Source of the DNA: an uncultured Verrucomicrobiota bacterium
GTDB taxonomy: Bacteria; Verrucomicrobiota; Verrucomicrobiia; Limisphaerales; UBA8199
NCBI GenBank assembly: GCA_964631605.1
Contig: CAZVYG010000014.1
Location: 13,446 to 77,445, forward strand
Reading direction: 5' to 3'
Length of the DNA stretch: 64,000 nucleotides
Part shown: positions 1-64,000 of the stretch, one piece after another
Numbering within the stretch: the first letter of the stretch is position 1
How the letters are laid out: each line of letters begins with the position of its first letter
Position numbers and translations under genes: made by a program
Notes under the pieces: model-generated
Seen by the model: only the letters and a program-made list of their open reading frames with translations
Databases searched by the model: none
Told to the model about the DNA's origin: nothing

Positions 1-1
1 G

Positions 2-220
2 CTGGGCTACAACGCCCCCCCGCAAACCACCCCGCCCAAGGAGCGACCCTATGCCCTCCCCGCGACCATCGAGGACGAACCCGTATTCCGGGTGATCATC
101 GAACTGGACCGTCCGCCCAAACAGGCCACGGCGCTTAACAAGTCCACGGTGCTCCGCCGAAGGGGCGCCCGCATCGAAGCAACGGTAGCCGGCATCCACG
201 AGGTCTTGCGGGTTCGTTGA
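2..220 (+). CDS. 3' end of a gene truncated by the window edge; hypothetical protein
   Basis: Frame open from the window edge to TGA at 218-220. It translates to ...YALPATIEDEPVFRVIIELDRPPKQATALNKSTVLRRRGARIEATVAGIHEVLRVR*, which has protein-like composition. No family recognised. Confidence 0.35.
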   Translation: MGYNAPPQTTPPKERPYALPATIEDEPVFRVIIELDRPPKQATALNKSTVLRRRGARIEATVAGIHEVLRVR

Positions 221-516
221 ATGGCCTTGCAACGATGGGGCGTCTCTTCCTCCTTCCTTGGGAGGCCTCGCTGGATTGCCTCGTCGGGCCACACAAGACG
301 ATCGCCCGCGCTTGGAGTTCGTCGGCTTTCTTGAACGGCAGCCCCCGCTGACCCTTAAAGAGCCGGCGCAGGTGCTGGTCGGCTGAACCGGACGTCCGGC
401 GAATCCTCAGCGGGGCCACTCAGTTGCCCGTGTCCCGTCGGAAGCGCGGCCTGCCAATCACTCGTCCCAACTGATGGAGCGGCCCCTGGGAGTGATAGGG
501 ACTCGGTTTTCTGCGT

Positions 517-2067
517 TCACACGCCTGGAGCCAGGCTGGAGCCACGATTGAACAATTGGTCCACTTTGGCCTTCACGGCCGGGTCCATCTGGATGAGCGG
601 GGGCCAGGGCCGCTTGAAGCCCTCGCCGGAAAGTTTTTTCGTGGCATCAATGCCCAGTTTGCCGCCCATGGCCATTTCGCTGGTGGCGTGGTCCAACACG
701 TCCGCCGGCCCTTTGGTGAAGAGGCTGTCGCGCTGGGGGTCCGTGTTGGCGCACAACCGAAACAACACCTCGCTGGTGTTATGCACGTCCACATCATCAT
801 CCACGACAACGATGTATTTCGTGAACATCATCTGGCCCATGCCCCAGAGGCCATGCATGATCTTATAGGCCTGCATCGGGTAGGTCTTCCGAATGCTGAC
901 GAAGACCAGGTTGTGGAACACGCCCTCGGCGGGAAGCGCAAGGTCCACGATCTCGGGAAAATTCATCTTGAACACGGGCAGGAACAGCTTCACCGCCGCA
1001 CTGCCCAGGTAAAAATCCTCCATCGGCGGACGGCCCACGATCGTGGCTGGATAAACCGCGTCTTTGCGGTGAGTAATGGCGGTGACGTGGAACACCGGGT
1101 AGGGTTCCGGCAACGTGTAAAAACCCGTGTGGTCGCCAAAGGGCCCCTCCTCGCGCAGGGGCTCGCGCGGATCCACATAGCCTTCAATGACGAAATCGGC
1201 GCTGGCCGGAACTTCAAGATCGTTGGTCTCGCACTTGACCAGTTCAACTGACTTTCTGCGGAGGTAGCCGGCCAGCAGGAATTCGTCCAGGCCGTCCGGC
1301 AACGGCGCCGTGGCGGCAAAGGGATAAACCGGATCTCCGCCCAGAAATACTGCCACCGGCATGCGCGTGCCAAGTTCCAGGTGCCGGCGGGCGTGGCGCG
1401 CCCCGACCTTCTGAAGCTGCCAATGCATGCCGGTCGAGCGGTCGTCGTAAATCTGCATGCGATACATCCCCACGTTCCGTTCCCCGGTATCCGGATCCCG
1501 AGTCACCACACAAGGCAGCGTGATGAACCGCCCCCCATCCAACGGCCAGCAACGCAGCACCGGCAGGTCCAGCAGCGTCGGACTCGGACTGCCGGCTTGC
1601 GCCCTTCCAATTGCCGGGGCGGGCGGCCAGGGTTCCGTTCGCGGGGGCGGCGCTTCGAACCGGTGAATGACCTCCTTGCAGGGACCGTCGGAGACCCGCC
1701 GCGGCCGGGCGTGGCGCAACTCCATCGCCGTCCCCAGGAGCTTGAGCGCCTCCCGAACCGACACCGGCGGTCTGGCTTTCATCAACGTCCCCAGCTCGGC
1801 CGCCACCGCCTCGACGCTCTCCGCCCCCAGGCTTAGCGCCAGGCGCTTCCACGACCCCAGCGTGTTGATCGCCACGGGAAACGGACTCGGCTTCCGGTTC
1901 ACCGTCGGTTCTTCAATCAACAATGCTTTGCCACCCCCCGGCTTCTTCATCTCGCGATCTGCCAGCTCGGTAATCTCCAGCTCGGTCGCCACCGGCAGCG
2001 CAATCCGCTTCAGCTCGCCCGCCGCTTCCAGCCGGTCCAAAAACTCGCGAAAGGAACTAAACGCCAT
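517..2067 (-). CDS. UbiD-family (de)carboxylase (menaquinone/ubiquinone biosynthesis decarboxylase type)
   Basis: ORF 517..2196. The family-typical N-terminus MAFSSFREFLDRLEAAGELKRI starts at the internal ATG at 2067. Length (about 516 aa) and conserved blocks (GPFGDHTGFYT, MHGLWGMGQMMFTK) match UbiD. The upstream 43 codons look like a spurious extension. Confidence 0.85.
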   Translation of the reverse strand: MAFSSFREFLDRLEAAGELKRIALPVATELEITELADREMKKPGGGKALLIEEPTVNRKPSPFPVAINTLGSWKRLALSLGAESVEAVAAELGTLMKARPPVSVREALKLLGTAMELRHARPRRVSDGPCKEVIHRFEAPPPRTEPWPPAPAIGRAQAGSPSPTLLDLPVLRCWPLDGGRFITLPCVVTRDPDTGERNVGMYRMQIYDDRSTGMHWQLQKVGARHARRHLELGTRMPVAVFLGGDPVYPFAATAPLPDGLDEFLLAGYLRRKSVELVKCETNDLEVPASADFVIEGYVDPREPLREEGPFGDHTGFYTLPEPYPVFHVTAITHRKDAVYPATIVGRPPMEDFYLGSAAVKLFLPVFKMNFPEIVDLALPAEGVFHNLVFVSIRKTYPMQAYKIMHGLWGMGQMMFTKYIVVVDDDVDVHNTSEVLFRLCANTDPQRDSLFTKGPADVLDHATSEMAMGGKLGIDATKKLSGEGFKRPWPPLIQMDPAVKAKVDQLFNRGSSLAPGV

Positions 2068-2239
2068 ACCGTCTGACGGTACCAGAACGCCGCGCCGGCG
2101 CAACCACCGCCACCGCTTGCGGGTTTGATTTGGGTCAAAGCCCGTCGGACCGCTCTGGCGTAAAGGTATTCCCGCGCAGATTGCCGCGGGCAACAACGCT
2201 CGCGGAGCGCGAAACCGAGACGAGAGCAGAAGAAAAATT

Positions 2240-3892
2240 ATGTTTTGTTACCAGTGCGAACAAACCTCGAAAGGAACCGGCTGCACCGATTTTGCGGTGT
2301 GTGGCAAGGATGAAGAGACGGCGGTGTTGCAGGACTTGCTGCTGCACGCGACCAAGGGGGTCGCGCAGTATGCCTGGCGAGCGCGGCAGCTCGGGGCGCG
2401 GGATGCGGCGGTGGACCGTTTTCTCCTGCGCGGCCTGTTTCTGACGGTGACGAATGTGAATTTTGATGCGGCGGCGATCGAGCGCGCGATTCGCGACGCG
2501 GCCGCGATGCGCGACCAGGCCAGGGCCCTCTACGAACAGGCGGCGGCGCGCAAGGAAGTCAAGGCCGAAGCGGTTCGCGGACCGGCCACGTGGCTGCCGG
2601 CGCCGGATCGCGCGGGCCTGGTGAACACCGGGGGAATGGTATCCGTGCTGGCGCGGCGGGACTCGTTCGGCGCGGACATCACTGGCCTGCAGGAATTGCT
2701 GACCTACGGCGTCAAAGGGCTGGCAGCCTACGCCGATCACGCCCAATTGCTCGGCCACGAAGCCGATGTGGTTTACGATTTTCTGGCCGAGTCCCTGAGC
2801 TATCTCGCCGAGGCGCAGTCCACAGTGGACGCCCTTCTCGGGCTCTGTCTCAAATGCGGCGAAATGAACCTCAAGGTGATGGAGTTGCTGGACACGGCCC
2901 ACACGCGGACCTACGGCCACCCGGTGCCCACCGCCGTGCGCGTGGAACCGGTGAAGGGGAAGTGCATCCTGGTTTCCGGCCACGATTTGAAGGACCTCGA
3001 AACGCTGCTCCGCCAGACCGAAGGCAAAGGCATCAACATCTACACCCACGGAGAGATGCTCCCCGCCCACGGTTATCCGGGGCTGAAGAAGTATCGGCAC
3101 CTGGTTGGGAACTACGGCGGCGCGTGGCAGGATCAGAAGATCGAGTTTGCCGCTTTTCCCGGCGCGATCCTGATGACCACCAACTGCATTCAGGAGCCGC
3201 AGCCCGGGTATCTGTCGCGCATTTTCACCACCGGCCATGTGGGCTGGCCGGGCGTTCGTCACGTCTCCAACGAAGATTTTACGCCGGTCATCGAGGCCGC
3301 CCTGGCCGCTCCCGGCTTCACCGAGGATGGGCCCGACAAAACCATCCTGGTCGGGTTTGGCCATCATGCCGTGCTGGGCGTTGCGGATAAAGTGATCGAG
3401 GCGGTCAAAGCCGGCGCCATCAAACATTTCTTCCTGGTGGGTGGCTGCGACGGCGCACGGACGGGGCGCGACTACTACACCGAGTTTGCCGAGCGCATTC
3501 CGCAGGATTGCGTGCTGCTCACGCTGGCGTGCGGCAAATACCGCTTCAACAAGCTGGATTTCGGCACGATCGGCGGGATTCCGCGGCTGCTCGACATCGG
3601 GCAATGCAACGACGCCTACTCCGCAATTAAGATCGCGGTGGCGCTTTCCCAGGCCTTTGGCTGCGGGGTGAACGACCTGCCGCTCTCCCTGGTGCTTTCC
3701 TGGTACGAGCAGAAGGCTGTGGCTGTCCTGCTGACCCTGCTGCATCTGGGAATTCGCAACATCCGGCTGGGTCCCACGCTGCCAGCCTTTGTAACCCCGG
3801 CCGTGCTCCAGGTGCTCGTCGAGAAGTTCAACCTCATGCCGATTAACACGGCCGAGGCGGACCTGCAAAGCATCCTGGGCAAGGCCGTTTAA
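2240..3892 (+). CDS. hcp: hydroxylamine reductase / hybrid-cluster protein
   Basis: 550 aa with the N-terminal Cys motif [23 protein letters not shown]. Conserved Hcp blocks are present throughout ([28 protein letters not shown]). Confidence 0.95.
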
Positions 3893-3909
3893 GGCTTCCC
3901 TCGCGCTTC

Positions 3910-3951
3910 GTCCCGCCCGGCGCCGGTGCCGCCGGGCGGGGACTGCGTTTT
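3910..3951 (+). terminator. putative intrinsic terminator downstream of hcp
   Basis: Perfect 11-bp GC stem: CCCGCCCGGCG (3912-3922) pairs with CGCCGGGCGGG (3930-3940) around a 7-nt loop. It is followed by GACTGCGTTTT, about 20 nt after the hcp stop codon. Confidence 0.45.
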
Positions 3952-4028
3952 GAGCGGCCGGAGGGCGGCCGCACATTCCGCCGCAGTTCGGTTGAAGTCC
4001 AGACCCCATCCGAGCGTCTGATCTTCCA

Positions 4029-5375
4029 ATGCTCACGCGGGCCGAAAATGTTTTTTGCCGGGTCGCGGTTGGTGTTGCCGCACTGGCTTCGATTGCGGCA
4101 AGTCCGGGTCCTTCTTCCCGCCGGGCTTTGGACGTTGCGCCGGTCTGGACCGGCCACCCCGTCGGGTTCCACTCTCTGCTCGCGAGCAACCGCCAGTTTG
4201 TGGCCTTTTTCGATGCCGAACGCCGGATGACGGTTGCCGCGCGCAGCCTGACCGAAACCAACTGGACCTTTGCAGTCCTGCCTGAAACGCTGGGGTGGGA
4301 CAGCCACAATTACGTGACTTTCGCCCTGGATCAGGCCGGCCATGTCCACCTCAGCGGCAACATGCACGCCAAGCCCCTCGTCTATTTCCGCACCACCCGG
4401 GCGCTGGACATTCATTCTCTGGAGCGGGTTCCGGCAATGACCGGCCTGCAGGAACAGCGCGTAACTTATCCCCGCTTCTTCACCGGGCCGGCTGGTGATT
4501 TGATTTTTACCTACCGCGACGGCGGCAGCGGCAACGGCGATCAAATCTACAACATTTACGACGCGCCAACCCGGTCCTGGCGGCGGCTCCTGAAGGGTCC
4601 CTTGATTTCCGGCGAGGGTCAGAAAAGCGCCTACCTCCATGGCCCTGTGCGCGGACCAGACGGGTTTTACCATTTGGTTTGGATTTGGCGCGAGACCCCC
4701 GATTGCGCGACGTCACATTGCATCTGCTATGCGCGCAGCCGGGACTTGGTGAACTGGGAAACCAGCCGCGGGACGCCGCTGTTGCTCCCGATCACCTTCC
4801 AGACCGGCGAGGTGGTGGACCCCGTCCCCATGCACGGGGGCGCGGTCAACGGCAATGTCGCCCTCGGCTTCGACGCCCAAAAGCGGCCGATTGTTTCCTA
4901 TCACAAGTTCGACGCGAACGGCTTCACCCAGGTCTATAACACGCGTCTCGAAAATGGCCGGTGGGTTCAGCATCAGGCAACCGATTGGAGGCATCGCTGG
5001 GAGTTTGGTGGCGGCGGCTCGATCCCCTTCGAGGTTCGCGTCGGCCCGGTCAACCTCGACGCGGCCAACCAATTGACCCAGCACTTTTCCAGCCGCGAAA
5101 AAGACTCGGGCACATGGCTGCTCGATGACCGGAACCTCAGGCCGATGCGCCGCGTCCCGGCGGCGGATGCCGGAATCGCCGACCTGCGGAAGGTCCGGTC
5201 AGCCTTCCCCGGCATGCAGGTTCACCTCGTGCCGGTGCAGGGTTCCAACACCGGCCCGGCAACCCTCTGGTTGCGCTGGGAAACTCTGGACGCGAACCGC
5301 GACCGGCCTCGCACGCGTCCGTTGCCCCCGCCCGGCAGGCTCGAAGTTTACGAAATCGCTCAACCGAAACCCTGA
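4029..5375 (+). CDS. BNR-4 repeat-containing (sialidase-fold-like) protein, probably secreted
   Basis: 448 aa with a hydrophobic N-terminus. The block HNYVTFALDQAGHVHLSGNMHAKPLVYFRT and the repeated W/Y-rich beta-propeller-like segments recall the BNR-4 family (PF15892). Assigned from memory. Confidence 0.6.
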   Translation: MLTRAENVFCRVAVGVAALASIAASPGPSSRRALDVAPVWTGHPVGFHSLLASNRQFVAFFDAERRMTVAARSLTETNWTFAVLPETLGWDSHNYVTFALDQAGHVHLSGNMHAKPLVYFRTTRALDIHSLERVPAMTGLQEQRVTYPRFFTGPAGDLIFTYRDGGSGNGDQIYNIYDAPTRSWRRLLKGPLISGEGQKSAYLHGPVRGPDGFYHLVWIWRETPDCATSHCICYARSRDLVNWETSRGTPLLLPITFQTGEVVDPVPMHGGAVNGNVALGFDAQKRPIVSYHKFDANGFTQVYNTRLENGRWVQHQATDWRHRWEFGGGGSIPFEVRVGPVNLDAANQLTQHFSSREKDSGTWLLDDRNLRPMRRVPAADAGIADLRKVRSAFPGMQVHLVPVQGSNTGPATLWLRWETLDANRDRPRTRPLPPPGRLEVYEIAQPKP

Positions 5376-5472
5376 ACCCAACGCAGCCCCACGCTGTCCC
5401 TGTCAGCGGCTAGGCTGGGCAATCCGTGCGAAAATGCATTTCAACCGCAACGCGGTTGCGCTGGCTTTGGAT

Positions 5473-7818
5473 TCACCTCCCGTCCGCATGGCGCAACCTT
5501 TTCGAGGCGGGTCTGTTCTGCTCATTGGCAACCGGAGCCAGTTGCTGGGCGAACTCCTTGATCTGTGTGTGGAGGCCAAGCACGAGCAATTCATCCCCCA
5601 CTTGGAAGGAGTCCCGCCCGCTGGGCGAGAGAATCCGCTGAGCACCGCGCCGAATGCCGCCGATTTGAATGCCATATTTGCGGATAAGGTCCAATTCCGC
5701 CAACGGGCGGCCCGCCAGCGGACAACCCGGCGGCACCGCCACCGTTTCCATCGTCAGCTCATCGAAACCCGTCTGCCATTCCGAGGCGGATTCATAGTTG
5801 AGCAACTTCCGCCTTGCCCGTGCCAACTCCGCATGGCCGCCGAGCAACAAAAGCTTGTCGTGGGGATAAAGCACCGTCTCAGCGCCGGGATTGACCAGAC
5901 TGTAGCCCTGCCGGTCAATGCCCACCACCGAGCAACCGAACTCGCTGCGCAGCGCAAGTTGGCCCAGGGTTTTGCCCGCGTGCGGTGTGTCGCCGGGCAA
6001 AGTGACTTCATCAATTTCGAGCTTCCAATCGGTGGTCTGCTGCGGCAGGTAGTCGGACCACGCGGAAGCTGAGGTTGGCTGGCTGGCGCGATGCAACTGC
6101 TCCAGCAACTCGATCTCGACCCGGCTTTGCCATTTGATGAAGCGCCGCCAGAAGACCACCGCCACCACCCCCAGCAACAGCACCACCCCGCCTGCCGCAC
6201 CCAGCAGCGACCATCCGCTGGGCAACAGCGCCAGCAGCCAGGCCGCCAGCACGCCCAGCGCCACCGCGGTCAGCGCCCGCTCGAGCAACGGACGCAAGAT
6301 GCGCTGTCGCCGCACCCCGGTTGTCGCGGCGTCCGCCACCATCATGGACAGCGCAACAATATTGCGCCAAATCGCGATCAGCGGGGCCAGCAGCACCGCC
6401 CCGAACAGACTCCAAAACACAAACGGCAACGCCTGCGGGAAGGGCCCGTCGGCTTCCAGGCTCCCGCGAGCCCGCTCATAAATCGGGCGCACAAACAACA
6501 GCAAAGCGGAGACAAACAGGACATAAACGCCCACCTGGAGCAAACGCTTCCGCGTGAGCCGCCACAGAATCCCCGCCGTCTGGCGCGTGCGCAGCCGCAG
6601 GAGCCAGTCATGATAGAAATCCACCCACTGGCGCAGGAAGCGGGGCTCCATCCGCGCCAGGCGTTCGCTGAGCGGCTCGGCATGACGTGTCAGCACAGGC
6701 GCGGCCAGCGCCGTCAGCAGGGCCGCTCCCGCCGCCACTGGATAAACGCTTTTCGGCAGCAGCCCCGTTTCCACCCCCAATTGCGCGATGACGAACGTGA
6801 ATTCGCCCAGCGGCACCAGCGACAAGCCGGCCTGGATGGACTCGCGGCTCGAGTTCCCGACCACAATGAAGCCCAGGGTGCAGGCCAGCGGCCGCAATCC
6901 CAGGGCCAGAACGGTCACCACGATCAAATAGGGCCAGGCCTCCCGCAACAGCCGAAAATCCACCATCATTCCGACTGCGACAAAAAACACCGCGCCAAAA
7001 AGCTGTCGCAAACCGTCAAAACCGCGTTCGATATCGCTCTTATAGCGCGTGCTGCCGACCACCACCCCAAAAATAAACGCGCCCAGGGCCAGCGAATACC
7101 CCACGTAAACCGCCAGCGATGCCAGGGATAGAAGCACCCCCGCCACCACCAGCGTGCGGATTTCCAGCGTCGCCTCGCGGCTCAGCCGGGTGAGCAGCTT
7201 TGGGATGATCAACAGCGACATCACCGCCAGAAACACAATAAACGCGCCCAGGGTTCCCAGGGTCGGCAGCAGCGAGGGCGACGCGGCGCCCTGGTACCGC
7301 GCCAGCGACGACAACAGCGTCAGCATCGTAATGGCCACCAGGTCCTCGAGCACCGTCACTGCCAGCGCCAGTTGGCCGGGACGCTCGTGGGTGAGGTTCA
7401 GTTCCTCCAGCACCTTGCTGATGATGGCCGAACTGGAAACCATCAACATCCCGGCAAGGAAAAGGCTCGCGGTGGTCGTCCAGCCCATCGCCCAGCCAAA
7501 GATGCGGCAGCCGTTCAACACCAGGACCGCGCTGATGACCGTGGCGACCACGGTGGAAAGCCCCAGCCGCTTCAACCGGCTCAGGCTCAGGTTCAGTCCA
7601 ATGGAAAACACCAGGAACACCAGCCCGATTTGCGCCAGAGTCTGAACCCGCTCCAAGTCGGCCACCAGGGCAAACGGCGGCGTAAACGGCCCGATGATGG
7701 TGCCCGCAACCAGGTAGCCCACGACAGCCGACAAACCCAGCCGCTGGCAAATCCACGCCGCAATCCCGGCTGTCACCAACACCACCGCCAGGTCTCGAAT
7801 GAAGACGATGCCCGTCAT
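5473..7818 (-). CDS. cation:proton antiporter (CPA2/Kef-like) with two C-terminal RCK/TrkA-C domains
   Basis: ORF 5473..7944. The likely start is MTGIVFIRDLAVVLVTAGIAAWICQRLGLSAVVGYLVAGTIIGP, a typical Na_H_Exchanger N-terminus. The protein has many TM segments. Two TrkA-C-like repeats lie near the C-terminus (LPGDTPHAGKTLGQLALRSEFGCSVVGIDRQG and VPPGCPLAGRPLAELDLIRKYGIQIGGIRRG). Confidence 0.85.
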   Translation of the reverse strand: MTGIVFIRDLAVVLVTAGIAAWICQRLGLSAVVGYLVAGTIIGPFTPPFALVADLERVQTLAQIGLVFLVFSIGLNLSLSRLKRLGLSTVVATVISAVLVLNGCRIFGWAMGWTTTASLFLAGMLMVSSSAIISKVLEELNLTHERPGQLALAVTVLEDLVAITMLTLLSSLARYQGAASPSLLPTLGTLGAFIVFLAVMSLLIIPKLLTRLSREATLEIRTLVVAGVLLSLASLAVYVGYSLALGAFIFGVVVGSTRYKSDIERGFDGLRQLFGAVFFVAVGMMVDFRLLREAWPYLIVVTVLALGLRPLACTLGFIVVGNSSRESIQAGLSLVPLGEFTFVIAQLGVETGLLPKSVYPVAAGAALLTALAAPVLTRHAEPLSERLARMEPRFLRQWVDFYHDWLLRLRTRQTAGILWRLTRKRLLQVGVYVLFVSALLLFVRPIYERARGSLEADGPFPQALPFVFWSLFGAVLLAPLIAIWRNIVALSMMVADAATTGVRRQRILRPLLERALTAVALGVLAAWLLALLPSGWSLLGAAGGVVLLLGVVAVVFWRRFIKWQSRVEIELLEQLHRASQPTSASAWSDYLPQQTTDWKLEIDEVTLPGDTPHAGKTLGQLALRSEFGCSVVGIDRQGYSLVNPGAETVLYPHDKLLLLGGHAELARARRKLLNYESASEWQTGFDELTMETVAVPPGCPLAGRPLAELDLIRKYGIQIGGIRRGAQRILSPSGRDSFQVGDELLVLGLHTQIKEFAQQLAPVANEQNRPASKRLRHADGR

Positions 7819-7837
7819 AATCGGCTGGTGCCCAAGC

Positions 7838-9646
7838 TTACTGGAACCGGTAATTCCACCGGCGGTTGGGCGCGCTGTCGCCGTTGACACCCAGCTCGGA
7901 CACCTCGCCGAAACTCTGCACGTTGTCCGCCCAGTGAAAATCAAATGCCGGCGCCTTTCCTACGTCCTGGCCCACCGCCTTGCGCGCCAGGCTCAACTCC
8001 ATCCCGTTGCCGTTGACGCGGTACTCGGCCCGTCCAACCGTCTGCCAACTGCCGGCCCGCCAGGCTTTCACCGTGGTCTCGGTCTCTCCCGGCACCTCGA
8101 GGTTGATGATAAAATCGTACCCGAGCCAGCCGGTGCCACCGTTCTGGTCGGCATCCAGGAGCAACAGCATCCAGTGCGGATCCGTTCGCGGAGTGATCCG
8201 CTCCCGCGTCTGAACGAAAAAGAACAGCCGGCGGGCGTCATAGGCCGCTTTGGCAATCACAAAATCGTTGCGTCCCGTATCGTTCCGATACACCACGCCG
8301 CCGTAGCCCGGGTGCTCCCGGTGGATGGTGTCGCCGATCGTGTCCCGGTACTCCGGCGCCACCCCCCGCCAGTCTTCGAACTCGCCGTCAATCCGAATCC
8401 GGCTCGGGCCCGGCGATGTGGGCGGCGGGCGGACGCCTTTGAACCGGCGCACATAGCCGGCCAGTTGATAATAGTAGTTGTCGGTGTGGCCGCCCCGCAT
8501 GGGCTCGCAGTCGCGGCTGTATTCCTGCGTGTATTGGTCCACAAACAGCCCGCCAGGAAAGTAGCAATCCGCGTCGGTGTACTTGCTCCAGCGCGTGTAG
8601 CGTCCGGCGGTCCACTCATTCCAGCCGGTGACGAAGATGAACTCCGGGTCGGCCCGCAGGGCGTGTTCCCATTGCTCCGCGAAGTTCAGGCCGAGGTTCA
8701 CCGCCTCCGGGCGCGGGTCCTTGCCGCCGTCGTGCCAACTTCGCCCCATCGCCCCCTGTTTGTGGCTCATCGGCGCCGGTCCGGGCGTGTTGGGCAGCGC
8801 ATTCTGTGCCACTCCCACGCTCATCTGCTCGAGCTCGCCCACGCGGTTTGTGAACCCATGCTGCGGATGCACCTCCAGCCAGCTCCATTGGTCGGGGCCG
8901 CTCGGCCCCAGCCAGTAATCCGGCATCGGCCGCCGGAATGTAAAAAATTCCACCATTTCCGGCGCCTCAAGATATTCCTTGTTGGCCAGCAACAGAGGCT
9001 TGCCCCTCCAAAGATACCACAACTCCCGCCAAAGACCGGGGCTGTATAAATCACGCCAGAGCCGGTCCGTGACCGGTCGCGGGTCGCCGAACGGCGCGAT
9101 GAAAGCGATGGCGGGAGTGCGTGCTCCCTCGCGTCTCATGGCGGTGTATTCACGGCACAAGGCCTCGTACTGGTCCTTCCACGTGAACGGGGGATTCGTC
9201 GTGTCGAACAGGATGACGTCTATGCCCGCGTCCGCCAGCGCGCTGGCGTGCTTCCGGATCACGAAGGGGTCGGTCATGATGTAGTAGCCCAGCTCCGGTT
9301 CGCCCCAGTGATGCGGCGCGCCGTTCGCCGGCCAGGCAATCCTGCCGTCCTTCGCCGTGGCGATGAGCCGCGTGTTGTCGTTGGGCCCCCCCGACCGGGG
9401 CACATGCCACGTCCAATAGAAAATACCCACCTGCTTCCCCGGCCGCACTGGGCCACATTCTTTCCGCCCGGGAACCACCCGGCCCGCGCCATCGGTCGCC
9501 ACCCACGTGTCGGCGAACACATCCTCCCCCGCGTAAGGCCGCCCCTCGTATTGGGCTGCGGCCGTCGGCCGGCCCCCGCCAAGCATGCCCCACACGGCGA
9601 GCGCCGCAAGTAGGTTGCGCCCCCGGAACAGAAAGCTCATCGCCAT
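7838..9646 (-). CDS. secreted putative glycoside hydrolase (TIM-barrel-like, GWNEW motif) with a C-terminal beta-sandwich domain
   Basis: ORF 7838..9763. A signal-peptide-like start, MAMSFLFRGRNLLAALAVWGMLGG, lies at 9646. Motifs GIFYWTWH, DVILFDTTN and FVTGWNEWTAG resemble GH99/GH71-like families. The family assignment is uncertain. Confidence 0.55.
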   Translation of the reverse strand: MAMSFLFRGRNLLAALAVWGMLGGGRPTAAAQYEGRPYAGEDVFADTWVATDGAGRVVPGRKECGPVRPGKQVGIFYWTWHVPRSGGPNDNTRLIATAKDGRIAWPANGAPHHWGEPELGYYIMTDPFVIRKHASALADAGIDVILFDTTNPPFTWKDQYEALCREYTAMRREGARTPAIAFIAPFGDPRPVTDRLWRDLYSPGLWRELWYLWRGKPLLLANKEYLEAPEMVEFFTFRRPMPDYWLGPSGPDQWSWLEVHPQHGFTNRVGELEQMSVGVAQNALPNTPGPAPMSHKQGAMGRSWHDGGKDPRPEAVNLGLNFAEQWEHALRADPEFIFVTGWNEWTAGRYTRWSKYTDADCYFPGGLFVDQYTQEYSRDCEPMRGGHTDNYYYQLAGYVRRFKGVRPPPTSPGPSRIRIDGEFEDWRGVAPEYRDTIGDTIHREHPGYGGVVYRNDTGRNDFVIAKAAYDARRLFFFVQTRERITPRTDPHWMLLLLDADQNGGTGWLGYDFIINLEVPGETETTVKAWRAGSWQTVGRAEYRVNGNGMELSLARKAVGQDVGKAPAFDFHWADNVQSFGEVSELGVNGDSAPNRRWNYRFQ

Positions 9647-9798
9647 GCTGCCATTCTGGCCGGAGAGGGTTTCGTTGACACGAAAAAATGGAATCGAAAC
9701 GGCGTATTCCAATTGCGTTGGTCGGACGGCCAAGCCTGCCCCCCTTACAGGGGGTGAAAACACCTTTGTTGAATTGGTCCGCGGGCGGCGGGTTTGGC

Positions 9799-10008
9799 TC
9801 AGCCGCCAGCCACGATCTTGACGATCTCGAGGCGGTCGCCGCTTTTAACCTGGCGGCTGGCGAACTCGGACGGCGCCACCGCCTCGCCATTGTGCTCGAC
9901 CACCACGCTGCGCGGCGGCAGTTGTTGCCCCCGCAGGAAAGCCTCCAGCGAGCAAGGCAGTTCCGCCTCAATGATCCTGCCGTTGGCGGTGACAGTGCCG
10001 GTTTTCAT
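9799..10008 (-). CDS. thiS: sulfur carrier protein ThiS
   Basis: 69 aa with a ubiquitin-like size and a C-terminal ...RLEIVKIVAGG ending in Gly-Gly. It lies immediately downstream of thiH. Confidence 0.85.
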   Translation of the reverse strand: MKTGTVTANGRIIEAELPCSLEAFLRGQQLPPRSVVVEHNGEAVAPSEFASRQVKSGDRLEIVKIVAGG

Positions 10009-10032
10009 AAATCCGGAGGTCTCCTCGCCAGT

Positions 10033-11277
10033 TCACGCGCTCAGCGCCTGGTCCCAATCTTTCCACACCGGCTCGTAACCCAGGCTGCGAATCCGCTCGG
10101 CCACCTGCCCGGCGGGCCGCGGGTCGGCAATCTGGAACTGTTCGGTGGCATGCATCTGTGCTCCCCCCGCCGCCCACTCGCTCGCCCCCAATTCCACAAT
10201 CCGCCCCTTTTGTGTATGATGCAGTTTCTGCTGGCCCGCGCCGGTGTAACCCCCCGGTTCGGTGTGGCTGCCCGCGCTTAATAACGTGATGCCCAGCGGC
10301 ATCAGGCCATCCCGCAGCCGCGCCGGCTCGCGGGTGGACAACACCAGCCCCACATCCGGGAACATCAGTCGAAACGCGCACACCAACTGCACCAGCTCCC
10401 GGTCCGTGATATGCGTCAACGGCTGAAACTCCCCGGCGCACGGACGAAGCCGCGGGAAGGAAATGGTCAGCGAGGATTTCCAGCAAACCCGCAGCAGGTA
10501 TTGGGCGTGCGCGGCCAGGCACAACGCCTCGTAGCGCCAATCCGCCAGCCCATACAAGGCTCCGATGCCCAAACGCCGGAATCCCGCCGCGTAGGCCCGC
10601 TCCGGCGTTTCCAGACGCCAATCGAAATTCTTTTTGGGCCCCGCCGTGTGCATCTGGTCGTAGAGGTCGCGGTCGTAGGTCTCCTGATAAACCACCAACC
10701 CCTCCGCCCCAGCCTGAACCAAAGGACGGTAATCTTCCGTGGACATCGGCCCTACTTCCAGCGACGTGCCCGGCACCTCCCCCTGGACAGCCCGCACGCA
10801 GTCCGCCAAATAATCCCGCGAGACGAACCGCGGATGCTCGCCGGCCACCAGCAGCAGGTTGCGAAAGCCCTGCTCCACCAGCGCGCGCGCCTCCCGCCGC
10901 ACTTCCTCCGGCGTCAGCGTCACCCGCAGAATGGGGTTGTCCCGCGAAAAGCCGCAATACCGGCAGTTGTTGATGCACTCATTCGAAAGATACAGCGGCG
11001 CAAAAAGCCGGATCACCTTCCCAAACCGTTGCTGGGTCAATCGTTGCGAACGCCGTCCCATCGCCTCCAACAACTCGCCCGCCGCCGGCGAAATCAAATG
11101 CGCGAAATCGGTCAGCGACAGCGACGAACGCTCCAGGCTCGCCCGCGCCGCGTTCACCGGCGCGCTCCGCGCCCGCCGCAGCAACTCGCCCACCGGCAGG
11201 GCATTGAATTCAGCAACAAAACTCACCCTGTAAAGGTAGCCAACAGTCGCAAAATGTCGAAAGATTAACTTGTCCAC
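10033..11277 (-). CDS. thiH: 2-iminoacetate synthase ThiH (radical SAM)
   Basis: Carries the radical-SAM motif CINNCRYCGF. The length and the C-terminal blocks are typical of ThiH/HydG, and the gene is adjacent to thiS. The start is uncertain: the ORF extends to 11319, and MVDKLI at 11277 was chosen. Confidence 0.8.
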   Translation of the reverse strand: MDKLIFRHFATVGYLYRVSFVAEFNALPVGELLRRARSAPVNAARASLERSSLSLTDFAHLISPAAGELLEAMGRRSQRLTQQRFGKVIRLFAPLYLSNECINNCRYCGFSRDNPILRVTLTPEEVRREARALVEQGFRNLLLVAGEHPRFVSRDYLADCVRAVQGEVPGTSLEVGPMSTEDYRPLVQAGAEGLVVYQETYDRDLYDQMHTAGPKKNFDWRLETPERAYAAGFRRLGIGALYGLADWRYEALCLAAHAQYLLRVCWKSSLTISFPRLRPCAGEFQPLTHITDRELVQLVCAFRLMFPDVGLVLSTREPARLRDGLMPLGITLLSAGSHTEPGGYTGAGQQKLHHTQKGRIVELGASEWAAGGAQMHATEQFQIADPRPAGQVAERIRSLGYEPVWKDWDQALSA

Positions 11278-11357
11278 CATCGAGCTGAAGCCTTCACCTC
11301 GAGTCCCGGATTGATCCAAACCGTTGTCTTGTCGCAGATTGGCGGCTTTATTATAGC

Positions 11358-11648
11358 GTGAGCCTGGACGGCCTGCATTGGGAGATGCTCAACGGCGGCA
11401 AACGGGTGTTCGAGGAGTACCGCGGTCACGCCGACGTCTGCAACGGCTACGACGGACGTTGGCACCTGGTCGGCCACGGGGCCGATCACCGGCCGGACAT
11501 CAATTTCCGGGTTTGAGAGGACCTCATCACTTGGGAGAAACATGGCGAGTTCGTGCCCGATCTGAAGCACGTGCCCGATTACCCGAAAGCCTTGCCCCGG
11601 ATCAGCCGGAAGCAATACGACGCTTTGGTCGCCCGATTCGGCAAATAG
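11358..11648 (+). pseudogene. gene remnant with an in-frame TGA (C-terminal fragment of an unidentified, possibly glycosidase-like, protein)
   Basis: A single frame reads VSLDGLHWEMLNGGKRVFEEYRGHADVCNGYDGRWHLVGHGADHRPDINFRV-TGA(11514-11516)-EDLITWEKHGEFVPDLKHVPDYPKALPRISRKQYDALVARFGK*. The sequence is protein-like on both sides of the stop. There is no upstream body for the gene. Confidence 0.3.
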
Positions 11649-11734
11649 CCGCCCAATTGAAAAGCCGGGCGGGAGAATCGTCTTGGGAGACCCCGCAAAA
11701 GGGTCTAAAAGAGGAGACCTTGGGATGGTCTTCG

Positions 11735-11772
11735 TCGGGTCAGCAGGCAGCGGATGGCTGGCGCTGACCCGA
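11735..11772 (-). terminator. stem-loop downstream of the LamG gene (possible terminator, no U-tract)
   Basis: 10-bp perfect inverted repeat: TCGGGTCAGC (11735-11744) and GCTGACCCGA (11763-11772) with an 18-nt loop. It lies 15-50 nt past the stop of the minus-strand gene that ends at 11787. Confidence 0.3.
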
Positions 11773-11786
11773 CGATGCAGAGCGAC

Positions 11787-14711
11787 TCAATAGCAAACGG
11801 CGCGGTAGAATTTTTGTCCGCCCGTGGTCGTGATGGGGTAAGGAGACGTTGCCCCTGGCACTTCACTCCAGGTTCCATTGACCGAAGAAGCTTCCTGCAG
11901 CTTGCCCTGGAAGATGACCTGCCATTGGCTGCCGGAGCGCTGAAGCTGGAGGGCGGGCTGTGGCCCCGCGTATCCATAAGGCCGCGGGATGGTGGTGTTG
12001 TAGCCGGACTGGCTCAGGTAGAAGTCATCAAACAGGGCGCTATCCGTCGCACTGTTGCCAGCCAGATAGACCCGGGTGAGATTCTCCGTCGGGAAACCGC
12101 CCGTCAGCGGGTCGGACAGGCCCAGATCGCGGTCGCTGAGGAAATTGGTGAACACCGCCGTGCGCGTCGGTTCCCCCTCTTTCTGGATGTAAACCGAGAA
12201 GATGTCGGCGCTGTCGAGATAATTGTCGAAATTGAGCACATTGGTCACGTCAATCCAAACCGAATACACGGCCCCCGGTTGGAGGACATTGGTGTCAAAG
12301 GTGAGCGGTGAGTAAGGGATATTACGCGCCGCCAGCACCCAGTCGCCGGGGTTTTGCGACGCGTCGCCCACCACGGTCTGCAGCACGGGCCCGACATTAT
12401 TCTCCAATTGATAGTAGAAGTTGGCGGGCTTGTCGGTGAGGCCGATGATGTGTCGCAAAGTGGTGGGATTGCCTTGGGGAATCATGCGGAAGAACAGCGT
12501 GCGGCTTTGGTTGGTGCTGACCGTCAGGCCGTTCAGTTTCAGGTAGGCCCCACTGGCCGTCGTGAGGGTTTTCACCAGGCGGTTGCAATTGGTGGGCGTC
12601 ACGACGGCAACCGAATTCCCGGTGAGGTCAACCCACCAGCCGTTGGCGCCGAGCGAACCCGGCGCGTATTGGTCAAAGTTATCCAGCAGGCTCCAATTGG
12701 CCGCCACACCGTCCACCACGCCGATGGTGTTGGTCGCCCTGGCCTCTTCCAAACCTCGTTTGACGATGAGCACGTAGGTGGTTGTCTGGGTCAGGGTCAG
12801 GTTGGTGGACCCAATGCCGGAAACAGTCCTGGCGGTGACGTCGCCGAGGGGATCAATCAGCACTTGGGTGGCGTTGGCCGGGACGTCCCACCGCAGGACG
12901 GTTGAATCGCCTTTGACCACAGCCGGGAAGTCGGATTTGAAAGAGTTGACGACCAGCGGCGTCAGACGGCTGGGTGGATTGGTAATGTAACTATTGGCAA
13001 GCAGAGCAATTTCCTCAGGCGACAACGGGCGTTGCCAAATGGCCACTTCGTCCACCAACCCGGTGAAGAATTGTCCCGGGGTAGCCCGCGCAAAGGCGCC
13101 GAGCGCCGTGTTGTTCACGCTGACCGGGTAGGCGACGGTAAGCCCGAGGCTGTCCCGGACGCCGTCAATATACAGCTCGGCCTTGGGGTTGCCTCCAACG
13201 TCGCGTTGGACCCATGCCACATGGTGCCAAGCGTCGTCCCACACCACTGTGGATGAGACCCGGTTGTCGTTGACTTGGGTGCCGCTGTCAATTCGAACGA
13301 AGGTGTTGAGCTTGTCGTTGTAGGAGTTGCGCTGTCCGAGGCAAAACGCGGGATTGTTGTTCAAAGTGGAAGACTCCGTGAAAAACCAACTGCCGGCAGT
13401 CCACGGGGCCTTGACCCAGGCGGACACCGTGAAATTGGTTCTGGAGTAGGCCGGCAGGGCATCCCCCGGATTGTGGATGCGGCGGGCGTATTGCGAACTG
13501 GCGGCATCAAAAGCCAGCGCATTCCCCCATTTGCCCGGGACAACATTGGAGCTAGCCATGTTGTTGACCGTCAGGTCATAGGCGCTAACCAGATCGGGGG
13601 TCTTTACTCCTGAGATGGTGTCCAGCGGCCAGTAGGCGACCAAGCCGTTGGTGAGGTCCGGGCTGCCGAACGTGTTCACGGTGATTTGAGCCACCACGCT
13701 GGTCGCCGCGCCGACGGCATTGGTGACGACAAACTGATACTGGCCGGAATCGGCGGCGGTCACGCTCGAGAGCGTCAGGGAAAGGCTGTTGGCGCCGGGG
13801 ACATTCGTCCCATCTTTCAGCCACTGGTAGTACAAGTGACGGGAACCGTAAGCGGCCGCGCTCATGGTGTAATTGTCCCCGACATACAGGTTGGCCGCCC
13901 CCTTGGGCTGGACTGTGAGAGCCGGCGCAAATTGCGGGATGGGCGTGGCAATGCTGTTACTGAGGACCTCTTGAATTTCGCCCTGGCTCAGCACCCGTGC
14001 CCAAAGGGCCACGTCGTCAATCTGGCCCAAGAAAGGGACTCCGACCGTGTTCCGCACCAACGCTCCGATTCCCACTTGATCCCACGAGGCGAGATTCCTC
14101 GTATAGGTGAAGGTGTTGGTGTAGTCCGGCTGGCCATCCACATAGACCAAGAACTTGCCGTCGTTGGCATCGTAAGTGTAAGCCACATGATGCCAGGTGC
14201 CGTCCAGTGTGGGTTTGGTGCCGACATACGAGCTCTTGACGACGTTATTAATGTCGCGGAGGAAGTAGCGGGTTTTATCCGTCCCGTTTCCCTCCATGGA
14301 AAACCGGGGGTTGCCGCTGGTGTTAATGCTGGACGATTCCGTGAAATAGGTTGTTTGATTAGCCTGTCCGCTGGGGCCATTGACCCAAAGCGCCCAGGTC
14401 CAGCTCCCGTTGTTGGCCACCGGCAAGCCGGTGTCAGTTCCGGGGGCGGTGATGAAGTTGAGATAATCGCTGGTGGAACCGAAGAATTGCACACAATTCC
14501 CGAATTTGCCCCCGGACACAACGTCCGAGCTGGGTTTGACGGGTCCCGTCAGGTCGTTGCCGGCCACAAGATCGGGTGTGGTCATGGGATAATCGCCGCT
14601 TGCGGTGTTCAATGGCCAGTAGGCCACCAACCCTTCGCGAACGTCGGCAAGCAGCGGGTGGGCGGCCAGGAGAACAGCCGCACTCGAGGCAATTAAGGTT
14701 TTTGTTTTCAT
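11787..14711 (-). CDS. large secreted LamG (concanavalin-A-like lectin) domain protein with an Ig-like domain
   Basis: 974 aa with the signal peptide MKTKTLIASSAAVLLAAHPLLA. The LamG-type modules are duplicated: GLVAYWPLNTASG and GLVAYWPLDTISG, and DDVALWARVLSQGEIQ and VDEVAIWQRPLSPEEI. An Ig-like segment (YQWLKDGTNVPGANS...DSGQYQFVVTN) lies between them. Confidence 0.8.
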   Translation of the reverse strand: MKTKTLIASSAAVLLAAHPLLADVREGLVAYWPLNTASGDYPMTTPDLVAGNDLTGPVKPSSDVVSGGKFGNCVQFFGSTSDYLNFITAPGTDTGLPVANNGSWTWALWVNGPSGQANQTTYFTESSSINTSGNPRFSMEGNGTDKTRYFLRDINNVVKSSYVGTKPTLDGTWHHVAYTYDANDGKFLVYVDGQPDYTNTFTYTRNLASWDQVGIGALVRNTVGVPFLGQIDDVALWARVLSQGEIQEVLSNSIATPIPQFAPALTVQPKGAANLYVGDNYTMSAAAYGSRHLYYQWLKDGTNVPGANSLSLTLSSVTAADSGQYQFVVTNAVGAATSVVAQITVNTFGSPDLTNGLVAYWPLDTISGVKTPDLVSAYDLTVNNMASSNVVPGKWGNALAFDAASSQYARRIHNPGDALPAYSRTNFTVSAWVKAPWTAGSWFFTESSTLNNNPAFCLGQRNSYNDKLNTFVRIDSGTQVNDNRVSSTVVWDDAWHHVAWVQRDVGGNPKAELYIDGVRDSLGLTVAYPVSVNNTALGAFARATPGQFFTGLVDEVAIWQRPLSPEEIALLANSYITNPPSRLTPLVVNSFKSDFPAVVKGDSTVLRWDVPANATQVLIDPLGDVTARTVSGIGSTNLTLTQTTTYVLIVKRGLEEARATNTIGVVDGVAANWSLLDNFDQYAPGSLGANGWWVDLTGNSVAVVTPTNCNRLVKTLTTASGAYLKLNGLTVSTNQSRTLFFRMIPQGNPTTLRHIIGLTDKPANFYYQLENNVGPVLQTVVGDASQNPGDWVLAARNIPYSPLTFDTNVLQPGAVYSVWIDVTNVLNFDNYLDSADIFSVYIQKEGEPTRTAVFTNFLSDRDLGLSDPLTGGFPTENLTRVYLAGNSATDSALFDDFYLSQSGYNTTIPRPYGYAGPQPALQLQRSGSQWQVIFQGKLQEASSVNGTWSEVPGATSPYPITTTGGQKFYRAVCY

Positions 14712-14856
14712 TGGACTTTAGGCTTTGAGGTTTGTGTTTGAAGTGGCGACGAAGGAGACAGCGGCCAGTGGGCGGGCGGCGAGGTCCGGCTCCGTAATGG
14801 AAGCGGCCCTCTTGGCCTCAGGCCCGGTGGCGGGGTGCTGGTGGACGAGCCGTTTG

Positions 14857-15627
14857 TCAGGGCAATTTGCGGTTCTCATCAAACGAGATGTTGAAGCTGT
14901 TTAGGTACTGCCTGACGGGGACCCACTCCGCGTGACCGTCACAAAACATGATATTGACACCGTCGGCTCCGTGGTTGTCGGTCTTGTCCGGATAGTTGTT
15001 GATCCCGCCGCTCATGTTCGAGTCGTCCGCGTCCGCAAACAGCCAGACGCGCGTGGGGCCGGGCCGCAACCCGCGATTCTCGAAGTTAACCTTCAGCACG
15101 TAGCTGTTGATCGCCTTCTCGGATTTTTTGTCGCCCGAAGAGTTGGACATGGACCCGAAAATCTCGTAACTGTGGCCCCGGCCGCTGAGACGCCCCGCCG
15201 GGCAGTTGTTGGTCAAGTCGGCGACCAGGGTTTTGCCGGCGATCAAGAGTGTCTCGTTGGTGACGGTATTCTGCGTGCTGGGACACACAAAGGTCTTCAG
15301 ATTGGGAGCATAGGCGGGAAACAGGTAATTCACGTCGTCATCGTCCCCATTCCGCTTGCCTGCCGGCCAGCCACGCGTGTCACCGACCAGGTCGCCATTG
15401 GAATCATCCGCGTATAAAATCGAACTGAGCCCCAGTTGCTTCAGGTTGTTCAGGCACTGGATCTTTTTGGCCCGTTCCTTGGCTTTGCTCAGGGCGGGCA
15501 GCAGCATCGCCGCCAGAATGGCGATGATGGCAATGACCACCAGCAGTTCTATCAAGGTGAAAGCCGCGGCCAGGGTTCCACGTTGGTTCGTCGCCGTAAA
15601 CGGACTCTTGTTTGCGGGTTTTTGCAT
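14857..15627 (-). CDS. prepilin-type N-terminal cleavage/methylation domain protein (DUF1559, H-X9-DG family pseudopilin)
   Basis: Carries the N-terminal motif [30 protein letters not shown] and the C-terminal [12 protein letters not shown]. This pair is the hallmark of the expanded PVC-group family. Confidence 0.9.
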
Positions 15628-15803
15628 AATTCTCCCTGGATCATAGCTTCATTTCGCCTGGGCGCCATTAGCCGAAAGGATAATTCCGCAGGAAGGTCTG
15701 CCCAGGGGTGCGTCAACGCCGGTCAGCCACCGGACTTTTTCATCGTTCAAAGCCCCTTATGGAACTTCCGGTTTTTTCGCGAGGAGAGCACCCGGCCGGA
15801 ACG

Positions 15804-17072
15804 TCAGCGGGACGAAGCGCTCAGTACGATTGTCTGGCCGTCCCCCAAGGCGTCCCAGGTGTACACCGCGCCACCCGCAAAAGTGTCTGCATGGACACCA
15901 TTGGTCCGCACTTCGACAACCTGTCCGCTCATGTCGCGGGTGTCCACCTTCAGTCTGCCGGTCACGCTCTTGACGCTGCTCAGGAGGGACAGCGTGAATT
16001 GCTTTCTGGCGCTGGAGAGCGAATAAACGAGGGTGGCGGCGGCATTCTGGCCGTCCCCCAGCCAGAGTTCAAAAGGGCGGGTTTTCACCCAGCCCGGCAC
16101 ATACAGTTCATCCTGGTTATTGAGTGTCGGTTGGGGGATGCGACCGCTTTTCAAACGCGTCAGATACCAGGACTCGGCGGCGGCTTGCTGGCTGGCGCTG
16201 AGGTTCCCATGGGGCCAGTACTGCAATTCGCCGGCGTCCTCGCGGCCGTTGCCATTGAAGTCGTGGTAAACACCCTTGGCGCCGAGATGAACGGTGAGGT
16301 TGGTGAATTCGCCGGGGAATGATTGTCCCGCCACCGCGTTGCTCCAGTAGCTGAGAAAGTTGACGGGGGGGCAGATGCGCTCATCCTGGTTTACAAACAA
16401 ATGGATTTCACTGTAAGGATTGTTTTTGGCAGCCAGGTTGGAGGCACGGGCGCGATACCTGTCCAGGACCAACGCATCGCCGGTGTTCGGATTGCCAATA
16501 TCCGCGTCGAGCTGCGGCGTGCGGGCGCCGCCGCGGTTGGCCCCGTTGTGATACCAGCCGTGAACGGGGTCCAGACCATAGTCGGATATCCCGAAAAAGG
16601 CGGACCCCAGGCAAAAGTAATCGGGGAATTTTGTGAGCGCCGAGAGGGTGTTGCCGCCGCCGCCCGAATAGCCGGTAATGTGAACATTGGCCGGATTGAC
16701 TTGTCTCGGATAGGCGGCCTTCACCGCCTCGACAGCGTCGTAGATGTCGTAAATCTCGACTCCCCCCGAATCCCTCGCGCCTTCCGAGCCTTCCCGCCCT
16801 CGCAGGGTCGGCGAGATGGCAAAAAAGCCGGCATCGCGCAGGCGTTGCGCATGGGGTCGGACGGAGGCGACGTCACTCGAGGCGGAATAGCCGTGCATGA
16901 TGACCGCGATGGGCGCGTTGGTCAGGCTGTCGTTGTAATTCAACTCGGCTTTCAGACGGATTGATTTGTCCGAGAGGCGGGTGACGCTTGAGTCATAGGT
17001 GAACCAAGTTTGGACATTGGCCGCCTCCAGACAGGGTAAGGCGAAGCCTCCCAAGGCCGCCAGGCAGACCAT
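15804..17072 (-). CDS. secreted alpha/beta-hydrolase (esterase/peptidase S9-like)
   Basis: ORF 15804..17258. The likely start is at the signal-like MVCLAALGGFALPCLEA (17072). The nucleophile elbow is ITGYSGGGGNT (G-x-S-x-G), and HGYSASSD is also present. Confidence 0.6.
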   Translation of the reverse strand: MVCLAALGGFALPCLEAANVQTWFTYDSSVTRLSDKSIRLKAELNYNDSLTNAPIAVIMHGYSASSDVASVRPHAQRLRDAGFFAISPTLRGREGSEGARDSGGVEIYDIYDAVEAVKAAYPRQVNPANVHITGYSGGGGNTLSALTKFPDYFCLGSAFFGISDYGLDPVHGWYHNGANRGGARTPQLDADIGNPNTGDALVLDRYRARASNLAAKNNPYSEIHLFVNQDERICPPVNFLSYWSNAVAGQSFPGEFTNLTVHLGAKGVYHDFNGNGREDAGELQYWPHGNLSASQQAAAESWYLTRLKSGRIPQPTLNNQDELYVPGWVKTRPFELWLGDGQNAAATLVYSLSSARKQFTLSLLSSVKSVTGRLKVDTRDMSGQVVEVRTNGVHADTFAGGAVYTWDALGDGQTIVLSASSR

Positions 17073-17308
17073 CAGGGCTCGCCTCACCCCACCTCTGGGA
17101 CCGGGCGCAAATCCGCATCGGGCTTCCTCCCAAGGCCAGGACTGCTTTTCAAACCGCGAGCCAAAGGGGCCGCGTTGGCGACCGCCTGAGGTGGGAGCCG
17201 CTGCCACCGGGGATTTGGCGCGCGCTCGACTGCTCCTAAGCAACGTGGGGTTCGTCATGAGTTGATTGATGGGGCACCGCGGGAGGCTTCAGAAGCGCCG
17301 GCGCCAGG

Positions 17309-17944
17309 CTAGGGAAGATGCACCAGGCCGCGCTGCACGGCAATGGCCACCAGTTCGGTGCGGTCGGCCGCCCCGAGTTTGGTGAGCAGACTGCGCACGT
17401 GCGCCTTGGCGGTGAATTCCGTGAATTTCAGAATGCCGGCGATGTCCTTGTTGGTGAGCCCTTTGACCACCAGGGGCAGCACCTCGCGCTCGCGGTCGGT
17501 CAGTTCGCCAAAGGTGGCGCGCTCTTCCAAGCGCCGCTGCACTTGGGGCGGGATATAGCGCTTGCCCAAGGCGGCGGCCTCGATGGCGCGCAGCAACTCG
17601 GGCCCCGGCACGCTCTTCAGAAGGTATCCGCAAGCCCCAGCCTGCAATGCCCGGTGAATGTCCTCATCGCCGTCGAAGGTGGTGAGCATGAGCACCCGCG
17701 CGGCGGGAAATTCCTGCCGGATTTGTTGGAGAGCCTCGATGCCCGTGGCATCCGGCAATCGCAGGTCCATCAGCGTCATGCCCGGCTCATGGCGGCGAAA
17801 CTCGGCGAGGGCCGAGGCCGCGTCGCCCGCCTCAGCCACCACCCGAAAATCCTTGCGCAGGCTTAAGACGGCTTTCAGCCCGGCGCGAAAGACGAAGTGG
17901 TCGTCCACGATCAGCAGTGTTAAAGGGGGGTCAAACGGGGGCAT
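17309..17944 (-). CDS. NarL/FixJ(LuxR)-family response regulator
   Basis: 211 aa. The receiver domain reads LLIVDDHFVFRAGLKAVL...MDLRLPD. The C-terminal LuxR helix-turn-helix reads LTDREREVLPLVVKGLTNKDIAGILKFTEFTAKAHV. Confidence 0.9.
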   Translation of the reverse strand: MPPFDPPLTLLIVDDHFVFRAGLKAVLSLRKDFRVVAEAGDAASALAEFRRHEPGMTLMDLRLPDATGIEALQQIRQEFPAARVLMLTTFDGDEDIHRALQAGACGYLLKSVPGPELLRAIEAAALGKRYIPPQVQRRLEERATFGELTDREREVLPLVVKGLTNKDIAGILKFTEFTAKAHVRSLLTKLGAADRTELVAIAVQRGLVHLP

Positions 17945-17947
17945 AGC

Positions 17948-20155
17948 TTAAGTCTCCTTCAGCCGCGAGGCCGGCACGGTCAGCCGCAGCCGTGTCCCGC
18001 GGCCGGGCTGGGAATCCAGCCTGAGTTCGGCCTCGAGCGCGCGGGCGCGTTCGCGCAGGCCGCGCAAGCCGAAATGACCGTTGACCGAGGCGGCGTGGGC
18101 ATCAAACCCGCAGCCGTCGTCGTCCACCCGCAGTTCGACGGCTTCCGGGCTGAAGCGGAGAACGATTTCGATTCTGCGCGCCTGCGCGTGTTTAAGGGCG
18201 TTGGTCACGCCCTCTTGGGCCACGCGAAACAAGTGGCTGGCCACCCCGGGAGGAACCTGCTGGGGCTCGCCCTCGCACCGGACCTCAACAGCCGGCCCAT
18301 GCGTATCCGCCAGGGCCTTGCCCAGTTGCTGCAAGGCTTCCGGAAGGGTGGCCTCCTCGAGTTTCACCGACCGCAAATTCCAAATCGAACGGCGAACCTC
18401 CAACTGGCTTTCGCGCAATTGTTCCGTGGCGGCCACCAGCAGCCGCTCGGATTCCTGCGGCTGATCCCTGAAAAACCCCCGCGCCGCGTCCAGTTGCAGT
18501 GCGGTGCTGGCCAGCGTCTGTTCGAGCGTGTCGTGCAGTTCACGAGCCATCCGGGTGCGCTCGGCGGTCAACAAGGCAAAATCCGCCTCGGCGGCATGGC
18601 GTGCCGCCAATTCCTCCTGCCACTCGCCGGTCCGCACACTGTAGCGCTTGGCCAGCTCGTCCCGTGCTGCCCGCAGTTGCTCGCGGGTTTCACGCAAAGC
18701 GGCGTTTTTCCGCGCCAGCACCACCGTGGCCAGCAGGGTGAGTCCCAGGAGCAACAGCGCCCCCAGCAGGGTGCCCAGGATGGTCTTGGTCAGCCCGGGA
18801 GAGGTCCACCAAGGCGCGGCGCGCACCAGTTTCACATCCGACAGGGCGCGAGCGTGAAGGCGCAGTTCGCGAGGAAATGGAAACATCGTGGGACGTTGAC
18901 TGGGCCGGACGAAAGGCTCGGTGATGCCCGTCACGGCCAGGTGCGCCCCCTCGCGCAGCCAACCGGGGAACGCGCCGCCGGCGGCGGGCAGCCAGGCCTC
19001 GAATTCCTCTTCGCCATCGCTCAGATTCAGCACCCAGCTTCCCTCCCCCGGCCGCGGCGCGCTGCAAAGCCGCCCGGTGATGCGGCGCAGTTCGCAAGGG
19101 TGCTGCAAGGCCTCGCGCACGGAACTGGCGACGGGGACGGGAGGCGGACCCGAGGCCACCTTGCGCACCAGCGCTTTCATCAGCCAGAGGGAATGCTCGC
19201 GCATCTCGGGAAACCCGACCAGGTCCAACTCATCACCGGGAAGCAAGTCGCCGCTCCCGGTCGCCTCGACGAACAGGCCGCTGGTGGCGTCCCGAACGGT
19301 CAACCGCTGGCCGGCATGGCGGCCGAGCAAGTGACCCCGCACCCGCACCCGGTGCTGCGGAAAACCCTCCGGCGAGTAGTGGAACAACGACCGGATCGTG
19401 ACCACCGGCAGCGTCTCCACCGGGCGCGCCGGACGGACCACTTTGACCTCAGCGTCAGAGGCGGCCACGACAATCGGCGCAAGCAATTGCCGTTGCCAGC
19501 TAAACACACCCGCGGCCGTGCCGCGCACAATCACCTCGGCATCCACCAGATTGGTGGTGGCGGGGCCGTACTCGGTCACCCGCACCAAGAGGTCCGTTCC
19601 ATCCGAACGCAACTCCATCGCCAGATGCGCCTGCGCCTTGCTGGTTCGAAAGGCGGGCACTGCCGACCTCACAATGCCGCGCACCTCGACCCGGCGCGAA
19701 TCATAACGCCCCGTGGCCAGCGCGGCGGCGGTCACCCGCTCCGGCTCCGGCAGCACGCCGCGGCCCAGGTTCTCCAGCCGGCGCAGTTGCACAATGGGCG
19801 CATAATCTCCCGAGCCGGTTTCGCCTTCGATGACGACGCGGTCCCCCACGCTCACTTCCGGCTTGAGCCCCCGCAGACTGATATAGATGCCGTCGGTGGA
19901 ATCCTGAAAACATATCCCGTCGCTAAGCAGGGGATGATAATGCGTCACCACTCCTTCCAAACGCACGGGCAGTTTTTGCTCAGCCACCTCCGCGGGCAGG
20001 GCGTGCACCAAAGCTGCGTTGGTGAGTGTAATTCCGGCACTTGTCCCGCCCTGAGACTCCGCCAGCACCGGTAACGTTAAGCAAGCCAGCCCCAACACCC
20101 CACATCCCGCGACCCTCCGGTCGCGGATGGTTGACATGAGACGGCTCAACTGCAT
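17948..20155 (-). CDS. membrane sensor histidine kinase (HisKA_3/NarX-type) with a large periplasmic domain
   Basis: 735 aa with a signal/TM segment, a roughly 450-aa extracytoplasmic region and a second TM. It has the H-box ARELHDTLEQTL and a HATPase_c domain (NALKHAQA...DDGCGF...GLRGLRERA). It sits 3 nt upstream of its response regulator. Confidence 0.85.
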   Translation of the reverse strand: MQLSRLMSTIRDRRVAGCGVLGLACLTLPVLAESQGGTSAGITLTNAALVHALPAEVAEQKLPVRLEGVVTHYHPLLSDGICFQDSTDGIYISLRGLKPEVSVGDRVVIEGETGSGDYAPIVQLRRLENLGRGVLPEPERVTAAALATGRYDSRRVEVRGIVRSAVPAFRTSKAQAHLAMELRSDGTDLLVRVTEYGPATTNLVDAEVIVRGTAAGVFSWQRQLLAPIVVAASDAEVKVVRPARPVETLPVVTIRSLFHYSPEGFPQHRVRVRGHLLGRHAGQRLTVRDATSGLFVEATGSGDLLPGDELDLVGFPEMREHSLWLMKALVRKVASGPPPVPVASSVREALQHPCELRRITGRLCSAPRPGEGSWVLNLSDGEEEFEAWLPAAGGAFPGWLREGAHLAVTGITEPFVRPSQRPTMFPFPRELRLHARALSDVKLVRAAPWWTSPGLTKTILGTLLGALLLLGLTLLATVVLARKNAALRETREQLRAARDELAKRYSVRTGEWQEELAARHAAEADFALLTAERTRMARELHDTLEQTLASTALQLDAARGFFRDQPQESERLLVAATEQLRESQLEVRRSIWNLRSVKLEEATLPEALQQLGKALADTHGPAVEVRCEGEPQQVPPGVASHLFRVAQEGVTNALKHAQARRIEIVLRFSPEAVELRVDDDGCGFDAHAASVNGHFGLRGLRERARALEAELRLDSQPGRGTRLRLTVPASRLKET

Positions 20156-20340
20156 AGGTCGGGACTCCGCACACTGCGGCCTTTTTTTGTTAAATTATAC
20201 CGCCAGCCCGGTTGGGGAAACTATCCTTTTGGATAACCCGCCGACCACCCGGGAACCTTCCAGTGTTGAAGGGGGTGGGGTTTCAGATCGTTTCGCCCGG
20301 CGCCTCGCCGCGCGCGCAACTCCAACAAACCGGTTCGTTT

Positions 20341-20859
20341 CTAAAAGAGGATCCCGAAACCCACCATGTGCAGGTTCAAACCTGGGTTGGGCCGGGCAGT
20401 GCTGCCGTTGGACATGTGCTGGAACCGGTAGCTGAGCCGCAGCTTTGAGGCGAGGTCAAGGTTGACGCCCACGTGGCTGGTGAACTGCAGCTTGGTTCCG
20501 AAATCCGTGGTGCCATAAACCTCCTGACTCAAATAAGTGGGACAAAAACCCACCTCGAGGCTCAAGGGAAATCGGAGGCTTCCAAACAGCAATCCTGCGC
20601 CGCCTTTGAGCGCTGCCCCGTCGCCGTAATCATCGCCCAGCCAGCCGGTCGAAGCCGTCAGGGTGGGGCGCAAGTACAAAGCCCCGTTCGATTCCCAGCG
20701 CCAGGGCAGCCCGACATCGGCGTAGAATTCGCCTTGGGTGAACTGCTTGCTTTCGGTGGGAAAGGAGACACCAAAACGCGCGCCGGCGGCGAGGATGGCC
20801 ACCTTGTTGGTGGTCGAGGCAAAACCGCACGGGGCGCCAACGAGCAGCAGAGCCAACAT
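20341..20859 (-). CDS. acyloxyacyl hydrolase (PagL-like lipid A 3-O-deacylase) outer-membrane beta-barrel
   Basis: ORF 20341..20985. A signal-like MLALLLVGAPCGFAS starts at 20859. The C-terminal block YRFQHMSNGSTARPNPGLNLHMVGFGILF carries the H-x-S-N-G catalytic-type motif of the PagL/acyloxyacyl hydrolase family and ends in an aromatic residue. Confidence 0.6.
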   Translation of the reverse strand: MLALLLVGAPCGFASTTNKVAILAAGARFGVSFPTESKQFTQGEFYADVGLPWRWESNGALYLRPTLTASTGWLGDDYGDGAALKGGAGLLFGSLRFPLSLEVGFCPTYLSQEVYGTTDFGTKLQFTSHVGVNLDLASKLRLSYRFQHMSNGSTARPNPGLNLHMVGFGILF

Positions 20860-20989
20860 CAGAAAAGCCGCCCGGCCCCGGCGCGGGAGAAGGAGCAGGT
20901 TGCCGCGGGCGTCTCCAGCCGGGGACGACACCGGCCTGATGCAAGGCGCTTTCCCGCGCGGTTTCCAGCAACGACGGGCGTCCATAGGA

Positions 20990-21616
20990 TTATCGCTTCA
21001 GGAATTTCGCCACCGCCTCGGTCCGCGTCCGCACCTGAAGTTTTTCGTAAATGCGGCGGATGTAGGTGTGGACGGTTTCGTAGCTGATGCCGAGTTTGTC
21101 GGCGATTTCCTTGTAGAGGAAGCCCTGGCTGAGGCAGTCGAGCACTTCCTGCTCGCGCTGGGACAGATTTTCGGTCGGCTGCGGCGACGGGCCGGCCTTC
21201 TGGAAGGACTGGACCACTTTGCGCGCAATGTGGGTGGTCATCGGCGACCCGCCGCGGTGGACTTCGCGCAGCGACTCGAGCAGCTCGGCGCTGCGGGTGC
21301 GTTTGAGCAGGTAGCCCGAAGCCCCGGCCGCCAGCGCGTTGAAAATGTTTTCCGTGTCCTCGTAAACGGTGAGCATGACCACCTGGATGTGCGGGGCGAT
21401 CTGCTTGAGCTGCCGCACGCACTCGACGCCGTTCATTCCCGGCAGGTTGATATCCATCAGCACCACCTCGGGACGGTCTTTGGGCAAACCCTGAAGCGCG
21501 GACTCGGCGTCGCCGTACTGGCTGACACAACGAAACCCCTCGGCGCGATTGATCACCCGCGCGAGCGTGTTTCGCAACTGTTCGTTATCTTCTACAATGG
21601 AAACCGAAATCGGCAT
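20990..21616 (-). CDS. NarL/FixJ(LuxR)-family response regulator
   Basis: ORF 20990..21739. The plausible start is MPISVSIVEDNEQLRNT (21616). The protein has a receiver domain plus a LuxR helix-turn-helix (LSQREQEVLDCLSQGFLYKEIADKLGISYETVHTYIRRIYEKL). Confidence 0.9.
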   Translation of the reverse strand: MPISVSIVEDNEQLRNTLARVINRAEGFRCVSQYGDAESALQGLPKDRPEVVLMDINLPGMNGVECVRQLKQIAPHIQVVMLTVYEDTENIFNALAAGASGYLLKRTRSAELLESLREVHRGGSPMTTHIARKVVQSFQKAGPSPQPTENLSQREQEVLDCLSQGFLYKEIADKLGISYETVHTYIRRIYEKLQVRTRTEAVAKFLKR

Positions 21617-21677
21617 TCGCAGCCTGCTCAGTGTTACCCGGCTTGGCCGGCGGGTCAAACGGAGACTTCTTTTGCGC

Positions 21678-24600
21678 CTACTTTTCCTTCCCGTCCCGCC
21701 CCGGCGCGCGCAACGGAACCACCAGCCGGATGCAAACACCGCCTTCCGCTCCGGGTCCGGTCTGGAACTGGCCGGCGATCTCTTCCATCCGGCGGCGCAT
21801 GTTGCGCAAACCGTTCCGGCCCTTGTTTTCGGCCCCGGGCGGAAGGCCCTGGCCGTTGTCCTCGATTTCGAGGGTAAACTGATCCGGAGCGAGGCGCAAC
21901 CGCAGCCGGGCGGCGGAAGCGCGCGAATGTTTTACGATGTTGTTGATCGCCTCTTTGGCGACGAGGAACACATTGTGGCGCAACTCGGGGGAGATGGGTG
22001 TCGCGGGCAACTGGGGCGGGACCTCGAGGCGGTATTGCAGGCCGGCCAGCGCCAGGTACTCCTGCGCGTACTTGCAGAGATAGTTGATCAGGCCGTCCAG
22101 CGTGTCGTTGGCGGGATTGACTGTCCACACAATTTCATCCAGAGCCCGGGTCGTCTCCCGGGCCGTCTGCGCAATCTGCCGGGCGTGGCTCTCGATTTCC
22201 GCCGGCAAATCCTTGTCCGCCTCCGCCATCTCACCCAGCAGCGCGACCTGGGTCAGGTTGGCGCCGAGTTGATCGTGCAGGTCGCGCGCGATGCGGGCGC
22301 GTTCCTTCTCGAGGGCTTCCTGCTGGCGCAGGGCGCTGAGCTGGCGCTGAAGTTTTTGCGTGGAGACGTAGTGCACCGACCCAATGATGGCCCCCAGCAA
22401 CGCGAGGGAGGCCAGCGTGAGAAACCACCAGGTCCGCCAGAACGGAGGCTGAACGATGACCCCCAGCGACATGCCAGCCGGGTTCCAAACCCCGTCCTCG
22501 TTGCCGGCGGTCACCTCGAAGCGGTAGCGGCCGGGCGGCAAACGCGGATAGCGGACCACGCGACGGTCGGACTCCACTTCGGTCCAGTCGGTCTCGTGCG
22601 GGTTGAGCCGGTAGCGGAAGCGCGCCTTGTCCGGCGCGGCGAGGTTGAGGCTGGTGTAACGGATTTCCAGCGCCTGACTTCCCGGGGGAACCGTCACTTC
22701 GCGGAGGGGCGCCGCGCCGAGGGTGCCTGCGTCCAGGCGCCGGCCATCCAGGTAAACCGCTTCAATCATCACGGGCGGGGGATTGGTGTTGCGCTTAAGC
22801 TGGGCGGGGTCCACCGACACCAGCCCTTTGATGGTTGGAAACCAGACCCTTCCGTCGCGCGTGCGGCACGCCGCAGGCTGGGACCCCTGGGTGCACTCCG
22901 GCGAAGGCAAACCTTCCGCCCGACCGTACAGGCGCGGCGCCACTGACGGAATCAGGCCGGCGGCGAGGTCGGCCAGCTCCTTGGGCGCCACCCGCAACAG
23001 GCCCGCGGTCGTGCCCAACCAAAGATGATCGAGGTTATCCTCCAGCAGGAAGGCGATGCTGTCTCCCGCCGGCCCCAATCGTCCCGCATAAGAGGTCCAG
23101 CGCCCCTCCGCGAATCGGCACAAGCCGCTCGAGGTTCCCACCCAGAGCACGCCCTTTCTGTCGCGCAGCAGCGCGGTGATGTTGTCGCTGGGCAAGCCGT
23201 TGGTCCGGGTGAAGGCCTCGAAACGCCCCGCTTGCCAGCGGACCACGCCGCCGCCGTCGGTCCCGATCCAGAGCCCCTTCGCGCCATCCTCCGCCAGCGC
23301 GCGAACCGGGAAAGGGGGCAATCCCTCCTGGGCCGTCAACCGGCTCCATTCCGATCCATCCCAACCCGCCAGGCCCGCTTCGGTGCCAGCCCAAAGCCTG
23401 CCCATGCTGTCTTGATACAGCGCCGAAACATCCCGGCGCAACAGGTCCGGCCCCTGCGCCTGCCGAAACTTGTTTTCCGAGAGACGCAACAAACCACCAT
23501 TGACGGTTCCCGCCCACACCTGTTGTTGCTGGTCCACGAACACGGACCGCACGAAGCACTTCATCGGCCCCAACGTGTGAAGGTCCAGTTTCGCCTGGAA
23601 ATCCGTAAACACCACCGAGTGTCCGTCGGCAAAGCGGTCAATGCGCTGGTCGTTGTAGCCCACCCAGAGCCCGCCGAGGACATCCTCAGCCAGTGACTGC
23701 ACGGTGGCGCCGCGGGAAGACTCGAGCACCTCGAAGAGGTGCCGTTTCACCCGCGCCAGCCCCCCCCCGTTCATGCCCACCCACAAGCTGCCCTCGCGGT
23801 CCATCGCCAGCGAGAGCACGGCGCTGTGGGAAAGTTCCGCGGTGGAAAGTTGAGCGTAACGCCCATCCGGTTGGAACCAGAACACTCCGTCCCCGTGCGT
23901 GCCGACCACGGGGTTGCCCTCAAGATCCTCGCAAACCGCGGTGATGGGGACGCCCTCTGTCCAAGGGTAGGGGCCCAGGTCGCGTTGCATCTGGTTCCGT
24001 TTCCATTTCTGGATGCGATTATCGGCCAGGCGCCAGTAACCGCCCTGGCGGCTGGCCAGCAGCGCATCCAGGCGCCGTGCCAGCCCCGGACGCCCATCCG
24101 GCCGCGCGGCGACCGGAAACTGAAATTCATAAACCACCGGCAGGCCGGTCGCGGGTCCGGGCGGCACTTGGCCAATGGCGGTGAGCTGCCAATCCGATCC
24201 AATCCAGGTCAACCCTTCGTCGTCGGTGATGACCGCCCGGCAGTTGCTGGCCAGCCCCGCTCCGGCGTTCCAAACATTCACCTGCCTGTTTTGGTAGCGG
24301 CAAAGCTGGCCGTCGGCGGTGTACAGCCACACCGCCCCGCTTCGGTCTTCGCAGGCGGACATCAGCCGGCCTTCGCGCGTGCCGCGCCCGATGTCGAGGC
24401 TGATCACGCGTCCCTGCCGCACGAGGAAGACGCCGGCGCTTTCGGTGCCGATCCATAAATTAGTTTGACTGTCCTCGAACAGCTTCAGAATGCGGCTGCT
24501 GGACAGCCCCGGCGTATTGGCCTGGCGAAAGGTGGTGAAATGCAGGCCATCGAAGCGAGCCAGACCGTCGAGCGTGCCGGCCCAGAGGTAGCCTTCGCGG

Positions 24601-24755
24601 CTCTGAACCAGCGTGAGCACCGCGCTTTGGGGCAAACCGTCCTCGACCCCCCAAACCCGAACGTTGAAGCCGGGCGGCGAGTCGGCGCAGCTCGCAGCCA
24701 CCGCCCCGCACAAGAGCAATCCCGCTGCGGCAGATTTCCACAGGTCTGTGGGCAT
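21678..24755 (-). CDS. hybrid-architecture sensor histidine kinase with periplasmic two-component-regulator beta-propeller and Y_Y_Y domains
   Basis: About 1025 aa. Propeller blades repeat the pattern GxLWxGTxxGLxRFDG. A Y_Y_Y-like segment ([16 protein letters not shown]) follows, then a TM segment, then HisKA_3 ([13 protein letters not shown]) and HATPase_c. Confidence 0.85.
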
Positions 24756-24838
24756 ATCGGCCAACCGCGGCTCAGTGTGCCTTTGCCCCGGCGCGGAGGC
24801 AAGTCGGGGCATGGACGGCGGGCCTTAAACCGTATAGG

Positions 24839-25561
24839 GTGAAGCGCATCATTATGGCCTTAGCTGACATTCGGAGAGAATACACCTTGGGTGGCTTGCG
24901 GCGGCGGGACCTTGCACCCGAACCCATCTCCCAGTTTCGCGCGTGGTTTGACCAGGCCCTCGGAGCCCGGGCCGGAGGCCGGGTGCTGAAGTTCTTCGTC
25001 AACCTTTACAAGGCGTTTCTCATGTTGGGCGGCGCGCAGCCGGCCGACGTGAACGCCATGACGCTTGCCACCGTGGACGCCGAAGGGCGCCCCTCGGCGC
25101 GAGTGGTGCTGCTCAAGGGCGTGGACGAGCGCGGCTTCGTCTTCTACACCAACTATCACAGCCGCAAGGGGCGGGAACTGGCGGCCAACCCGCGCGGGGC
25201 GCTGGTGTTTTACTGGGCCGATCTGGAACGCCAGGTTTGCGTGTCGGGCGAAGTCAGAAAACTGCCGGAAGCGGAATCGGATGCCTATTTTTCCAGCCGC
25301 CCGCGCGGCAGCCGCATTGCGGCCTGCGCCTCGGACCAAAGCCAGGTGGTGCGGGACCGGGCGGAGTTGGAGCAGCGGTGGCGCCAGGAGGAAACCCGCT
25401 ACGCCGGGCGCGAGGTGCCCCGGCCGCCACACTGGGGAGGGTATGTGCTCGTGCCGGACCGCATTGAATTCTGGCAGGGGCGCCCCAACCGTCTGCACGA
25501 TCGGTTCTGCTACAGCCGGCAACCGGATAACACCTGGAAAATCGAGCGTCTCGCGCCGTGA
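24839..25561 (+). CDS. pdxH: pyridoxamine 5'-phosphate oxidase
   Basis: Alignable by eye to E. coli PdxH through [14 protein letters not shown], [18 protein letters not shown], FYTNYxSRKG, ERQV and the C-terminal [17 protein letters not shown]...WKIERLAP. It contains an extra segment of about 23 aa (see findings). The start could instead be the ATG at 24854. Confidence 0.9.
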
Positions 25562-25622
25562 AATCCCAACGCGCAAATCGCACGGGCGCGCGAGCGGGGC
25601 CGGAGGCCGCCTAGAACCGCTG

Positions 25623-28109
25623 ATGAACTGGGTTCTGCTCAAGAACAGCCTGATGGTGAGCGGACTGACCACCCTCCTGGCAGTCGGATTCGGAGCGTTG
25701 GCGGCGTTGTGGGTGGCCTGCCTCGACCGGCGCTGGCAGGCGTTCCTGGCCGGCGCGGCGCTGCTGGTGCTGGCGTTGCCGCCGTTCCTGCTGGCCAACT
25801 GCTGGCTGCATTACCTCGGCCACGCGGGCGTCTGGCGCTCGTGGCTGTCCCTGAACCTTTTCTCGCTGGGCGGCACGGTGTGGATTCTCGCCCTCTGGCT
25901 TTGGCCCATCACCTTTTTGGCGGTTTGGAGCGCCTGGCAGCGGCTCGAGTCCGCCCACCTGGAATCCGACATGGCGCTGACCGGCACGGTGCTCGTCCGC
26001 GTGCTGCTCTTTCCCCTGGCCCGGCCTGCCCTGGCGCAAGCGGCGCTCCTGACCTTCATTCTCGCGCTGAACCATTTCGCCATCCCCGCCATCCTGCAAG
26101 TGAAGGTGTTCCCCGCGGAAATCTGGGTGCGCTTCAGCACCAGTTTTGACACCCTGGGCGCGCTTCAACTCAGTTGGCCCCTGGTCCTGGGACCCACGCT
26201 GCTCCTGCTTTGGCTCGCCCGCAGGCCTGTGGCCTGGCCCCACCTCCAACCACCGGTGCCGCCGCGTCTTCTGCGCCAACAGGTCAGGCCCGGCTGGTTC
26301 CTCGGCGCAGGCGCGCTGGCGACCGTAATCTATCTCCTGGGCGCCGGCTTGCCCTTGTTTCAACTGCTTTCGGCTCCGCGGACCTGGAGCGAATTGCCTG
26401 GCGCCCTGGCGGCGGGGAGCGACGCCGTTTGGAACTCGTTCGCCTTCGCGGCCCTGGCGGCCAGTCTGGTCATCGGCCTCAGCCTCCTGCAGTGTGGCGC
26501 CCCACGCGGTCGGGAAGCGCAAGGGGCGCTGGTGCAATCGAAAGGCGTCCGGGCCATTGCCTGGCTGCCATGGCTGCCCTTCCTCGTGCCGGGGGTGTTG
26601 CTCGGGATGGGTTTGATTTTCCTTCTCAACCGCCCGGCTCTGGCCTGGTTTTACCACAGCGTGGCGATCGTGCTGCTGGCGCTGGGCATTCGCTACCTGG
26701 CGCTGGGCTGGACGGCCGTGTCGCACGCGCTGGACCGAAGCGATCCCCGTCTGCTGGAGGTTGCCCGCCTGCACGGCGCCAGCCGGCTCCAGTTGCTCCG
26801 TTACGCGCATTGGCCGCAGGTCAAGTCTCAAGTCCTGGCTGCCTGGTATATCATTTTCCTGCTCTGTTTGTGGGATGTCGAAACGATCGTGCTTCTCTGG
26901 CCGCCGGGGGCCGAAACGCTGGCCCTGCGCATTTTCAATCTGCTCCACTACGGGCATAACGCCCAGGTCAACGCGCTTTGTCTGGCGTTGCTGGGCCTGG
27001 CCGCCGCCCCGCTGCTGGGGTGGCTGGTCTGGCGCCGGTTCCGCCGGCTGGGATGGGGCGGCGCGGCCCGGGCGGGCTGCCTCGCTGCCGGCGGGCTTTG
27101 GCTGTGCGGCTGCGCCCCTGAGTATGCGCCCCATGAAGCGCCCTTGCGCAGCCAGCTCTTCGACCGGGTCGAGATCATCGGCACACGCGGTGCGGGTGTT
27201 GGGCAAGTCAACAAACCCCGGTCGGTTGCGGTGGACCCCATGGACAATCTTTACGTGGTGGACATGACCGGCCGGGTTCAGAAGTTTGATTCCAACGGCG
27301 TTTTTGTACTGCAGTGGCAAATGCCCGAAACTGACATCGGCCGGGCCAAAGGCCTGTGCCGGGACCGCGAGGGCAACATCGTGGTGAACGAGCCGCACTA
27401 TGCCCGCGTCAATCATTATTCGCCCGCCGGCCGGCTGGTCTTCCAGTGGGGGCGGCACGGGCCGGCGCCGGGAGAGCTTGGCTTTCCGCGCGCGGTGGCG
27501 GTGAACTCCCAAAATGAAATCATCGTAAGTGAATATGGCGCCAACGAGCGCGTGCAGCGGTTCCGGCTGCCGCCCACCCTTGGCGCCGGGGCAACGGTCG
27601 AGTTCCTTAACGCCTTTGGCGAACGGGGCGGTGGCCCGGGGCAGTTCAACCGGCCCGAAGGCTTGTGCGTGGACGCCCAGGACCGAATTTACGTGGCCGA
27701 TTCCTGCAATCATCGCATTCAAGTCTTTACGCGCGAGGGCCGGTTCCTGCGCGCCTACGGCCGGGCGGGCCGCGGGCCGGGCCAGTTGAGCTACCCCTAC
27801 GACATTTGCGTGGACAGCCGGGGATTCCAATACGTCTGCGAATTCGGCAACAGCCGCATCCAAGTCTTCGACGCCGACGATCGGCCGGTCGAGATGATTG
27901 GGGGACCCGGCGCCGAGCCGGGGCGGTTCAGCAACCCGTGGGGAGTGGCGCTTGATTCGGCTGGCAACCTTTACGTCGCTGATTCCCAAAATCACCGCAT
28001 CCAGAAACTCAAGCGGTCACGGCCTTATGGCCGCGCTTCGAGCCTCGGGACGCCGGTTTCCATTCGATTTGGAGGGGACTTGCCGTTAGCTTTGGGCGTG
28101 GGCCGTTGA
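25623..28109 (+). CDS. fused ABC transporter permease (two BPD_transp_1 domains, FbpB/ThiP-like) with a C-terminal NHL-repeat beta-propeller
   Basis: ORF 25065..28109. The first 186 codons overlap pdxH and were rejected; the true start is MNWVLLKNSLMVSGLTTLLAV at 25623. There are two EAA-type loops (ESDMALTGTVLVRVLLFPLARPAL and LEVARLHGASRLQLLRYAHWPQV). An extra TM/lipobox-like segment follows (RRFRRLGWGGAARAGCLAAGGLWLCGC). After that come about 6 NHL repeats (PRSVAVDPMDNLYVVD, PEGLCVDAQDRIYVADSCNHRIQVF, PWGVALDSAGNLYVADSQNHRIQKL). Confidence 0.75.
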   Translation: MNWVLLKNSLMVSGLTTLLAVGFGALAALWVACLDRRWQAFLAGAALLVLALPPFLLANCWLHYLGHAGVWRSWLSLNLFSLGGTVWILALWLWPITFLAVWSAWQRLESAHLESDMALTGTVLVRVLLFPLARPALAQAALLTFILALNHFAIPAILQVKVFPAEIWVRFSTSFDTLGALQLSWPLVLGPTLLLLWLARRPVAWPHLQPPVPPRLLRQQVRPGWFLGAGALATVIYLLGAGLPLFQLLSAPRTWSELPGALAAGSDAVWNSFAFAALAASLVIGLSLLQCGAPRGREAQGALVQSKGVRAIAWLPWLPFLVPGVLLGMGLIFLLNRPALAWFYHSVAIVLLALGIRYLALGWTAVSHALDRSDPRLLEVARLHGASRLQLLRYAHWPQVKSQVLAAWYIIFLLCLWDVETIVLLWPPGAETLALRIFNLLHYGHNAQVNALCLALLGLAAAPLLGWLVWRRFRRLGWGGAARAGCLAAGGLWLCGCAPEYAPHEAPLRSQLFDRVEIIGTRGAGVGQVNKPRSVAVDPMDNLYVVDMTGRVQKFDSNGVFVLQWQMPETDIGRAKGLCRDREGNIVVNEPHYARVNHYSPAGRLVFQWGRHGPAPGELGFPRAVAVNSQNEIIVSEYGANERVQRFRLPPTLGAGATVEFLNAFGERGGGPGQFNRPEGLCVDAQDRIYVADSCNHRIQVFTREGRFLRAYGRAGRGPGQLSYPYDICVDSRGFQYVCEFGNSRIQVFDADDRPVEMIGGPGAEPGRFSNPWGVALDSAGNLYVADSQNHRIQKLKRSRPYGRASSLGTPVSIRFGGDLPLALGVGR

Positions 28110-28115
28110 GCGATC

Positions 28116-31016
28116 ATGAATTTTCAGTTCACCCAGCCTTACTACCTGCTGCTGCTGGTGCCGGCGCTGGCGTGGACGTTCTGGTTTGCCTGGAGGACCG
28201 ATGTGCAAACCAGCCGCTGGCGGCGGGCGCTCTCCCTCGGCATCCGGGTCGTTGTCCTTCTGTGCCTGATCTTCGCCCTGGCCGGGTTGCAGTGGCTCCG
28301 GCCGGTTGAAGGCATGAACGTCTTCTTCGTGCTCGACCGCTCGGACAGCATTCCCTCGCCCCAGCAGGAAGCCGCCCGCGAATACGTCAACCTGGTCAGC
28401 AACCGGAAGAAACCGATTGACCGGGCCGGCGTCATCGTCTTCGGCAGCGAGGCCAGCATCGAGTCCTCACCGAACTACGCGGTGGACCTGCAAAAAATCC
28501 AGGCGGTCGTCGGCACCGAACGCACCGACCTGGCCGGCGCCATTCGCCTGGCCACCGCCGCCTTTCCCGAGACCGGCCAGAAGCGGCTGGTGCTGCTGAC
28601 CGACGGGAACGAAAACGTGGGCGATGCCCTGAGCGCCGTCCTGGCCGCCCGCCCCCTGGGTGTCTCGGTGGATGTGGTGCCGCTCGGAGTCGCCCGCGCC
28701 AACGATCTGTTCGTGCAAAAACTCCAGGTCCCCGCCCGGCTCAAGAAAGGCCAATCTTTCGAGGCGAAAATCTTTGTCCAGTCCGAGCAGGCCCAATCCG
28801 CCACCGTCCGGCTTTACCGCAACGACCAGTTCCTCGGGGAACAGAAAGTGACCATGAGCCCGGGCAAAAACCTCTTCACCTTTCCCCAAACCCTGACCGA
28901 GCCCGGGTTTTACAGCTACGACGTCCGCATTGATGCGCCCGGCGACCCGCTGCCGCAGAACAACCGTGCCACCGGCTTCGCCATCGTCCGCGGCGAACCG
29001 CGCCTGTTAATCGTGTCGGCGGATCCCCAGCAGGATCGCCAACTGGCCGCTGCCCTGACCTCCTCCCGCCTCGAGGTCATGCTGGTGGGGCTGCCGGGTT
29101 TCCCGGCCACACTGGCTGAAATGCAGAGCTATGACGCGATCTTCATCAGCAATCTGGCCGCCGGCGATCTCGGGATGGACCGGCAGCGGCTCCTGGAAAG
29201 CGCCGTGCGCGATTTTGGTGTCGGGCTGGTCTGCGTGGGCGGCGACCAGGCTTATGCGGCGGGCGGCTACCGCGGCACACCGCTGGAAACCACCCTGCCC
29301 GTCAACATGGAGCTGGATAGCAAGAAAGTGCTGCCCAGCGGCGCCGTGGTGCTCGTCATGCACGGGATGGAATTCGCCAACGGCAACGAGGTCGCCCGCC
29401 AATGCGCCATCGGCGTGCTCGAAGCGCTCGGACCGCAGGACGAAATGGGGGTGCTGCTCTGGGACGGCTATGAGCGCTGGCTGTTCCCGCTGCAAAAAGT
29501 GGGACAGAAAGCCAGCCTCCGCCAGCAAATCGCCGGCATGAACCAGGGCGACCTCGGCAGCTTCCAGCAGATTCTTGAAATGGCCCGCGAAGGCCTCAAG
29601 AAATCGTCCGCCAACTTGAAACACATCATTGTATTTAGCGACGGTGACCCCGGCGCGCCCTCCGCCGAGCTGATGCAGGGAATTGTTGGGGACCGAATCA
29701 CCGTGAGCACTGTTCTGATCGCGGGTCATGCCGGTCCCGAGACCATGATCCAGATGGCGGACCAGGGACGCGGCCGGTTCTACAACGTGTCGTCGGCCTA
29801 TGATCTGCCCCAGATTTTCATCAAGGAAACGGCGGTGATTCTCAAATCCGCCATCTACGAAGAACCCTTCAAGCCTCAACTCCGGTCCTCGAGCGAAGTC
29901 GTCCGCGGCATTGGAGCCGATGAATACCCGCAGTTGCTCGGCTACGTGGCCACCACTCCAAAGGCGCGCGCCGAAACTCCCCTCTGGACCGACAAGGGCG
30001 ATCCGTTGCTGGCGCATTGGCAATACGGCCTTGGCCGGTCCGTAGCGTTCACCTCCGACGCCAAAGCCCGCTGGGGCCGCAACTGGCTCAACTGGGAGCG
30101 CTACCGTCAGTTCTGGTCCCAGGTCGGCCAGTGGAGCCTCCGCCGCCTGGACAATGCCGACTTTAACACCGAAGTCACCGTGGACAAAGGCGAGGCCATC
30201 CTCACCGTGGACGCCCTCGATGAACAGGGCAATTATCGCAATTTCCTCAACCTCCAGGCCGCCATCGTCAACCCAAAAGGTGAGCGGCAGACCGTCCGCA
30301 TCGAACAGACCGGTCCGGGCCATTATGAAGCCCGGTTTCCCACCAGCGAAGTGGGCGCCTACCTCCTCAACATCATGGACATGAAGGACGGCCAGTTGCG
30401 GGGCACCCAGGTCGTCGGCGCCAGCGTCAATTATTCCCCCGAATTCAACACCGCCGAACCCAACCTCAACCTGCTGCGCCGCCTGGCCGAGAGCGGCGGC
30501 GGCAAGCTGCTGGGCCGCGCCAACCTCGCCCTCAACTCCTTCTCCCACGACCGCCAGAAAACCTTCCAGCCCCAGCAGCTTTGGGAGCAGTTGCTCAAAC
30601 TGGCCATCCTGCTGTTCGTGGCCGACGTGGGGGTGCGGCGGGTCCAAGTTGATCGTGCGGAATGGCTTCGCTGGATGGCGGCGCTGCGCCGGCGTCTCTT
30701 TTTCTGGGAGACCGCGCCGCGGCCGGTCGAGGCGGATGAATCGCTCGCGGCACTGCTTGCGCGCCGTCAACAGGTCCGCTCCACCACCACGCCGCCTGTC
30801 GAACCGCGGCCGGATTTATTCCGGCCGCAACAACCGCCCGCAGTGGGTGAGCCCGCCTCGCCGCCGGCGACCGAACCGGGGGCAAGCCCCGTCTCCGCCA
30901 CGCCCCAACCCGTGCCTCAACCCGCGCCCGAGCCTCCGCCCACCCCAGCGCCGGGGGGCACGACCAGCCGCCTGCTCGAAGCCAAACGTCGCGCCCAGCA
31001 GCGCCGTCGAAAGTAG
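28116..31016 (+). CDS. BatA-N/VWA domain membrane protein (aerotolerance-operon-like; two vWA-like domains plus a class-I amidotransferase-like middle region)
   Basis: 966 aa. The N-terminus MNFQFTQPYYLLLLVPALAWTFWFAWR is of the BatA_N type. VWA MIDAS-like motifs are VFFVLDRSDSIP and HIIVFSDGDPGAP. A C-terminal TM segment is followed by a Pro-rich tail. Confidence 0.8.
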   Translation: MNFQFTQPYYLLLLVPALAWTFWFAWRTDVQTSRWRRALSLGIRVVVLLCLIFALAGLQWLRPVEGMNVFFVLDRSDSIPSPQQEAAREYVNLVSNRKKPIDRAGVIVFGSEASIESSPNYAVDLQKIQAVVGTERTDLAGAIRLATAAFPETGQKRLVLLTDGNENVGDALSAVLAARPLGVSVDVVPLGVARANDLFVQKLQVPARLKKGQSFEAKIFVQSEQAQSATVRLYRNDQFLGEQKVTMSPGKNLFTFPQTLTEPGFYSYDVRIDAPGDPLPQNNRATGFAIVRGEPRLLIVSADPQQDRQLAAALTSSRLEVMLVGLPGFPATLAEMQSYDAIFISNLAAGDLGMDRQRLLESAVRDFGVGLVCVGGDQAYAAGGYRGTPLETTLPVNMELDSKKVLPSGAVVLVMHGMEFANGNEVARQCAIGVLEALGPQDEMGVLLWDGYERWLFPLQKVGQKASLRQQIAGMNQGDLGSFQQILEMAREGLKKSSANLKHIIVFSDGDPGAPSAELMQGIVGDRITVSTVLIAGHAGPETMIQMADQGRGRFYNVSSAYDLPQIFIKETAVILKSAIYEEPFKPQLRSSSEVVRGIGADEYPQLLGYVATTPKARAETPLWTDKGDPLLAHWQYGLGRSVAFTSDAKARWGRNWLNWERYRQFWSQVGQWSLRRLDNADFNTEVTVDKGEAILTVDALDEQGNYRNFLNLQAAIVNPKGERQTVRIEQTGPGHYEARFPTSEVGAYLLNIMDMKDGQLRGTQVVGASVNYSPEFNTAEPNLNLLRRLAESGGGKLLGRANLALNSFSHDRQKTFQPQQLWEQLLKLAILLFVADVGVRRVQVDRAEWLRWMAALRRRLFFWETAPRPVEADESLAALLARRQQVRSTTTPPVEPRPDLFRPQQPPAVGEPASPPATEPGASPVSATPQPVPQPAPEPPPTPAPGGTTSRLLEAKRRAQQRRRK

Positions 31017-31069
31017 CCCCTTTTTCTTTGTCCCGTTTTGCCGTGCACAGGGGCCGCCGGTCTGCGGTA

Positions 31070-31636
31070 TCAACGGCTGCCAGGCTTCATGGCTGGTACC
31101 GCCGCAAGGTCGGGGGGCAGCTTGTCCGGCTCGAACGTCTCGACCTCAATTTTCAGCAGGCTGAACATGGGCAACCCGAAGTCAACCGCCCCGCCGGACC
31201 GGTCCACCGCCATGGCAACGCCCACGACTTCGCCGCCGTGGGCGCGAACAATCTCAATGGTCTCCTGCACCCGGCCCCCCTTGGTAACCACGTCCTCAAC
31301 CACCAGCACCTTTTCCCCGCTTGAAATCCGGAAGCCGCGCCGCAACACGAGTTTGCCTTCTTCCTTCTCGACGAAGATGAAGCGCAGGCGCAGTTGGCGG
31401 GCCAGCTCCTGCCCCAGCACCAGGCCGCCCATTGCCGGAGAAACCACCGTCGCCGCCCCCAGCCCCTTGACTTTGGCCGCCAGCTCTGCGCCCAGCTTCT
31501 CCACGATCGGCATCTGCTGCAGGGCCAATGCGCATTGAAAATACTGCCGGCTGTGAAGCCCGCTTCGGAGGATGAAATGCCCCTCGAGCAGCGCTCCTGT
31601 ATCGCGAAAAACCTGGAGAATTTCTGACTCGGTCAT
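31070..31636 (-). CDS. pyrE: orotate phosphoribosyltransferase
   Basis: 188 aa. It has the N-terminal LLEGHFILRSGLHSRQYFQCA block and the PRPP-binding motif VLVVEDVVTKGGRV. Confidence 0.9.
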   Translation of the reverse strand: MTESEILQVFRDTGALLEGHFILRSGLHSRQYFQCALALQQMPIVEKLGAELAAKVKGLGAATVVSPAMGGLVLGQELARQLRLRFIFVEKEEGKLVLRRGFRISSGEKVLVVEDVVTKGGRVQETIEIVRAHGGEVVGVAMAVDRSGGAVDFGLPMFSLLKIEVETFEPDKLPPDLAAVPAMKPGSR

Positions 31637-31761
31637 GCGCGGAGACTAATCGCGGTGGCCGGCCATGACAAGCGGCTGGCGGCACTGTTGGCAAGAGTTG
31701 CCAACGTCCGTCTCGCGGCGACCGTTTTTTGTGCAATGGCCCTTCGGCCTCCAGCGGGCAA

Positions 31762-32574
31762 TCAGAAACCGATGCTGATGCCCCCGTCCACCGGCAGCAG
31801 CGCGCCGGTGACAAACTGGGCCGCTGGCGAACAGAGGTAAACCGCCGCCCACCCCACGTCCTGGGGTTTGCCAAACCGGTTCATGGGAGTGCGCCCCAGG
31901 ACCTTTTGTCGGCGCGCGGGATCGCCCTCCATGGCTTTGCGCGTCATGTCGGTCTCGATCCAGCCGGGAGCAACGGCATTGACGCGCACTCCGTAACATG
32001 AGACTTCCGTCGCCAGCGTCCGGATCATGCCCAGCATCGCGGTCTTGGCTGCCGCATAAGCCACCACCAGCGGAATGCCAAACAGGGAGGCCATTGAGGC
32101 AACAAAAAGAATATTCCCGTGTTTGCGTTCGATCATGCTGGGCAGGACTGCCTGGTTCAGGGCGTGGGCGGCCAGCACGTGGGTCTGCAAGACGGTTTGG
32201 AATTCCGCCGAGGTGGTTTTCAATGCCGACTTTTTCAAGTGGTTGCCGGCGTTGTTAACCAGAATGGAAATCGGGGCGCCCGCGGCTGATTCCGCGGCTT
32301 TCACCAGCCTCTCCGCCCGCTCCAGATGGGTGACGTCGTGAGCCACGAACGAGGCCATCGGGCCCAGGCGGGCGGCGGCCTCTGCCAGCGGCGCTTCCCG
32401 ACGCCCCGCCAAAACCACCCGCGCCCCGGCGGCCACCATGCATTCCGCAATCGCCAGGCCCAGACCGCTCCCCCCACCCGTCACCAAGGCTGTTTCGTCA
32501 TCCAACCGAAACGGGGTTGGGACCTGCTTTCGTTCTGATCCTGTGGGGCGCGATGCCTTCATTCTGTCTGACAA
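31762..32574 (-). CDS. SDR-family oxidoreductase (gluconate 5-dehydrogenase / FabG-like)
   Basis: Carries [11 protein letters not shown] (the TGxxxGxG motif), NNAG and the catalytic YAAAKTA (YxxxK). The C-terminus GALLPVDGG is typical of classical SDRs. Confidence 0.85.
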
Positions 32575-32739
32575 TAAGCCTCGCCACCCGCCTCCGACAA
32601 GGCGGATTCCCCGGGACTGTTTCCCCGCTACTCAGCTTGGGGTGGGCTCCGGGTTTTTACGGGGCTTTTGCCCGTGAAAATCGTGAACAGTTGTAGGTGC
32701 AATTCGTCCAAGGTGTGGTATTCTGAATCGGATTTTAGA

Positions 32740-35133
32740 ATGAAGTTGGAACTTTTTGCCGTCAGGCTCCTGGCTCTGGGTTTTTCCGGATTGCTCCTTC
32801 TTAACACTTGGGCTCAGCCCGGCCCGGCCGCGCCGGCAGCGCCCGAGGCCCGAAAACCCGGCACCCATGAGTTCCGTCTCATCAGCCCGGGACCGGCGGA
32901 TGCCCGCATTGCCTTCATCACGGCCAAAATGCTGGAGGAACTCCAGTACGACCGAAAGCCGTTTGGGGACACGATCTCCAGCCAGTTCCTGGACCGCTAC
33001 CTGGAGTCGCTTGACCCTCAGCACCTTCACTTCCTCCAAAGTGATCTTGCCGAATTCGAACGTTACCGGACCAATCTCGACGACCTCACCATTCGCCGCA
33101 CCCAGCTTGCCGACACCCGCCCCGCCTTCGAAATTTTTAACCGGTTTGTGGAACGTTTGCACCAGCGCGTGACCTACGTGGACAACCTCCTGACCAATGA
33201 AACCTTTACCTTCGACACCGACGACAAAATCACCATAAACCGGCGCAAACTGCCTTATCCCAAGGACATCCAGGAAGCCCAGGAGCTCTGGCGGGGCCGC
33301 CTCCGTTACGAATACCTCCAGGAAAAACTCGGGAAAGCCGAGGCGCGGAAGAAAGCCCAAAAAGCCAGCGGCGGGACCAACCAGCTCAACGGAGCCGCCA
33401 GTCCGCTTAAGAAACCCCGCAGCGACGCCGAACAGATTGTCGAAACCCTCACCAACCGCTACCATCGAACCCTCCGCACCTTCCGGGATTGGGACAACGA
33501 TGACGTGATGCAGGTTTATTTGACCGCCCTGGCTCACGTGTACGATCCGCATTCAGATTACTTCGGCCACGAACAACTTGACAGCTTCTCCATCACCATG
33601 AACCTCAGTTTGTTCGGCATCGGCGCCGAATTGCAGTCTGAGGATGGGTATTGCACCATTCGCCGCCTTCTGCCCGGCGGGCCGGCTGAGAAAAGCCGCA
33701 AGCTCAAGGAAAAAGACCGCATCGTAGCCGTGGCGCAGAGCAATCAACCGCCCGTGGATGTGGTTGAGATGAGCCTCAACAAAGCCGTCCAGCTTATTCG
33801 CGGACCCAAAGGGACGGAAGTGCGCTTGACGGTCATTCCCGCCGGCGCCGATTCCTCCGAACGCGTTGAAATCCGCCTGATCCGGGACGAAATCAAGCTG
33901 GAAGACCAGGCCGCCAAGGCCAAACTCATCGAGTTTCCTCCGCGCGGCCCGGCCGAGAACCCGGTGCGCATCGGGGTGATTGATCTGCCCTCTTTCTACG
34001 CTTCGTTCGATCCAGCCCACACGCGGGGCAAAGGAGAAGTTCGAAGCACGGCAGCGGATGTCGCCAGGCTTCTGACCAAGCTGAAGCAGGAGAACGTCAG
34101 CGGCATCGTTCTGGACCTGCGCCGCAATGGCGGCGGGTCCCTCGAGGAAGCCAAGCGTCTGACCGGCCTTTTCATCAAGGAAGGCCCCGTCGTCCAGGTC
34201 CGCGACGCCGACGGCTCCATCGAGGAGGATCGGGACACTGACCCTTCCGTTCTTTATGAAGGGCCGCTGGTTGTTCTCACCAGCCGCTTCAGCGCCTCCG
34301 CCTCCGAGATTCTGGCCGGGGCGCTCCAGGATTACGGGCGCGCGCTCATTGTGGGAGACGCCTCCACGCATGGCAAAGGCACCGTCCAAAGCGTCAACAC
34401 GCTCAAGCCTTACATGCGACTGGGCAATGTGGTCTGGACCAATGATCCCGGAGCGCTGAAGGTAACCATCAAAAAGTTTTACCGCGCCAGCGGCGCCTCC
34501 ACCCAACTCAAAGGCGTCGTGCCTGACATCGTCCTGCCTTCGGTCATCAGCGAATCCCAGGACTTCGGGGAAAGCTCGCTGGACAATCCCATGCCTTGGG
34601 ACACCATCCCCAGCGCCGAATTTCAGCGTCTCAATCTCGTGGACAGCTTTGCCCCCGAATTGCGCAAGCGCTCCGCCGAGCGGGTGGCCCGCGACCAGGA
34701 CTTCGCCTACATCCGCGAAGACATCGAGCAGTTCAAGAAACTGCAGGAGGACAAGACCATCTCGCTCAACGAACAACAGCGGATCAAAGAGAAGGAAGAG
34801 GCTGAGGCGCGTCAAAAAGCCCGTGACCGCGAGCGCCGCGCCCGTCCGGAACCGCTCGAGAAAGTGTACGAGATCACGCTCAAGCAAGTGGATTTGCCCG
34901 GACTGCCGCCCCCGGTTCAACGAACGAACCAGTTGTCCAGCGCGACCAGCTCCGGCGCCGATGCCCACCTTTCCGCCAGCGTGGACGCCGGAGGCGGCGA
35001 CGGTTCGGAGGACCTCGAGAATGCCAACGAGTCGGCCCCGGCTGTGGACCCGATCCTCGACGAGGCCCAGCGGATTCTGCTCGACTACCTGTCCCTCCTC
35101 CGCAAGCGCGAGGTGGTGGCCGCCGGTTCCTGA
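32740..35133 (+). CDS. carboxy-terminal processing (tail-specific) protease, peptidase S41
   Basis: ORF from 32668. The signal-peptide start MKLELFAVRLLALGFSGLLLLNTWAQ is at 32740. Prc-type N-terminal blocks (LDPQHLHFLQSDL) are followed by a PDZ region and then the S41 catalytic region (GIVLDLRRNGGGSL, SASASEILAGALQDY, THGKGTVQ). Confidence 0.85.
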   Translation: MKLELFAVRLLALGFSGLLLLNTWAQPGPAAPAAPEARKPGTHEFRLISPGPADARIAFITAKMLEELQYDRKPFGDTISSQFLDRYLESLDPQHLHFLQSDLAEFERYRTNLDDLTIRRTQLADTRPAFEIFNRFVERLHQRVTYVDNLLTNETFTFDTDDKITINRRKLPYPKDIQEAQELWRGRLRYEYLQEKLGKAEARKKAQKASGGTNQLNGAASPLKKPRSDAEQIVETLTNRYHRTLRTFRDWDNDDVMQVYLTALAHVYDPHSDYFGHEQLDSFSITMNLSLFGIGAELQSEDGYCTIRRLLPGGPAEKSRKLKEKDRIVAVAQSNQPPVDVVEMSLNKAVQLIRGPKGTEVRLTVIPAGADSSERVEIRLIRDEIKLEDQAAKAKLIEFPPRGPAENPVRIGVIDLPSFYASFDPAHTRGKGEVRSTAADVARLLTKLKQENVSGIVLDLRRNGGGSLEEAKRLTGLFIKEGPVVQVRDADGSIEEDRDTDPSVLYEGPLVVLTSRFSASASEILAGALQDYGRALIVGDASTHGKGTVQSVNTLKPYMRLGNVVWTNDPGALKVTIKKFYRASGASTQLKGVVPDIVLPSVISESQDFGESSLDNPMPWDTIPSAEFQRLNLVDSFAPELRKRSAERVARDQDFAYIREDIEQFKKLQEDKTISLNEQQRIKEKEEAEARQKARDRERRARPEPLEKVYEITLKQVDLPGLPPPVQRTNQLSSATSSGADAHLSASVDAGGGDGSEDLENANESAPAVDPILDEAQRILLDYLSLLRKREVVAAGS

Positions 35134-35253
35134 GGCCTTGCTTTGCGGCGCATCCGGGAAGAGAACTCGGACATTCCTGTCCGCCTTCTCCATTGCCAGA
35201 GTTCGGCGTGACCGTCGGCGAAACTGACGAGTCAGGCGCGCCTTGGTGTCAGG

Positions 35254-36939
35254 CTAACGTTTGGCCGGGCGGGTTGCCGACTTGATCCTGCCCGAGGCGT
35301 GGAGCACCTGGCCGTCGGCCAGGAGGCGTTGGCGGAGCGCCTCGTACGGCACGTCCTGCGCCGGGCACGAGCCGTCCAACGCCAGCACGGCGGCGGTGGC
35401 GGCGGACTGAGCCAGGATCATGAACACCGGCTCCATGCGAATCGAACCAAAGGCAATGTGCGACGCCGAGGCGCACACCGGCACGAGCAGATTGTGGCAC
35501 TGATCGCGCTTCGGCACCAGCGCGCCATAGGCGATCTCGTACGGACCGCCGGTGGATACGCCGATGTCACCCTCGTTTTGCACGCAGCCCTCCGGCGTGA
35601 TGTAGCGTTGCACGTTATGCGAATCAATCGTGTAGCTGCCCATGCCGACCGACTGGGGCGTGGGGCGCTTTTTCAGCAGCTCCTGCTCGGTCATCACGAA
35701 CTGGCCGATCATCCGCCGGGCCTCGCGCACGTAAATCTGGTGCGGCCAGCCGCCATTGTCCTGGAATTCATCCTTCGGCAAGCCCCAGCGGCGCATTTCC
35801 TGTTGCACGTCCACCGGCACGCGCGGGTCGTTGGCGATGAAGAACAGCCAGCCTTTTTGGTAGGCTTCGTGTTCGCGCAGGATTTCCCGGCGGCGCTCGT
35901 AGCCGGCTTCGGGATAATCGTAGTTCATCCCGATATTGTCGGTGCTGAACGGGCCGTGATTGTTGGAATCGGTCTTGCGATTCGGGATGGGATCAAATTT
36001 TTCGAAGGTCTCGCGCCAGCCTGCGTTGAAAACCCGCACGAGCACTTCGTATTGTGCGGGGTCGTAGCCCGCCGGTTTGGGCAAGGGGAGGCGGTTTTCG
36101 GGATGGTCGGTCAGGCACATGCGATAGCAATAGGCCTGCACCTTGCGGTCGCCCTGGCCATACTCGCCCGGGGGCTCGGTGCTGATGCGGGGCAGCACGC
36201 CACTGGCCGGGTTGCCGGGCACGACATACGGACTGATCTTTTGGCGAAGCACGCCGAAGTGATGCCGATGATGCAGCACGCCCGTTTGGACGCCGTTCCA
36301 GGTTTCGCCGTAAACCGCATTGGCCTCGCGCCCCACGTGATACTCCACGCCCGCCGCGGCCAGCAGGTCGCCCTCGTAGGTGGCATCAATGAACATCCCG
36401 CCCGCAAACGTCTTGCCGCTCAGCATGGTTATGGTCTGGATGCGCGCGCCAGACTTCTTGACGCCCTGGGCGCGATCCAGCCATTCGTCCCGGAACACGG
36501 GAATTCGGTGCTCGCGGACCAAATCTTCGAAAACCTGCTCGGCCACGTGCGGCTCGAAGACCCACATGGTTTGGTACTCGCCGTCAATGGCCGGGAGGCC
36601 CTGGCCTTTGTTGCCGAAGCTCTCGGGACTTTGCCAGCGCCAGGCTTCCGGTTTCTGGTAGTGCAGCCAGACGCGGTGGTAAAACTCGCGGGCCAGACCG
36701 CCGATCACGGATTTGTCCCCCGTATCGGTGAAGCCCAGTCCCCCGCTGGACAGGCCGCCCAAATGCCTGTCCGGGCACACAATCACGGTGGACTTGCCCA
36801 TGCGCGCGGCTTGGACGGCAGCGATCACGGCCGCGCTGGTGCCGCCGTAGATCACCACGTCGGCCGTGGACGGGGCGGCCGGCACGAGGGTATTTGCCTC
36901 AGTCAGCAACAACAACAAAAGGGTTCGGAGTTTCATCAA
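35254..36939 (-). CDS. secreted FAD-dependent oxidoreductase (PF12831-type, common in PVC/Bacteroidota glycan loci)
   Basis: Signal peptide followed by a Rossmann motif, DVVIYGGTSAAVIAAVQAARMGKSTVIVCPDRHLGGLSSGG. 561 aa. Confidence 0.8.
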   Translation of the reverse strand: MMKLRTLLLLLLTEANTLVPAAPSTADVVIYGGTSAAVIAAVQAARMGKSTVIVCPDRHLGGLSSGGLGFTDTGDKSVIGGLAREFYHRVWLHYQKPEAWRWQSPESFGNKGQGLPAIDGEYQTMWVFEPHVAEQVFEDLVREHRIPVFRDEWLDRAQGVKKSGARIQTITMLSGKTFAGGMFIDATYEGDLLAAAGVEYHVGREANAVYGETWNGVQTGVLHHRHHFGVLRQKISPYVVPGNPASGVLPRISTEPPGEYGQGDRKVQAYCYRMCLTDHPENRLPLPKPAGYDPAQYEVLVRVFNAGWRETFEKFDPIPNRKTDSNNHGPFSTDNIGMNYDYPEAGYERRREILREHEAYQKGWLFFIANDPRVPVDVQQEMRRWGLPKDEFQDNGGWPHQIYVREARRMIGQFVMTEQELLKKRPTPQSVGMGSYTIDSHNVQRYITPEGCVQNEGDIGVSTGGPYEIAYGALVPKRDQCHNLLVPVCASASHIAFGSIRMEPVFMILAQSAATAAVLALDGSCPAQDVPYEALRQRLLADGQVLHASGRIKSATRPAKR

Positions 36940-37332
36940 GTCGTTTCCTACGGTCTGGCCGGGTTGCCTGTTTCGAGCGCGCGCGACAGGTCCGGAAGCA
37001 CCACGGGCTCGCCCAGAACACGACCGGGGCCGGGTCGGTTTGTTTCGCCAGCGGGCATGACAAACACAGCCCTGCTCCCATCTTACATGAATGTACCCGG
37101 CCAGACCTTAACCAGGATCTCGCTGACAGACTCAAGCCTGCGCTGGCCTCAGTCAAAGCCAAAACTCGCCGGCGCAGGACGCCGAGCTCCGCGCAAATCC
37201 GTTCCCTGGTCGAGCACCCCCGAGAGCCTGCCGCCCTCGGAACTCAACGCCGCACAATGGCCGACCGTCAATCGGGCCGCCCGGAGCATCAGGACTTTAC
37301 CTGGTCCACTCCCGCCCGATAGAGTTGCAGCC

Positions 37333-38448
37333 ATGGTCGGCATCGAAAACAGCAAGCTATTCGCCGCGCTCGGGCCTGGGGAGCAACGCCGGTTGCGCCA
37401 AGCTTCCCGGGAGCAACACCACCCTCGCGGCCGGGTCATCTTCCGCGAGGGCGACCCCGGCGATGGCCTGTACCTGCTGAAATCAGGCTGCGTCGAAATC
37501 TCCGGCCTGTTGAGCGGTGCGCGCCGCCAAATCCTCTCCCGTTTCGGCCCGGGTGACGTCTTCGGTGAAATGGCGGTGATCGAAAACGCCCCGCGTTCGG
37601 CCACGGCCATGGCAGTCGAGGACACCGTGGTGGACTTCATCCCCCGCCAGGCCATGCTTGAGGCTGTCGAGCGCTCGCCGGCGCTGGCTCTCGCGCTCTT
37701 GCGGGAAATCAGCGCCCGCCTGCGCGACTTCGACCGGCAGTATCTGCGGGACGTGCTGCAGGCGGAACGACTGGCCATCGTTGGCCGATTCGCCCGCTCC
37801 ATCATCCACGACCTGAAGAATCCCCTTGCAATCATCGGCCTGGCCGCCGAGATGGTCAACCTGCCGAATGCTTCGCTCGAGGCCCGGGAGCGGGCGGTGG
37901 GCAATATCCGCGCCCAGATCGAACGGATCGGCGAGATGATCGGGGAGATCATCGAGTTCACCCAGGGCCCCCAGCCCGCCGTGGTGCTCCCCGCCATGGA
38001 TTACGCCCGGTTCACTCGAGAAGTGGTTGACGAATTGCGCCCCGAAGCGGCGCTCAAACGGGTCACGCTCGAGCTCGACGCCGGCGCCGATCCTGTTCCC
38101 GTACGACTGCATCCCAAACGCCTGCGCCGCGTCTTCCACAACCTCGTGCACAACGCCACCGACGCCATGCAGGGCGGCGGCGTCATCCGCGTCCGCCTCC
38201 AGCTCAAACCGGCGGAAGTGGTCACCGAGGTGGAGGATACCGGCCCGGGCCTTCCGCCTGAGATTCTCGGCCAATTGTTCGAGCCCTTCGTCACCCACGG
38301 CAAAGCGGAAGGCACCGGCCTGGGGCTTTCAATCTGCCGCCGCGTGATTGAAGAACATGGCGGCTGGATTGCCGCCCGCAACCTGCCGGACCGCGGCGCG
38401 GTCTTCTCGTTCGGCTTGCCGCGGCCCAAGCCGGAGGCCGTATCATGA
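37333..38448 (+). CDS. cyclic-nucleotide-binding-domain sensor histidine kinase (soluble)
   Basis: Belongs to the long ORF 35299..38448, whose first 2 kb is antisense to the FAD oxidoreductase and was rejected. The ATG is at 37333. The cNMP-binding fold reads GRVIFREGDPGDGLYLLKSGCVEI...FGEMAVIENAPRSATA. The H-box is FARSIIHDLKNPL, and a HATPase_c domain follows (HNLVHNATDA...DTGPGLP...GTGLGLSIC). Confidence 0.8.
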   Translation: MVGIENSKLFAALGPGEQRRLRQASREQHHPRGRVIFREGDPGDGLYLLKSGCVEISGLLSGARRQILSRFGPGDVFGEMAVIENAPRSATAMAVEDTVVDFIPRQAMLEAVERSPALALALLREISARLRDFDRQYLRDVLQAERLAIVGRFARSIIHDLKNPLAIIGLAAEMVNLPNASLEARERAVGNIRAQIERIGEMIGEIIEFTQGPQPAVVLPAMDYARFTREVVDELRPEAALKRVTLELDAGADPVPVRLHPKRLRRVFHNLVHNATDAMQGGGVIRVRLQLKPAEVVTEVEDTGPGLPPEILGQLFEPFVTHGKAEGTGLGLSICRRVIEEHGGWIAARNLPDRGAVFSFGLPRPKPEAVS

Positions 38449-40448
38449 ACCGCATTCGGCTCCTGCCCGAGCAGGTCGCCAACCAGATTGCCGCCGGCGA
38501 GGTCATCGAGCGCCCCGCCAGCGTCGTCAAGGAGCTGGTCGAGAATGCCCTCGATGCGCAGGCCGGGCGCATTTCGGTCGAAATCCAGGCCGGCGGCCGC
38601 AGCCTCATCCGCGTGCTCGACGACGGTGTGGGCATGAGCCGCGACGACGCCCTGCTCTGCCTCGAACGCCATGCCACGAGCAAAATTCGCCGCGCGGAAG
38701 ACCTCGCGGCCATTGCCACCATGGGTTTTCGGGGTGAGGCGCTGCCCAGCATCGCCAGCGTCAGCCGCTTCACCCTCACCACCCGCGAACGGGACGAACC
38801 GTCGCCCGAAGGGACGCAAATCACCATCAGCGGCGGGAAAATCCTTGAAGTCAAAGCCGCCGGCGTCGCTCCGGGCACCCGCGTGGAAGTCCGCCAGCTC
38901 TTTTTTAATCTACCCGCCCGGCGCAAATTTCTGCGCACCGAGGAGACGGAAGCGGCGCATATTCAACACTACCTGATGCTGGCGGCGCTGGCGTTCCCCG
39001 AAGTCGCGTTTACTTTCCAAAAGGACGGACGTGTGGTCTGGCAGTTGCCCGCCGTCAAAAGCGGTCTCGATACCGCCGCCCGCCTCGGCGCTCTCCGCGA
39101 GCGCTTGCGCGCCTTGTACGGCAACGATCAGAAACTCCTGCCCGTTAACTTCTCCGCCACGCTCCCCCGGCTGGCGCCCCCCGCCCACCTCGAGGCTGAA
39201 ATGGAACCGGAACCCGAAGTCCAGGACCCCGGACGCTTCCACCTCTGGGGGTTCATTGGCGCGCCGGGCGTTTCCCGCGCCACCCGCGAAGACCAACACC
39301 TCTTCGTCAACCGCCGTCCCGTGGAAAATCGGGGCCTAAACTTTGCCTTGCTGGAAGGCTATCACACCGCCTTGATGAAAGGCCGCTACCCGGTGTGCTG
39401 CCTGTTCCTCGAGGTGGATCCCGCCGAGGTTGACGTCAACATTCATCCCGCCAAGCGGGAGGTCAAATTCCACCGCGAAGCCGAAGTCCGCCGCCTGGTC
39501 GCCCAGGCCGTCCGCGAAGCTCTCCTGGAATTCCACAGCCCGCCCGCTCCGGCAAAGACTTTCCTCCCGCCTCCGGCGCCAAAAGCCCAATCCCAATCGC
39601 CGACGCCCAGCCCGGTTCCCGCCCGGCAGCCAAGCCTGCCCCACTTGCCGCTCGAGCTCGAATCGGCCCCAAGCGAACCGGCCGCTCGCGCGCCGGTTCA
39701 ACCCGCTCTGGGACTGGGCTTCCGTTCCTCGTCTGCCGTTCCACCTCCGGCACCACCCGTCGCGCACCCGCCCACTCCCGCAGCGTCGTCGGCGCCCACG
39801 CCGGTACCCGCCGGGCCGCCGGCGTGCGCACCGTCTCCCGTCGCGGCTGCGGTGCCGCTGCTGCAAGTGCCGCTGCGGCTGGTGGGCGTTATTGGAAAAC
39901 TGTATGTGGTGCTCGAGTCGGATCGAGGGCTGGTGTTGCTCGACCAGCACGCCGCGCATGAACGCATTCTCTTCGAGCAAATGCTCGACCGCCTCGAACG
40001 GCAGGACCAGGCGCCCTCGCAAAAACTGCTGCTGCCCGCGACCGTCGAGTTGTCCGCGCGCGACGCGAGTTTTCTCCGGCAACAGTTGGGGGTCCTCACC
40101 CGGCTCGGCGTGGGGTTAAGCGAGTTTGGCGAGCGGACGTTTCTGCTGGATGCGCTGCCGCCGTTCGTCAAAGCGCCGGACCCCCGCCGCTTCGTCCTCG
40201 AACTGGTGGACGAGCTCAAAGCGGCGGGTCAGGCAGTAAACACCCTCCGTCTGGGAGAACAGGTGGTGGCCAAGACGGTGTGCCGCCATGCGGTGAAAGC
40301 CAACGACCCGCTGGCAGGCAAAGAACTGGAGAATCTGGTCGAGGATTTGCGCCGCTGTGCCATGCCCTACACCTGTCCCCATGGCCGCCCCACGCTCATC
40401 GAAATGAGTTACCGCGAGCTGGAGAAGAAATTTGGCCGGTCGCAATAA
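38445..40448 (+). CDS. mutL: DNA mismatch repair endonuclease MutL
   Basis: The N-terminal GHKL ATPase reads IRLLPEQVANQIAAGEVIERPASVVKELVENALDA. A Pro-rich linker follows. The C-terminal endonuclease motifs DQHAAHERILFE (DQHAxxExxxxE) and CPHGRP are both present. The ATG overlaps the upstream kinase stop codon (ATGA at 38445-38448). Confidence 0.95.
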   Translation: MNRIRLLPEQVANQIAAGEVIERPASVVKELVENALDAQAGRISVEIQAGGRSLIRVLDDGVGMSRDDALLCLERHATSKIRRAEDLAAIATMGFRGEALPSIASVSRFTLTTRERDEPSPEGTQITISGGKILEVKAAGVAPGTRVEVRQLFFNLPARRKFLRTEETEAAHIQHYLMLAALAFPEVAFTFQKDGRVVWQLPAVKSGLDTAARLGALRERLRALYGNDQKLLPVNFSATLPRLAPPAHLEAEMEPEPEVQDPGRFHLWGFIGAPGVSRATREDQHLFVNRRPVENRGLNFALLEGYHTALMKGRYPVCCLFLEVDPAEVDVNIHPAKREVKFHREAEVRRLVAQAVREALLEFHSPPAPAKTFLPPPAPKAQSQSPTPSPVPARQPSLPHLPLELESAPSEPAARAPVQPALGLGFRSSSAVPPPAPPVAHPPTPAASSAPTPVPAGPPACAPSPVAAAVPLLQVPLRLVGVIGKLYVVLESDRGLVLLDQHAAHERILFEQMLDRLERQDQAPSQKLLLPATVELSARDASFLRQQLGVLTRLGVGLSEFGERTFLLDALPPFVKAPDPRRFVLELVDELKAAGQAVNTLRLGEQVVAKTVCRHAVKANDPLAGKELENLVEDLRRCAMPYTCPHGRPTLIEMSYRELEKKFGRSQ

Positions 40449-41499
40449 GGCCCAAGGCCTTTCGTTTCAGGCCCTCCAGCTCCCGCTCCAGGCGACGGCG
40501 CCGGCGCCGGGCGCTCCAGGCGGCCGGACGAAAAATCCAGGGCCAGCCCGAAGCCCGGGCGGCCTCGAGTCTTTCCTGCGCCGCCAGATGCCCGGCCAGT
40601 AATTCGAACATACGGCCCACCTCAAGGCGGGCGGCCGCGGCCGCAAATACCGGGTCCAGGGCGGCCCGGTCCTCGAAAGTTCGCCGGATCTCCTCCAGCA
40701 TCTTCTGACGCAACCGGTCCACCGCATACTCCGCCTTCGCATACGACTTGGGATGTTCCCGGAACGTCGAGAAAATTTCCGGAGTGATGCCGAGCACGAT
40801 GCGGAGGCAATTCTGCAGGCCCCAGGCGCCATCGCCGACGGTGCCGTAATCGGTCGGAAACGGGTATCGCTGCAGCGTGGCGGTCCGGTACAGGTTGCTG
40901 GCGGAACTGCCCAGGATGGCGTCACGAAAGTTGAGGAGTGTAAAAACGAAAAGCGCCTCGCCGCGAAGGGCGACCGGCTGCGACACCCCAAGCGTTTCGA
41001 TCAGGTCGTGAACCGGCCAGCGCGACGGCGGCATGGGTTGCCCTTTCGCGCTGATGAATTGGGGCCGGCTGACGACCACGTCGCATGCGAATTCCCGCAT
41101 CACTTCGGACAGATGCCGCAGCCCTTCGAGCGTGATCGTCTCGCCCACGGTCGAAATATAGCAGAACTCGGCTTCGACCTGGCGGATGCCGAAGTTCCAG
41201 GATTGGTATAGTCCGGGGGGATGATCCAACCAGCGGAGGCGCGGATGGTCCAGGGCCGCGTGAAGCAAATCCCGCGTGCCATCCCGCGATTCGCTGTCCA
41301 CCACCACCATTTCCTGCACGTGCGGCAGCCAGGCGCGCATCGCCGCCAGATGCGCCGGCAGCAGCGCGGCGGCATTCCGCGTGGGCAACACCACGCCGAT
41401 TGGCAACGGAGCCGACGGAGCCGTGCGCTGGCCGTTGAGGCTCTCCAAGTCAGAATGCCGCGGGGAGGGTGGCATAACCCCGAGCGGGCTAGGGGGCAA
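40396..41499 (-). CDS. glycosyltransferase family 2
   Basis: GT-A N-terminus IGVVLPTRNAAALLPAHLAAMRAWLPHVQEMVVVDSESRDGT (DxD-like DSE). It is the last gene of the MBOAT operon. Its 3' end overlaps the mutL 3' end by 53 nt, with the two genes convergent. Confidence 0.7.
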   Translation of the reverse strand: MPPSPLGVMPPSPRHSDLESLNGQRTAPSAPLPIGVVLPTRNAAALLPAHLAAMRAWLPHVQEMVVVDSESRDGTRDLLHAALDHPRLRWLDHPPGLYQSWNFGIRQVEAEFCYISTVGETITLEGLRHLSEVMREFACDVVVSRPQFISAKGQPMPPSRWPVHDLIETLGVSQPVALRGEALFVFTLLNFRDAILGSSASNLYRTATLQRYPFPTDYGTVGDGAWGLQNCLRIVLGITPEIFSTFREHPKSYAKAEYAVDRLRQKMLEEIRRTFEDRAALDPVFAAAAARLEVGRMFELLAGHLAAQERLEAARASGWPWIFRPAAWSARRRRRRLERELEGLKRKALGLIATGQISSPARGNSFR

Positions 41500-42517
41500 C
41501 CCCCGGCATTTCGGCAGATGCCAAGGGCTTGTTGCCTTGCAGCAGCGGCGCCAGGTGGGTCAACAGCCGCCGCGTCCGCTCATGGGCGCCCTCTTCAATG
41601 GGATGATACAGGGTGTCGAAGAACCAATCCGGGTCGAGCATCCCTTCCTTTGCCTCCCCCAGAACCGGCACTCCCTGGCTCTCGAAAAACGCGCGGATCG
41701 TGGCCGCGGCGCGCTGGGCAGGTTCGGCCTCATACTCCGGCCGATGAGAGATCGTGGGATAGGTGGCCAGCACCCGCACCCGGTTCTGCCGCGCCCACTC
41801 GATGAATTTTCGGAAAATGGGGAAGCCGTTGGGCTCGGCAGGCAGTCCGCGGGCGAGGTTCTCGCTCCGCAGCGCGAACCAGGGCTGGCCGGGACCGCGA
41901 TTGTCCTTCCGCGCGCCAGTCTGGTCGCCGTATTCGTTCAGCATTTTGACGGAGTAAATCCCGTGGTGGCCCCCCAGGTCGCCGCGCCCGCGATTGCGCC
42001 AGCCTTCCTTCAGCCGCCGCGTGGAAATCCACATCGCCGCGCGGAGCTGCTCCGTCAGCGGCCAGGAACGAAAATAGGCCGCGTCGCGGGCGAAGAGGTA
42101 ATCGAAGTAGAGCGGATCGGTCCACTGGCTGGGCTTGCCGGGTGGCCCATGCTGGTAAGCCTCGTACTCGAATGCCAGCAGGACGGTGTCGCCGGGCTGG
42201 GCGCTGCGCTGGGCCAGCCGCAAGATGTATTCGGCGCCCAGGGCCGCGTGCGTTCCCAGGTTCACCGTGGGGAATCCGGTCTGCTTCTGGATGTCTTTGG
42301 CGCTCAGCCCGAACAGGACCGACGAACCGCCCACCAGCAACAGCTTGGGCGTGCCCGCCGCCCGCGCCAGTTCCTGCTTCCGCGCATTCAAGTCCCAACA
42401 CCACTGGGACGAGAGGGTCGGCGCGCCGAGCTGGGCGAAAAAAACGCCATAGAAAACCGTAAACGCAGTGACCAGGCCGAGCCCGAAACCAACATAGAAT
42501 CTGGTGGGAGCGGTCAT
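41489..42517 (-). CDS. SGNH/DltD/AlgJ-like O-acyl transfer partner protein (membrane-anchored, periplasmic)
   Basis: N-terminal TM segment, then the LLLVGGSSVLFG block (G-x-S) and a C-terminal FFDTLYHPIEEG block (D-x-x-H). It sits 3 nt downstream of the MBOAT gene. The assignment comes from motif and context, not from a search. Confidence 0.5.
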   Translation of the reverse strand: MTAPTRFYVGFGLGLVTAFTVFYGVFFAQLGAPTLSSQWCWDLNARKQELARAAGTPKLLLVGGSSVLFGLSAKDIQKQTGFPTVNLGTHAALGAEYILRLAQRSAQPGDTVLLAFEYEAYQHGPPGKPSQWTDPLYFDYLFARDAAYFRSWPLTEQLRAAMWISTRRLKEGWRNRGRGDLGGHHGIYSVKMLNEYGDQTGARKDNRGPGQPWFALRSENLARGLPAEPNGFPIFRKFIEWARQNRVRVLATYPTISHRPEYEAEPAQRAAATIRAFFESQGVPVLGEAKEGMLDPDWFFDTLYHPIEEGAHERTRRLLTHLAPLLQGNKPLASAEMPGVAP

Positions 42518-42520
42518 GGT

Positions 42521-44071
42521 CTAGAAGTTGAAGTACAGGAACGGACTCTGCGGCAAGGTGAAGTAGCCGCGAATCACAAACAGGAACACCACGCCGCAGG
42601 CAAAGCCGGTCAAGGCATTCAGACGGAGGCGGAACGGTGGCGGCCGGGCGACCGCCTCGAGCGTGGGCTCGTAGGCGGAAAGCAGTTGCTGCGTGTTGGG
42701 CAGGCACCACGCGATGAACAGCAAGGCCACGATGATCTTGAGCGCCTTCCGGTAATCGGCGCTCATCAATGGCACCGTGTTCTCCACCGCCCTGGCCCCG
42801 AGCCAGGCCATGATCTTCTCCGCCTCCCGGCTGCTCCCCTGAAACTCCTTTTGCGCGGTGAAACCGTTCGCCCCGGCCATGGTGGCCAGCAGCCGGCCCG
42901 CGGTCGGCAGGTTCGAGGCGCGGAAGAACACCCAGGTCACCAGCACCAGCAGAAACGTGAACGCCACACACGCCCCGCGATAGCTCCAGTGCTCGAGACG
43001 CCAGCCGCGCGCTTTCTTCAAATTTCGCCACTGATGGTTCACCAGCAGGAACAAACCATGCAGCCCGCCCCAGATCACGAAGTTCCAGCCCGCCCCGTGC
43101 CACAGCCCGCTCAGCAGCATCGTCACCATGATGTTATACGCCTGCCGCCATTGCGAACACCGGTTGCCCCCCAGCATGATGTACACGTACTCCCGGAAGA
43201 AACGCGTCAGCGTCATGTGCCACCGCCGCCAGAAGTCAATAATGCTCCCCGCCCGGTACGGCGAATCGAAATTGCACGGGAACTTCATCCCGAACATCCG
43301 CGCCAGCCCGATCGCCATGTCCGAATACCCGGAAAAGTCAAAGTAAATCTGCATCGCGAAGGCCAGGGTCCCCAGCCAACTGTCAAACCACGAAACCATG
43401 GCCCCATGCTCGGCCGTCGCATACACCGCGATCGCAAACTCCGAAACCGGGTCGGCCAGCAGCAGCTTCTTATACAGCCCCAGCAGGAACAACAGCACGC
43501 CCATGCCCAGGTCCGTCCGCGAGGGCCGCAAATCCCGCTCGACGTACTGCGGGATGATTTCCCAGTGCCGCACGATCGGCCCGGCGATCAGGTGCGGGAA
43601 AAACACCACGAACAGGAAGTAATCAATGAACTTATAGTGGCGCGTGTGGTCCCGGTAAACATCCACCAGATAGGCAATCTGAGTGAACGTGAAAAACGAA
43701 ATCGCCAGCGGCAGGATGATGTCGTACCGCCCGAGGTCCTTCCGCACCACCATCCCGAGAGCGGACAAAACGAAGTTCGTGTATTTGTAATAGCCCAGCA
43801 GCAGCAGGTTCACTCCCACCCCCCCCGTCAGCACCCACTTCCCTGAGGGCCGGTCGCGATAACGCAGCAGCAGCTCTGCGATCGTGTAGTTGAACCCTAT
43901 CGAAAACAGCAGCAACGGGACGTACTCGACCTTCCAATACGCGTAAAAGAACAACGATGCCACCGTCAGCCACAGTTTCTTCGCCACCCGCCACTGCCCG
44001 GGTAGTACCAGAAACACACCGAGGGCGATCGGCAAAAAAACAAAAATGAACTGCCAGGAACTAAAAAGCAT
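42521..44071 (-). CDS. MBOAT-family O-acyltransferase (AlgI/DltB-like)
   Basis: 516 aa and polytopic. It has the family N-terminus MLFSSWQFIFVFLPIALGVF and the conserved blocks FWRRWHMTLTRFFREYVYI and LLSGLWHGAGWNFVIWG (the catalytic His region). Confidence 0.9.
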   Translation of the reverse strand: MLFSSWQFIFVFLPIALGVFLVLPGQWRVAKKLWLTVASLFFYAYWKVEYVPLLLFSIGFNYTIAELLLRYRDRPSGKWVLTGGVGVNLLLLGYYKYTNFVLSALGMVVRKDLGRYDIILPLAISFFTFTQIAYLVDVYRDHTRHYKFIDYFLFVVFFPHLIAGPIVRHWEIIPQYVERDLRPSRTDLGMGVLLFLLGLYKKLLLADPVSEFAIAVYATAEHGAMVSWFDSWLGTLAFAMQIYFDFSGYSDMAIGLARMFGMKFPCNFDSPYRAGSIIDFWRRWHMTLTRFFREYVYIMLGGNRCSQWRQAYNIMVTMLLSGLWHGAGWNFVIWGGLHGLFLLVNHQWRNLKKARGWRLEHWSYRGACVAFTFLLVLVTWVFFRASNLPTAGRLLATMAGANGFTAQKEFQGSSREAEKIMAWLGARAVENTVPLMSADYRKALKIIVALLFIAWCLPNTQQLLSAYEPTLEAVARPPPFRLRLNALTGFACGVVFLFVIRGYFTLPQSPFLYFNF

Positions 44072-44963
44072 CTAGCCGGATAACCGCCGGGCGCGGCCCA
44101 CCGCCGCGGTGGCGATGTCAACGGCCCGCGCCGGGAAGCCCTCGCCGATGCGGGCATCAGAAACCTCGCCCCAGACGCGGACCTCCACCAACCAGCCCGG
44201 ACGGCCTGGCGCGCGAGAGAAACAAGCGTAAAGGTAATGGTGCAATAGCAACTGTTCCGTTCAAAGGCGGGGAGGTTAGTAGGCCCGCTACGCGCGGGCA
44301 AGCGGCTTTTGGGACGTTTTTGGACGTTTTGCGGCCTCCCGAGACCTTGCCCCGCTACAAAACATCCCCAACCTTGTAATTGAACCGAGCTCCACGACAA
44401 CAAACTCTACGCGATGTGCAATGGCGAAATCTTCTGCCTGGACCCCCTCACGGGGGACGGCTTTTGGCATAATCCGTTGCGTGGGTTCGGGACGGGGCTG
44501 GCCACCCTTGCGCTCGCAGGGGCTGCCCCGACCGGCAACGCGCCGGCCCTGGCGGAAGAGCGCCATCGCGCCGCCCGGGCAGCCGCTTCCGCCGCCTGAG
44601 GCGCGTCATCAGCCTCTTCTGCTTGCCGGCCGCGGTTTCAAGGGTGAACCCCGGGGGATTCGTCGGCCACCGTAGAATGACGGTGTCATCGGCAAGCTCG
44701 ATCTCGAGGCGCGGCGGCCTCGCCGGCGGTGGGGTGGGATCAGTGACGTACACCAAAATCTTCTCCCCATCGCTCACCCCGTCCCCGTCGGTGCCCGCCC
44801 GGTTCGGATCGGTGCCGAACCGCCCGGTCTGAGCCTCGTCGCTGAGGCCGTCGCCGTCGTTGTCCAACAACCGGACGAGCAACAATCGGGGCCCGTTGCC
44901 TCCCGCGCCCGAGGTGCTAAAATGGTGGCTGAGGGGCCGGGGGGTTGCTAAATTGAGAGCGGA

Positions 44964-46418
44964 ATGAAGTTGAAAGCCGATGCTTGGCTGTTTGGGGCTG
45001 GAGTCCTGGGCATCGCAGGGGTGTTGTTTCTGCCTCTGCCCTGGGTGGACCGCTCGTTGACTTGGCTGGGGAAGCTGACCACGCCTTCGCTGGTTTCGCT
45101 TCTGGCCTGGTTGCTGGCAGCGGGTGGGTTTTGGGCTTTCAAGGCCCGATTCTGGCCCCCTGACGCCCGAGCGGGCCGTCAATTGCGCAATGCCGTTTTG
45201 CTGTTGGTCCTGCAGGCGGTTTTGCTGCGCGGCGCGATGGAACTGATGGCCGCCTACGGCGCGGGACGGTGGCCGTGGCTGCCCGGGGAGGCGTGGGTCT
45301 GGGTGCCGTGGTTTGTGGTTCCGGGCTTGACGGGCATTCTGCTCGGCGGGCGGTTGGGGGTGCTGGCCAGTTTGAACGGAGGGTTGATGCTCTATCTGGC
45401 GGCCAACCCCGGCCCCTGGCCGGTGGTGGGCTGCGTGGTCTCGGCCTTGACCGGGGTTCTGCTGATGCGCCGGTCACCCACGCGGAGCCGGGTGCTGCGA
45501 GCGGGGGCCGGGAGCGGGGCGCTGCTGGGGGTGGTGGCGGCGATTCAGTATGGTTTGGAGGGCAAGCCGGTGGACGTTGTTGCGGCGGGGGTGTTGATCC
45601 CCGGGATGATCGGATTCCTGAGCGCGTTTGTGGTGCTGGCAGTGCTGCCCGTGCTCGAGTGGGCGCTGGGCGAGCTTTCGGATGTGACCTTGATCGAGTA
45701 TGGCACGGACCATCCGCTCCTGGATCAACTTCGCCAGGAGGCGCCGGGCACCTGGCACCACAGCCTGAACGTGGCGGACCTTTCGGAAAAAGCGGCGGCC
45801 GAGATCGGCGCCCGGGCGTTGTTTTGCAAAGCCTCGGCGCTCTACCATGACATTGGAAAACTCAAGGAGCCGGCTCTCTTCGCCGAGAACAACGACGGGG
45901 TCTCGCCCCACGAGCAACTGGACCCGCTGACCAGCGCGCAAAAAATCAAGGAACACGTTGCCTACGGGGTTGAACTGGCGCGGAAACACCGGCTGCCCCG
46001 CGCCTTTCGGGAGATCATCGCCGAACACCACGGGGTCTCGCTGGTCCGTTTCTTTTACGCCAAGGCCTGCGAACGGCTGCCGGATGGGACCAAGCCGGAA
46101 GTGGATCGAGCGGCGTTTTGTTATCCCGGCCCGCCGCCGTCCACTCGCGAATCCGGCATTGTGGCGCTGGCCGACGCCGTGGAGGCGGCCAGCCGGTCCG
46201 TCACGCTGAAAGCCGAGGCCGAGATGCGCGCCTTCGTGCGCAAGCTGATCGCGGATCGGATTTCGGAAGGGGAACTGGGAGCCTGCCCGCTGACACTCGC
46301 GGAGCTGGCCAGAATTGAGTCAGCCTTTGTGAGCTGGTTAAAAGGGCGGAATCACCTTCGGCCGGCCTACCCGGGAGCTGGGACTCCACCGGCGCGCCCC
46401 GCCCTGGGGGACGGCTGA
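44964..46418 (+). CDS. 7TM-HD membrane phosphohydrolase (HDIG domain, PgpH-like) lacking the long extracellular N-domain
   Basis: About 7 TM helices are followed by the HD domain (WHHSLNVADLSEKAA, LYHDIGKL, AEHHG), as in the 7TMR-HD/PgpH family. Confidence 0.8.
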   Translation: MKLKADAWLFGAGVLGIAGVLFLPLPWVDRSLTWLGKLTTPSLVSLLAWLLAAGGFWAFKARFWPPDARAGRQLRNAVLLLVLQAVLLRGAMELMAAYGAGRWPWLPGEAWVWVPWFVVPGLTGILLGGRLGVLASLNGGLMLYLAANPGPWPVVGCVVSALTGVLLMRRSPTRSRVLRAGAGSGALLGVVAAIQYGLEGKPVDVVAAGVLIPGMIGFLSAFVVLAVLPVLEWALGELSDVTLIEYGTDHPLLDQLRQEAPGTWHHSLNVADLSEKAAAEIGARALFCKASALYHDIGKLKEPALFAENNDGVSPHEQLDPLTSAQKIKEHVAYGVELARKHRLPRAFREIIAEHHGVSLVRFFYAKACERLPDGTKPEVDRAAFCYPGPPPSTRESGIVALADAVEAASRSVTLKAEAEMRAFVRKLIADRISEGELGACPLTLAELARIESAFVSWLKGRNHLRPAYPGAGTPPARPALGDG

Positions 46419-46435
46419 GGCGGGCCGGGCCGCGT

Positions 46436-46462
46436 TGCAGGGGGCGAGTTGCGCCCCCGCGG
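46436..46462. terminator. putative bidirectional terminator hairpin between convergent genes
   Basis: GGGGGCG (46440-46446) pairs with CGCCCCC (46452-46458) around a short loop. It lies in the 49-nt gap between the HD gene (+) and guaA (-). Confidence 0.35.
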
Positions 46463-46467
46463 AGGCG

Positions 46468-48009
46468 TTACTCCCATTCGATGGTGCCGGGGGGTTTGCT
46501 GGTGATGTCGAAACAGACGCGGTTGACGCCTTTGACTTCGTTGATAATGCGGCTGGAAAGCCGCTCCATCAGATCGTAGGGGAGCTTGACCCAGTCGGCC
46601 GTCATGCCGTCCTGGGATTCCACCGCCCGAATGGCGATGGTGTAATCGTAGGTGCGCTCGTCGCCCATCACCCCGACGCTGCGCACCGGCAGCAGCACCG
46701 CGAAACTCTGCCAGACCTTGTAATACCAGCCGGTGCTTTTCATCTCCTCAACGACAATGCGGTCGGCGTTGCGGAGAATTTCCAACCGGGCGGGGGTGAC
46801 CTCGCCGAGGATGCGGACCGCCAGGCCGGGGCCGGGGAAAGGCTGGCGGAGAACGATTTCGCGGGGCAGCCCGAGTTCGAGGCCCAGTTCCCGCACTTCA
46901 TCCTTGAACAGGCATTTCAACGGCTCGAGGAGCTGAAAGCGCATCTTCCTGGGCAGGCCGCCCACGTTGTGGTGGCTCTTGATCATCGCGGCCGGGTTTC
47001 CCCCGATCGGCACCGATTCGATCACGTCCGGGTAGAGGGTGCCCTGGGCAAGGAACCTGGCCTTGCCGGCGCGGCGGGTGGCGGCCTCGAAGACTTCGAT
47101 AAAGGTTTTGCCGATGATCTTCCGTTTCCGCTCGGGGTCGGTCACGCCTTTGAGCCGGCGCAGGAACAGTTGGGTGGCGTTCTCGTATTGCAGTTTGATG
47201 CGGAAGTGCCGGCCAAAGACTTCGCGAACCACTTCCGCCTCGCGGCCGCGGAGCACGCCGTTGTTGACGAAGATGCAGGTGAGCTGGTCGCCGATGGCTT
47301 TGTGGATCAGCGCCGCCGCCACGCTCGAATCCACGCCGCCGCTCAAGCCCAGGATGACGCGCTCGGAGCCGACTTCGCGCCGGATGGCCTCGACCGCCTG
47401 CTCGATGTAGTTGTGCATCGTCCAGTTCTTGCCGCAACCACAGACGTTATGCACGTAATTGGCGAGAATTTCCTTGCCGCGCGGCGTGTGCGCGACTTCC
47501 GGATGAAACTGCAAGCCAAAGAGCTTCCCGTCCTGGTGCTGGATGGCGGCAAAATCCGAGTTTTCGGACACGGCCACGGATTTGAAGCCCCGGGGCAGAC
47601 GGGTGAGCCTGTCGCCGTGGGAGTTCCACACTTGCAGGGTTTCCGGCAGGTTCGCAAACAGGGGACAGAAGCTGTCCTGGACACGGAGGGTGCCCTTGCC
47701 GTATTCGCGTTTCTGGCCGCGCTCGACCTTGCCGCCGAGGAAATGGGCCAGGAGTTGCAGGCCGTAACAGATGCCCAGCACCGGCACTCCCAACTCGAAA
47801 ATCGCCGGATCCGGCAGGGGCGCATCGGCGGCATAGACACTTGAAGGGCCGCCCGACAGGATGAGCCCGCGGGGCGCCAGCGCTTTGAGTTGGGCCGCCG
47901 GAGTGTCGTAGCGGACGATGACCGAATAGACGTTGCACTCGCGAATCCGGCGGGCAATCACCTGAGTGTATTGCGATCCAAAGTCCAGGATGACGATCTG
48001 CTCGAGCAT
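46468..48009 (-). CDS. guaA: GMP synthase (glutamine-hydrolysing)
   Basis: ORF extends to 48066; the canonical start [24 protein letters not shown] is at 48009. The GATase domain ([12 protein letters not shown]), the ATP-PPase P-loop [10 protein letters not shown] and the C-terminal PPGTIEWE are all present. Confidence 0.95.
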
Positions 48010-48157
48010 GAATGATTCCAGAAAGCCCCGTTTTTTTGCCTGTATCCCGCCGTTTTGGCGAGTCAAAACTGACGGCCAAAAACAAAAGAGCCGGGCGCAA
48101 AAATCCGCACCCGGCTTGCAAGGATATTTCCCGATAAACGGTTGGGAAAGTGCTGTG

Positions 48158-48283
48158 TTACGGAGTCGCCGCAGGGGCGTTGGTGGCCGGAGCCGGCGGC
48201 GGCGTGGATTGATCGCCGCTCCCGCACCCCACCAAGCCGACTGCGAGACTCAACAATGCCACAAGGGCTAACAGTTTTTTCAT
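48158..48283 (-). CDS. tiny lipoprotein (41 aa)
   Basis: [41 protein letters not shown]. It has a classic signal peptide plus lipobox (LVGC) and a Pro/Ala-rich tail. It lies in the guaA upstream gap. Confidence 0.4.
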
Positions 48284-48401
48284 AGTGAACATAACCTTGA
48301 CCATGCGACGGCAAAGCACAAGCAAAATTTCACACCCCCGCCAGCGGCGGTTGGGGCCTTTCAAAGTGGGACGGGGGCGCGGCGGCGGGAGCGGGCGGGA
48401 T

Positions 48402-49508
48402 TCAGAGCTTGTCCACGTATTTTTGCATGGCCTCCTCCTGGCGTTCGATGGACTTGACGAGGCTGAACTGCGTGCGGCAGCGGTCGAGGTTGTGCCCGGG
48501 CCGGTGGATGCGGAAATAGGTGTCGCCGCTGAGGAAGTCGGTCAGGAACCGCAGGCCGATTTCAAAGGTGATGAGCTTGCCCGAGAATGCGATGAGCGAC
48601 CGTTCGGCCTTGGTCAGGAACAGGCCGGCGGTCGAGAGGTAGCCTTCCGCCAGTTTGCGGAACATGGGCATCTGCATTTTGACTTTCGAGAGGTCTTTTT
48701 CGTCCTCGAGTGTCGGGCTGGTGGTGGTGCGGACCATGTCGCCAAAGTCGTACAGGGCGCATCCCGGCATGACGGTGTCCAGGTCCACCACGCACATGGC
48801 CTGGCCGGTTTTGGTGTCGAGCATGACGTTGTTGAATTTGGTGTCGTTGTGCGTGATGCGCTCCGGAATCGCGCCCTTGGCCATCGCGTTGAGGATGACG
48901 TCCACGATGGGCTCGCGGGAAAGGGCGAACTCGATTTCGGGGCGGGCCTCGCGCGCGCGGTTGTAGTGGTCCTTTTCGACGGCCTCCTGCAGCGCGGCGA
49001 AGCGTTTGCGGGTGTTGTGAAAATCGGGAATGGTCTCGAGCAGCCGGCCGCCGGGCAGATCCACCAGGTGCAGTTGGAATTCGCCGAACGCGCGGCCGGC
49101 CTCGTAGGCCTGCCGGGGCGACTGCACGGACTCAAAAGTCTGCACCCCTTCGACGAAGACGAAAGTGCGCCAATACTCGCCGTCGCCGTTGTAATAGTAG
49201 GACTGGCCGTCGCGCGTCGGGATCACGATCAGGGAGCGGCGGGTGATGTCGCTGGCTTCCTGGGCCTCGAGCTTGCTGCGAATGTGAGAGGTCACGCGCA
49301 CCAGGTTTTTCATCACCGCGGGCGGTTCCTTGAACACCCGTTTGTTGATCTTCTGGTGGATGTAGCGCACGCGCATGCCGCCCTGGTCGTAGGTGGCGGA
49401 ATAGGTTTCGTTGATATGCCCGATTTTGAAGGTCTCGGCGTGGAGAATCTCGCCGTAAATCTGGAACTGGCGCGAGATGTGTTGCAGTTCTTTTTCCTGG
49501 TAAGCCAT
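48402..49508 (-). CDS. aminoglycoside-phosphotransferase-fold sugar kinase (N-acetylhexosamine 1-kinase/NahK-like)
   Basis: ORF extends to 49706; the start MAYQEKELQHISRQF is at 49508. Motifs are GHINETY, the Brenner-type motif ITHNDTKFNNVMLD and VVDLDTVMPG (DxD). Confidence 0.65.
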   Translation of the reverse strand: MAYQEKELQHISRQFQIYGEILHAETFKIGHINETYSATYDQGGMRVRYIHQKINKRVFKEPPAVMKNLVRVTSHIRSKLEAQEASDITRRSLIVIPTRDGQSYYYNGDGEYWRTFVFVEGVQTFESVQSPRQAYEAGRAFGEFQLHLVDLPGGRLLETIPDFHNTRKRFAALQEAVEKDHYNRAREARPEIEFALSREPIVDVILNAMAKGAIPERITHNDTKFNNVMLDTKTGQAMCVVDLDTVMPGCALYDFGDMVRTTTSPTLEDEKDLSKVKMQMPMFRKLAEGYLSTAGLFLTKAERSLIAFSGKLITFEIGLRFLTDFLSGDTYFRIHRPGHNLDRCRTQFSLVKSIERQEEAMQKYVDKL

Positions 49509-49724
49509 AGAAACGCTTGCTGGACCCCATACTGCGCCGGAGGCGGGCAAACTGCAACGGGGAAAAGGCCCGAAGGCCAGACCGCAATTCAACGGATGGT
49601 CGGGAGCGCGTGGGCCGGGTCTGTTTTGTGCCTTCTGCCGCGAGCGCAACCGGGACCGCCCAGAAGACCTTGCGCCTCCCCGCGCCAGGCGCGCCACCTT
49701 TGGCAAGCCCTCCGTTGCGGTTGC

Positions 49725-50483
49725 TCAGGGCATTCCGGGCGCGTGGTAGCGGCGGCGGGCGGGCACCTGCAAAAAGGCCGGCGCCTGGATGTCCTCGAAG
49801 ATCATGGCGGTTAATTTTCCGCCGTAGCAACAGGAAGTGTCGAGGTTGGTGGACCAGGGGGTGCGATGAACCTCATCCATGCGCCAGTGACCGTGGATGA
49901 TGTGGCCGAAACGGCCATCATACATCTCCCACCACGGCCGCGCGCCGGGCACGTTGTCCATGCCAAGCCGGAGGGAATGCCCCTTCTCGTCCACCTTCCG
50001 GATGCGGATAAGGCGGTCCCGCGCCTCCTGGGTCTGGGTCAGCGCTTCCAGCGTTGGATGGCGGAGCGGGCAAATGCCGGCGTGCACGACGAGGAAATCG
50101 GGGCCGCGGTAGTAGTAGGGCAGTCCGCTCAACCACTCGAGGTCCTCGACCGACAGACTGGCGTAAACCGCCTGTTTGGCGGGGGGCAACAGCAGCATCG
50201 CGGCATCGGACTTTTGCCCGGTTCCGCGATCATGGTGGAGGTAATGGTGGACGTACTTCTCATCATGGTTGCCCCGCAAAGCGACGGCGCCCCCCTCCTG
50301 AGTGAGCTGCCGCACCCGGCGCACGACGCCGGCGCTGGCGGGGCCGCGATCCACGAAATCCCCGACAAACACAAGCTGCTGGTGGCGGGGATCAAAGCGC
50401 AACGCCGCCAGGAGCCCTTCCAGTTCCTCGAGACAGCCATGCACGTCCCCGACCACAACGTGTTGTTTTTTCACACGCGTCAT
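49725..50483 (-). CDS. metallophosphoesterase (PPP-family Ser/Thr phosphatase / ApaH-like)
   Basis: Carries VVGDVHGCLEEL, FVGDFVDRGP, RGNHD and HGH, the full calcineurin-like phosphoesterase motif set. Confidence 0.8.
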   Translation of the reverse strand: MTRVKKQHVVVGDVHGCLEELEGLLAALRFDPRHQQLVFVGDFVDRGPASAGVVRRVRQLTQEGGAVALRGNHDEKYVHHYLHHDRGTGQKSDAAMLLLPPAKQAVYASLSVEDLEWLSGLPYYYRGPDFLVVHAGICPLRHPTLEALTQTQEARDRLIRIRKVDEKGHSLRLGMDNVPGARPWWEMYDGRFGHIIHGHWRMDEVHRTPWSTNLDTSCCYGGKLTAMIFEDIQAPAFLQVPARRRYHAPGMP

Positions 50484-50581
50484 GCGCCAGAGTAGCCGTT
50501 GGCGGGGCAACAGACAAGGGACGGCGGCGGTTCGGAATCGAATCCGCTTGCCGCCGGCCCGGCCTCGGGACTAAATGCGGC

Positions 50582-51919
50582 ATGCAGTCAACAAACCTGT
50601 CTGGCAGGCGCCTGAACTCGACGCTGGGTTTAAGGACAGGCGCCATCATGTTGCTGTGCTTGACGTTCGTGGCGACGGTCAGGGGCGACCCGGTGGAGTG
50701 GGCCAGCCACGCTCGGCAAATCAAGGAACAACTGATTCGGCAAATCATGCCCTACTGGCATGACCGGGGCGTGGACCGGCAGCGGGGCGGCTATGTTTTG
50801 GCCGACAATGGCTCCGCGGTTCCGGCCGCCGCCTCCGAGAAACAGTTGGTGACCCAGGCGCGGATGATCTGGGGGTTCGCGCATGCCCATCGCAAAGGAC
50901 TGGAAGACGGCAGCCGTGATTACCTTGGCGCAGCGCGGCAGGGACGGGAGTTTCTGCGGCGGCATTTTCACGACGCAGCCCACGGCGGCTATTACTGGAC
51001 CACCGACCTCGAGGGCCGCGCGTTGAACCGAAACAAAATCGTTTATGGGCAGGCCTTCGTCATTTACGCGCTGGTGGAATATTACCGGGCGAGTGGCGAG
51101 GCGGCCGCCCTGGAGGAGGCGCTCGAGCTTTACCGGCAGTTGCAGCAAAAGGCGCACGATCGGAAGCACGGCGGCTGGATCGAACATTTTCAGGCGGATT
51201 GGACCCCGATCCTGGCCCCCTCGCCCGGGGCGGTTGTCGAGGTGGCCGGTTACAAGAGCGCCAACACCCACCTGCACTTGATGGAGGCGCTGACGGAGTT
51301 GTATGAAGCAACGCGGGACACCGCGGTGCGCCGGTCGCTCGAGGAGGCGCTGCGGCTGAACCTGAAGTATTTCTATCCCCGCAAGCCGGGCCGGTCCTGT
51401 TTTCACCGCCGGCTGGACTGGGCGGAAGTCACGGACCCTGCCAGCGCGGGGCTTTCCTACGGGCACAACGTGGAATTTGCCTGGCTGATGGTCCGCGCCC
51501 AGGAAGTGCTGGGACGCAAACCGGCCTGGGCGCATTTCAAGGCGCACGTGGATCACGCACTTCAATACGGGTATGACCATGCTCGGGGCGGGCTTTACAA
51601 CCGCGGCTTTGATGACCAGCCCGCCACCCAGCGGGACAAAATCTGGTGGGTGCAGGCCGAGATGTTGGCGGCGCTGACCGACGCCCTGAAACACCGCCCC
51701 GAACCGGCCTACGAACGCGCCCTCGAGAGCCTGCTGAATTTCATCCGCGACCACCAGGCCGATCCCCGGGATGGCGTCTGGTTCGATACCCTCGCGCCGG
51801 ACGGTTCCCCCAGGCATCCCGCCAAAGCTCACAATTGGAAAGCGAACTACCACGACGTGCGCGGCCTGGTGAAATTCGTGGAAGCGTTCAGCGACGCGGG
51901 TTGGGCTGCCCCGCGTTAG
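50582..51919 (+). CDS. AGE-family epimerase/isomerase (N-acylglucosamine 2-epimerase / cellobiose 2-epimerase-like)
   Basis: (alpha/alpha)6-barrel blocks: KQLVTQARMIWGFA, YGQAFVIYALVEYY, NTHLHLMEAL, GHNVEFAWLM and WWVQAEMLAAL. It has a signal-like N-terminus. Confidence 0.8.
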   Translation: MQSTNLSGRRLNSTLGLRTGAIMLLCLTFVATVRGDPVEWASHARQIKEQLIRQIMPYWHDRGVDRQRGGYVLADNGSAVPAAASEKQLVTQARMIWGFAHAHRKGLEDGSRDYLGAARQGREFLRRHFHDAAHGGYYWTTDLEGRALNRNKIVYGQAFVIYALVEYYRASGEAAALEEALELYRQLQQKAHDRKHGGWIEHFQADWTPILAPSPGAVVEVAGYKSANTHLHLMEALTELYEATRDTAVRRSLEEALRLNLKYFYPRKPGRSCFHRRLDWAEVTDPASAGLSYGHNVEFAWLMVRAQEVLGRKPAWAHFKAHVDHALQYGYDHARGGLYNRGFDDQPATQRDKIWWVQAEMLAALTDALKHRPEPAYERALESLLNFIRDHQADPRDGVWFDTLAPDGSPRHPAKAHNWKANYHDVRGLVKFVEAFSDAGWAAPR

Positions 51920-53004
51920 GCGAGTTCGGCGTTAGCTTGGGGAAGCAGGGGAAGCAGAATGGTGAACGTCGAGCCTTGTTGCGGCTCGCTGTGGGCGTTA
52001 ATAGTGCCACGGTGCTGCTCGATGATCCGCCGCGTGATGGCCAGTCCCAGCCCGGTGCCCCCCGGCTTGGTCGTGAAGAACGGCTCGAAGAGCCGGTTCA
52101 CCTGGTCGGGGGGAATGCCCACTCCCGTGTCTTGAACGGTCACCCGGATGCTCGACGCGGGCCCGGGGCCGGGGTGCAGCTCGGTGGCCACAACCAGGGT
52201 GCCGCCGGATTCCATGGCGTCGAGGGCATTGAGCAGCAGATTCAGAAACGCCTGTTGCAGTTCATACTCTCCCCCCAACACCCGGTCCTGCGCGGCGTGG
52301 AACTCACGCTGAATGCTGACCGTTCCCCCTTTGATCCGGGTACGGACCAGATGGAGGGAGTGGTCCAGCACCTCGTGAAGGCTCAGCGGCGCGAAGGTTG
52401 CTTCGGCCGGGGCGGAAAAGCGCAGCATGCGATTGACCATGGTGTCAATGCGAGCCATCTCCCGTCGTGCCACCTCCGCCAGCTCCAATCCCGGGTGTTG
52501 CTCGATGAGGAGCTCAATCAGCGCCTTGCCCGCCACCAGCGCATTCCGGATTTCGTGGCTCATCCCGGCGGCAAGCATTCCCATGGCCGCCAGCCGGTCC
52601 AGCCGCCAGAGGCTTTGCTCCAGCCGCCGCACACTGGTGAGGTCGTTCAACACCAGCACCAGCGAGGCTCCGTCCCGCGGGTCCCGCAGCGGGACGGCCG
52701 TCACACTTAAGATCATCTCATCCGAGCCGTTTGGTAAACTGATCTGTCGGGCCACCACCGGAGTGCCGCCAGCCACCGCTTCCCGCGCCAGGCCCCGGAC
52801 CGCCTCGGGCAGGGCGCCGGCGGCGGATGCCCCCTCGGTTGGGGAAGCGAGGCGAAGGATTCGGGCCGCCTCCGGAGTCAGCTTCAATACCTTCCCATCA
52901 CCATCGAACAAGACGAGCCCGCAAGCCAGGCACTCACCCAGCGCGGCAGCCAGCCCCAGCCCCGCCTCCCCGGGCGCGACGTTGTTAAAGAGCTCAACGG
53001 GCAT
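51916..53004 (-). CDS. orphan PAS-type sensor histidine kinase (NtrB-like)
   Basis: H-box MSHEIRNAL. The N, G1 and G2 boxes are LLNALDAM, DTGVGIP and GTGLGLAI. No adjacent response regulator. It is transcribed divergently from the sugar ABC operon. Confidence 0.85.
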   Translation of the reverse strand: MPVELFNNVAPGEAGLGLAAALGECLACGLVLFDGDGKVLKLTPEAARILRLASPTEGASAAGALPEAVRGLAREAVAGGTPVVARQISLPNGSDEMILSVTAVPLRDPRDGASLVLVLNDLTSVRRLEQSLWRLDRLAAMGMLAAGMSHEIRNALVAGKALIELLIEQHPGLELAEVARREMARIDTMVNRMLRFSAPAEATFAPLSLHEVLDHSLHLVRTRIKGGTVSIQREFHAAQDRVLGGEYELQQAFLNLLLNALDAMESGGTLVVATELHPGPGPASSIRVTVQDTGVGIPPDQVNRLFEPFFTTKPGGTGLGLAITRRIIEQHRGTINAHSEPQQGSTFTILLPLLPQANAELA

Positions 53005-53209
53005 GGGGAAAGGCTCCGGTTCCGGAAGAGGATCCCCGGAGGGCAGGTTTTTGTTTGTGCGCCAATTCAGGCGGGGTTCGCTGTCTGGTCAGCGTCATGG
53101 GACAAACGACTCTAATGCCGGGAGGCTGCTTCCGCAAGCCGGTTGGGCGATTATTTTTGCGCCCAAGCCGGGCTCCGTAATTGAATTGACGCTGTCGGCG
53201 GTTTGAGGA

Positions 53210-54211
53210 ATGGTGTCCGCTGATGGCCCTGAACGACCATTGGTTATGAACTGTGTCCGAATGCCGCCCCTGCGTTCTATTTCTCTGCCGCTGCTCGCCG
53301 GCCTCCTCCTTGCGCTGCTGGCTGTCACCGGGTGCAAGCCTGGCTCCCCTTCCGCTGCCGAGCACAGGCCCCGGATTGCCCTGGTGATGAAATCGCTGGC
53401 CAACGAGTTTTTCAGCACGATGGCCGAAGGCGCGCGGAAGCATCAGGCGGCCCATGCCACGGATTACGAGCTGGTGGTGAATGGCATCAAGAACGAGACC
53501 GACCTGGCCGAGCAGGTCGGCCTGGTCGAGCAGATGATCGCGCGGCAGGTGGACGCGATTGTGATCGCCCCGGCCGATTCGAAGGCATTGGTGCCCGTGC
53601 TCAAACGCGCCAAGGCCGCCGGCATACTCGTCGTCAATATTGACAACAAACTGGATGCCGAGGTGCTGCGGCAGGAGGCTCTGACCGTCCCGTTTGTGGG
53701 GCCGGACAATCGGGCGGGTGCGCGGATGGTGGGGGAAGCGGTGGCCCGGCGGCTCCACCCCGGCGACAAGGTAGCCATTATTGAAGGCATCCCCACCGCG
53801 TTCAATGGCCAGCAGCGGCGGCTGGGCTTCGAAGACGCGATGAAAGCAGCGGGGATGACGATCATTTCGATTCAAAGCGGCAACTGGGAGATGGAACGAG
53901 CCAACACGGTGGCGGCCGCCATGCTCGCCGAACACGCCGATCTGCGCGCCCTCCTCTGCGCCAATGACAGCATGGCGCTGGGGGCCGTTGCCGCCGTTCA
54001 AGCCGCCGGCAAGGCGGGCAAAGTGCTGGTGGCGGGTTTTGACAATATCAGCGCCATCCGGCCGATGCTGGCCGACGGCCGGGTGGTCGCGACCGCCAAT
54101 CAGCATGCCGACCAACTGGCGGTGTTCGGCATCGAGGCCGCGCTCAAGATGCTCAAAGGCGAGGCGCCGGCCGCCGACCAAACCACGGCGGTGGACCTCA
54201 TCACCCGCTAG
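53210..54211 (+). CDS. sugar ABC transporter periplasmic substrate-binding lipoprotein (RbsB-like)
   Basis: Peripla_BP_4-type blocks are present (IALVMKSLANEFF, VDAIVIAPADS, FDNISA). The likely true start is the internal MPPLRSISLPLLAGLLLALLAVTGC at 53261 (lipobox). Confidence 0.85.
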   Translation: MVSADGPERPLVMNCVRMPPLRSISLPLLAGLLLALLAVTGCKPGSPSAAEHRPRIALVMKSLANEFFSTMAEGARKHQAAHATDYELVVNGIKNETDLAEQVGLVEQMIARQVDAIVIAPADSKALVPVLKRAKAAGILVVNIDNKLDAEVLRQEALTVPFVGPDNRAGARMVGEAVARRLHPGDKVAIIEGIPTAFNGQQRRLGFEDAMKAAGMTIISIQSGNWEMERANTVAAAMLAEHADLRALLCANDSMALGAVAAVQAAGKAGKVLVAGFDNISAIRPMLADGRVVATANQHADQLAVFGIEAALKMLKGEAPAADQTTAVDLITR

Positions 54212-54223
54212 ACCAGGGCCTTC

Positions 54224-55767
54224 ATGGTCATGAGCGACTCGGCTCCCTTGCTCCACGTCACCGGCCTCTGCAAGACTTACAGTGTGCCGGTGCTCTCGCA
54301 GTTCTCCTTCGAGCTGGCGGCGGGCGAGGTGCATGCGCTGGTCGGCAGCAACGGCGCCGGCAAATCCACCTTCGCCCGCATTCTCTCGGGCCTGACACCG
54401 CCCGATGCCGGTGAAATGCGGCTGGCGGGCCGGCTCCATACGCCGCGGACCAAACGGGAAGCGGAGCATGCCGGCGTGGTGATGGTCATGCAGGAGCTGA
54501 ACGTCATCGGCACCCTGACCGTCGCCGAGAACATCTTTTTGAACCGCCTGCCGCGCCGGGCGGGGTTTGTGTCCTATCGCCGGCTGCACGACATGGCGCG
54601 GGAGGCGTTGAAGCGAGTCGGCTTGCAGCACGTGGACCCCGCCACCCCGGCCGACCGGCTGGGCATCGGCACGCAGCAACTGGTCGAAATCGCCGGCGCG
54701 CTGGCCCAAAACTGCCGGCTGCTCATCCTCGACGAGCCCACCGCCGCGCTGACCGACCCGGAAATCGAGCTGCTCTTCAACAATATCCGCCGCCTCAAAG
54801 CCGCCGGCGTCGGGATCATTTACATCAGTCATCGCATGGATGAAATCCGGCGCATCGCCGACCGGGTGACCGTGCTGCGCGACGGCCGCCGGATTGCCAC
54901 GCATCCGGCGGCCACCGCCTCGACTGAGGAGCTCGTCCGCGAAATGGTCGGACATGATCTCCCCGAGCGAAAAAGCGCGGGTGACCGCCGGCTTGGCGAA
55001 CCCGGCTTGCGCGTCCGCGGCCTGTGCGCGGGCGACCGGGTCAAGGACGTCAGCTTCGAAGCCCGTCGGGGCGAGATTCTCGGCCTGGCGGGGTTGATTG
55101 GGTCCGGCCGCACCGAAACCCTCCGGGCCATTTTCGGCGCGGACCCCAGGCAGCGGGGTGAGATTTACGTGGGCGGCGATCCGCACCCTGTCACGATTCG
55201 AGAGCCGGCGGACGCCGTTCGCGCCGGCATCGGCATGGTGCCGGAAGACCGCAAGCAGGACGGCTTGCTGCTGCAGCAGGCCATTCGTGTGAACACCACG
55301 CTCGCAACGCTGGCGCGGCACACGCGGTGGGGCTGGATCAGCACCCGCTCCGAAACGCGCACGACCGAGGCGATGCGCCAACGGCTGGATGTGCGGTGCG
55401 CCTCCCTCGAGCAGGCGGTGGCGGAATTGAGCGGTGGAACTCAACAGAAGGTGGTGGTCGGGCGCTGGCTGGCCCGCGACTGCCAGGTGCTGCTGTTTGA
55501 CGAACCCACCCGCGGGATTGATGTCGCGGCCAAAGACACCCTCTACCAGGTTTTGCGCGACCTCGCCGCCGAGGGCAAAACGGTCGTGGTCGTCTCGAGC
55601 GAACTGACCGAACTCATGGCCTTGTGCGACCGCATTCTCGTCCTCTCCGCCGGCCGCATCGCCGGTGAGTTCCTCCCGGGGCAGTGGAGCCAGGAGAAAA
55701 TCACCCAGGCCGCCTTCAGCGGCTACCTGGACCGCACCGCGGCTGCGCCGGCCGGGGGCCGGTCCGC

Positions 55768-55771
<4 letters not shown>
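54224..55771 (+). CDS. sugar ABC transporter ATP-binding protein (duplicated NBD, RbsA/MglA-like)
   Basis: The first NBD has Walker A GSNGAGKST, the signature sequence LGIGTQQLVEIA and Walker B LLILDEPT. The second NBD has GLIGSGRTE, LSGGTQQKV and LLFDEPTRGID. Confidence 0.9.
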
Positions 55772-56793
<1,022 letters not shown>

Positions 56794-56877
56794 TGCGGCG
56801 TGTGAAAAAGGGTCCTGGTGGCCGGCCGGCCGCACTGTGGCCTGGGCAAATAGTCTCCAAGTTCCCGCTGCCCAACC

Positions 56878-57297
56878 TTAGCGCCCTCCCGATCCCTTCT
56901 TCGGCCGAACCGGGGCGGGCACCGCCACAACGTGCCCCGTGACAACGACCGTGGCCCCGCCGCCGCCGCTGAAAGTCAGTAACTGGCTGTCGCTGCCGCC
57001 GCCGCTGGGCTGGTAGATGAGGGTCATCACCTGCGCCTGGTTTCGGGTGAGATTGTAAGTCTCCCCCGAGATGATCTTGAAGGGCGCGGCCACCTTGGCA
57101 ACACCGATAAGCCGCCCGCCGCCCGCATTTTCCACCAGGACTGTATTGGTGGCCGCGGCGCCGGGCGCGACGGCCCCGAAATCGAGCACGCGGGGGGAAA
57201 CGAACACGATCGGGTTGGTCAGAAGCGAACCCGCCAGCGCCGCCCACTGCGGGCCGCACATGAATGCCACCGTGAAAAACAATGCGAAGCGTTTCAT
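56878..57297 (-). CDS. small secreted Ig-like (ASH / choice-of-anchor-D-like) protein
   Basis: 139 aa with the signal peptide MKRFALFFTVAFMCG. The segment LDFGAVAPGAAATNTVLVENAGGGRL...FKIISGETYNL is typical of single beta-sandwich ASH-like modules. Confidence 0.5.
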   Translation of the reverse strand: MKRFALFFTVAFMCGPQWAALAGSLLTNPIVFVSPRVLDFGAVAPGAAATNTVLVENAGGGRLIGVAKVAAPFKIISGETYNLTRNQAQVMTLIYQPSGGGSDSQLLTFSGGGGATVVVTGHVVAVPAPVRPKKGSGGR

Positions 57298-57379
57298 GGT
57301 CGTTGTTTCCTATCGGCCATCCTCGGACCCGCCGCCAACAATGTCAAGGCGCGTCTGCATTGGCCAGCCGCGTCGTGGG

Positions 57380-57421
57380 GCGGAGCTCCGCTCTGCCGGT
57401 AACCGGAAACTCCGTTTCCGG
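57380..57421. promoter_or_regulatory. two adjacent palindromic elements in the divergent intergenic region upstream of dndC
   Basis: A 12-bp perfect palindrome, GCGGAGCTCCGC (57380-57391), lies 11 nt from an 8-bp-arm inverted repeat, CCGGAAAC-TCC-GTTTCCGG (57403-57421). Any function is inferred. Confidence 0.3.
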
Positions 57422-57626
57422 GTTTGTACGGGGCGCGGCGGAACCGCAGACTGCCTTGCAGAGCAAGCCGCAACCGGAAGGTCGGAGACTTGCTCCACCC
57501 GGGCCACGAGAAACGGCTCAATCCTTGCGGACCCGGCGTTTCAAAGCGTGACGGAAGGCGCGTTGCTCCAGCGCGGTTCCGAGCGGACGACAACGGTAAA
57601 GTCGGCCGCCGCCCGTCGCGCTGCGG

Positions 57627-58982
57627 GTGAACACGGAGTTGACGCTCGGCGTCCTTCGCGACACACTGCCGACGATGGCAGCAGCGACGTACCAGGAAAT
57701 CCAAGATTCACTCCGGCAGCTCTATCTTGAGGACGCCCGTCCCTGGCTTGTCGGCTTCAGCGGGGGCAAGGATTCCACCTTGGTAGCTGCGCTGGTGTTC
57801 GACGCCATCCTGTCCCTTCCGCCGGGGCAACGCACCAAGCCCGTTACTGTTCTTTGCACCGATACGCGGGTGGAAATCCCGGCCATTGCCGAGGGCGTTG
57901 AGAGCACGCTGGAGCGGATGCGCCGGTGCTCTGAACGCGAGGGACTCAACATCGAAGCCCACTTGCTCAAACCCCCGCCCGAACAATCCTTCTGGGTCAA
58001 CATTATCGGGCGCGGCTACCCGCCGCCCAACCGCAGCTTTCGCTGGTGCACCCAGCGCCTGAAGATTGACCCGGTCACAAGCTTTGTGCAGAAACGCCTG
58101 GGCGGCGGCCACTGGAGCGAAGCCATCCTGCACCTCGGTGCGCGCCGCGCCGAAAGCTCAACCCGCGCGCAGACCATGGCCGGTCGCGAGAAACGCAACG
58201 GCCTCAACCGGCATCCCGATCTCCCACGTGTCTGGGTTTCTAACCCCATCGAATTCCTCACCACGGAACAAGTCTGGGCCTATCTGCTCCAGAAACCGAA
58301 TCCCTGGGGCGGCGACAACCGCCCGCTATACAAACTCTACGCCAGTGCCGCCAACGGCGAATGTCCCATCCAGATTGATACCAGCACGCCCAGTTGCGGC
58401 CACTCCCGCTTCGGCTGCTGGACCTGTACGGTTGTTGACCGCGACAAAGCCAGCGAGGGTCTCCTCGCCGCGGGCGATGAACGCATGGAACATCTCATCG
58501 AGTTCCGCGAAACCCTTCGGCTCTACCAAGACCCCGCCAACGGCAAACGTGACCCCAAGCGCAAGAACGGCACCGACGGCCCGGGTCCCCTCACCATCGA
58601 GGCCCGCCGCGAACTGCTCGCCATACTGCTCAGGCTTCAGGAGCAGGTGGGCTTTCCCCTCATCAGCGACGACGAACTCTTTCTCATCCAACAATTCTGG
58701 AGAAGCGCGCGGCGACCGGACGATGGCGGCGGCGTCGCGCGCATCGTCACCCGCCAGAAAGGCATCCTTATGAGCGACTGGAAAGAGACCAACCGGCTAC
58801 GCGAACTTCAGGAGGAAGTCGCCGCAGAAAAAGGCATCCGTGCCGACACCTTGCGTCGGCTGCTGGCCAAAGTGGATGAATACAGCGAAAGCCACCGCGC
58901 CTTCGGCCTGCCGGATGACCTACTCAACATCCTCAAGGACGATTTGGAACACGAGCAGGAGGAGGGAAAGAAGAATGCCTGA
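57627..58982 (+). CDS. dndC: DNA phosphorothioation sulfurtransferase DndC (PAPS-reductase/ATP-pyrophosphatase fold, Fe-S)
   Basis: P-loop PWLVGFSGGKDST. It also has RWCTQRLKI and the Cys cluster CPIQIDTSTPSCGHSRFGCWTCTVVDRDKA, which is characteristic of DndC. The start is GTG 57627 or, perhaps more likely, ATG 57675 (MAAATYQEIQ). Confidence 0.85.
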   Translation: MNTELTLGVLRDTLPTMAAATYQEIQDSLRQLYLEDARPWLVGFSGGKDSTLVAALVFDAILSLPPGQRTKPVTVLCTDTRVEIPAIAEGVESTLERMRRCSEREGLNIEAHLLKPPPEQSFWVNIIGRGYPPPNRSFRWCTQRLKIDPVTSFVQKRLGGGHWSEAILHLGARRAESSTRAQTMAGREKRNGLNRHPDLPRVWVSNPIEFLTTEQVWAYLLQKPNPWGGDNRPLYKLYASAANGECPIQIDTSTPSCGHSRFGCWTCTVVDRDKASEGLLAAGDERMEHLIEFRETLRLYQDPANGKRDPKRKNGTDGPGPLTIEARRELLAILLRLQEQVGFPLISDDELFLIQQFWRSARRPDDGGGVARIVTRQKGILMSDWKETNRLRELQEEVAAEKGIRADTLRRLLAKVDEYSESHRAFGLPDDLLNILKDDLEHEQEEGKKNA

Positions 58983-61035
58983 AGTTTACATTGATTCGCT
59001 GACGGTGCGCAACTTTGGCCCTTATTACGGCGAGCACACATTTAACTTCGCAACCCACGATGACCGCTGCGGCATTCTTATAGGTGGGAAGAACGGAGCC
59101 GGCAAGACGCATCTTCTTCGTGCGTTGTATTTGGCGGTCGTCGGTGAAACCGGTGTCCACGACTTGAAGAAAGTTGAACCGTCTTCGGAAGCGACACGCT
59201 TTGCCTTCGACAAATCATTGAACCGGCGCGCGGAGGCAGAGGGTGATTTTAATACACTGCTTCAGGTTACGATTTCACAGCGTGACGACAAGGGCACAAG
59301 AAAGGCGATGTTGGTGCGCGAAATTCGCCACAGGCCAAACTCCGCACCGGTTTGGCGCTCATACGCTGAGCGCTTTGATGGTTCAGGGCGCATCGAGGAC
59401 GAAAAACATCTCGAAGCCCTTCGAGATGCGTTCCTACCCCGTCACTTGGCGCGGTTCTTCTTCTTTGATGCTGAGCGCGGACAGAATTTCAATCTCGGCC
59501 AACAAGAGATTGTCGAGGGCATCAGCCGCATTCTGGGTCTGTGGTCTTACGGCGAACTGGAAACCGACTTGAGGCAACTAATTCAATCGAAGATTCAGCG
59601 AACTTTCAACACCGCCGAAGGCCATGAGGCGGCCAAACGTCTGGCAGAAATCACCGGGCAGATTGTGACCGCCGAAAAGCAACTAATCAATCTTCGCGAG
59701 GAGTTAAGCAGCTTGGCCGTTGAATTGTGTGAAGCACAGAATGAGTTGGCAGAGGTTGAGGAGCGCCTTAAAAGCTTGGGTGCAGTTGACCCGACACAGT
59801 TGCAGCGGGCACAAGAGGAACGCGCGAAGCTAGCTGAGACAAAAGCCAGGCTCGAAGCTGAGTTAACGGCGGTCTGGGAAACGGCCATGCCGCTGGCCTT
59901 GCTTGGAAAGTATCGCAAAGAATTCCACGATTACCTCCTCCGCGAGGAGAAGCGCAGAGAGTGGGAAAATAGCAAAGCGACGGTCGAGCCAAAAATCCCG
60001 CAGGTGAAGTGTGACGTATTTGAAAATGCTCCATCAGAGTTTCGTCTCGCAGACGACGCTTTCGCTTTCTACACGGATCGTCTCGAACGCGCCTTGCATC
60101 GCTTGTTCCATCCGCCGCCAGAAGGTATGGCAGACAGCGTTTACGCGACGGATAGAAACGACCGAAGCGCACAAATCCGGGCACAACTTTCTTCCGGCAC
60201 AACTTCATTGCGTGCCATTGCGGAGTTATGTGCCCAGGTCGAGTCAGTAGATGCGAATCTCCGGAAGTTGGACACCCAACTAAAGCAGTTGAAGCAGGAT
60301 GCCGCAGCGGTAGAGATCGGCCAGCAGTTGCACGCTGACCGGGGCCGGTTGACCGAACAATGCGCAAATCTGGAGCGCCGGAAATCGGAGCTCAAGTCAC
60401 AAGTCGAGTCCCTCGAATCAAAACTGAAAGAACTCAAGCGGGAGGAATCCAATCTCACCACTGCCGCCTCTAAGGCCCGGCAGGGACAAACATTGATTTC
60501 TCTGGCGGCTCGATATCGCGAGGCCGCAACCGAGATACGCGCTCGCGCTGCCGACCAGTTGCGCCGTCAGATTGGCGAGCATGTGGGCGAGCTTTGGGTC
60601 GAAATTACCGAGCGCCGGCATGAGTTCCTAGGAATGGATTTCGACAAGAACTGGAATTGCTTCCTGCTTCGCAAGGATGGAAAGAGGGATACATGGGAGA
60701 ACACCAATACCTCTGCGGGACAGCGGCAGGTGCGAATGCTTGCGTTCTACGAGGCGTTGCGTCGTCTTGCAAAACTCGCGCCGCCCCTCGTCGTAGACAC
60801 GCCGTTAGGTAGACTAGACAACGAAGTGAAGGATTCCGTCCTTCATCAGCTTTACTTGACCGGCCACCAAACAATCATCCTGACGACGAACTCGGAGATC
60901 GATCCGGAAGGTCCACTGTTCGAGGAAGTCGCGGAGAGGCTTGCGCGAGTTTACACCTTGCATCCCCGCGGGAGGGAGGAAAGCATCAACTACGAAGTCG
61001 AAGTCACGAACGATTATTTCGGGAGAACAGTATGA
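58975..61035 (+). CDS. dndD: DndD-like SMC/ABC-type ATPase (DNA sulfur modification protein DndD)
   Basis: 686 aa. The N-terminus is IDSLTVRNFGPYYGEHTFNF with Walker A GGKNGAGKTHLL. A long coiled-coil middle region follows. Then come the signature-like SAGQRQVRMLAFYEAL and the DndD-typical Walker B/D-loop PLVVDTPLGRLDNEV...IILTTNSEI. The ATG at 58975 overlaps the dndC stop codon by 8 nt. Confidence 0.8.
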   Translation: MPEVYIDSLTVRNFGPYYGEHTFNFATHDDRCGILIGGKNGAGKTHLLRALYLAVVGETGVHDLKKVEPSSEATRFAFDKSLNRRAEAEGDFNTLLQVTISQRDDKGTRKAMLVREIRHRPNSAPVWRSYAERFDGSGRIEDEKHLEALRDAFLPRHLARFFFFDAERGQNFNLGQQEIVEGISRILGLWSYGELETDLRQLIQSKIQRTFNTAEGHEAAKRLAEITGQIVTAEKQLINLREELSSLAVELCEAQNELAEVEERLKSLGAVDPTQLQRAQEERAKLAETKARLEAELTAVWETAMPLALLGKYRKEFHDYLLREEKRREWENSKATVEPKIPQVKCDVFENAPSEFRLADDAFAFYTDRLERALHRLFHPPPEGMADSVYATDRNDRSAQIRAQLSSGTTSLRAIAELCAQVESVDANLRKLDTQLKQLKQDAAAVEIGQQLHADRGRLTEQCANLERRKSELKSQVESLESKLKELKREESNLTTAASKARQGQTLISLAARYREAATEIRARAADQLRRQIGEHVGELWVEITERRHEFLGMDFDKNWNCFLLRKDGKRDTWENTNTSAGQRQVRMLAFYEALRRLAKLAPPLVVDTPLGRLDNEVKDSVLHQLYLTGHQTIILTTNSEIDPEGPLFEEVAERLARVYTLHPRGREESINYEVEVTNDYFGRTV

Positions 61036-61415
61036 ACATCAAAAGCTGGTGGGATTACGCGGAGTATCATCATGAGACCGGATTAGACCGGACTGACCGT
61101 GCGTCTGCTTGGGAAGAGCGGAGTTGTGTCGCCCGCGTCATGCGACTCGACCACAGTGGCGAGGACCGCTTTTATGTCGCTCCAGCAAACGACGGATCAT
61201 GGCACGCGTGGGGTGATTGGCACGCGCGCGTTGATGGCCGGAACGACTCCAGAGCAACTGTGATATCTGGGGAGGCGGATGACGCGACCTACACTCTCGC
61301 TAACGGAGGCGCGCATTTCCCAAGTCGCGAGGTGGCGATGCTTGCCATCTACCGCTGGATTCACCGCGACTTTGAATTGGACTTGCAGAACCCGAAAGCC
61401 AAGCTCGCCGTATGA
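61032..61415 (+). CDS. hypothetical Trp/His/Asp-rich 127-aa protein inside the dnd-like operon
   Basis: Both ends overlap neighbouring genes by ATGA (61032-61035 and 61412-61415), which implies translational coupling. The sequence contains MNIKSWWDYAEYHHETGLDR...DGSWHAWGDWHARVDGRND. No family recognised. Confidence 0.6.
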   Translation: MNIKSWWDYAEYHHETGLDRTDRASAWEERSCVARVMRLDHSGEDRFYVAPANDGSWHAWGDWHARVDGRNDSRATVISGEADDATYTLANGGAHFPSREVAMLAIYRWIHRDFELDLQNPKAKLAV

Positions 61416-62899
61416 AATTCAAACCGAGCCTCGCTGCCGAGGAATTTATTGAATCTGTTCACCAGCGCGTTGGCGCGCGAACCAAAGCAGTGTTGAGCCG
61501 GTCAGCGTTGTTGCTCGCCATTGGCGAGGGCGTGCCGGCAGGTTTCAAGCCAGCGGATTCACAGGGCAAAGACTTGGACGATGAAAACGTCATCGGGGAT
61601 GAATTGCGCGACACCGTGCGGGCGGCGTTGAATCATCGCGCGGGCAAAGCGTTGGACGAGTCCGGCTACCGGACAGCTTTCCGCCAGCACTTCGAATACG
61701 GCTGCAAGCGGTTAAAGGAGATTTGGGATGAAGCCGGCGGTGACCAGACACGCTTCGTCGCCTCGCTGCTGAAAATCGCGGGCGAAGACTTCACCGGCAC
61801 AGGTGGATTCACTGCCCGTGTCCAGCCGCTTCCGGTGGTTGAAAAGGAAGTCAAACTCAAGGTGCTGAACGACGCGCCTGAATGGTCGGTCAACGGCCCA
61901 GGCACAAATAACGGCTTGCTGGTGATTTCCGGCCAGCCTGGTAGCGGCAAGAGCCAACTCGCGCTTGATTTGCTCGCGCAACTCACCGCCTACGGCGTCC
62001 GGTTCGTATTCTTCGACATGAAGGGTGAGTTGGAAAACGATCCCAACAACTCGCAGCAGAGCCAGACTCGCGCCCGGTTTCTGCACCAGACGGGCGCGGA
62101 CTATGTCCGGCTCGTCCGCCAGGATTTGCCCATCAATCCGCTCTATCACGATGCGAATCCGGCGGTGAACGCCCAGATCGCCAACGAGATCGCTTCGCTC
62201 ATCCGCTGTTTCGCCCCCCAGTTGGGCGCGAACCAGCAGCAGGCCATCAGCGATGCTTACCAAAACCTGGCCACGCCGGATTTTCCTGGGCTGCTGATGG
62301 AATTGCAGCAGAGCGGCGTCTCTGGCGTGCCAGTGGCACTCATCCGCCGAATCGTGGATTACAATTTGTTCGCGTCCGCGCAGACGGCCGTCAGCCCGGA
62401 GCAATGGCTCCGGCGTTCGCTGGTGATTGATTTCAAGGAGTTCGGCAACGACAGCGAAACCAAGGCCCTCGCGGTCGCGCTAATCCTAAATTTCCTGATC
62501 AAGAAGTTGAGCCAGCAACTCGCGGTGAAAAATGACATCCAGCCGCTCAAGATGGTGCTGTTCGTGGACGAAGCGCATTTGTTGCTGCCCAAGGAGAGCA
62601 AGGCCGGCCTGCTCAGTTCCCTGGCGCGGCAGGGTCGGTCGTGGGGTTTCCCCGTCTGGCTGGCGTCGCAGGATGCAGACAAGTTCCTGACTACCGGCAC
62701 GAACGAAACCAATTTTGCCCAACTCGCCGAGTGCGGGGTCCACTTCTCGCCGCAGACGCTAAGCCCCGCGGACCAAAAGAGCGTCCTCGGCAGCTTGATC
62801 AACCAGAAGTTCAAAAAGGCGGAAGCCGCCTTGTGTCAACGCGCCAAGCTCCAAACCACCGGCCCGGCCCGGCAGTTTTGGAAGGATGGAGGAAAGTAG
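61412..62899 (+). CDS. fusion protein: DndE-like N-terminal domain plus FtsK/HerA(VirB4)-type P-loop ATPase
   Basis: Residues 1 to about 125 follow the DndE pattern (KPSLAAEEFIESV...LSRSALLLAIGEG...DSQGKDLDDENVIGDEL...FRQHFEYGCKRLKEIW). The ATPase has Walker A LLVISGQPGSGKSQLALDL, Walker B MVLFVDEAHLLLP and an Arg-finger/sensor region LARQGRSWGFPVWLASQDADKF. The DndE-like call is pattern recognition only. Confidence 0.6.
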   Translation: MKFKPSLAAEEFIESVHQRVGARTKAVLSRSALLLAIGEGVPAGFKPADSQGKDLDDENVIGDELRDTVRAALNHRAGKALDESGYRTAFRQHFEYGCKRLKEIWDEAGGDQTRFVASLLKIAGEDFTGTGGFTARVQPLPVVEKEVKLKVLNDAPEWSVNGPGTNNGLLVISGQPGSGKSQLALDLLAQLTAYGVRFVFFDMKGELENDPNNSQQSQTRARFLHQTGADYVRLVRQDLPINPLYHDANPAVNAQIANEIASLIRCFAPQLGANQQQAISDAYQNLATPDFPGLLMELQQSGVSGVPVALIRRIVDYNLFASAQTAVSPEQWLRRSLVIDFKEFGNDSETKALAVALILNFLIKKLSQQLAVKNDIQPLKMVLFVDEAHLLLPKESKAGLLSSLARQGRSWGFPVWLASQDADKFLTTGTNETNFAQLAECGVHFSPQTLSPADQKSVLGSLINQKFKKAEAALCQRAKLQTTGPARQFWKDGGK

Positions 62900-62910
62900 A
62901 AACCAACAGC

Positions 62911-63462
62911 ATGAAAATTCCATTCAAACGAATCTGGTCGGAAAAGCGATATGATCTGAAGCATTGGCTCTTTTACAACTTGCTTATCAGCCTCTCGCCG
63001 ATTTGGTTGTCGTGCCTGTTTCTGGCTTTTGGCAAGGTTTTCCGATTCCTTGATCCTTTCCTCGACGGGAGGTTGCTCATATTCACCGCAACGTTGAGCG
63101 GTGCTTCCATGAACTTCTTCGTTACAGATACGAAGCTGAACCTTCGTAACACGGAGCGATTCCTTTTCAACGGGTTGCTTGCCGCCATCTTCCTCGGTGC
63201 GGGCGGTTACACAGCGATTGTCACTCTGAACCAATTCTCACCGGGGGCGCTATGGTCGCCTGTGGTTGTGCTTACAACTATCATCGCCTTGGGGCTCGCA
63301 GTTTACTTCAACCTGTATCTCGCAGGCGTGCGCAGCGTTTACACGGATCAAGAGTTGATGCGAAAATTGATCGAAGAAGAACAAGACGTGCTGGTGAAGG
63401 AGAAAAAGGTCTTGGCTGAGACGGCTCGGACTGCGAGCGAAGTAGACGGAGCGAGACTATGA
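62911..63462 (+). CDS. 4-TM membrane protein with a charged C-terminal helix, in the dnd-like operon
   Basis: 183 aa. The ATG at 62911 is 11 nt after the upstream stop codon. Four hydrophobic spans are visible (WLFYNLLISLSPIWLSCLFLAF; LLIFTATLSGASMNFFV; FLFNGLLAAIFLGAGGYTAIVTL; VVVLTTIIALGLAVYFNLYLAGV). The tail reads ELMRKLIEEEQDVLVKEKKVLAE. The stop codon overlaps the next ATG (ATGA at 63459-63462). Confidence 0.6.
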   Translation: MKIPFKRIWSEKRYDLKHWLFYNLLISLSPIWLSCLFLAFGKVFRFLDPFLDGRLLIFTATLSGASMNFFVTDTKLNLRNTERFLFNGLLAAIFLGAGGYTAIVTLNQFSPGALWSPVVVLTTIIALGLAVYFNLYLAGVRSVYTDQELMRKLIEEEQDVLVKEKKVLAETARTASEVDGARL

Positions 63463-64000
63463 ACGGCAACAGTGGCCAGACCAACGGTTCGATTGACATA
63501 AAGGTTCTGGAGGTTGCTCAACCTTTGGGAACATTTTACGTCGGCGTAATGAAAGCCAATGACCTGCGAAAAATCGCCGCCGCGGACACCCGCCGCCAAG
63601 AACAGCGCGAAGTAGAAATCTACACAGGCATCCAACGTGAGCTTTCCAAAAAGAGGCAGGCGGAGATCAAAGACTACATTTCGACGTTCGACGCCGCGTT
63701 CCCGAACTCCTTTATTATCGCAATTAAGGCCGAAGATGTATTGAGCCAAGACGGAGGAGTTCTAAGAATCCGCTCGCATGAGAAAGCGGCAAGCATAATT
63801 GACGGACAGCACCGTCTTGCCGGGTTCACCGAATTTAACAGCGATAACTTTGAGTTGATTGTCTCCATTTTCATTGATTTACCCATCGAAGACCAGGCGA
63901 TGTTGTTCGCCACCATCAATCTCAAGCAGACAAAAGTCAGCCCTTCTCTCGTTTACGACTTGTTTGAGGAAACGAAGTTGAGGTCGCCTCAGAAAAGTTG
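63459..64000 (+). CDS. DGQHR-domain (DndB-like, ParB-fold) protein, truncated by the window end
   Basis: The literal motif IIDGQHRLAG is at residues about 113-122. Upstream lies LGTFYVGVMKANDLRKIA and downstream FATINLKQTKV, as in the DndB/DGQHR families. The frame is still open at 64000. Confidence 0.8.
   Translation, partial: MNGNSGQTNGSIDIKVLEVAQPLGTFYVGVMKANDLRKIAAADTRRQEQREVEIYTGIQRELSKKRQAEIKDYISTFDAAFPNSFIIAIKAEDVLSQDGGVLRIRSHEKAASIIDGQHRLAGFTEFNSDNFELIVSIFIDLPIEDQAMLFATINLKQTKVSPSLVYDLFEETKLRSPQKS

Follow-up and report, generated by a model that had tools for sequence, protein, structure and literature searches.

The core of the six-gene operon at the end of the window (the whole 64,000-nt stretch of DNA analysed) is, as judged from its sequence, a new member of the known DndEi type of phosphorothioate (PT) writers, with no DptFGH, Pbe or Ssp partner. 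Two accessory elements that appear undescribed so far, the small protein g3 and the protein pair g5-g6, accompany this core. The whole explanation, a DndEi-type PT writer operon on an acquired island plus these two elements, was considered somewhat better than an even bet.

Layout of the locus and its probable writer core

A previous sequence-only reading had described six plus-strand genes, and an ORF and junction check on the sequence returned the same genes, coordinates and overlaps (Table 1). dndC and dndD overlap by 8 nt, ATGA overlaps are present at 61032, 61412 and 63459, and a gap of 11 nt (62900-62910, AAACCAACAGC) separates g4 from g5, all as read from the sequence; on these junctions the claim of one tightly coupled unit stands. 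Promoter- or terminator-like signals above chance were not found inside the operon. The start of dndC is uncertain, with no clear Shine-Dalgarno sequence for GTG 57627 and homologues aligning only from about residue 17. The 3' end of g6 lies about 559 nt past the window end. GC content, about 0.66 in the flank, drops to 0.49-0.62 across the six operon genes, and therefore the dnd locus is assigned to a horizontally acquired, lower-GC island; the GC of g5-g6 is below that of the dnd genes (0.504 for g5).

Table 1. Genes of the operon and the adjoining dndA, in window numbering
Gene	Position	Strand	Product and remarks
g1 (dndC)	57627-58982	+	451 aa; GTG start 57627
g2 (dndD)	58975-61035	+	686 aa, counted from ATG 58975
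g3	61032-61415	+	127 aa, W/H-rich
g4 (dndEi)	61412-62899	+	495 aa
g5	62911-63462	+	183 aa, about 4 TM predicted
g6	63459 to past 64000	+	180 aa inside the window, 366 aa complete
dndA	about 64556-65773	convergent to operon	0.56 kb past the window end

The motifs named in the earlier reading were present in the genes stated, namely SGGKDS (residue 45) and FGCWTCT (262) in g1, and the Walker A motif GAGKT (41) and the D-loop motif DTPLGRLD (608) in g2. Its DndC, DndD, DndE-like and DGQHR assignments were also upheld by profile searches, with DndD below the TIGR03185 cutoff. The g1 product scored 365.4 bits against TIGR03183 (cutoff 290.4) and matched PADLOC DndC (E = 2.5e-121), and its identity to the counterpart in 45 related loci was 60-86%. 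End-to-end alignment of g2 with TIGR03185 gave 174.7 bits (cutoff 245.85), and PADLOC matches included DndD (E = 1.8e-65) and PbeC (E = 6.5e-61); a CxC motif was searched for in g2 and was absent. The reported lack of dndA was correct inside the window only, as a convergent copy lies just beyond it, whose product matched PADLOC DndA (E = 3e-143) and reached 372.4 bits against the NCBIfam equivalog (cutoff 480). The scores of DndD and DndA under the NCBIfam equivalog cutoffs count against the writer-core reading. Profile and PADLOC searches, including the sequence past the window end, revealed no DptFGH, Pbe or Ssp partner at the locus, in agreement with the claim that no recognisable restriction partner is present.

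The motif and profile matches make it very probable that the operon core is a PT writer. The NifS/DndA-like cysteine desulfurase would provide persulfide sulfur, DndC, a PP-loop/Fe-S enzyme, would put this DndA-derived sulfur onto the DNA backbone, and DndEi combines a DndE DNA-binding module with a HerA/FtsK-type motor.

DndEi and its place among known systems

The fusion of DndE to an FtsK/HerA-type ATPase proposed for g4 was confirmed, but its novelty was not. An N-terminal DndE DNA-binding domain (residues ~3-103; PF08870, 29.7, cutoff 25) is followed by a HerA/FtsK-type P-loop ATPase (residues ~160-460; HerA_C, 27, cutoff 22; AAA_10 matches too) with GQPGSGKS (residue 174) as Walker A and VLFVDE (382) as Walker B. 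In PADLOC, g4 matched the C-terminal region of DndH (E = 3.2e-15) as well as mad8 (E = 2.5e-16), and PDB sequence matches comprised HerA-like YjgR (E = 1.6e-5) and DptH (7es4, E = 5.9e-3). Several of the 721 homologues carry the source name 'DndE family protein'. Such a DndEi is already known: its helicase/ATPase activity is reported (PMC6435447, citing Zheng 2016) to be essential for PT in Riemerella anatipestifer, and a DndE-ATPase fusion was also described in a comparative genomics study of 2024 (PMC10853773).

The DndEi-type clusters from R. anatipestifer, Flavobacterium indicum and Kordia algicida (Zheng et al. 2016 via PMC6435447) and from Bacteroidales (PMC7464106) share features with the present locus, including an N-terminal DndE plus ATPase/helicase in one polypeptide beside dndC/dndD, and a DndA-type desulfurase; the likeness of g4 to the Riemerella DndEi is one of described architecture. 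The hosts differ, being Verrucomicrobiota, Nitrospirota, Acidobacteriota and similar groups for the present type. No description of g3 or g5-g6 in DndEi-type clusters was found in the accessible literature. [quoted passage not shown] Small proteins of the dndD/dndEi slot and membrane partners of DndB-like genes are absent from that study, in which the words 'membrane' and 'transmembrane' have unrelated uses.

The layout turned out less exotic than the earlier reading had supposed and is common among public genomes. The dndC-dndD-dndEi order was colinear in 47 of 50 loci with full-length DndEi; these 47 come from species-level genomes spread over about seven phyla, and the complete set of seven genes is also present in the cultured Phragmitibacter flavus (L070). 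Among 41 dndEi loci with at least 3 kb of downstream sequence, 32 contained dndA, and the gene was on the opposite strand for 30 of the 33 copies found in dndEi loci. The DGQHR cassette was absent from 16 of the 50 loci, two of which (L017 and L022) have dndA directly after dndEi; the cassette slot in other dndEi loci is occupied by alternative cassettes or empty.

Compared with the classical dndA/dndBCDE systems (Streptomyces lividans, Salmonella Cerro 87; with or without dndFGH), the chemistry, DndA, DndC, DndD, the DndE domain and a DGQHR-family protein are shared. On the other hand, DndE is here fused to an ATPase, dndD and dndE are separated by an additional small gene, dndFGH is missing, and the DGQHR gene, which is not a DndB equivalog, is the last one and has an obligate TM partner.

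The small protein between dndD and dndEi

The W/H-rich protein noted after dndD (seven W and seven H residues out of 127) indeed has no assignable family, as Pfam, NCBIfam and PADLOC searches gave no match. From the sequences compared, the g3 family is very rare and always translationally coupled to dndEi. Only five small homologues were detected among 1.84 billion representatives, and homologues in L068, L069 and P. flavus L070 occupy the same slot and overlap the dndEi start. Approximately one third of the related loci have a different small protein in this slot, and a natural fusion (P0138) contains both types, with residues 1-84 resembling the alternative slot family (E ~1e-25) and residues 102-200 matching g3 (E = 3e-30). 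The AF2 model of g3 (pLDDT 65.6) predicts a partly folded protein, and no fold match to it was found. Homologues of g3 track dndEi, not g5-g6. A functional tie between g3 and DndEi is likely, and in the DndD-DndEi complex g3 may be a small accessory subunit or a regulator. An analogue is the PbeB-type 'small protein' of CxC-ABC/PbeABCD (PMC10853773, section 16), a proposed regulator that is also small, fast-evolving, unannotated and located in an ABC-ATPase/DndE-centred operon. However, no homology to g3 was detected, the PbeB-type protein is mostly disordered, and the g3 gene lies between the ATPase and DndE genes.

The g5-g6 pair and its possible roles

For g5, described earlier as a 4-TM protein, a simple Kyte-Doolittle scan gave 3-4 hydrophobic segments, followed by a charged C-terminal tail. 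No match in Pfam, NCBIfam or PADLOC was found, nor any homology to known pores or effectors. Close g5 clusters number only 16 among 5.8 billion proteins, and distant homologues always adjoin a g6-type gene (hhalign probability 97.3%, HMM 25-52 bits). Upstream of other DGQHR subfamilies, g5 is replaced by non-homologous 4-TM, 1-TM or soluble proteins.

The last gene had been called DGQHR/DndB-like, of which the first part stood: g6 has a DGQHR motif at residue 115 and matches TIGR03187 (205.7, cutoff 58.85) and PF14072. It is not a DndB equivalog, with no match of the full-length protein to TIGR03233 at E <= 1e-3 and 16 bits for the 180-aa fragment (cutoff 328). DGQHR and R175-x6-H182 are invariant in 35 homologues. 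The AF2 model (pLDDT 81.3) showed only weak local ParB/Srx matches, and no structural match for the C-terminal domain. TIGR04172 ('DNA phosphorothioation-associated DGQHR protein 1') genes also follow dndEi and have a 4-TM protein upstream; the L010 member scores 454 against a cutoff of 450, whereas g6 scores 206.7 and therefore belongs to a different DGQHR subfamily, and the TM partner encoded beside these genes shows no homology to g5 (hhalign probability 0.3%). DpdB of the Dpd 7-deazaguanine system and SspE of Ssp PT-sensing restriction are, like g6, ParB-fold DGQ(H/Q)R NTPases serving DNA-modification systems. However, g6 is under the DpdB cutoff (90.1 bits, cutoff 300; PADLOC DpdB E = 5e-28) and lacks the SspE-type EHxxP nickase motif or any recognisable nuclease motif, and both DpdB and SspE lack a TM partner.

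Distant g5 homologues beside a g6-type gene were identified in both dnd loci (L028, L046, L066, L067, L070, L073) and non-dnd loci (L072, L075). A Pfam-verified D12-class methyltransferase directly flanks the pair in 14 of 25 evaluable metagenomic/viral loci, and three have dnd genes. Moreover, the pair is present in prophage-like contigs, adjoins R-M systems (L075, L079), sits in a SIR2-HerA defence island, and occurs without g3 or g4. We infer that the two genes were acquired separately from the writer and are inherited together. Since relatives of the pair have Dam-type m6A methyltransferases as coupled partners in place of dnd genes, it looks like a general-purpose companion of enzymes that write DNA modifications.

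From gene context, an effector role is put forward tentatively. In such a surveillance/effector arm, g6 would clamp and sample DNA in an NTP-dependent manner and, on DNA without the host mark, would act via its membrane partner g5 to cause growth arrest or exclusion. The reader/effector idea of the sequence-only reading, which failed for g3 and g4, may hold for g5-g6 and is favoured by the Dam-type methylase pairing. The related SspE and GmrS are modification-sensing NTPases of restriction systems (PMC10164549, PMC4619093), and an effector role for DndB-family proteins has been explicitly raised (PMC10853773). Several observations count against an effector: g6 has no recognisable nuclease motif, g5 has no known pore or effector among its homologues, specificities would have to have diverged if one family read both PT and m6A, closeness to complete R-M systems (L075, L079) could mean mere defence-island clustering, and tight translational coupling to the writer genes equally fits a regulator. 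To our knowledge, the characterised PF14072 members are only the repressor DndB and the modification helper DpdB, which also counts against it.

A DndB-type negative regulator is doubtful and less likely than the effector role. The locus would then be a stand-alone epigenetic/antioxidant PT system with no defence arm, in which g6, maybe membrane-tethered, binds nucleotide and DNA and limits dndC-D-Ei transcription or activity, resulting in sub-saturating PT. The PF14072/TIGR03187 membership of g6 places it in the DndB superfamily, in Salmonella DndB is a repressor of dndBCDE whose loss leads to a doubling of PT (PMC4507180), and co-translation with the writer would suit an autoregulatory loop. 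DndB is also accessory, being found in only 52% of Dnd taxa, which matches the optional cassette of dndEi loci, and DndFGH is missing from most Dnd modules (PMC10853773). Nevertheless, g6 does not match the DndB equivalog, its gene is not the first of the operon, no DndB-type operator was found upstream (the sole TACGN10CGTA match is inside g4), and a repressor leaves the obligate partner g5 unexplained; association with Dam-type methylases, prophage-like contigs and defence islands makes poor sense for a dedicated PT-operon repressor.

It is improbable that g6 is a DpdB-like ATPase, stimulated by DNA, that would load the PT writer here, or a Dam-type methylase elsewhere, onto DNA or assist it there, with g5 localising g6. 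DpdB is the best-scoring characterised relative, its ATPase activity is needed for preQ0 insertion by DpdA (PMC10164549), it shares with g6 the absence of the SspE nicking motif, and coupling to two kinds of writer fits a generic helper. However, the score is far under the DpdB cutoff, D12 methyltransferases usually work alone, the membrane partner is again left unexplained, and the writer does not need such a helper, as the 16 dndEi loci without the cassette demonstrate.

The proposal that g3-g4-g5-g6 form a new reader/effector module on a minimal dndC-dndD writer is highly implausible despite the translational coupling of all four genes and a g4 ATPase related to the HerA/FtsK domain found in the restriction protein DndH/DptH, because locus contexts assign g3 and g4 to the DndD/DndE writer core: g4 is the sole DndE in the locus, a domain needed by every Dnd writer, its type accompanies dndC-dndD regardless of downstream genes, DndEi is reported to be essential for PT writing (PMC6435447), and g3 follows g4 rather than g5-g6, a pair that also exists apart from g3 and g4.

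Within the preferred reading of a DndEi-type writer with two accessory elements, the fresh lead is the g5-g6 pair, elsewhere paired with DNA adenine methylases. Its modularity points to a module that accompanies DNA-modification writers and may act as an effector, a regulator or a helper.

Gene content of the locus and its predicted phosphorothioation core

All six plus-strand ORFs described in the sequence-only reading were found at their coordinates (see the table), and the junctions it listed could be seen in the sequence, namely the 8-nt overlap of dndC and dndD, the ATGA overlaps at 61032, 61412 and 63459, and the 11-nt gap at 62900-62910. No promoter- or terminator-like signal above chance was detected within the six-gene set, and the six genes are compatible with a single transcription unit. 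The GC content is approximately 0.66 in the flanking housekeeping genes and 0.49-0.62 in the six genes of the dnd locus, which is therefore regarded as an acquired island. Scans for promoters, terminators and operators 5' of dndC revealed nothing above chance. For dndC, the annotated start codon is GTG without an obvious Shine-Dalgarno sequence, and homologues align only from approximately residue 17; judging from these features, translation may in fact begin some 45 nt further downstream.

The window belongs to the JGI contig Ga0394875_0000561, which continues for 2.5 kb past the window end (this contig end is locus L001) and contains a convergent dndA after g6, the DGQHR gene, with overlapping stop codons, followed by a host SDR oxidoreductase. 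The remark that no dndA lies within the window is thus correct for the window itself, and with a cysteine desulfurase just past its end the locus does have dndA. This desulfurase (405 aa) was matched by PADLOC to DndA (E = 3e-143) and SspA (5e-142), its closest NCBIfam family is NifS, and its score is below the TIGR03235 (DndA) cutoff (372 vs 480). The proposed lack of a recognisable restriction partner was also borne out on both sides of the locus: no DptFGH, PbeABCD, SspE-H or SBD-HNH gene was present, and no PT (DNA phosphorothioation)-dependent restriction partner was found among the six genes, the downstream dndA and SDR genes, the 10 kb upstream, and the ten longest of the remaining window ORFs. 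A 1049-aa ORF approximately 20 kb upstream of the island shows a TIR-domain match at residues ~698-813 (PADLOC PycTIR 2.6e-11; TIR effector 8e-11) and may be an unrelated defence gene.

Coordinates and loci of the features discussed (window position = L001 position + 51411)
Feature	Locus	Position	Strand
dndC (g1)	window	57627-58982	+
Region of the annotated dndC start	window	57627-57680	+
dndD (g2)	window	58975-61035	+
127-aa W/H-rich protein (g3)	window	61032-61415	+
dndEi (g4)	window	61412-62899	+
~4-TM protein (g5)	window	62911-63462	+
Conserved C-terminus of g5	window; homologous positions in L028, L066, L067, L070, L073, L076, L077	63440-63462 (window)	+
DGQHR protein (g6)	window	from 63459	+
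TIR-domain ORF	window	35299-38448	+
Cysteine desulfurase gene (dndA)	L001	13145-14362	-
'HSTLDWQTR' protein in slot 1 (example)	L004	9736-10011	
Split dndD with SBD-HNH gene (GCA_031425655.1)	L068	6109-8004	
Split dndD with SBD-HNH gene (GCA_031425655.1)	L069	1849-3744	
140-aa PF27807 protein	L066	9401-9823	
Methylase-TM-DGQHR operon without dnd genes	L072	7610-10083	
Methylase-TM-DGQHR operon without dnd genes	L089	4603-7040	
Methylase-TM-DGQHR operon without dnd genes	L097	7536-10053	
Further methylase/g5-like/g6-like trios	L087, L090, L093, L096, L102, L104, L106, L110, L111		
g5-g6 pair in other dndEi loci	L028, L046, L067, L070/71, L073/74		
DGQHR plus ~330-aa protein cassette	L034, L035, L041, L052, L054; probably also L023, L051, L015		
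GHKL/Methyltransf_35 cassette	L005, L008, L011, L014, L016, L032, L037, L044, L050		
Soluble partner C4 (168-197 aa) upstream of the DGQHR gene	L012, L019, L020, L026, L027, L038, L043		

The motifs on which the assignment of the first two genes was based, SGGKDS and the Cys-rich FGCWTCT in DndC and GAGKT and DTPLGRLD in DndD, are present, and DndC is well above its TIGR03183 cutoff (365.4 vs 290.4 bits). The second protein aligns end to end with TIGR03185 (DndD) at 174.7 bits against a cutoff of 245.85, which places it at family level, below equivalog level; PADLOC ranks DndD (E = 1.8e-65) slightly ahead of PbeC (6.5e-61). It contains no CxC motif (zinc hook), by which feature it would fall into the DndD clade and not into the CxC/PbeC clade as these are understood in PMC10853773.

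A DndE-like module fused to an ATPase was likewise confirmed in the fourth gene product (PF08870 at residues 3-103, 29.7 bits vs a cutoff of 25), the Walker A and Walker B motifs lying at residues 174 and 382; its ATPase is matched by AAA_10 and HerA_C as well as by the HerA/FtsK region at the C-terminus of DndH and by PDB chains of the HerA-like YjgR and of DptH. A DndE domain and a P-loop ATPase in a single polypeptide adjoining dndD constitute the DndEi architecture, and the protein is assigned as a predicted DndEi by architecture and neighbourhood. Such a fusion is already known (PMC6435447, PMC7464106), so the layout is not the unusual one it had been taken for. In the passages of PMC6435447 that cite Zheng et al. 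2016, DndEi is described in Riemerella anatipestifer, Flavobacterium indicum and Kordia algicida, and its helicase and ATPase activities are reported as essential for PT; Bacteroidales also carry DndEi (PMC7464106). The family assignments of the earlier interpretation were therefore retained and the architectural novelty of the core was not: the core is a predicted PT writer of the already known DndEi type and a new member of it. According to established knowledge of these families, the desulfurase would supply sulfur to the writer, DndC would put it on the DNA backbone, and DndD and DndEi would carry out ATP-driven site recognition and DNA opening.

Distribution of DndEi loci and the gene between dndD and dndEi

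A search for DndEi homologues yielded 721 proteins at E <= 1e-5. Among the 120 listed, identities are 69-93%, nearly always along the full length, PF08870 is precomputed on most, and several carry the name 'DndE family protein' in their source records. Scanning of one genome per GTDB species detected 62 loci, which by record label come from Verrucomicrobiota, Planctomycetota, Nitrospirota, Acidobacteriota, Thermodesulfobacteriota/'Deltaproteobacteria', Binatia, Lentisphaerales and one Burkholderiaceae genome. The order dndC-dndD-dndEi is colinear in 47 of the 50 loci with full-length DndEi, and dndA is present in 32 of the 41 related loci having at least 3 kb of downstream sequence, on the opposite strand for 30 of the 33 copies found. 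This gives a conserved module of the form dndC-dndD-(slot 1)-dndEi-(slot 2)-dndA, the last gene being convergent. Identity of DndEi is 57-83% across about seven environmental phyla, and such a widespread and highly conserved type implies active horizontal spread; the PLSDB plasmids contained no DndEi homologue besides one weak ATPase match. Near-identical dndEi loci also occur in MAGs under the labels Klebsiella pneumoniae, Bathyarchaeia and Bifidobacterium (L015, L026, L053), where contamination during binning is a likelier explanation than a true host.

Slot 1, the position between dndD and dndEi, is a gap of 0-30 nt in most loci. In 14 related loci it is occupied by a conserved protein of 78-93 aa with an 'HSTLDWQTR' motif that matches no library, and in the window it is filled by g3 instead. 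No match to g3 was found in Pfam, NCBIfam or PADLOC, and when 1.84 billion representatives were searched exhaustively with HMMER, only five small homologues were found. One of them, P0137, occupies slot 1 and overlaps the dndEi start in L068 and L069; a more distant homologue (33% identity, with the WYAWGDW motif in common) also overlaps the dndEi start in the cultured verrucomicrobium Phragmitibacter flavus. Another homologue, P0138, is a natural fusion whose N-terminal half is the 'HSTLDWQTR' protein (E ~1e-25) and whose C-terminal half is a g3 domain (E = 3e-30). This Rosetta-stone fusion, together with the constant translational coupling to dndEi, makes g3 a putative accessory of the DndD-DndEi complex, and g3 and the 'HSTLDWQTR' protein suggest that such complexes have a fifth component that has gone unrecognised. 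As far as the searched literature and libraries go, g3 appears to be undescribed. Its AF2 model (pLDDT 65.6) gave no fold match, the best Foldseek hit in PDB having only E = 0.79.

In L068 and L069, dndD is split and an SBD-HNH gene (a ScoMcrA-type sulfur-binding domain plus an HNH nuclease) replaces its N-terminal half, the remaining C-terminal DndD fragment (303 aa) being 54% identical to residues 388-686 of the window's DndD. A PT-reader nuclease is thus located within a PT-writer operon. An SBD-HNH homologue was also observed downstream of the TM-DGQHR pair in L029.

Cassettes between dndEi and dndA and the DGQHR protein

Slot 2, the position between dndEi and dndA, is a cassette site for which four states were seen. 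A small protein preceding a DGQHR protein, the arrangement of the window, was found in 18 loci; a DGQHR protein (~360 aa) followed by a conserved ~330-aa protein without any library match in 5-7 loci; a GHKL ATPase (~455 aa; HATPase_c_3, weak MzaB similarity) together with a PF20553 'Methyltransf_35' protein (~333 aa, E = 1e-100), neither of them in PADLOC, in nine loci; and other content or none in 16 loci, dndA directly following dndEi in two. The small partner of the DGQHR gene varies and can be a g5-type 4-TM protein, a 4-TM protein of a second family (C6), a 1-TM coiled-coil protein or a soluble protein (C4), and the DGQHR partner of the C6 family passes TIGR04172. Distant homology between g5 and C6 was considered and rejected (hhalign probability 0.3%), the two being analogous rather than homologous. 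For C4, a GVY...YxG...R...E...N pattern raised the idea of a GIY-YIG nuclease, which was dropped after Pfam, PADLOC and NCBIfam gave no match and a PDB profile search returned only noise.

The DGQHR assignment of g6, which has 366 aa in full and ends beyond the window, was upheld by TIGR03187 on the full-length protein (205.7 bits vs a cutoff of 58.85) and by PF14072 on the fragment in the window (55.7 vs 29.1), and the DGQHR motif is invariant among the homologues compared. Three more specific assignments were rejected: DndB equivalog (TIGR03233, 16 vs 328 bits for the fragment, and no match at E <= 1e-3 for the full length), DNA phosphorothioation-associated DGQHR protein 1 (TIGR04172, 206.7 vs 450 bits), and DpdB (90.1 bits vs a cutoff of 300). 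The neighbour-type DGQHR protein of L010 passes TIGR04172 at 454. Neither the SspE nickase motif (EHxxP or [DE]HxxP) nor a recognisable nuclease motif is present in g6. In its AF2 model, the N-terminal domain has only weak ParB/Srx (PadC/Srx) structural matches (E ~0.7-1), and the C-terminal domain, modelled with confidence (pLDDT >90), matches no solved structure. An invariant R-x6-H fits a putative HEPN-like motif, and DndB itself was reportedly termed 'ParB + HEPN' by Makarova in 2013.

The g5-g6 pair and its possible role

No match to g5 was found in Pfam, NCBIfam or PADLOC. Close relatives are rare (16 clusters), profile comparison revealed more remote ones (hhalign probability 97.3%; HMM scores between 25 and 52 bits), and every relative found abuts the start of a g6-type gene. 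The two genes have the lowest GC content of the island (0.50, vs 0.54-0.62 in the dnd genes). Besides its occurrence in slot 2, the pair lies convergent to the dnd genes in L066 and between dndD and dndEi in L076. The C-terminus of the g5 family is conserved, ending in (E/K)VDG(A/V)(K/R)L or GV(K/R)(V/L) before the stop codon; this end overlaps the DGQHR start codon, and its conservation may reflect protein constraint, a translational-coupling signal, or both. Directly upstream of the pair in L066 is a 140-aa protein of PF27807 'DNA_S_mod_dnd_assoc_4', with a ResIII/Helicase_C gene and an AAA_13 gene near, representing another PT-associated neighbourhood variant.

The g6 family is far larger than that of g5, comprising 870 matches, and below approximately 50% identity these are outside a dnd context. 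A tight operon of a D12-class methyltransferase, a g5-like gene and a g6-like gene is present in L072, and g6-type loci were also found within an island that contains SIR2-HerA plus an AlwI R-M system (L075) and beside a BglII/MT-A70 R-M system (L079). By using the g6 alignment to scan metagenomes and IMG/VR, 25 evaluable loci were obtained. Dnd genes are present at three of them, all at least 51% identical to g6; a D12-class N6-adenine methyltransferase directly flanks 14, including L090, L096 and L104, which were assigned by hand as over-extended g5 ORFs overlap the methyltransferase end; and the other eight have neither. Co-directional methylase, g5-like and g6-like genes occur in this order in at least 11 loci when shorter contigs are counted, and three such trios were confirmed by Pfam. 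Six of the g6-type loci are on contigs classed as viral, and the IMG/VR viral contigs L160-L165 contain related copies with a flanking methylase. Judging from these neighbourhoods, the g5-g6 pair is predicted to be a unit of its own, and it appears to be undescribed in the literature and libraries that were searched.

These contexts show that the pair couples to whichever DNA-modification writer is present, that it is optional for the writer, and that its partner is interchangeable and non-homologous. In modification-based immunity, the half responsible for discrimination or for the effector function typically behaves in this way. The related ParB-fold NTPases SspE and GmrS are modification sensors (PMC10164549, PMC4619093), and the role of the DndB family is an acknowledged open question, with repressor, NTP-depleting effector and nuclease as options and the repressor-only view already questioned (PMC10853773). 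On the basis of the coupling pattern, the modification-sensing SspE and GmrS, and the doubts about a repressor-only DndB, a surveillance or effector role is therefore favoured over a regulator or helper, as a tentative reading from gene context to which somewhat less than even confidence is given.

As a member of the DndB family, g6 could instead act with g5 as a DndB-like regulator, which is considered somewhat less likely. DndB, the repressor of dndBCDE, is the first gene of its operon, whereas g6 is the last; the DndB operator TACGN10CGTA, a motif known only for Salmonella, is absent upstream of dndC, its sole match in the window lying inside dndEi, and short repeats upstream of dndC are at chance level only. 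With an operator known from a single genus, this comparison is a weak test. A DpdB-like helper is improbable.

Within the favoured surveillance/effector reading, a more specific and rather unlikely possibility is that the 4-TM protein and the ParB-fold DGQHR NTPase form an autonomous module serving as the 'non-self' arm for any attached writer. Most of the metagenomic and prophage-like copies would then be attached to a Dam-type m6A methylase, and the subclade found here to DndA/C/D/Ei. If true, this would mean minimal R-M-like or abortive-infection systems with a membrane protein rather than a nuclease as effector, and DndB-family proteins would generally be sensors or effectors, not mere repressors.

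The core adds one more predicted DndEi-type PT writer, a type shown to be widespread, and the accessory genes are the useful part. Features open to testing are now at hand for one DGQHR subfamily, whose membrane partner is obligate and which swaps between PT writers and Dam-type methylases. The compact three-gene methylase-TM-DGQHR system allows the options for the DndB family to be tested, and the PT version is available in a cultured strain, Phragmitibacter flavus, with the full seven-gene locus (L070; the six genes plus dndA), located in GCA_005780165.1 on VAUV01000008.1 at about 204-212 kb. The most valuable lead is a membrane-partnered DndB-family subfamily that alternates between PT writers and Dam-type methylases.

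Follow-up and report, generated by a model that had tools for sequence, protein, structure and literature searches.

Gene organization of the phosphorothioation island

The window, i.e. the whole stretch of 64,000 nucleotides of DNA that was analysed, carries near its 3′ end a DNA phosphorothioation (PT) island composed of dndC, dndD, orf127, dndEi, a membrane protein gene and a dndB-like gene, with a convergent dndA located just outside the window. The genes lie in the following order:

57627..58982, plus strand: dndC, PP-loop/PAPS-reductase-type phosphorothioation sulfurtransferase of 451 aa (TIGR03183, PADLOC DndC)
58975..61035, plus strand: dndD, start taken at MPEVYID, with an 8-nt overlap with the end of dndC
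61032..61415, plus strand: orf127, conserved 127-aa protein, with an ATGA start/stop overlap at either end
61412-62899, plus strand: dndEi, uninterrupted fusion ORF of 495 aa
62911..63462, plus strand: predicted multi-pass (4-TM) membrane protein of 183 aa, read from the sequence, 11 nt 3′ of dndEi
63459..64000, plus strand: 5′ part of a dndB-like (DGQHR/ParB-superfamily) gene, cut at the window end, its ATG overlapping the preceding stop codon

From dndC to the dndB-like gene, the spacing consists of overlaps of 8, 4 and 4 nt, a gap of 11 nt and a final overlap of 4 nt. The dndC product matched NCBIfam TIGR03183 (E 4.2e-109; 365 bits against a cut-off of 290) and the PADLOC profile DndC (E 2.5e-121). 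The dndD product matched TIGR03185 with 174 bits (E 4.2e-51), which is under the cut-off of 245.9, as well as the PADLOC profiles DndD (E 2.3e-65) and PbeC (E 8.4e-61); the dndD gene call on the longer contig L081 is 686 aa. No family match was obtained for orf127 in Pfam, NCBIfam or PADLOC. Its 15 database matches comprised one identical copy and 14 homologues with 54-76% identity, and many Trp, Tyr and Arg residues are invariant in the family. An AF2 model of orf127 of moderate-to-low confidence (pLDDT 62) gave no fold match in the PDB (E >= 1). At locus L056, a weak homologue of orf127 likewise lies between dndD and dndEi.

The 183-aa membrane protein showed a weak match to SLATT_2 (E 0.013-0.017), below the cut-off. 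It is encoded on all three contigs with an identical dndEi, and at locus L031 it is conserved at 77% and followed by the same dndB-like gene. A long frame at 62641-63462 was also considered; its first 90 codons are an overlap-frame artefact and the real downstream gene begins at 62911. The dndB-like gene matched Pfam DndB PF14072 (E 5.3e-15; 55.7 bits against a cut-off of 29.1), and its full 366-aa product on L081 matched PADLOC DpdB (E 5.2e-28). Among 80 related loci, 27 carry such a gene 3′ of dndEi. On L081, it is followed by the convergent dndA (PADLOC DndA, E 3e-143) and then by a housekeeping SDR gene.

A separate dndE was found neither within the window nor on L081, and the fusion occupies its place, as expected in the preliminary description of this DNA, which had proposed an operon lacking a conventional dndE. 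A DndFGH or Pbe module was likewise absent from the island on L081. The window contains no tRNA genes or tandem repeats and thus gives no clue to an integration site. A plasmid collection yielded a single weak match, to the ATPase only, in Rhizobium, and thus no evidence for a plasmid-borne cluster.

Domain architecture of the dndEi product

The fusion ORF was divided into the following parts, all on the plus strand:

61412..61777, plus strand: DndE domain, residues 1-122 (PF08870, pLDDT 82-93, Foldseek, domain profile)
61778..61915, plus strand: inter-domain linker, residues 123-168, with low model confidence at 124-137 and 155-168
61916..62899, plus strand: HerA/FtsK-type ATPase domain (motif positions, invariant residues, fold matches)
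61931-61954, plus strand: Walker A GQPGSGKS, residues 174-181, invariant in 34 homologues
62555-62578, plus strand: Walker B VLFVDEAH, residues 382-389, invariant in 34 homologues
62627-62671, plus strand: arginine-finger region RQGRSWG and sensor-1 Q420, invariant in 34 homologues

The preliminary description had read the product of 61412-62899 as a DndE-like part continuing into a P-loop ATPase, and each of the motifs quoted there could be located at defined residues: SRSALLLAIGEG at 29-40, DSQGKDLDDENVIGDEL at 49-65, FRQHFEYGCKRLKEIW at 90-105, VDEAH at 385-389, QGRSWG at 407-412 and ASQ at 418-420. The reported resemblance to the H-x-x-RG-x-x-L end of DndE has to be amended in one detail; in this dndEi clade the motif reads HFEYGCKRL, with Tyr in place of Arg. 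The sister clade retains HWHRGAxLL.

The N-terminal DndE domain

DndE proteins bind (nicked) dsDNA through surface lysines. Pfam PF08870 matched residues 3-103 of the dndEi product over profile positions 2-105 of 111 (E 8.4e-7) with 29.7 bits, exceeding the curated gathering cut-off of 25 bits. Searches of PDB sequences with the single sequence or with a whole-protein profile missed DndE, while a profile of the N-domain only matched the solved DndE 7x4e (E 9.6e-5). In the AlphaFold model, residues 1-122 showed a pLDDT of 82-93. A first unit comprises strand 2-3 and helices 7-16 and 25-39, a second unit comprises strand 55-56 and helices 57-77 and 83-107, and these are followed by helix 112-122. 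The modelled domain is accordingly described as two tandem ribbon-helix-helix (RHH) units with a C-terminal helix, the arrangement by which DndE is defined (PMC10853773). Foldseek superposed the model on 7x4e with a TM score of 0.78 (rmsd 2.5 Å, 110 columns), on 5wtu_C with 0.75 and on 4lrv_C with 0.73, at a sequence identity to the solved DndE proteins of about 16-18%. The Pfam score above the cut-off, the TM scores of 0.73-0.78 and the profile match to 7x4e substantiate the earlier assignment of the first 125 or so residues to a DndE domain.

With stand-alone DndE (PF08870; 4lrv, 5wtu, 7x4e) the N-domain shares the fold of two RHH units and a C-terminal helix and the DndD partner in the operon, dndD lying immediately upstream of dndEi with orf127 alone between them. 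It differs in being covalently attached to a 330-residue ATPase and in reading HFEYG where the stand-alone protein has HxxRG.

The linker and the C-terminal ATPase domain

HerA/FtsK-class ATPases form hexameric rings that translocate DNA, and the related VirB4/TrwB ATPases are encoded together with T4SS/conjugation genes, the coupling proteins having an N-terminal membrane anchor. In the linker of the dndEi product, residues V143, E146, L149, P156, W158, S159, N161 and G162 were invariant among 34 homologues. Downstream of it, a predicted strand at 415-419 is followed by Q420, with R406 and R409 upstream, all of them invariant in the same homologues; in alignments, R409 and Q420 fall opposite the corresponding R and Q of YjgR and DptH. 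HerA/FtsK ATPases are marked by a Q sensor-1 where core strand 4 ends and by an arginine finger just upstream (PMC10853773), and the C-domain possesses both, together with intact Walker A and B motifs. Membership in this class suggests a dsDNA translocase.

The C-terminal part matched Pfam AAA_10 and HerA_C, and among PDB sequences the HerA-like helicase YjgR and DptH. In PADLOC, the best match of the ATPase domain was mad8 (PDLC04140; E 2.5e-16, residues 167-438), and DndH was matched at its positions 1367-1651 (E 3.2e-15). The best fold match was the DndH C-domain 7es4 (E 2.9e-9; 22% identity over 301 columns), followed by VirB4 4ag6 (2.4e-6), HerA 4d2i (1.8e-5) and TrwB 1e9s (3.3e-5), although confidence in the AlphaFold model of this part was only moderate, with pLDDT <50 at residues 395-450. 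Both the proposal of a complete HerA/FtsK-type P-loop ATPase behind the N-domain and that of its kinship with the C-terminal ATPase class of DndH/DptH are borne out by these motifs, profiles and folds.

With the DndH/DptH C-domain (7es4) the protein shares the Walker motifs, the arginine finger and the Q sensor-1. DndH, however, is a restriction subunit of about 1700 aa in which SF2 helicase-like, TRD, inactive methylase and REase domains precede the ATPase (PMC10853773), whereas the dndEi protein has 495 aa and no nuclease or methylase domain detected by Pfam, and it was not classed as such a subunit. The likeness to mad8 of the MADS defence system is limited to the ATPase domain, and no other MADS genes were seen near dndEi. 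A type IV secretion ATPase of VirB4/TrwB kind was rejected on account of the dnd-gene neighbours, NCBIfam VirB4/TraC scores far below the cut-offs and an N-terminus consisting of a DndE domain.

Distribution, accessory slot and mosaic evolution

A relative of dndEi was present in 99 species-level genomes. Nearly all of 80 related loci, which belong to the phyla or classes Verrucomicrobiota, Nitrospirota, Planctomycetota, Acidobacteriota, Binatia, Desulfobacterota, Proteobacteria and Bacteroidia, kept the order dndC-dndD-dndEi. Lateral spread has carried this common fusion into at least eight phyla, most of the bacteria being uncultured. Overall identity of the dndEi protein to the closest homologues detected in Bacteroidia was 46-52%. 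In the Bacteroidia-type clade, identity was only 21% for DndD and 20-30% for the DndE module, compared with 45% for DndC and 54-59% for the ATPase, a pattern of sequence divergence that fits a recognition pair of DndD and DndE placed on a more conserved motor. This mosaic evolution of DndD and the DndE module versus the ATPase is a minor new detail.

Another is the variable accessory-gene slot between dndD and dndEi, occupied here by orf127. In about 38 of 63 related loci the two genes overlap or directly abut; elsewhere the slot holds an unrelated family of ~85 aa (17 loci) or a Mrr-type nuclease (two loci). Loci L051, L053, L071, L074 and L078-L080 were considered as a stand-alone ATPase variant and are better read as decayed clusters, in which dndD and the 5′ half of dndEi have been replaced by HNH, DUF5131 or HSDR_N-type genes. 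In L053 and several other decayed clusters the replaced part includes the Walker A region.

Relation to published DndE fusions

The preliminary description had implied that the fusion was novel, which does not stand: the architecture has been published as DndEi (PMC6435447, PMC7464106) and in PMC10853773. According to the account in PMC6435447, the DndEi of Riemerella anatipestifer is an extended DndE with an ATPase/helicase domain that phosphorothioation needs (Zheng 2016); the extra domain shows both ATPase and helicase activity, its inactivation abolishes PT, and GAAC/GTTC DNA raises the ATPase activity. The 2016 paper, as rendered there, uses the term 'helicase'. DndEi is listed for R. anatipestifer ATCC 11845, Flavobacterium indicum and Kordia algicida (Barbier 2013; Zheng 2016; as cited in PMC6435447 and PMC7464106). 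Comparative genomics further placed DndE-fused HerA/FtsK domains in a clade shared with some DndH and adjoining a DndD-related ABC ATPase (Rakesh, Aravind and Krishnan 2024, PMC10853773). The DndE-HerA/FtsK fusion is already known, widespread and biochemically tested in another bacterium.

Like DndEi, the present protein combines a DndE part and an ATPase/helicase domain in one polypeptide and replaces dndE in a dnd cluster. This likeness rests on architecture and gene context, the R. anatipestifer protein being compared by its description. Neither a search started from a Bacteroidia relative nor the clusters of ten distant full-length relatives gave a named Riemerella, Flavobacterium or Kordia homologue, and none was found in the supplement of PMC10853773. 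In contrast to the published proteins, the present clade is spread in Verrucomicrobiota, Nitrospirota and others, its Bacteroidia relatives being 46-52% identical. With HerA/FtsK clade-3 of PMC10853773 it shares the DndE fusion, the DndH C-domain as the nearest structure and an adjacent DndD-related ATPase, which here scored below the strict DndD cut-off. From the description of that clade and the sequence similarity to DndH/DptH, placement in clade-3 is inferred.

Discussion

The analysis confirmed that the dndEi ORF consists of a DndE module and a HerA/FtsK ATPase within a DNA phosphorothioation operon. A sequencing or assembly frameshift that joined a small dndE to a separate ATPase gene, as considered in the preliminary description, would accord with the low-confidence modelling of linker residues 124-168, but the identical 495-aa protein was found on three independent metagenome contigs from different samples, and more than 100 homologues of 492-497 aa with 70-84% identity carried PF08870 together with AAA_10/HerA_C. 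PF08870 was also present in eight of ten tested relatives of ~500 aa at 24-32% identity, most of which also matched DUF87/HerA_C and two FtsK_SpoIIIE, which answers the question of co-occurrence of PF08870 with DUF87/FtsK-HerA raised in the preliminary description. Full-length homologues with this architecture number in the hundreds and come from many phyla, relatives are present in 99 genomes, the linker has invariant residues, and the architecture had already been published. A systematic error common to all these assemblies is implausible in view of how far their sequences have diverged; the fusion is one real gene, and a frameshift origin can be given practically no weight. It is also very improbable, if less extremely so, that the N-terminal module is a generic RHH regulator, such as an operon repressor, set on an ATPase without DndE-type target recognition. 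DndE itself is a member of the RHH (MetJ/Arc) superfamily, the Pfam score of 29.7 bits is modest, and the canonical HxxRG has YG for RG in this clade. The curated cut-off was nevertheless exceeded, and the duplicated RHH with a C-terminal helix is specific to DndE and superposes on three DndE structures. The domain profile, moreover, matched a solved DndE by sequence, and the N-domain co-varies with the adjoining DndD, as reported for DndD-DndE pairs in PMC10853773.

Slightly more weight, though still little, is due to a function mainly on the restriction or defence side, in which a DndH-like motor would intercept or pump invader DNA instead of serving as a modification subunit. In its favour, the ATPase has its closest relatives, by structure and in PADLOC, in the DndH/DptH C-domain and in mad8. 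DndFGH and Pbe modules are missing from the island, and downstream of the fusion lie genes for a membrane protein and for a DGQHR protein. Against this, the protein has no nuclease domain, the fusion takes the position of dndE after dndD in a conserved dndC-dndD-dndEi order, any other dndE is absent, and PT modification itself depends on the extra domain in R. anatipestifer, as described in PMC6435447.

We consider, with a probability of roughly 0.85, that the product is a hybrid DndE of the DndEi type, in which ~45 linker residues connect an N-terminal double-RHH DndE module for DNA binding with a C-terminal HerA/FtsK ATPase, and that it is the DndE-equivalent subunit of a complete PT-modification island. 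Following what has been published on DndEi and on DndD/DndE, recognition of the target motif would fall to the DndE module and its co-evolving DndD partner. ATP would then be spent by the ATPase, probably a ring-forming translocase or helicase, on opening or moving the DNA locally, which would let DndC put the sulfur mobilised by DndA into the backbone. Stimulation of the ATPase by target-motif DNA would be expected.

A further proposal, judged as a single whole, is doubtful, although less so than the alternatives above. The dndD-dndEi junction may be a slot for interchangeable small partners (the orf127 family, the ~85-aa family and the Mrr-type nuclease), and these partners, together with the 4-TM and DGQHR proteins, could modulate or arm a DndD-DndEi scanning complex. 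If this were true, a modification-only island without DndFGH or Pbe would be a self-contained defence system. Separately, DndD and the DndE module appear to be swapped together, as a cassette that sets specificity, while DndC and the ATPase motor are more conserved.

What is added here, namely the wide spread of the fusion, the joint divergence of the DndE module and DndD beside a more conserved motor and DndC, and the collection of uncharacterised small genes at the dndD-dndEi junction, provides useful annotations that are unsurprising to specialists. The fusion of DndE to a motor ATPase shows that ATP-driven handling of DNA, linked to the recognition of sites, is a requirement of phosphorothioation, a point made before, by experiment for DndEi of R. 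anatipestifer and in 2024 through comparative genomics.

A DndE domain fused to a HerA/FtsK-type ATPase

The fusion gene dndEi was found to be an uninterrupted ORF encoding 495 aa (61412-62899, + strand), and all motifs quoted in the preliminary description were recovered in it where they had been placed.

Motifs of the dndEi product
residues 29-40, SRSALLLAIGEG
residues 49-65, DSQGKDLDDENVIGDEL
residues 90-105, FRQHFEYGCKRLKEIW
residues 174-181, GQPGSGKS
residues 385-389, VDEAH
residues 407-412, QGRSWG
residues 418-420, ASQ

The Pfam DndE profile (PF08870) matched residues 3-103 over profile positions 2-105 of 111 (E 8.4e-7), with a score of 29.7 bits exceeding the curated cut-off of 25. In an AlphaFold2 model built from 34 homologues, residues 1-122 (pLDDT 82-93) were folded as strand-helix-helix, strand-helix-helix and one more helix, which corresponds to the definition of DndE as a duplicated ribbon-helix-helix (RHH) followed by a C-terminal helix (PMC10853773). 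Foldseek matched this domain to the solved DndE structures 7x4e (TM 0.78, rmsd 2.5 A, 110 columns), 5wtu_C (TM 0.75) and 4lrv_C (TM 0.73), and a profile of the N-domain alone also matched 7x4e by sequence (E 9.6e-5). Both the Pfam score and the fold thus bear out the proposed N-terminal DndE domain. The described end resembling H-x-x-RG-x-x-L was present at residues 90-105, but its RG reads YG; the clade carries HFEYGCKRL in place of the canonical HxxRGxxL, and HWHRGAxLL is retained in a sister clade.

A linker (residues 123-168), poorly modelled yet containing residues invariant among homologues, leads into a P-loop ATPase at residues ~169 to 480. The C-terminal part was matched by AAA_10 and HerA_C of Pfam and by the PADLOC profiles mad8 (E 2.5e-16) and DndH (positions 1367-1651, E 3.2e-15). 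The HerA-like helicase YjgR and DptH were the sequence matches in the PDB, and in the fold comparison 7es4, the C-domain of DndH, ranked first (E 2.9e-9), ahead of VirB4, HerA and TrwB. Q420, which follows a predicted strand at 415-419, and R406/R409 are the counterparts of the Q sensor-1 and arginine finger given as hallmarks of the HerA/FtsK class (PMC10853773); these residues and both Walker motifs were invariant in the 34 homologues. The earlier assignment to a complete HerA/FtsK-type ATPase, related to the C-terminal class of DndH/DptH, is in agreement with these matches.

Conservation and spread of the fusion

The fusion of DndE and ATPase is genuine. Three independent metagenome contigs encode the identical 495-aa protein, and the PF08870 plus AAA_10/HerA_C architecture recurs in over 100 proteins (492-497 aa, 70-84% identity), some already named 'DndE family protein'. 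Representatives clustered at 50% identity were also searched exhaustively with HMMER, which yielded many proteins of ~500 aa aligning end to end at just 24-32% identity. PF08870 was detected in eight of ten such relatives tested, most of which also carried DUF87/HerA_C and two FtsK_SpoIIIE as well, so the co-occurrence raised as a check in the preliminary description was observed. These conservation data exclude an artificial joining of two genes by a frameshift.

A scan of species-representative genomes gave 99 loci with relatives, in Verrucomicrobiota, Nitrospirota, Planctomycetota, Acidobacteriota, Binatia, Desulfobacterota, Proteobacteria and Bacteroidia. The occurrence of 70-84% identical proteins in at least eight phyla indicates lateral transfer.

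Gene context

The dndEi gene lies within a tight operon on the + strand.

Genes of the dnd operon in the window
57627-58982, +, dndC (TIGR03183 above cut-off)
58975-61035, +, dndD (PADLOC DndD, E 2.3e-65; NCBIfam DndD below cut-off)
61032-61415, +, orf127, encoding 127 aa; ATGA overlaps with dndD and dndEi (translational coupling to both)
61412-62899, +, dndEi
62911-63462, +, 183-aa multi-pass membrane protein (sub-threshold SLATT_2 resemblance only, E about 0.015)
63459-64000, +, dndB-like DGQHR gene, cut at the window end (PF14072, E 5.3e-15)

On L081, a longer contig encoding the identical protein, the DndB-like gene is complete (366 aa; best PADLOC match DpdB, E 5.2e-28) and is followed by a convergent dndA (PADLOC DndA, E 3e-143) and a short-chain dehydrogenase gene, which marks the island end. 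Upstream, dndC is preceded by genes for a sugar ABC transporter and for a small secreted protein. G+C falls from ~0.66 to 0.54-0.58 across the island (about 57300-64000). The window has no tRNA gene, no annotated gene beside the island resembles an integrase or transposase, and the island, including its extension on L081, has no DndFGH or Pbe module. No second DndE-like ORF was present in the window; the operon lacks a conventional dndE, as had been proposed.

The order dndC-dndD-dndEi was kept in nearly all of 80 related loci, and a dndB-like gene lay downstream of dndEi in 27 of them. The membrane protein gene is translationally coupled to the DGQHR/DndB-family gene (L081:11500-13148), and the pair also follows dndEi in one related locus (L031; 77% and 87% identity). 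The two could form a regulator or effector pair.

The dndD-dndEi junction was a variable slot among the related loci. It was empty in about 38 of 63 (4-nt overlap or gap <25 nt). In 17 loci it was occupied by a family of 80-94 aa that lacks annotation and shows the motif IMREDIFHSTLDWQTR, and in two by a HARE-HTH plus Mrr_cat restriction endonuclease (Mrr_cat, E 3.3e-23); examples of the slot are L031:4751-5035, L001:7736-8011, L014:7138-8004 and L042:7174-8004. The orf127 family occupied it in the window and, as a weak homologue, in L056. The orf127 product gave no family match and no recognisable fold; its database matches comprised one identical copy and 14 homologues (54-76% identity), in which numerous Trp/Tyr/Arg residues are invariant. 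Several of these homologues appear to share a contig with a dndEi homologue.

Decayed dnd clusters were observed in seven loci (L051, L053, L071, L074, L078-L080; around 4000-9000 in each). These loci retain dndC together with the 3' two-thirds of dndEi, whose identity to the window protein reaches 92%. Other genes, among them HNH endonuclease, DUF5131 and HSDR_N-like ones, have taken the place of dndD and of the DndE-domain end of dndEi (its 5' half). The Walker A region is also replaced in L053 and several others, and L053 still has a dndA-like gene downstream.

Mosaic evolution and role

The window protein was compared with P0004/P0009 and P0121-P0161, and DndD with that of L075 and L077. 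Diverged relatives of the Bacteroidia-type clade were 21% identical in DndD and 20-30% in the DndE module, but about 45% in DndC and 54-59% in the ATPase. The closest relatives showed the reverse order, with 92-93% in the DndE module, 86-89% in DndD and 77-79% in the ATPase. Since identity levels of DndD and the DndE module run together in both comparisons, the two behave as one evolutionary unit apart from the motor, which suggests that this unit has been exchanged, or has evolved, separately from it.

The C-terminal kinship with DndH might point to a DndH-like restriction role; this is unlikely, as the protein has no nuclease domain and occupies the dndE position with no other dndE present. 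It is similarly improbable that the N-terminal module is a generic RHH regulator, given its DndE-specific fold, its Pfam score and its co-variation with DndD. The gene context rules out a T4SS ATPase. In a complete phosphorothioation (PT) system, this protein is the counterpart of the DndE subunit and is equipped with its own motor; the preliminary interpretation is supported.

The window fusion shares its architecture with the published description of DndEi, the 'extended' or 'hybrid' DndE, reported in Riemerella, Flavobacterium indicum and Kordia (PMC6435447) and in Prevotella and Bacteroides (PMC7464106); a clade of DndE-fused HerA/FtsK domains also supplies some DndH C-termini (PMC10853773). 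As the architecture has already been published twice, the interpretation is correct and the fusion is of a known kind, not new at that level. In Riemerella anatipestifer DndEi, ATPase and helicase activity reside in the extra domain; GAAC/GTTC DNA strongly stimulates the ATPase, and PT is lost when the domain is inactivated (reviewed in PMC6435447). Target recognition and DNA scanning are attributed to DndE with a co-evolving DndD partner (PMC10853773). From these published functions, coupling of RHH recognition to the motor is expected, and the co-divergence of DndD and the DndE module lends it comparative support. By analogy, site recognition by the RHH module would be coupled to opening or translocating the DNA at the expense of ATP, which would enable DndC to insert sulfur delivered from DndA.
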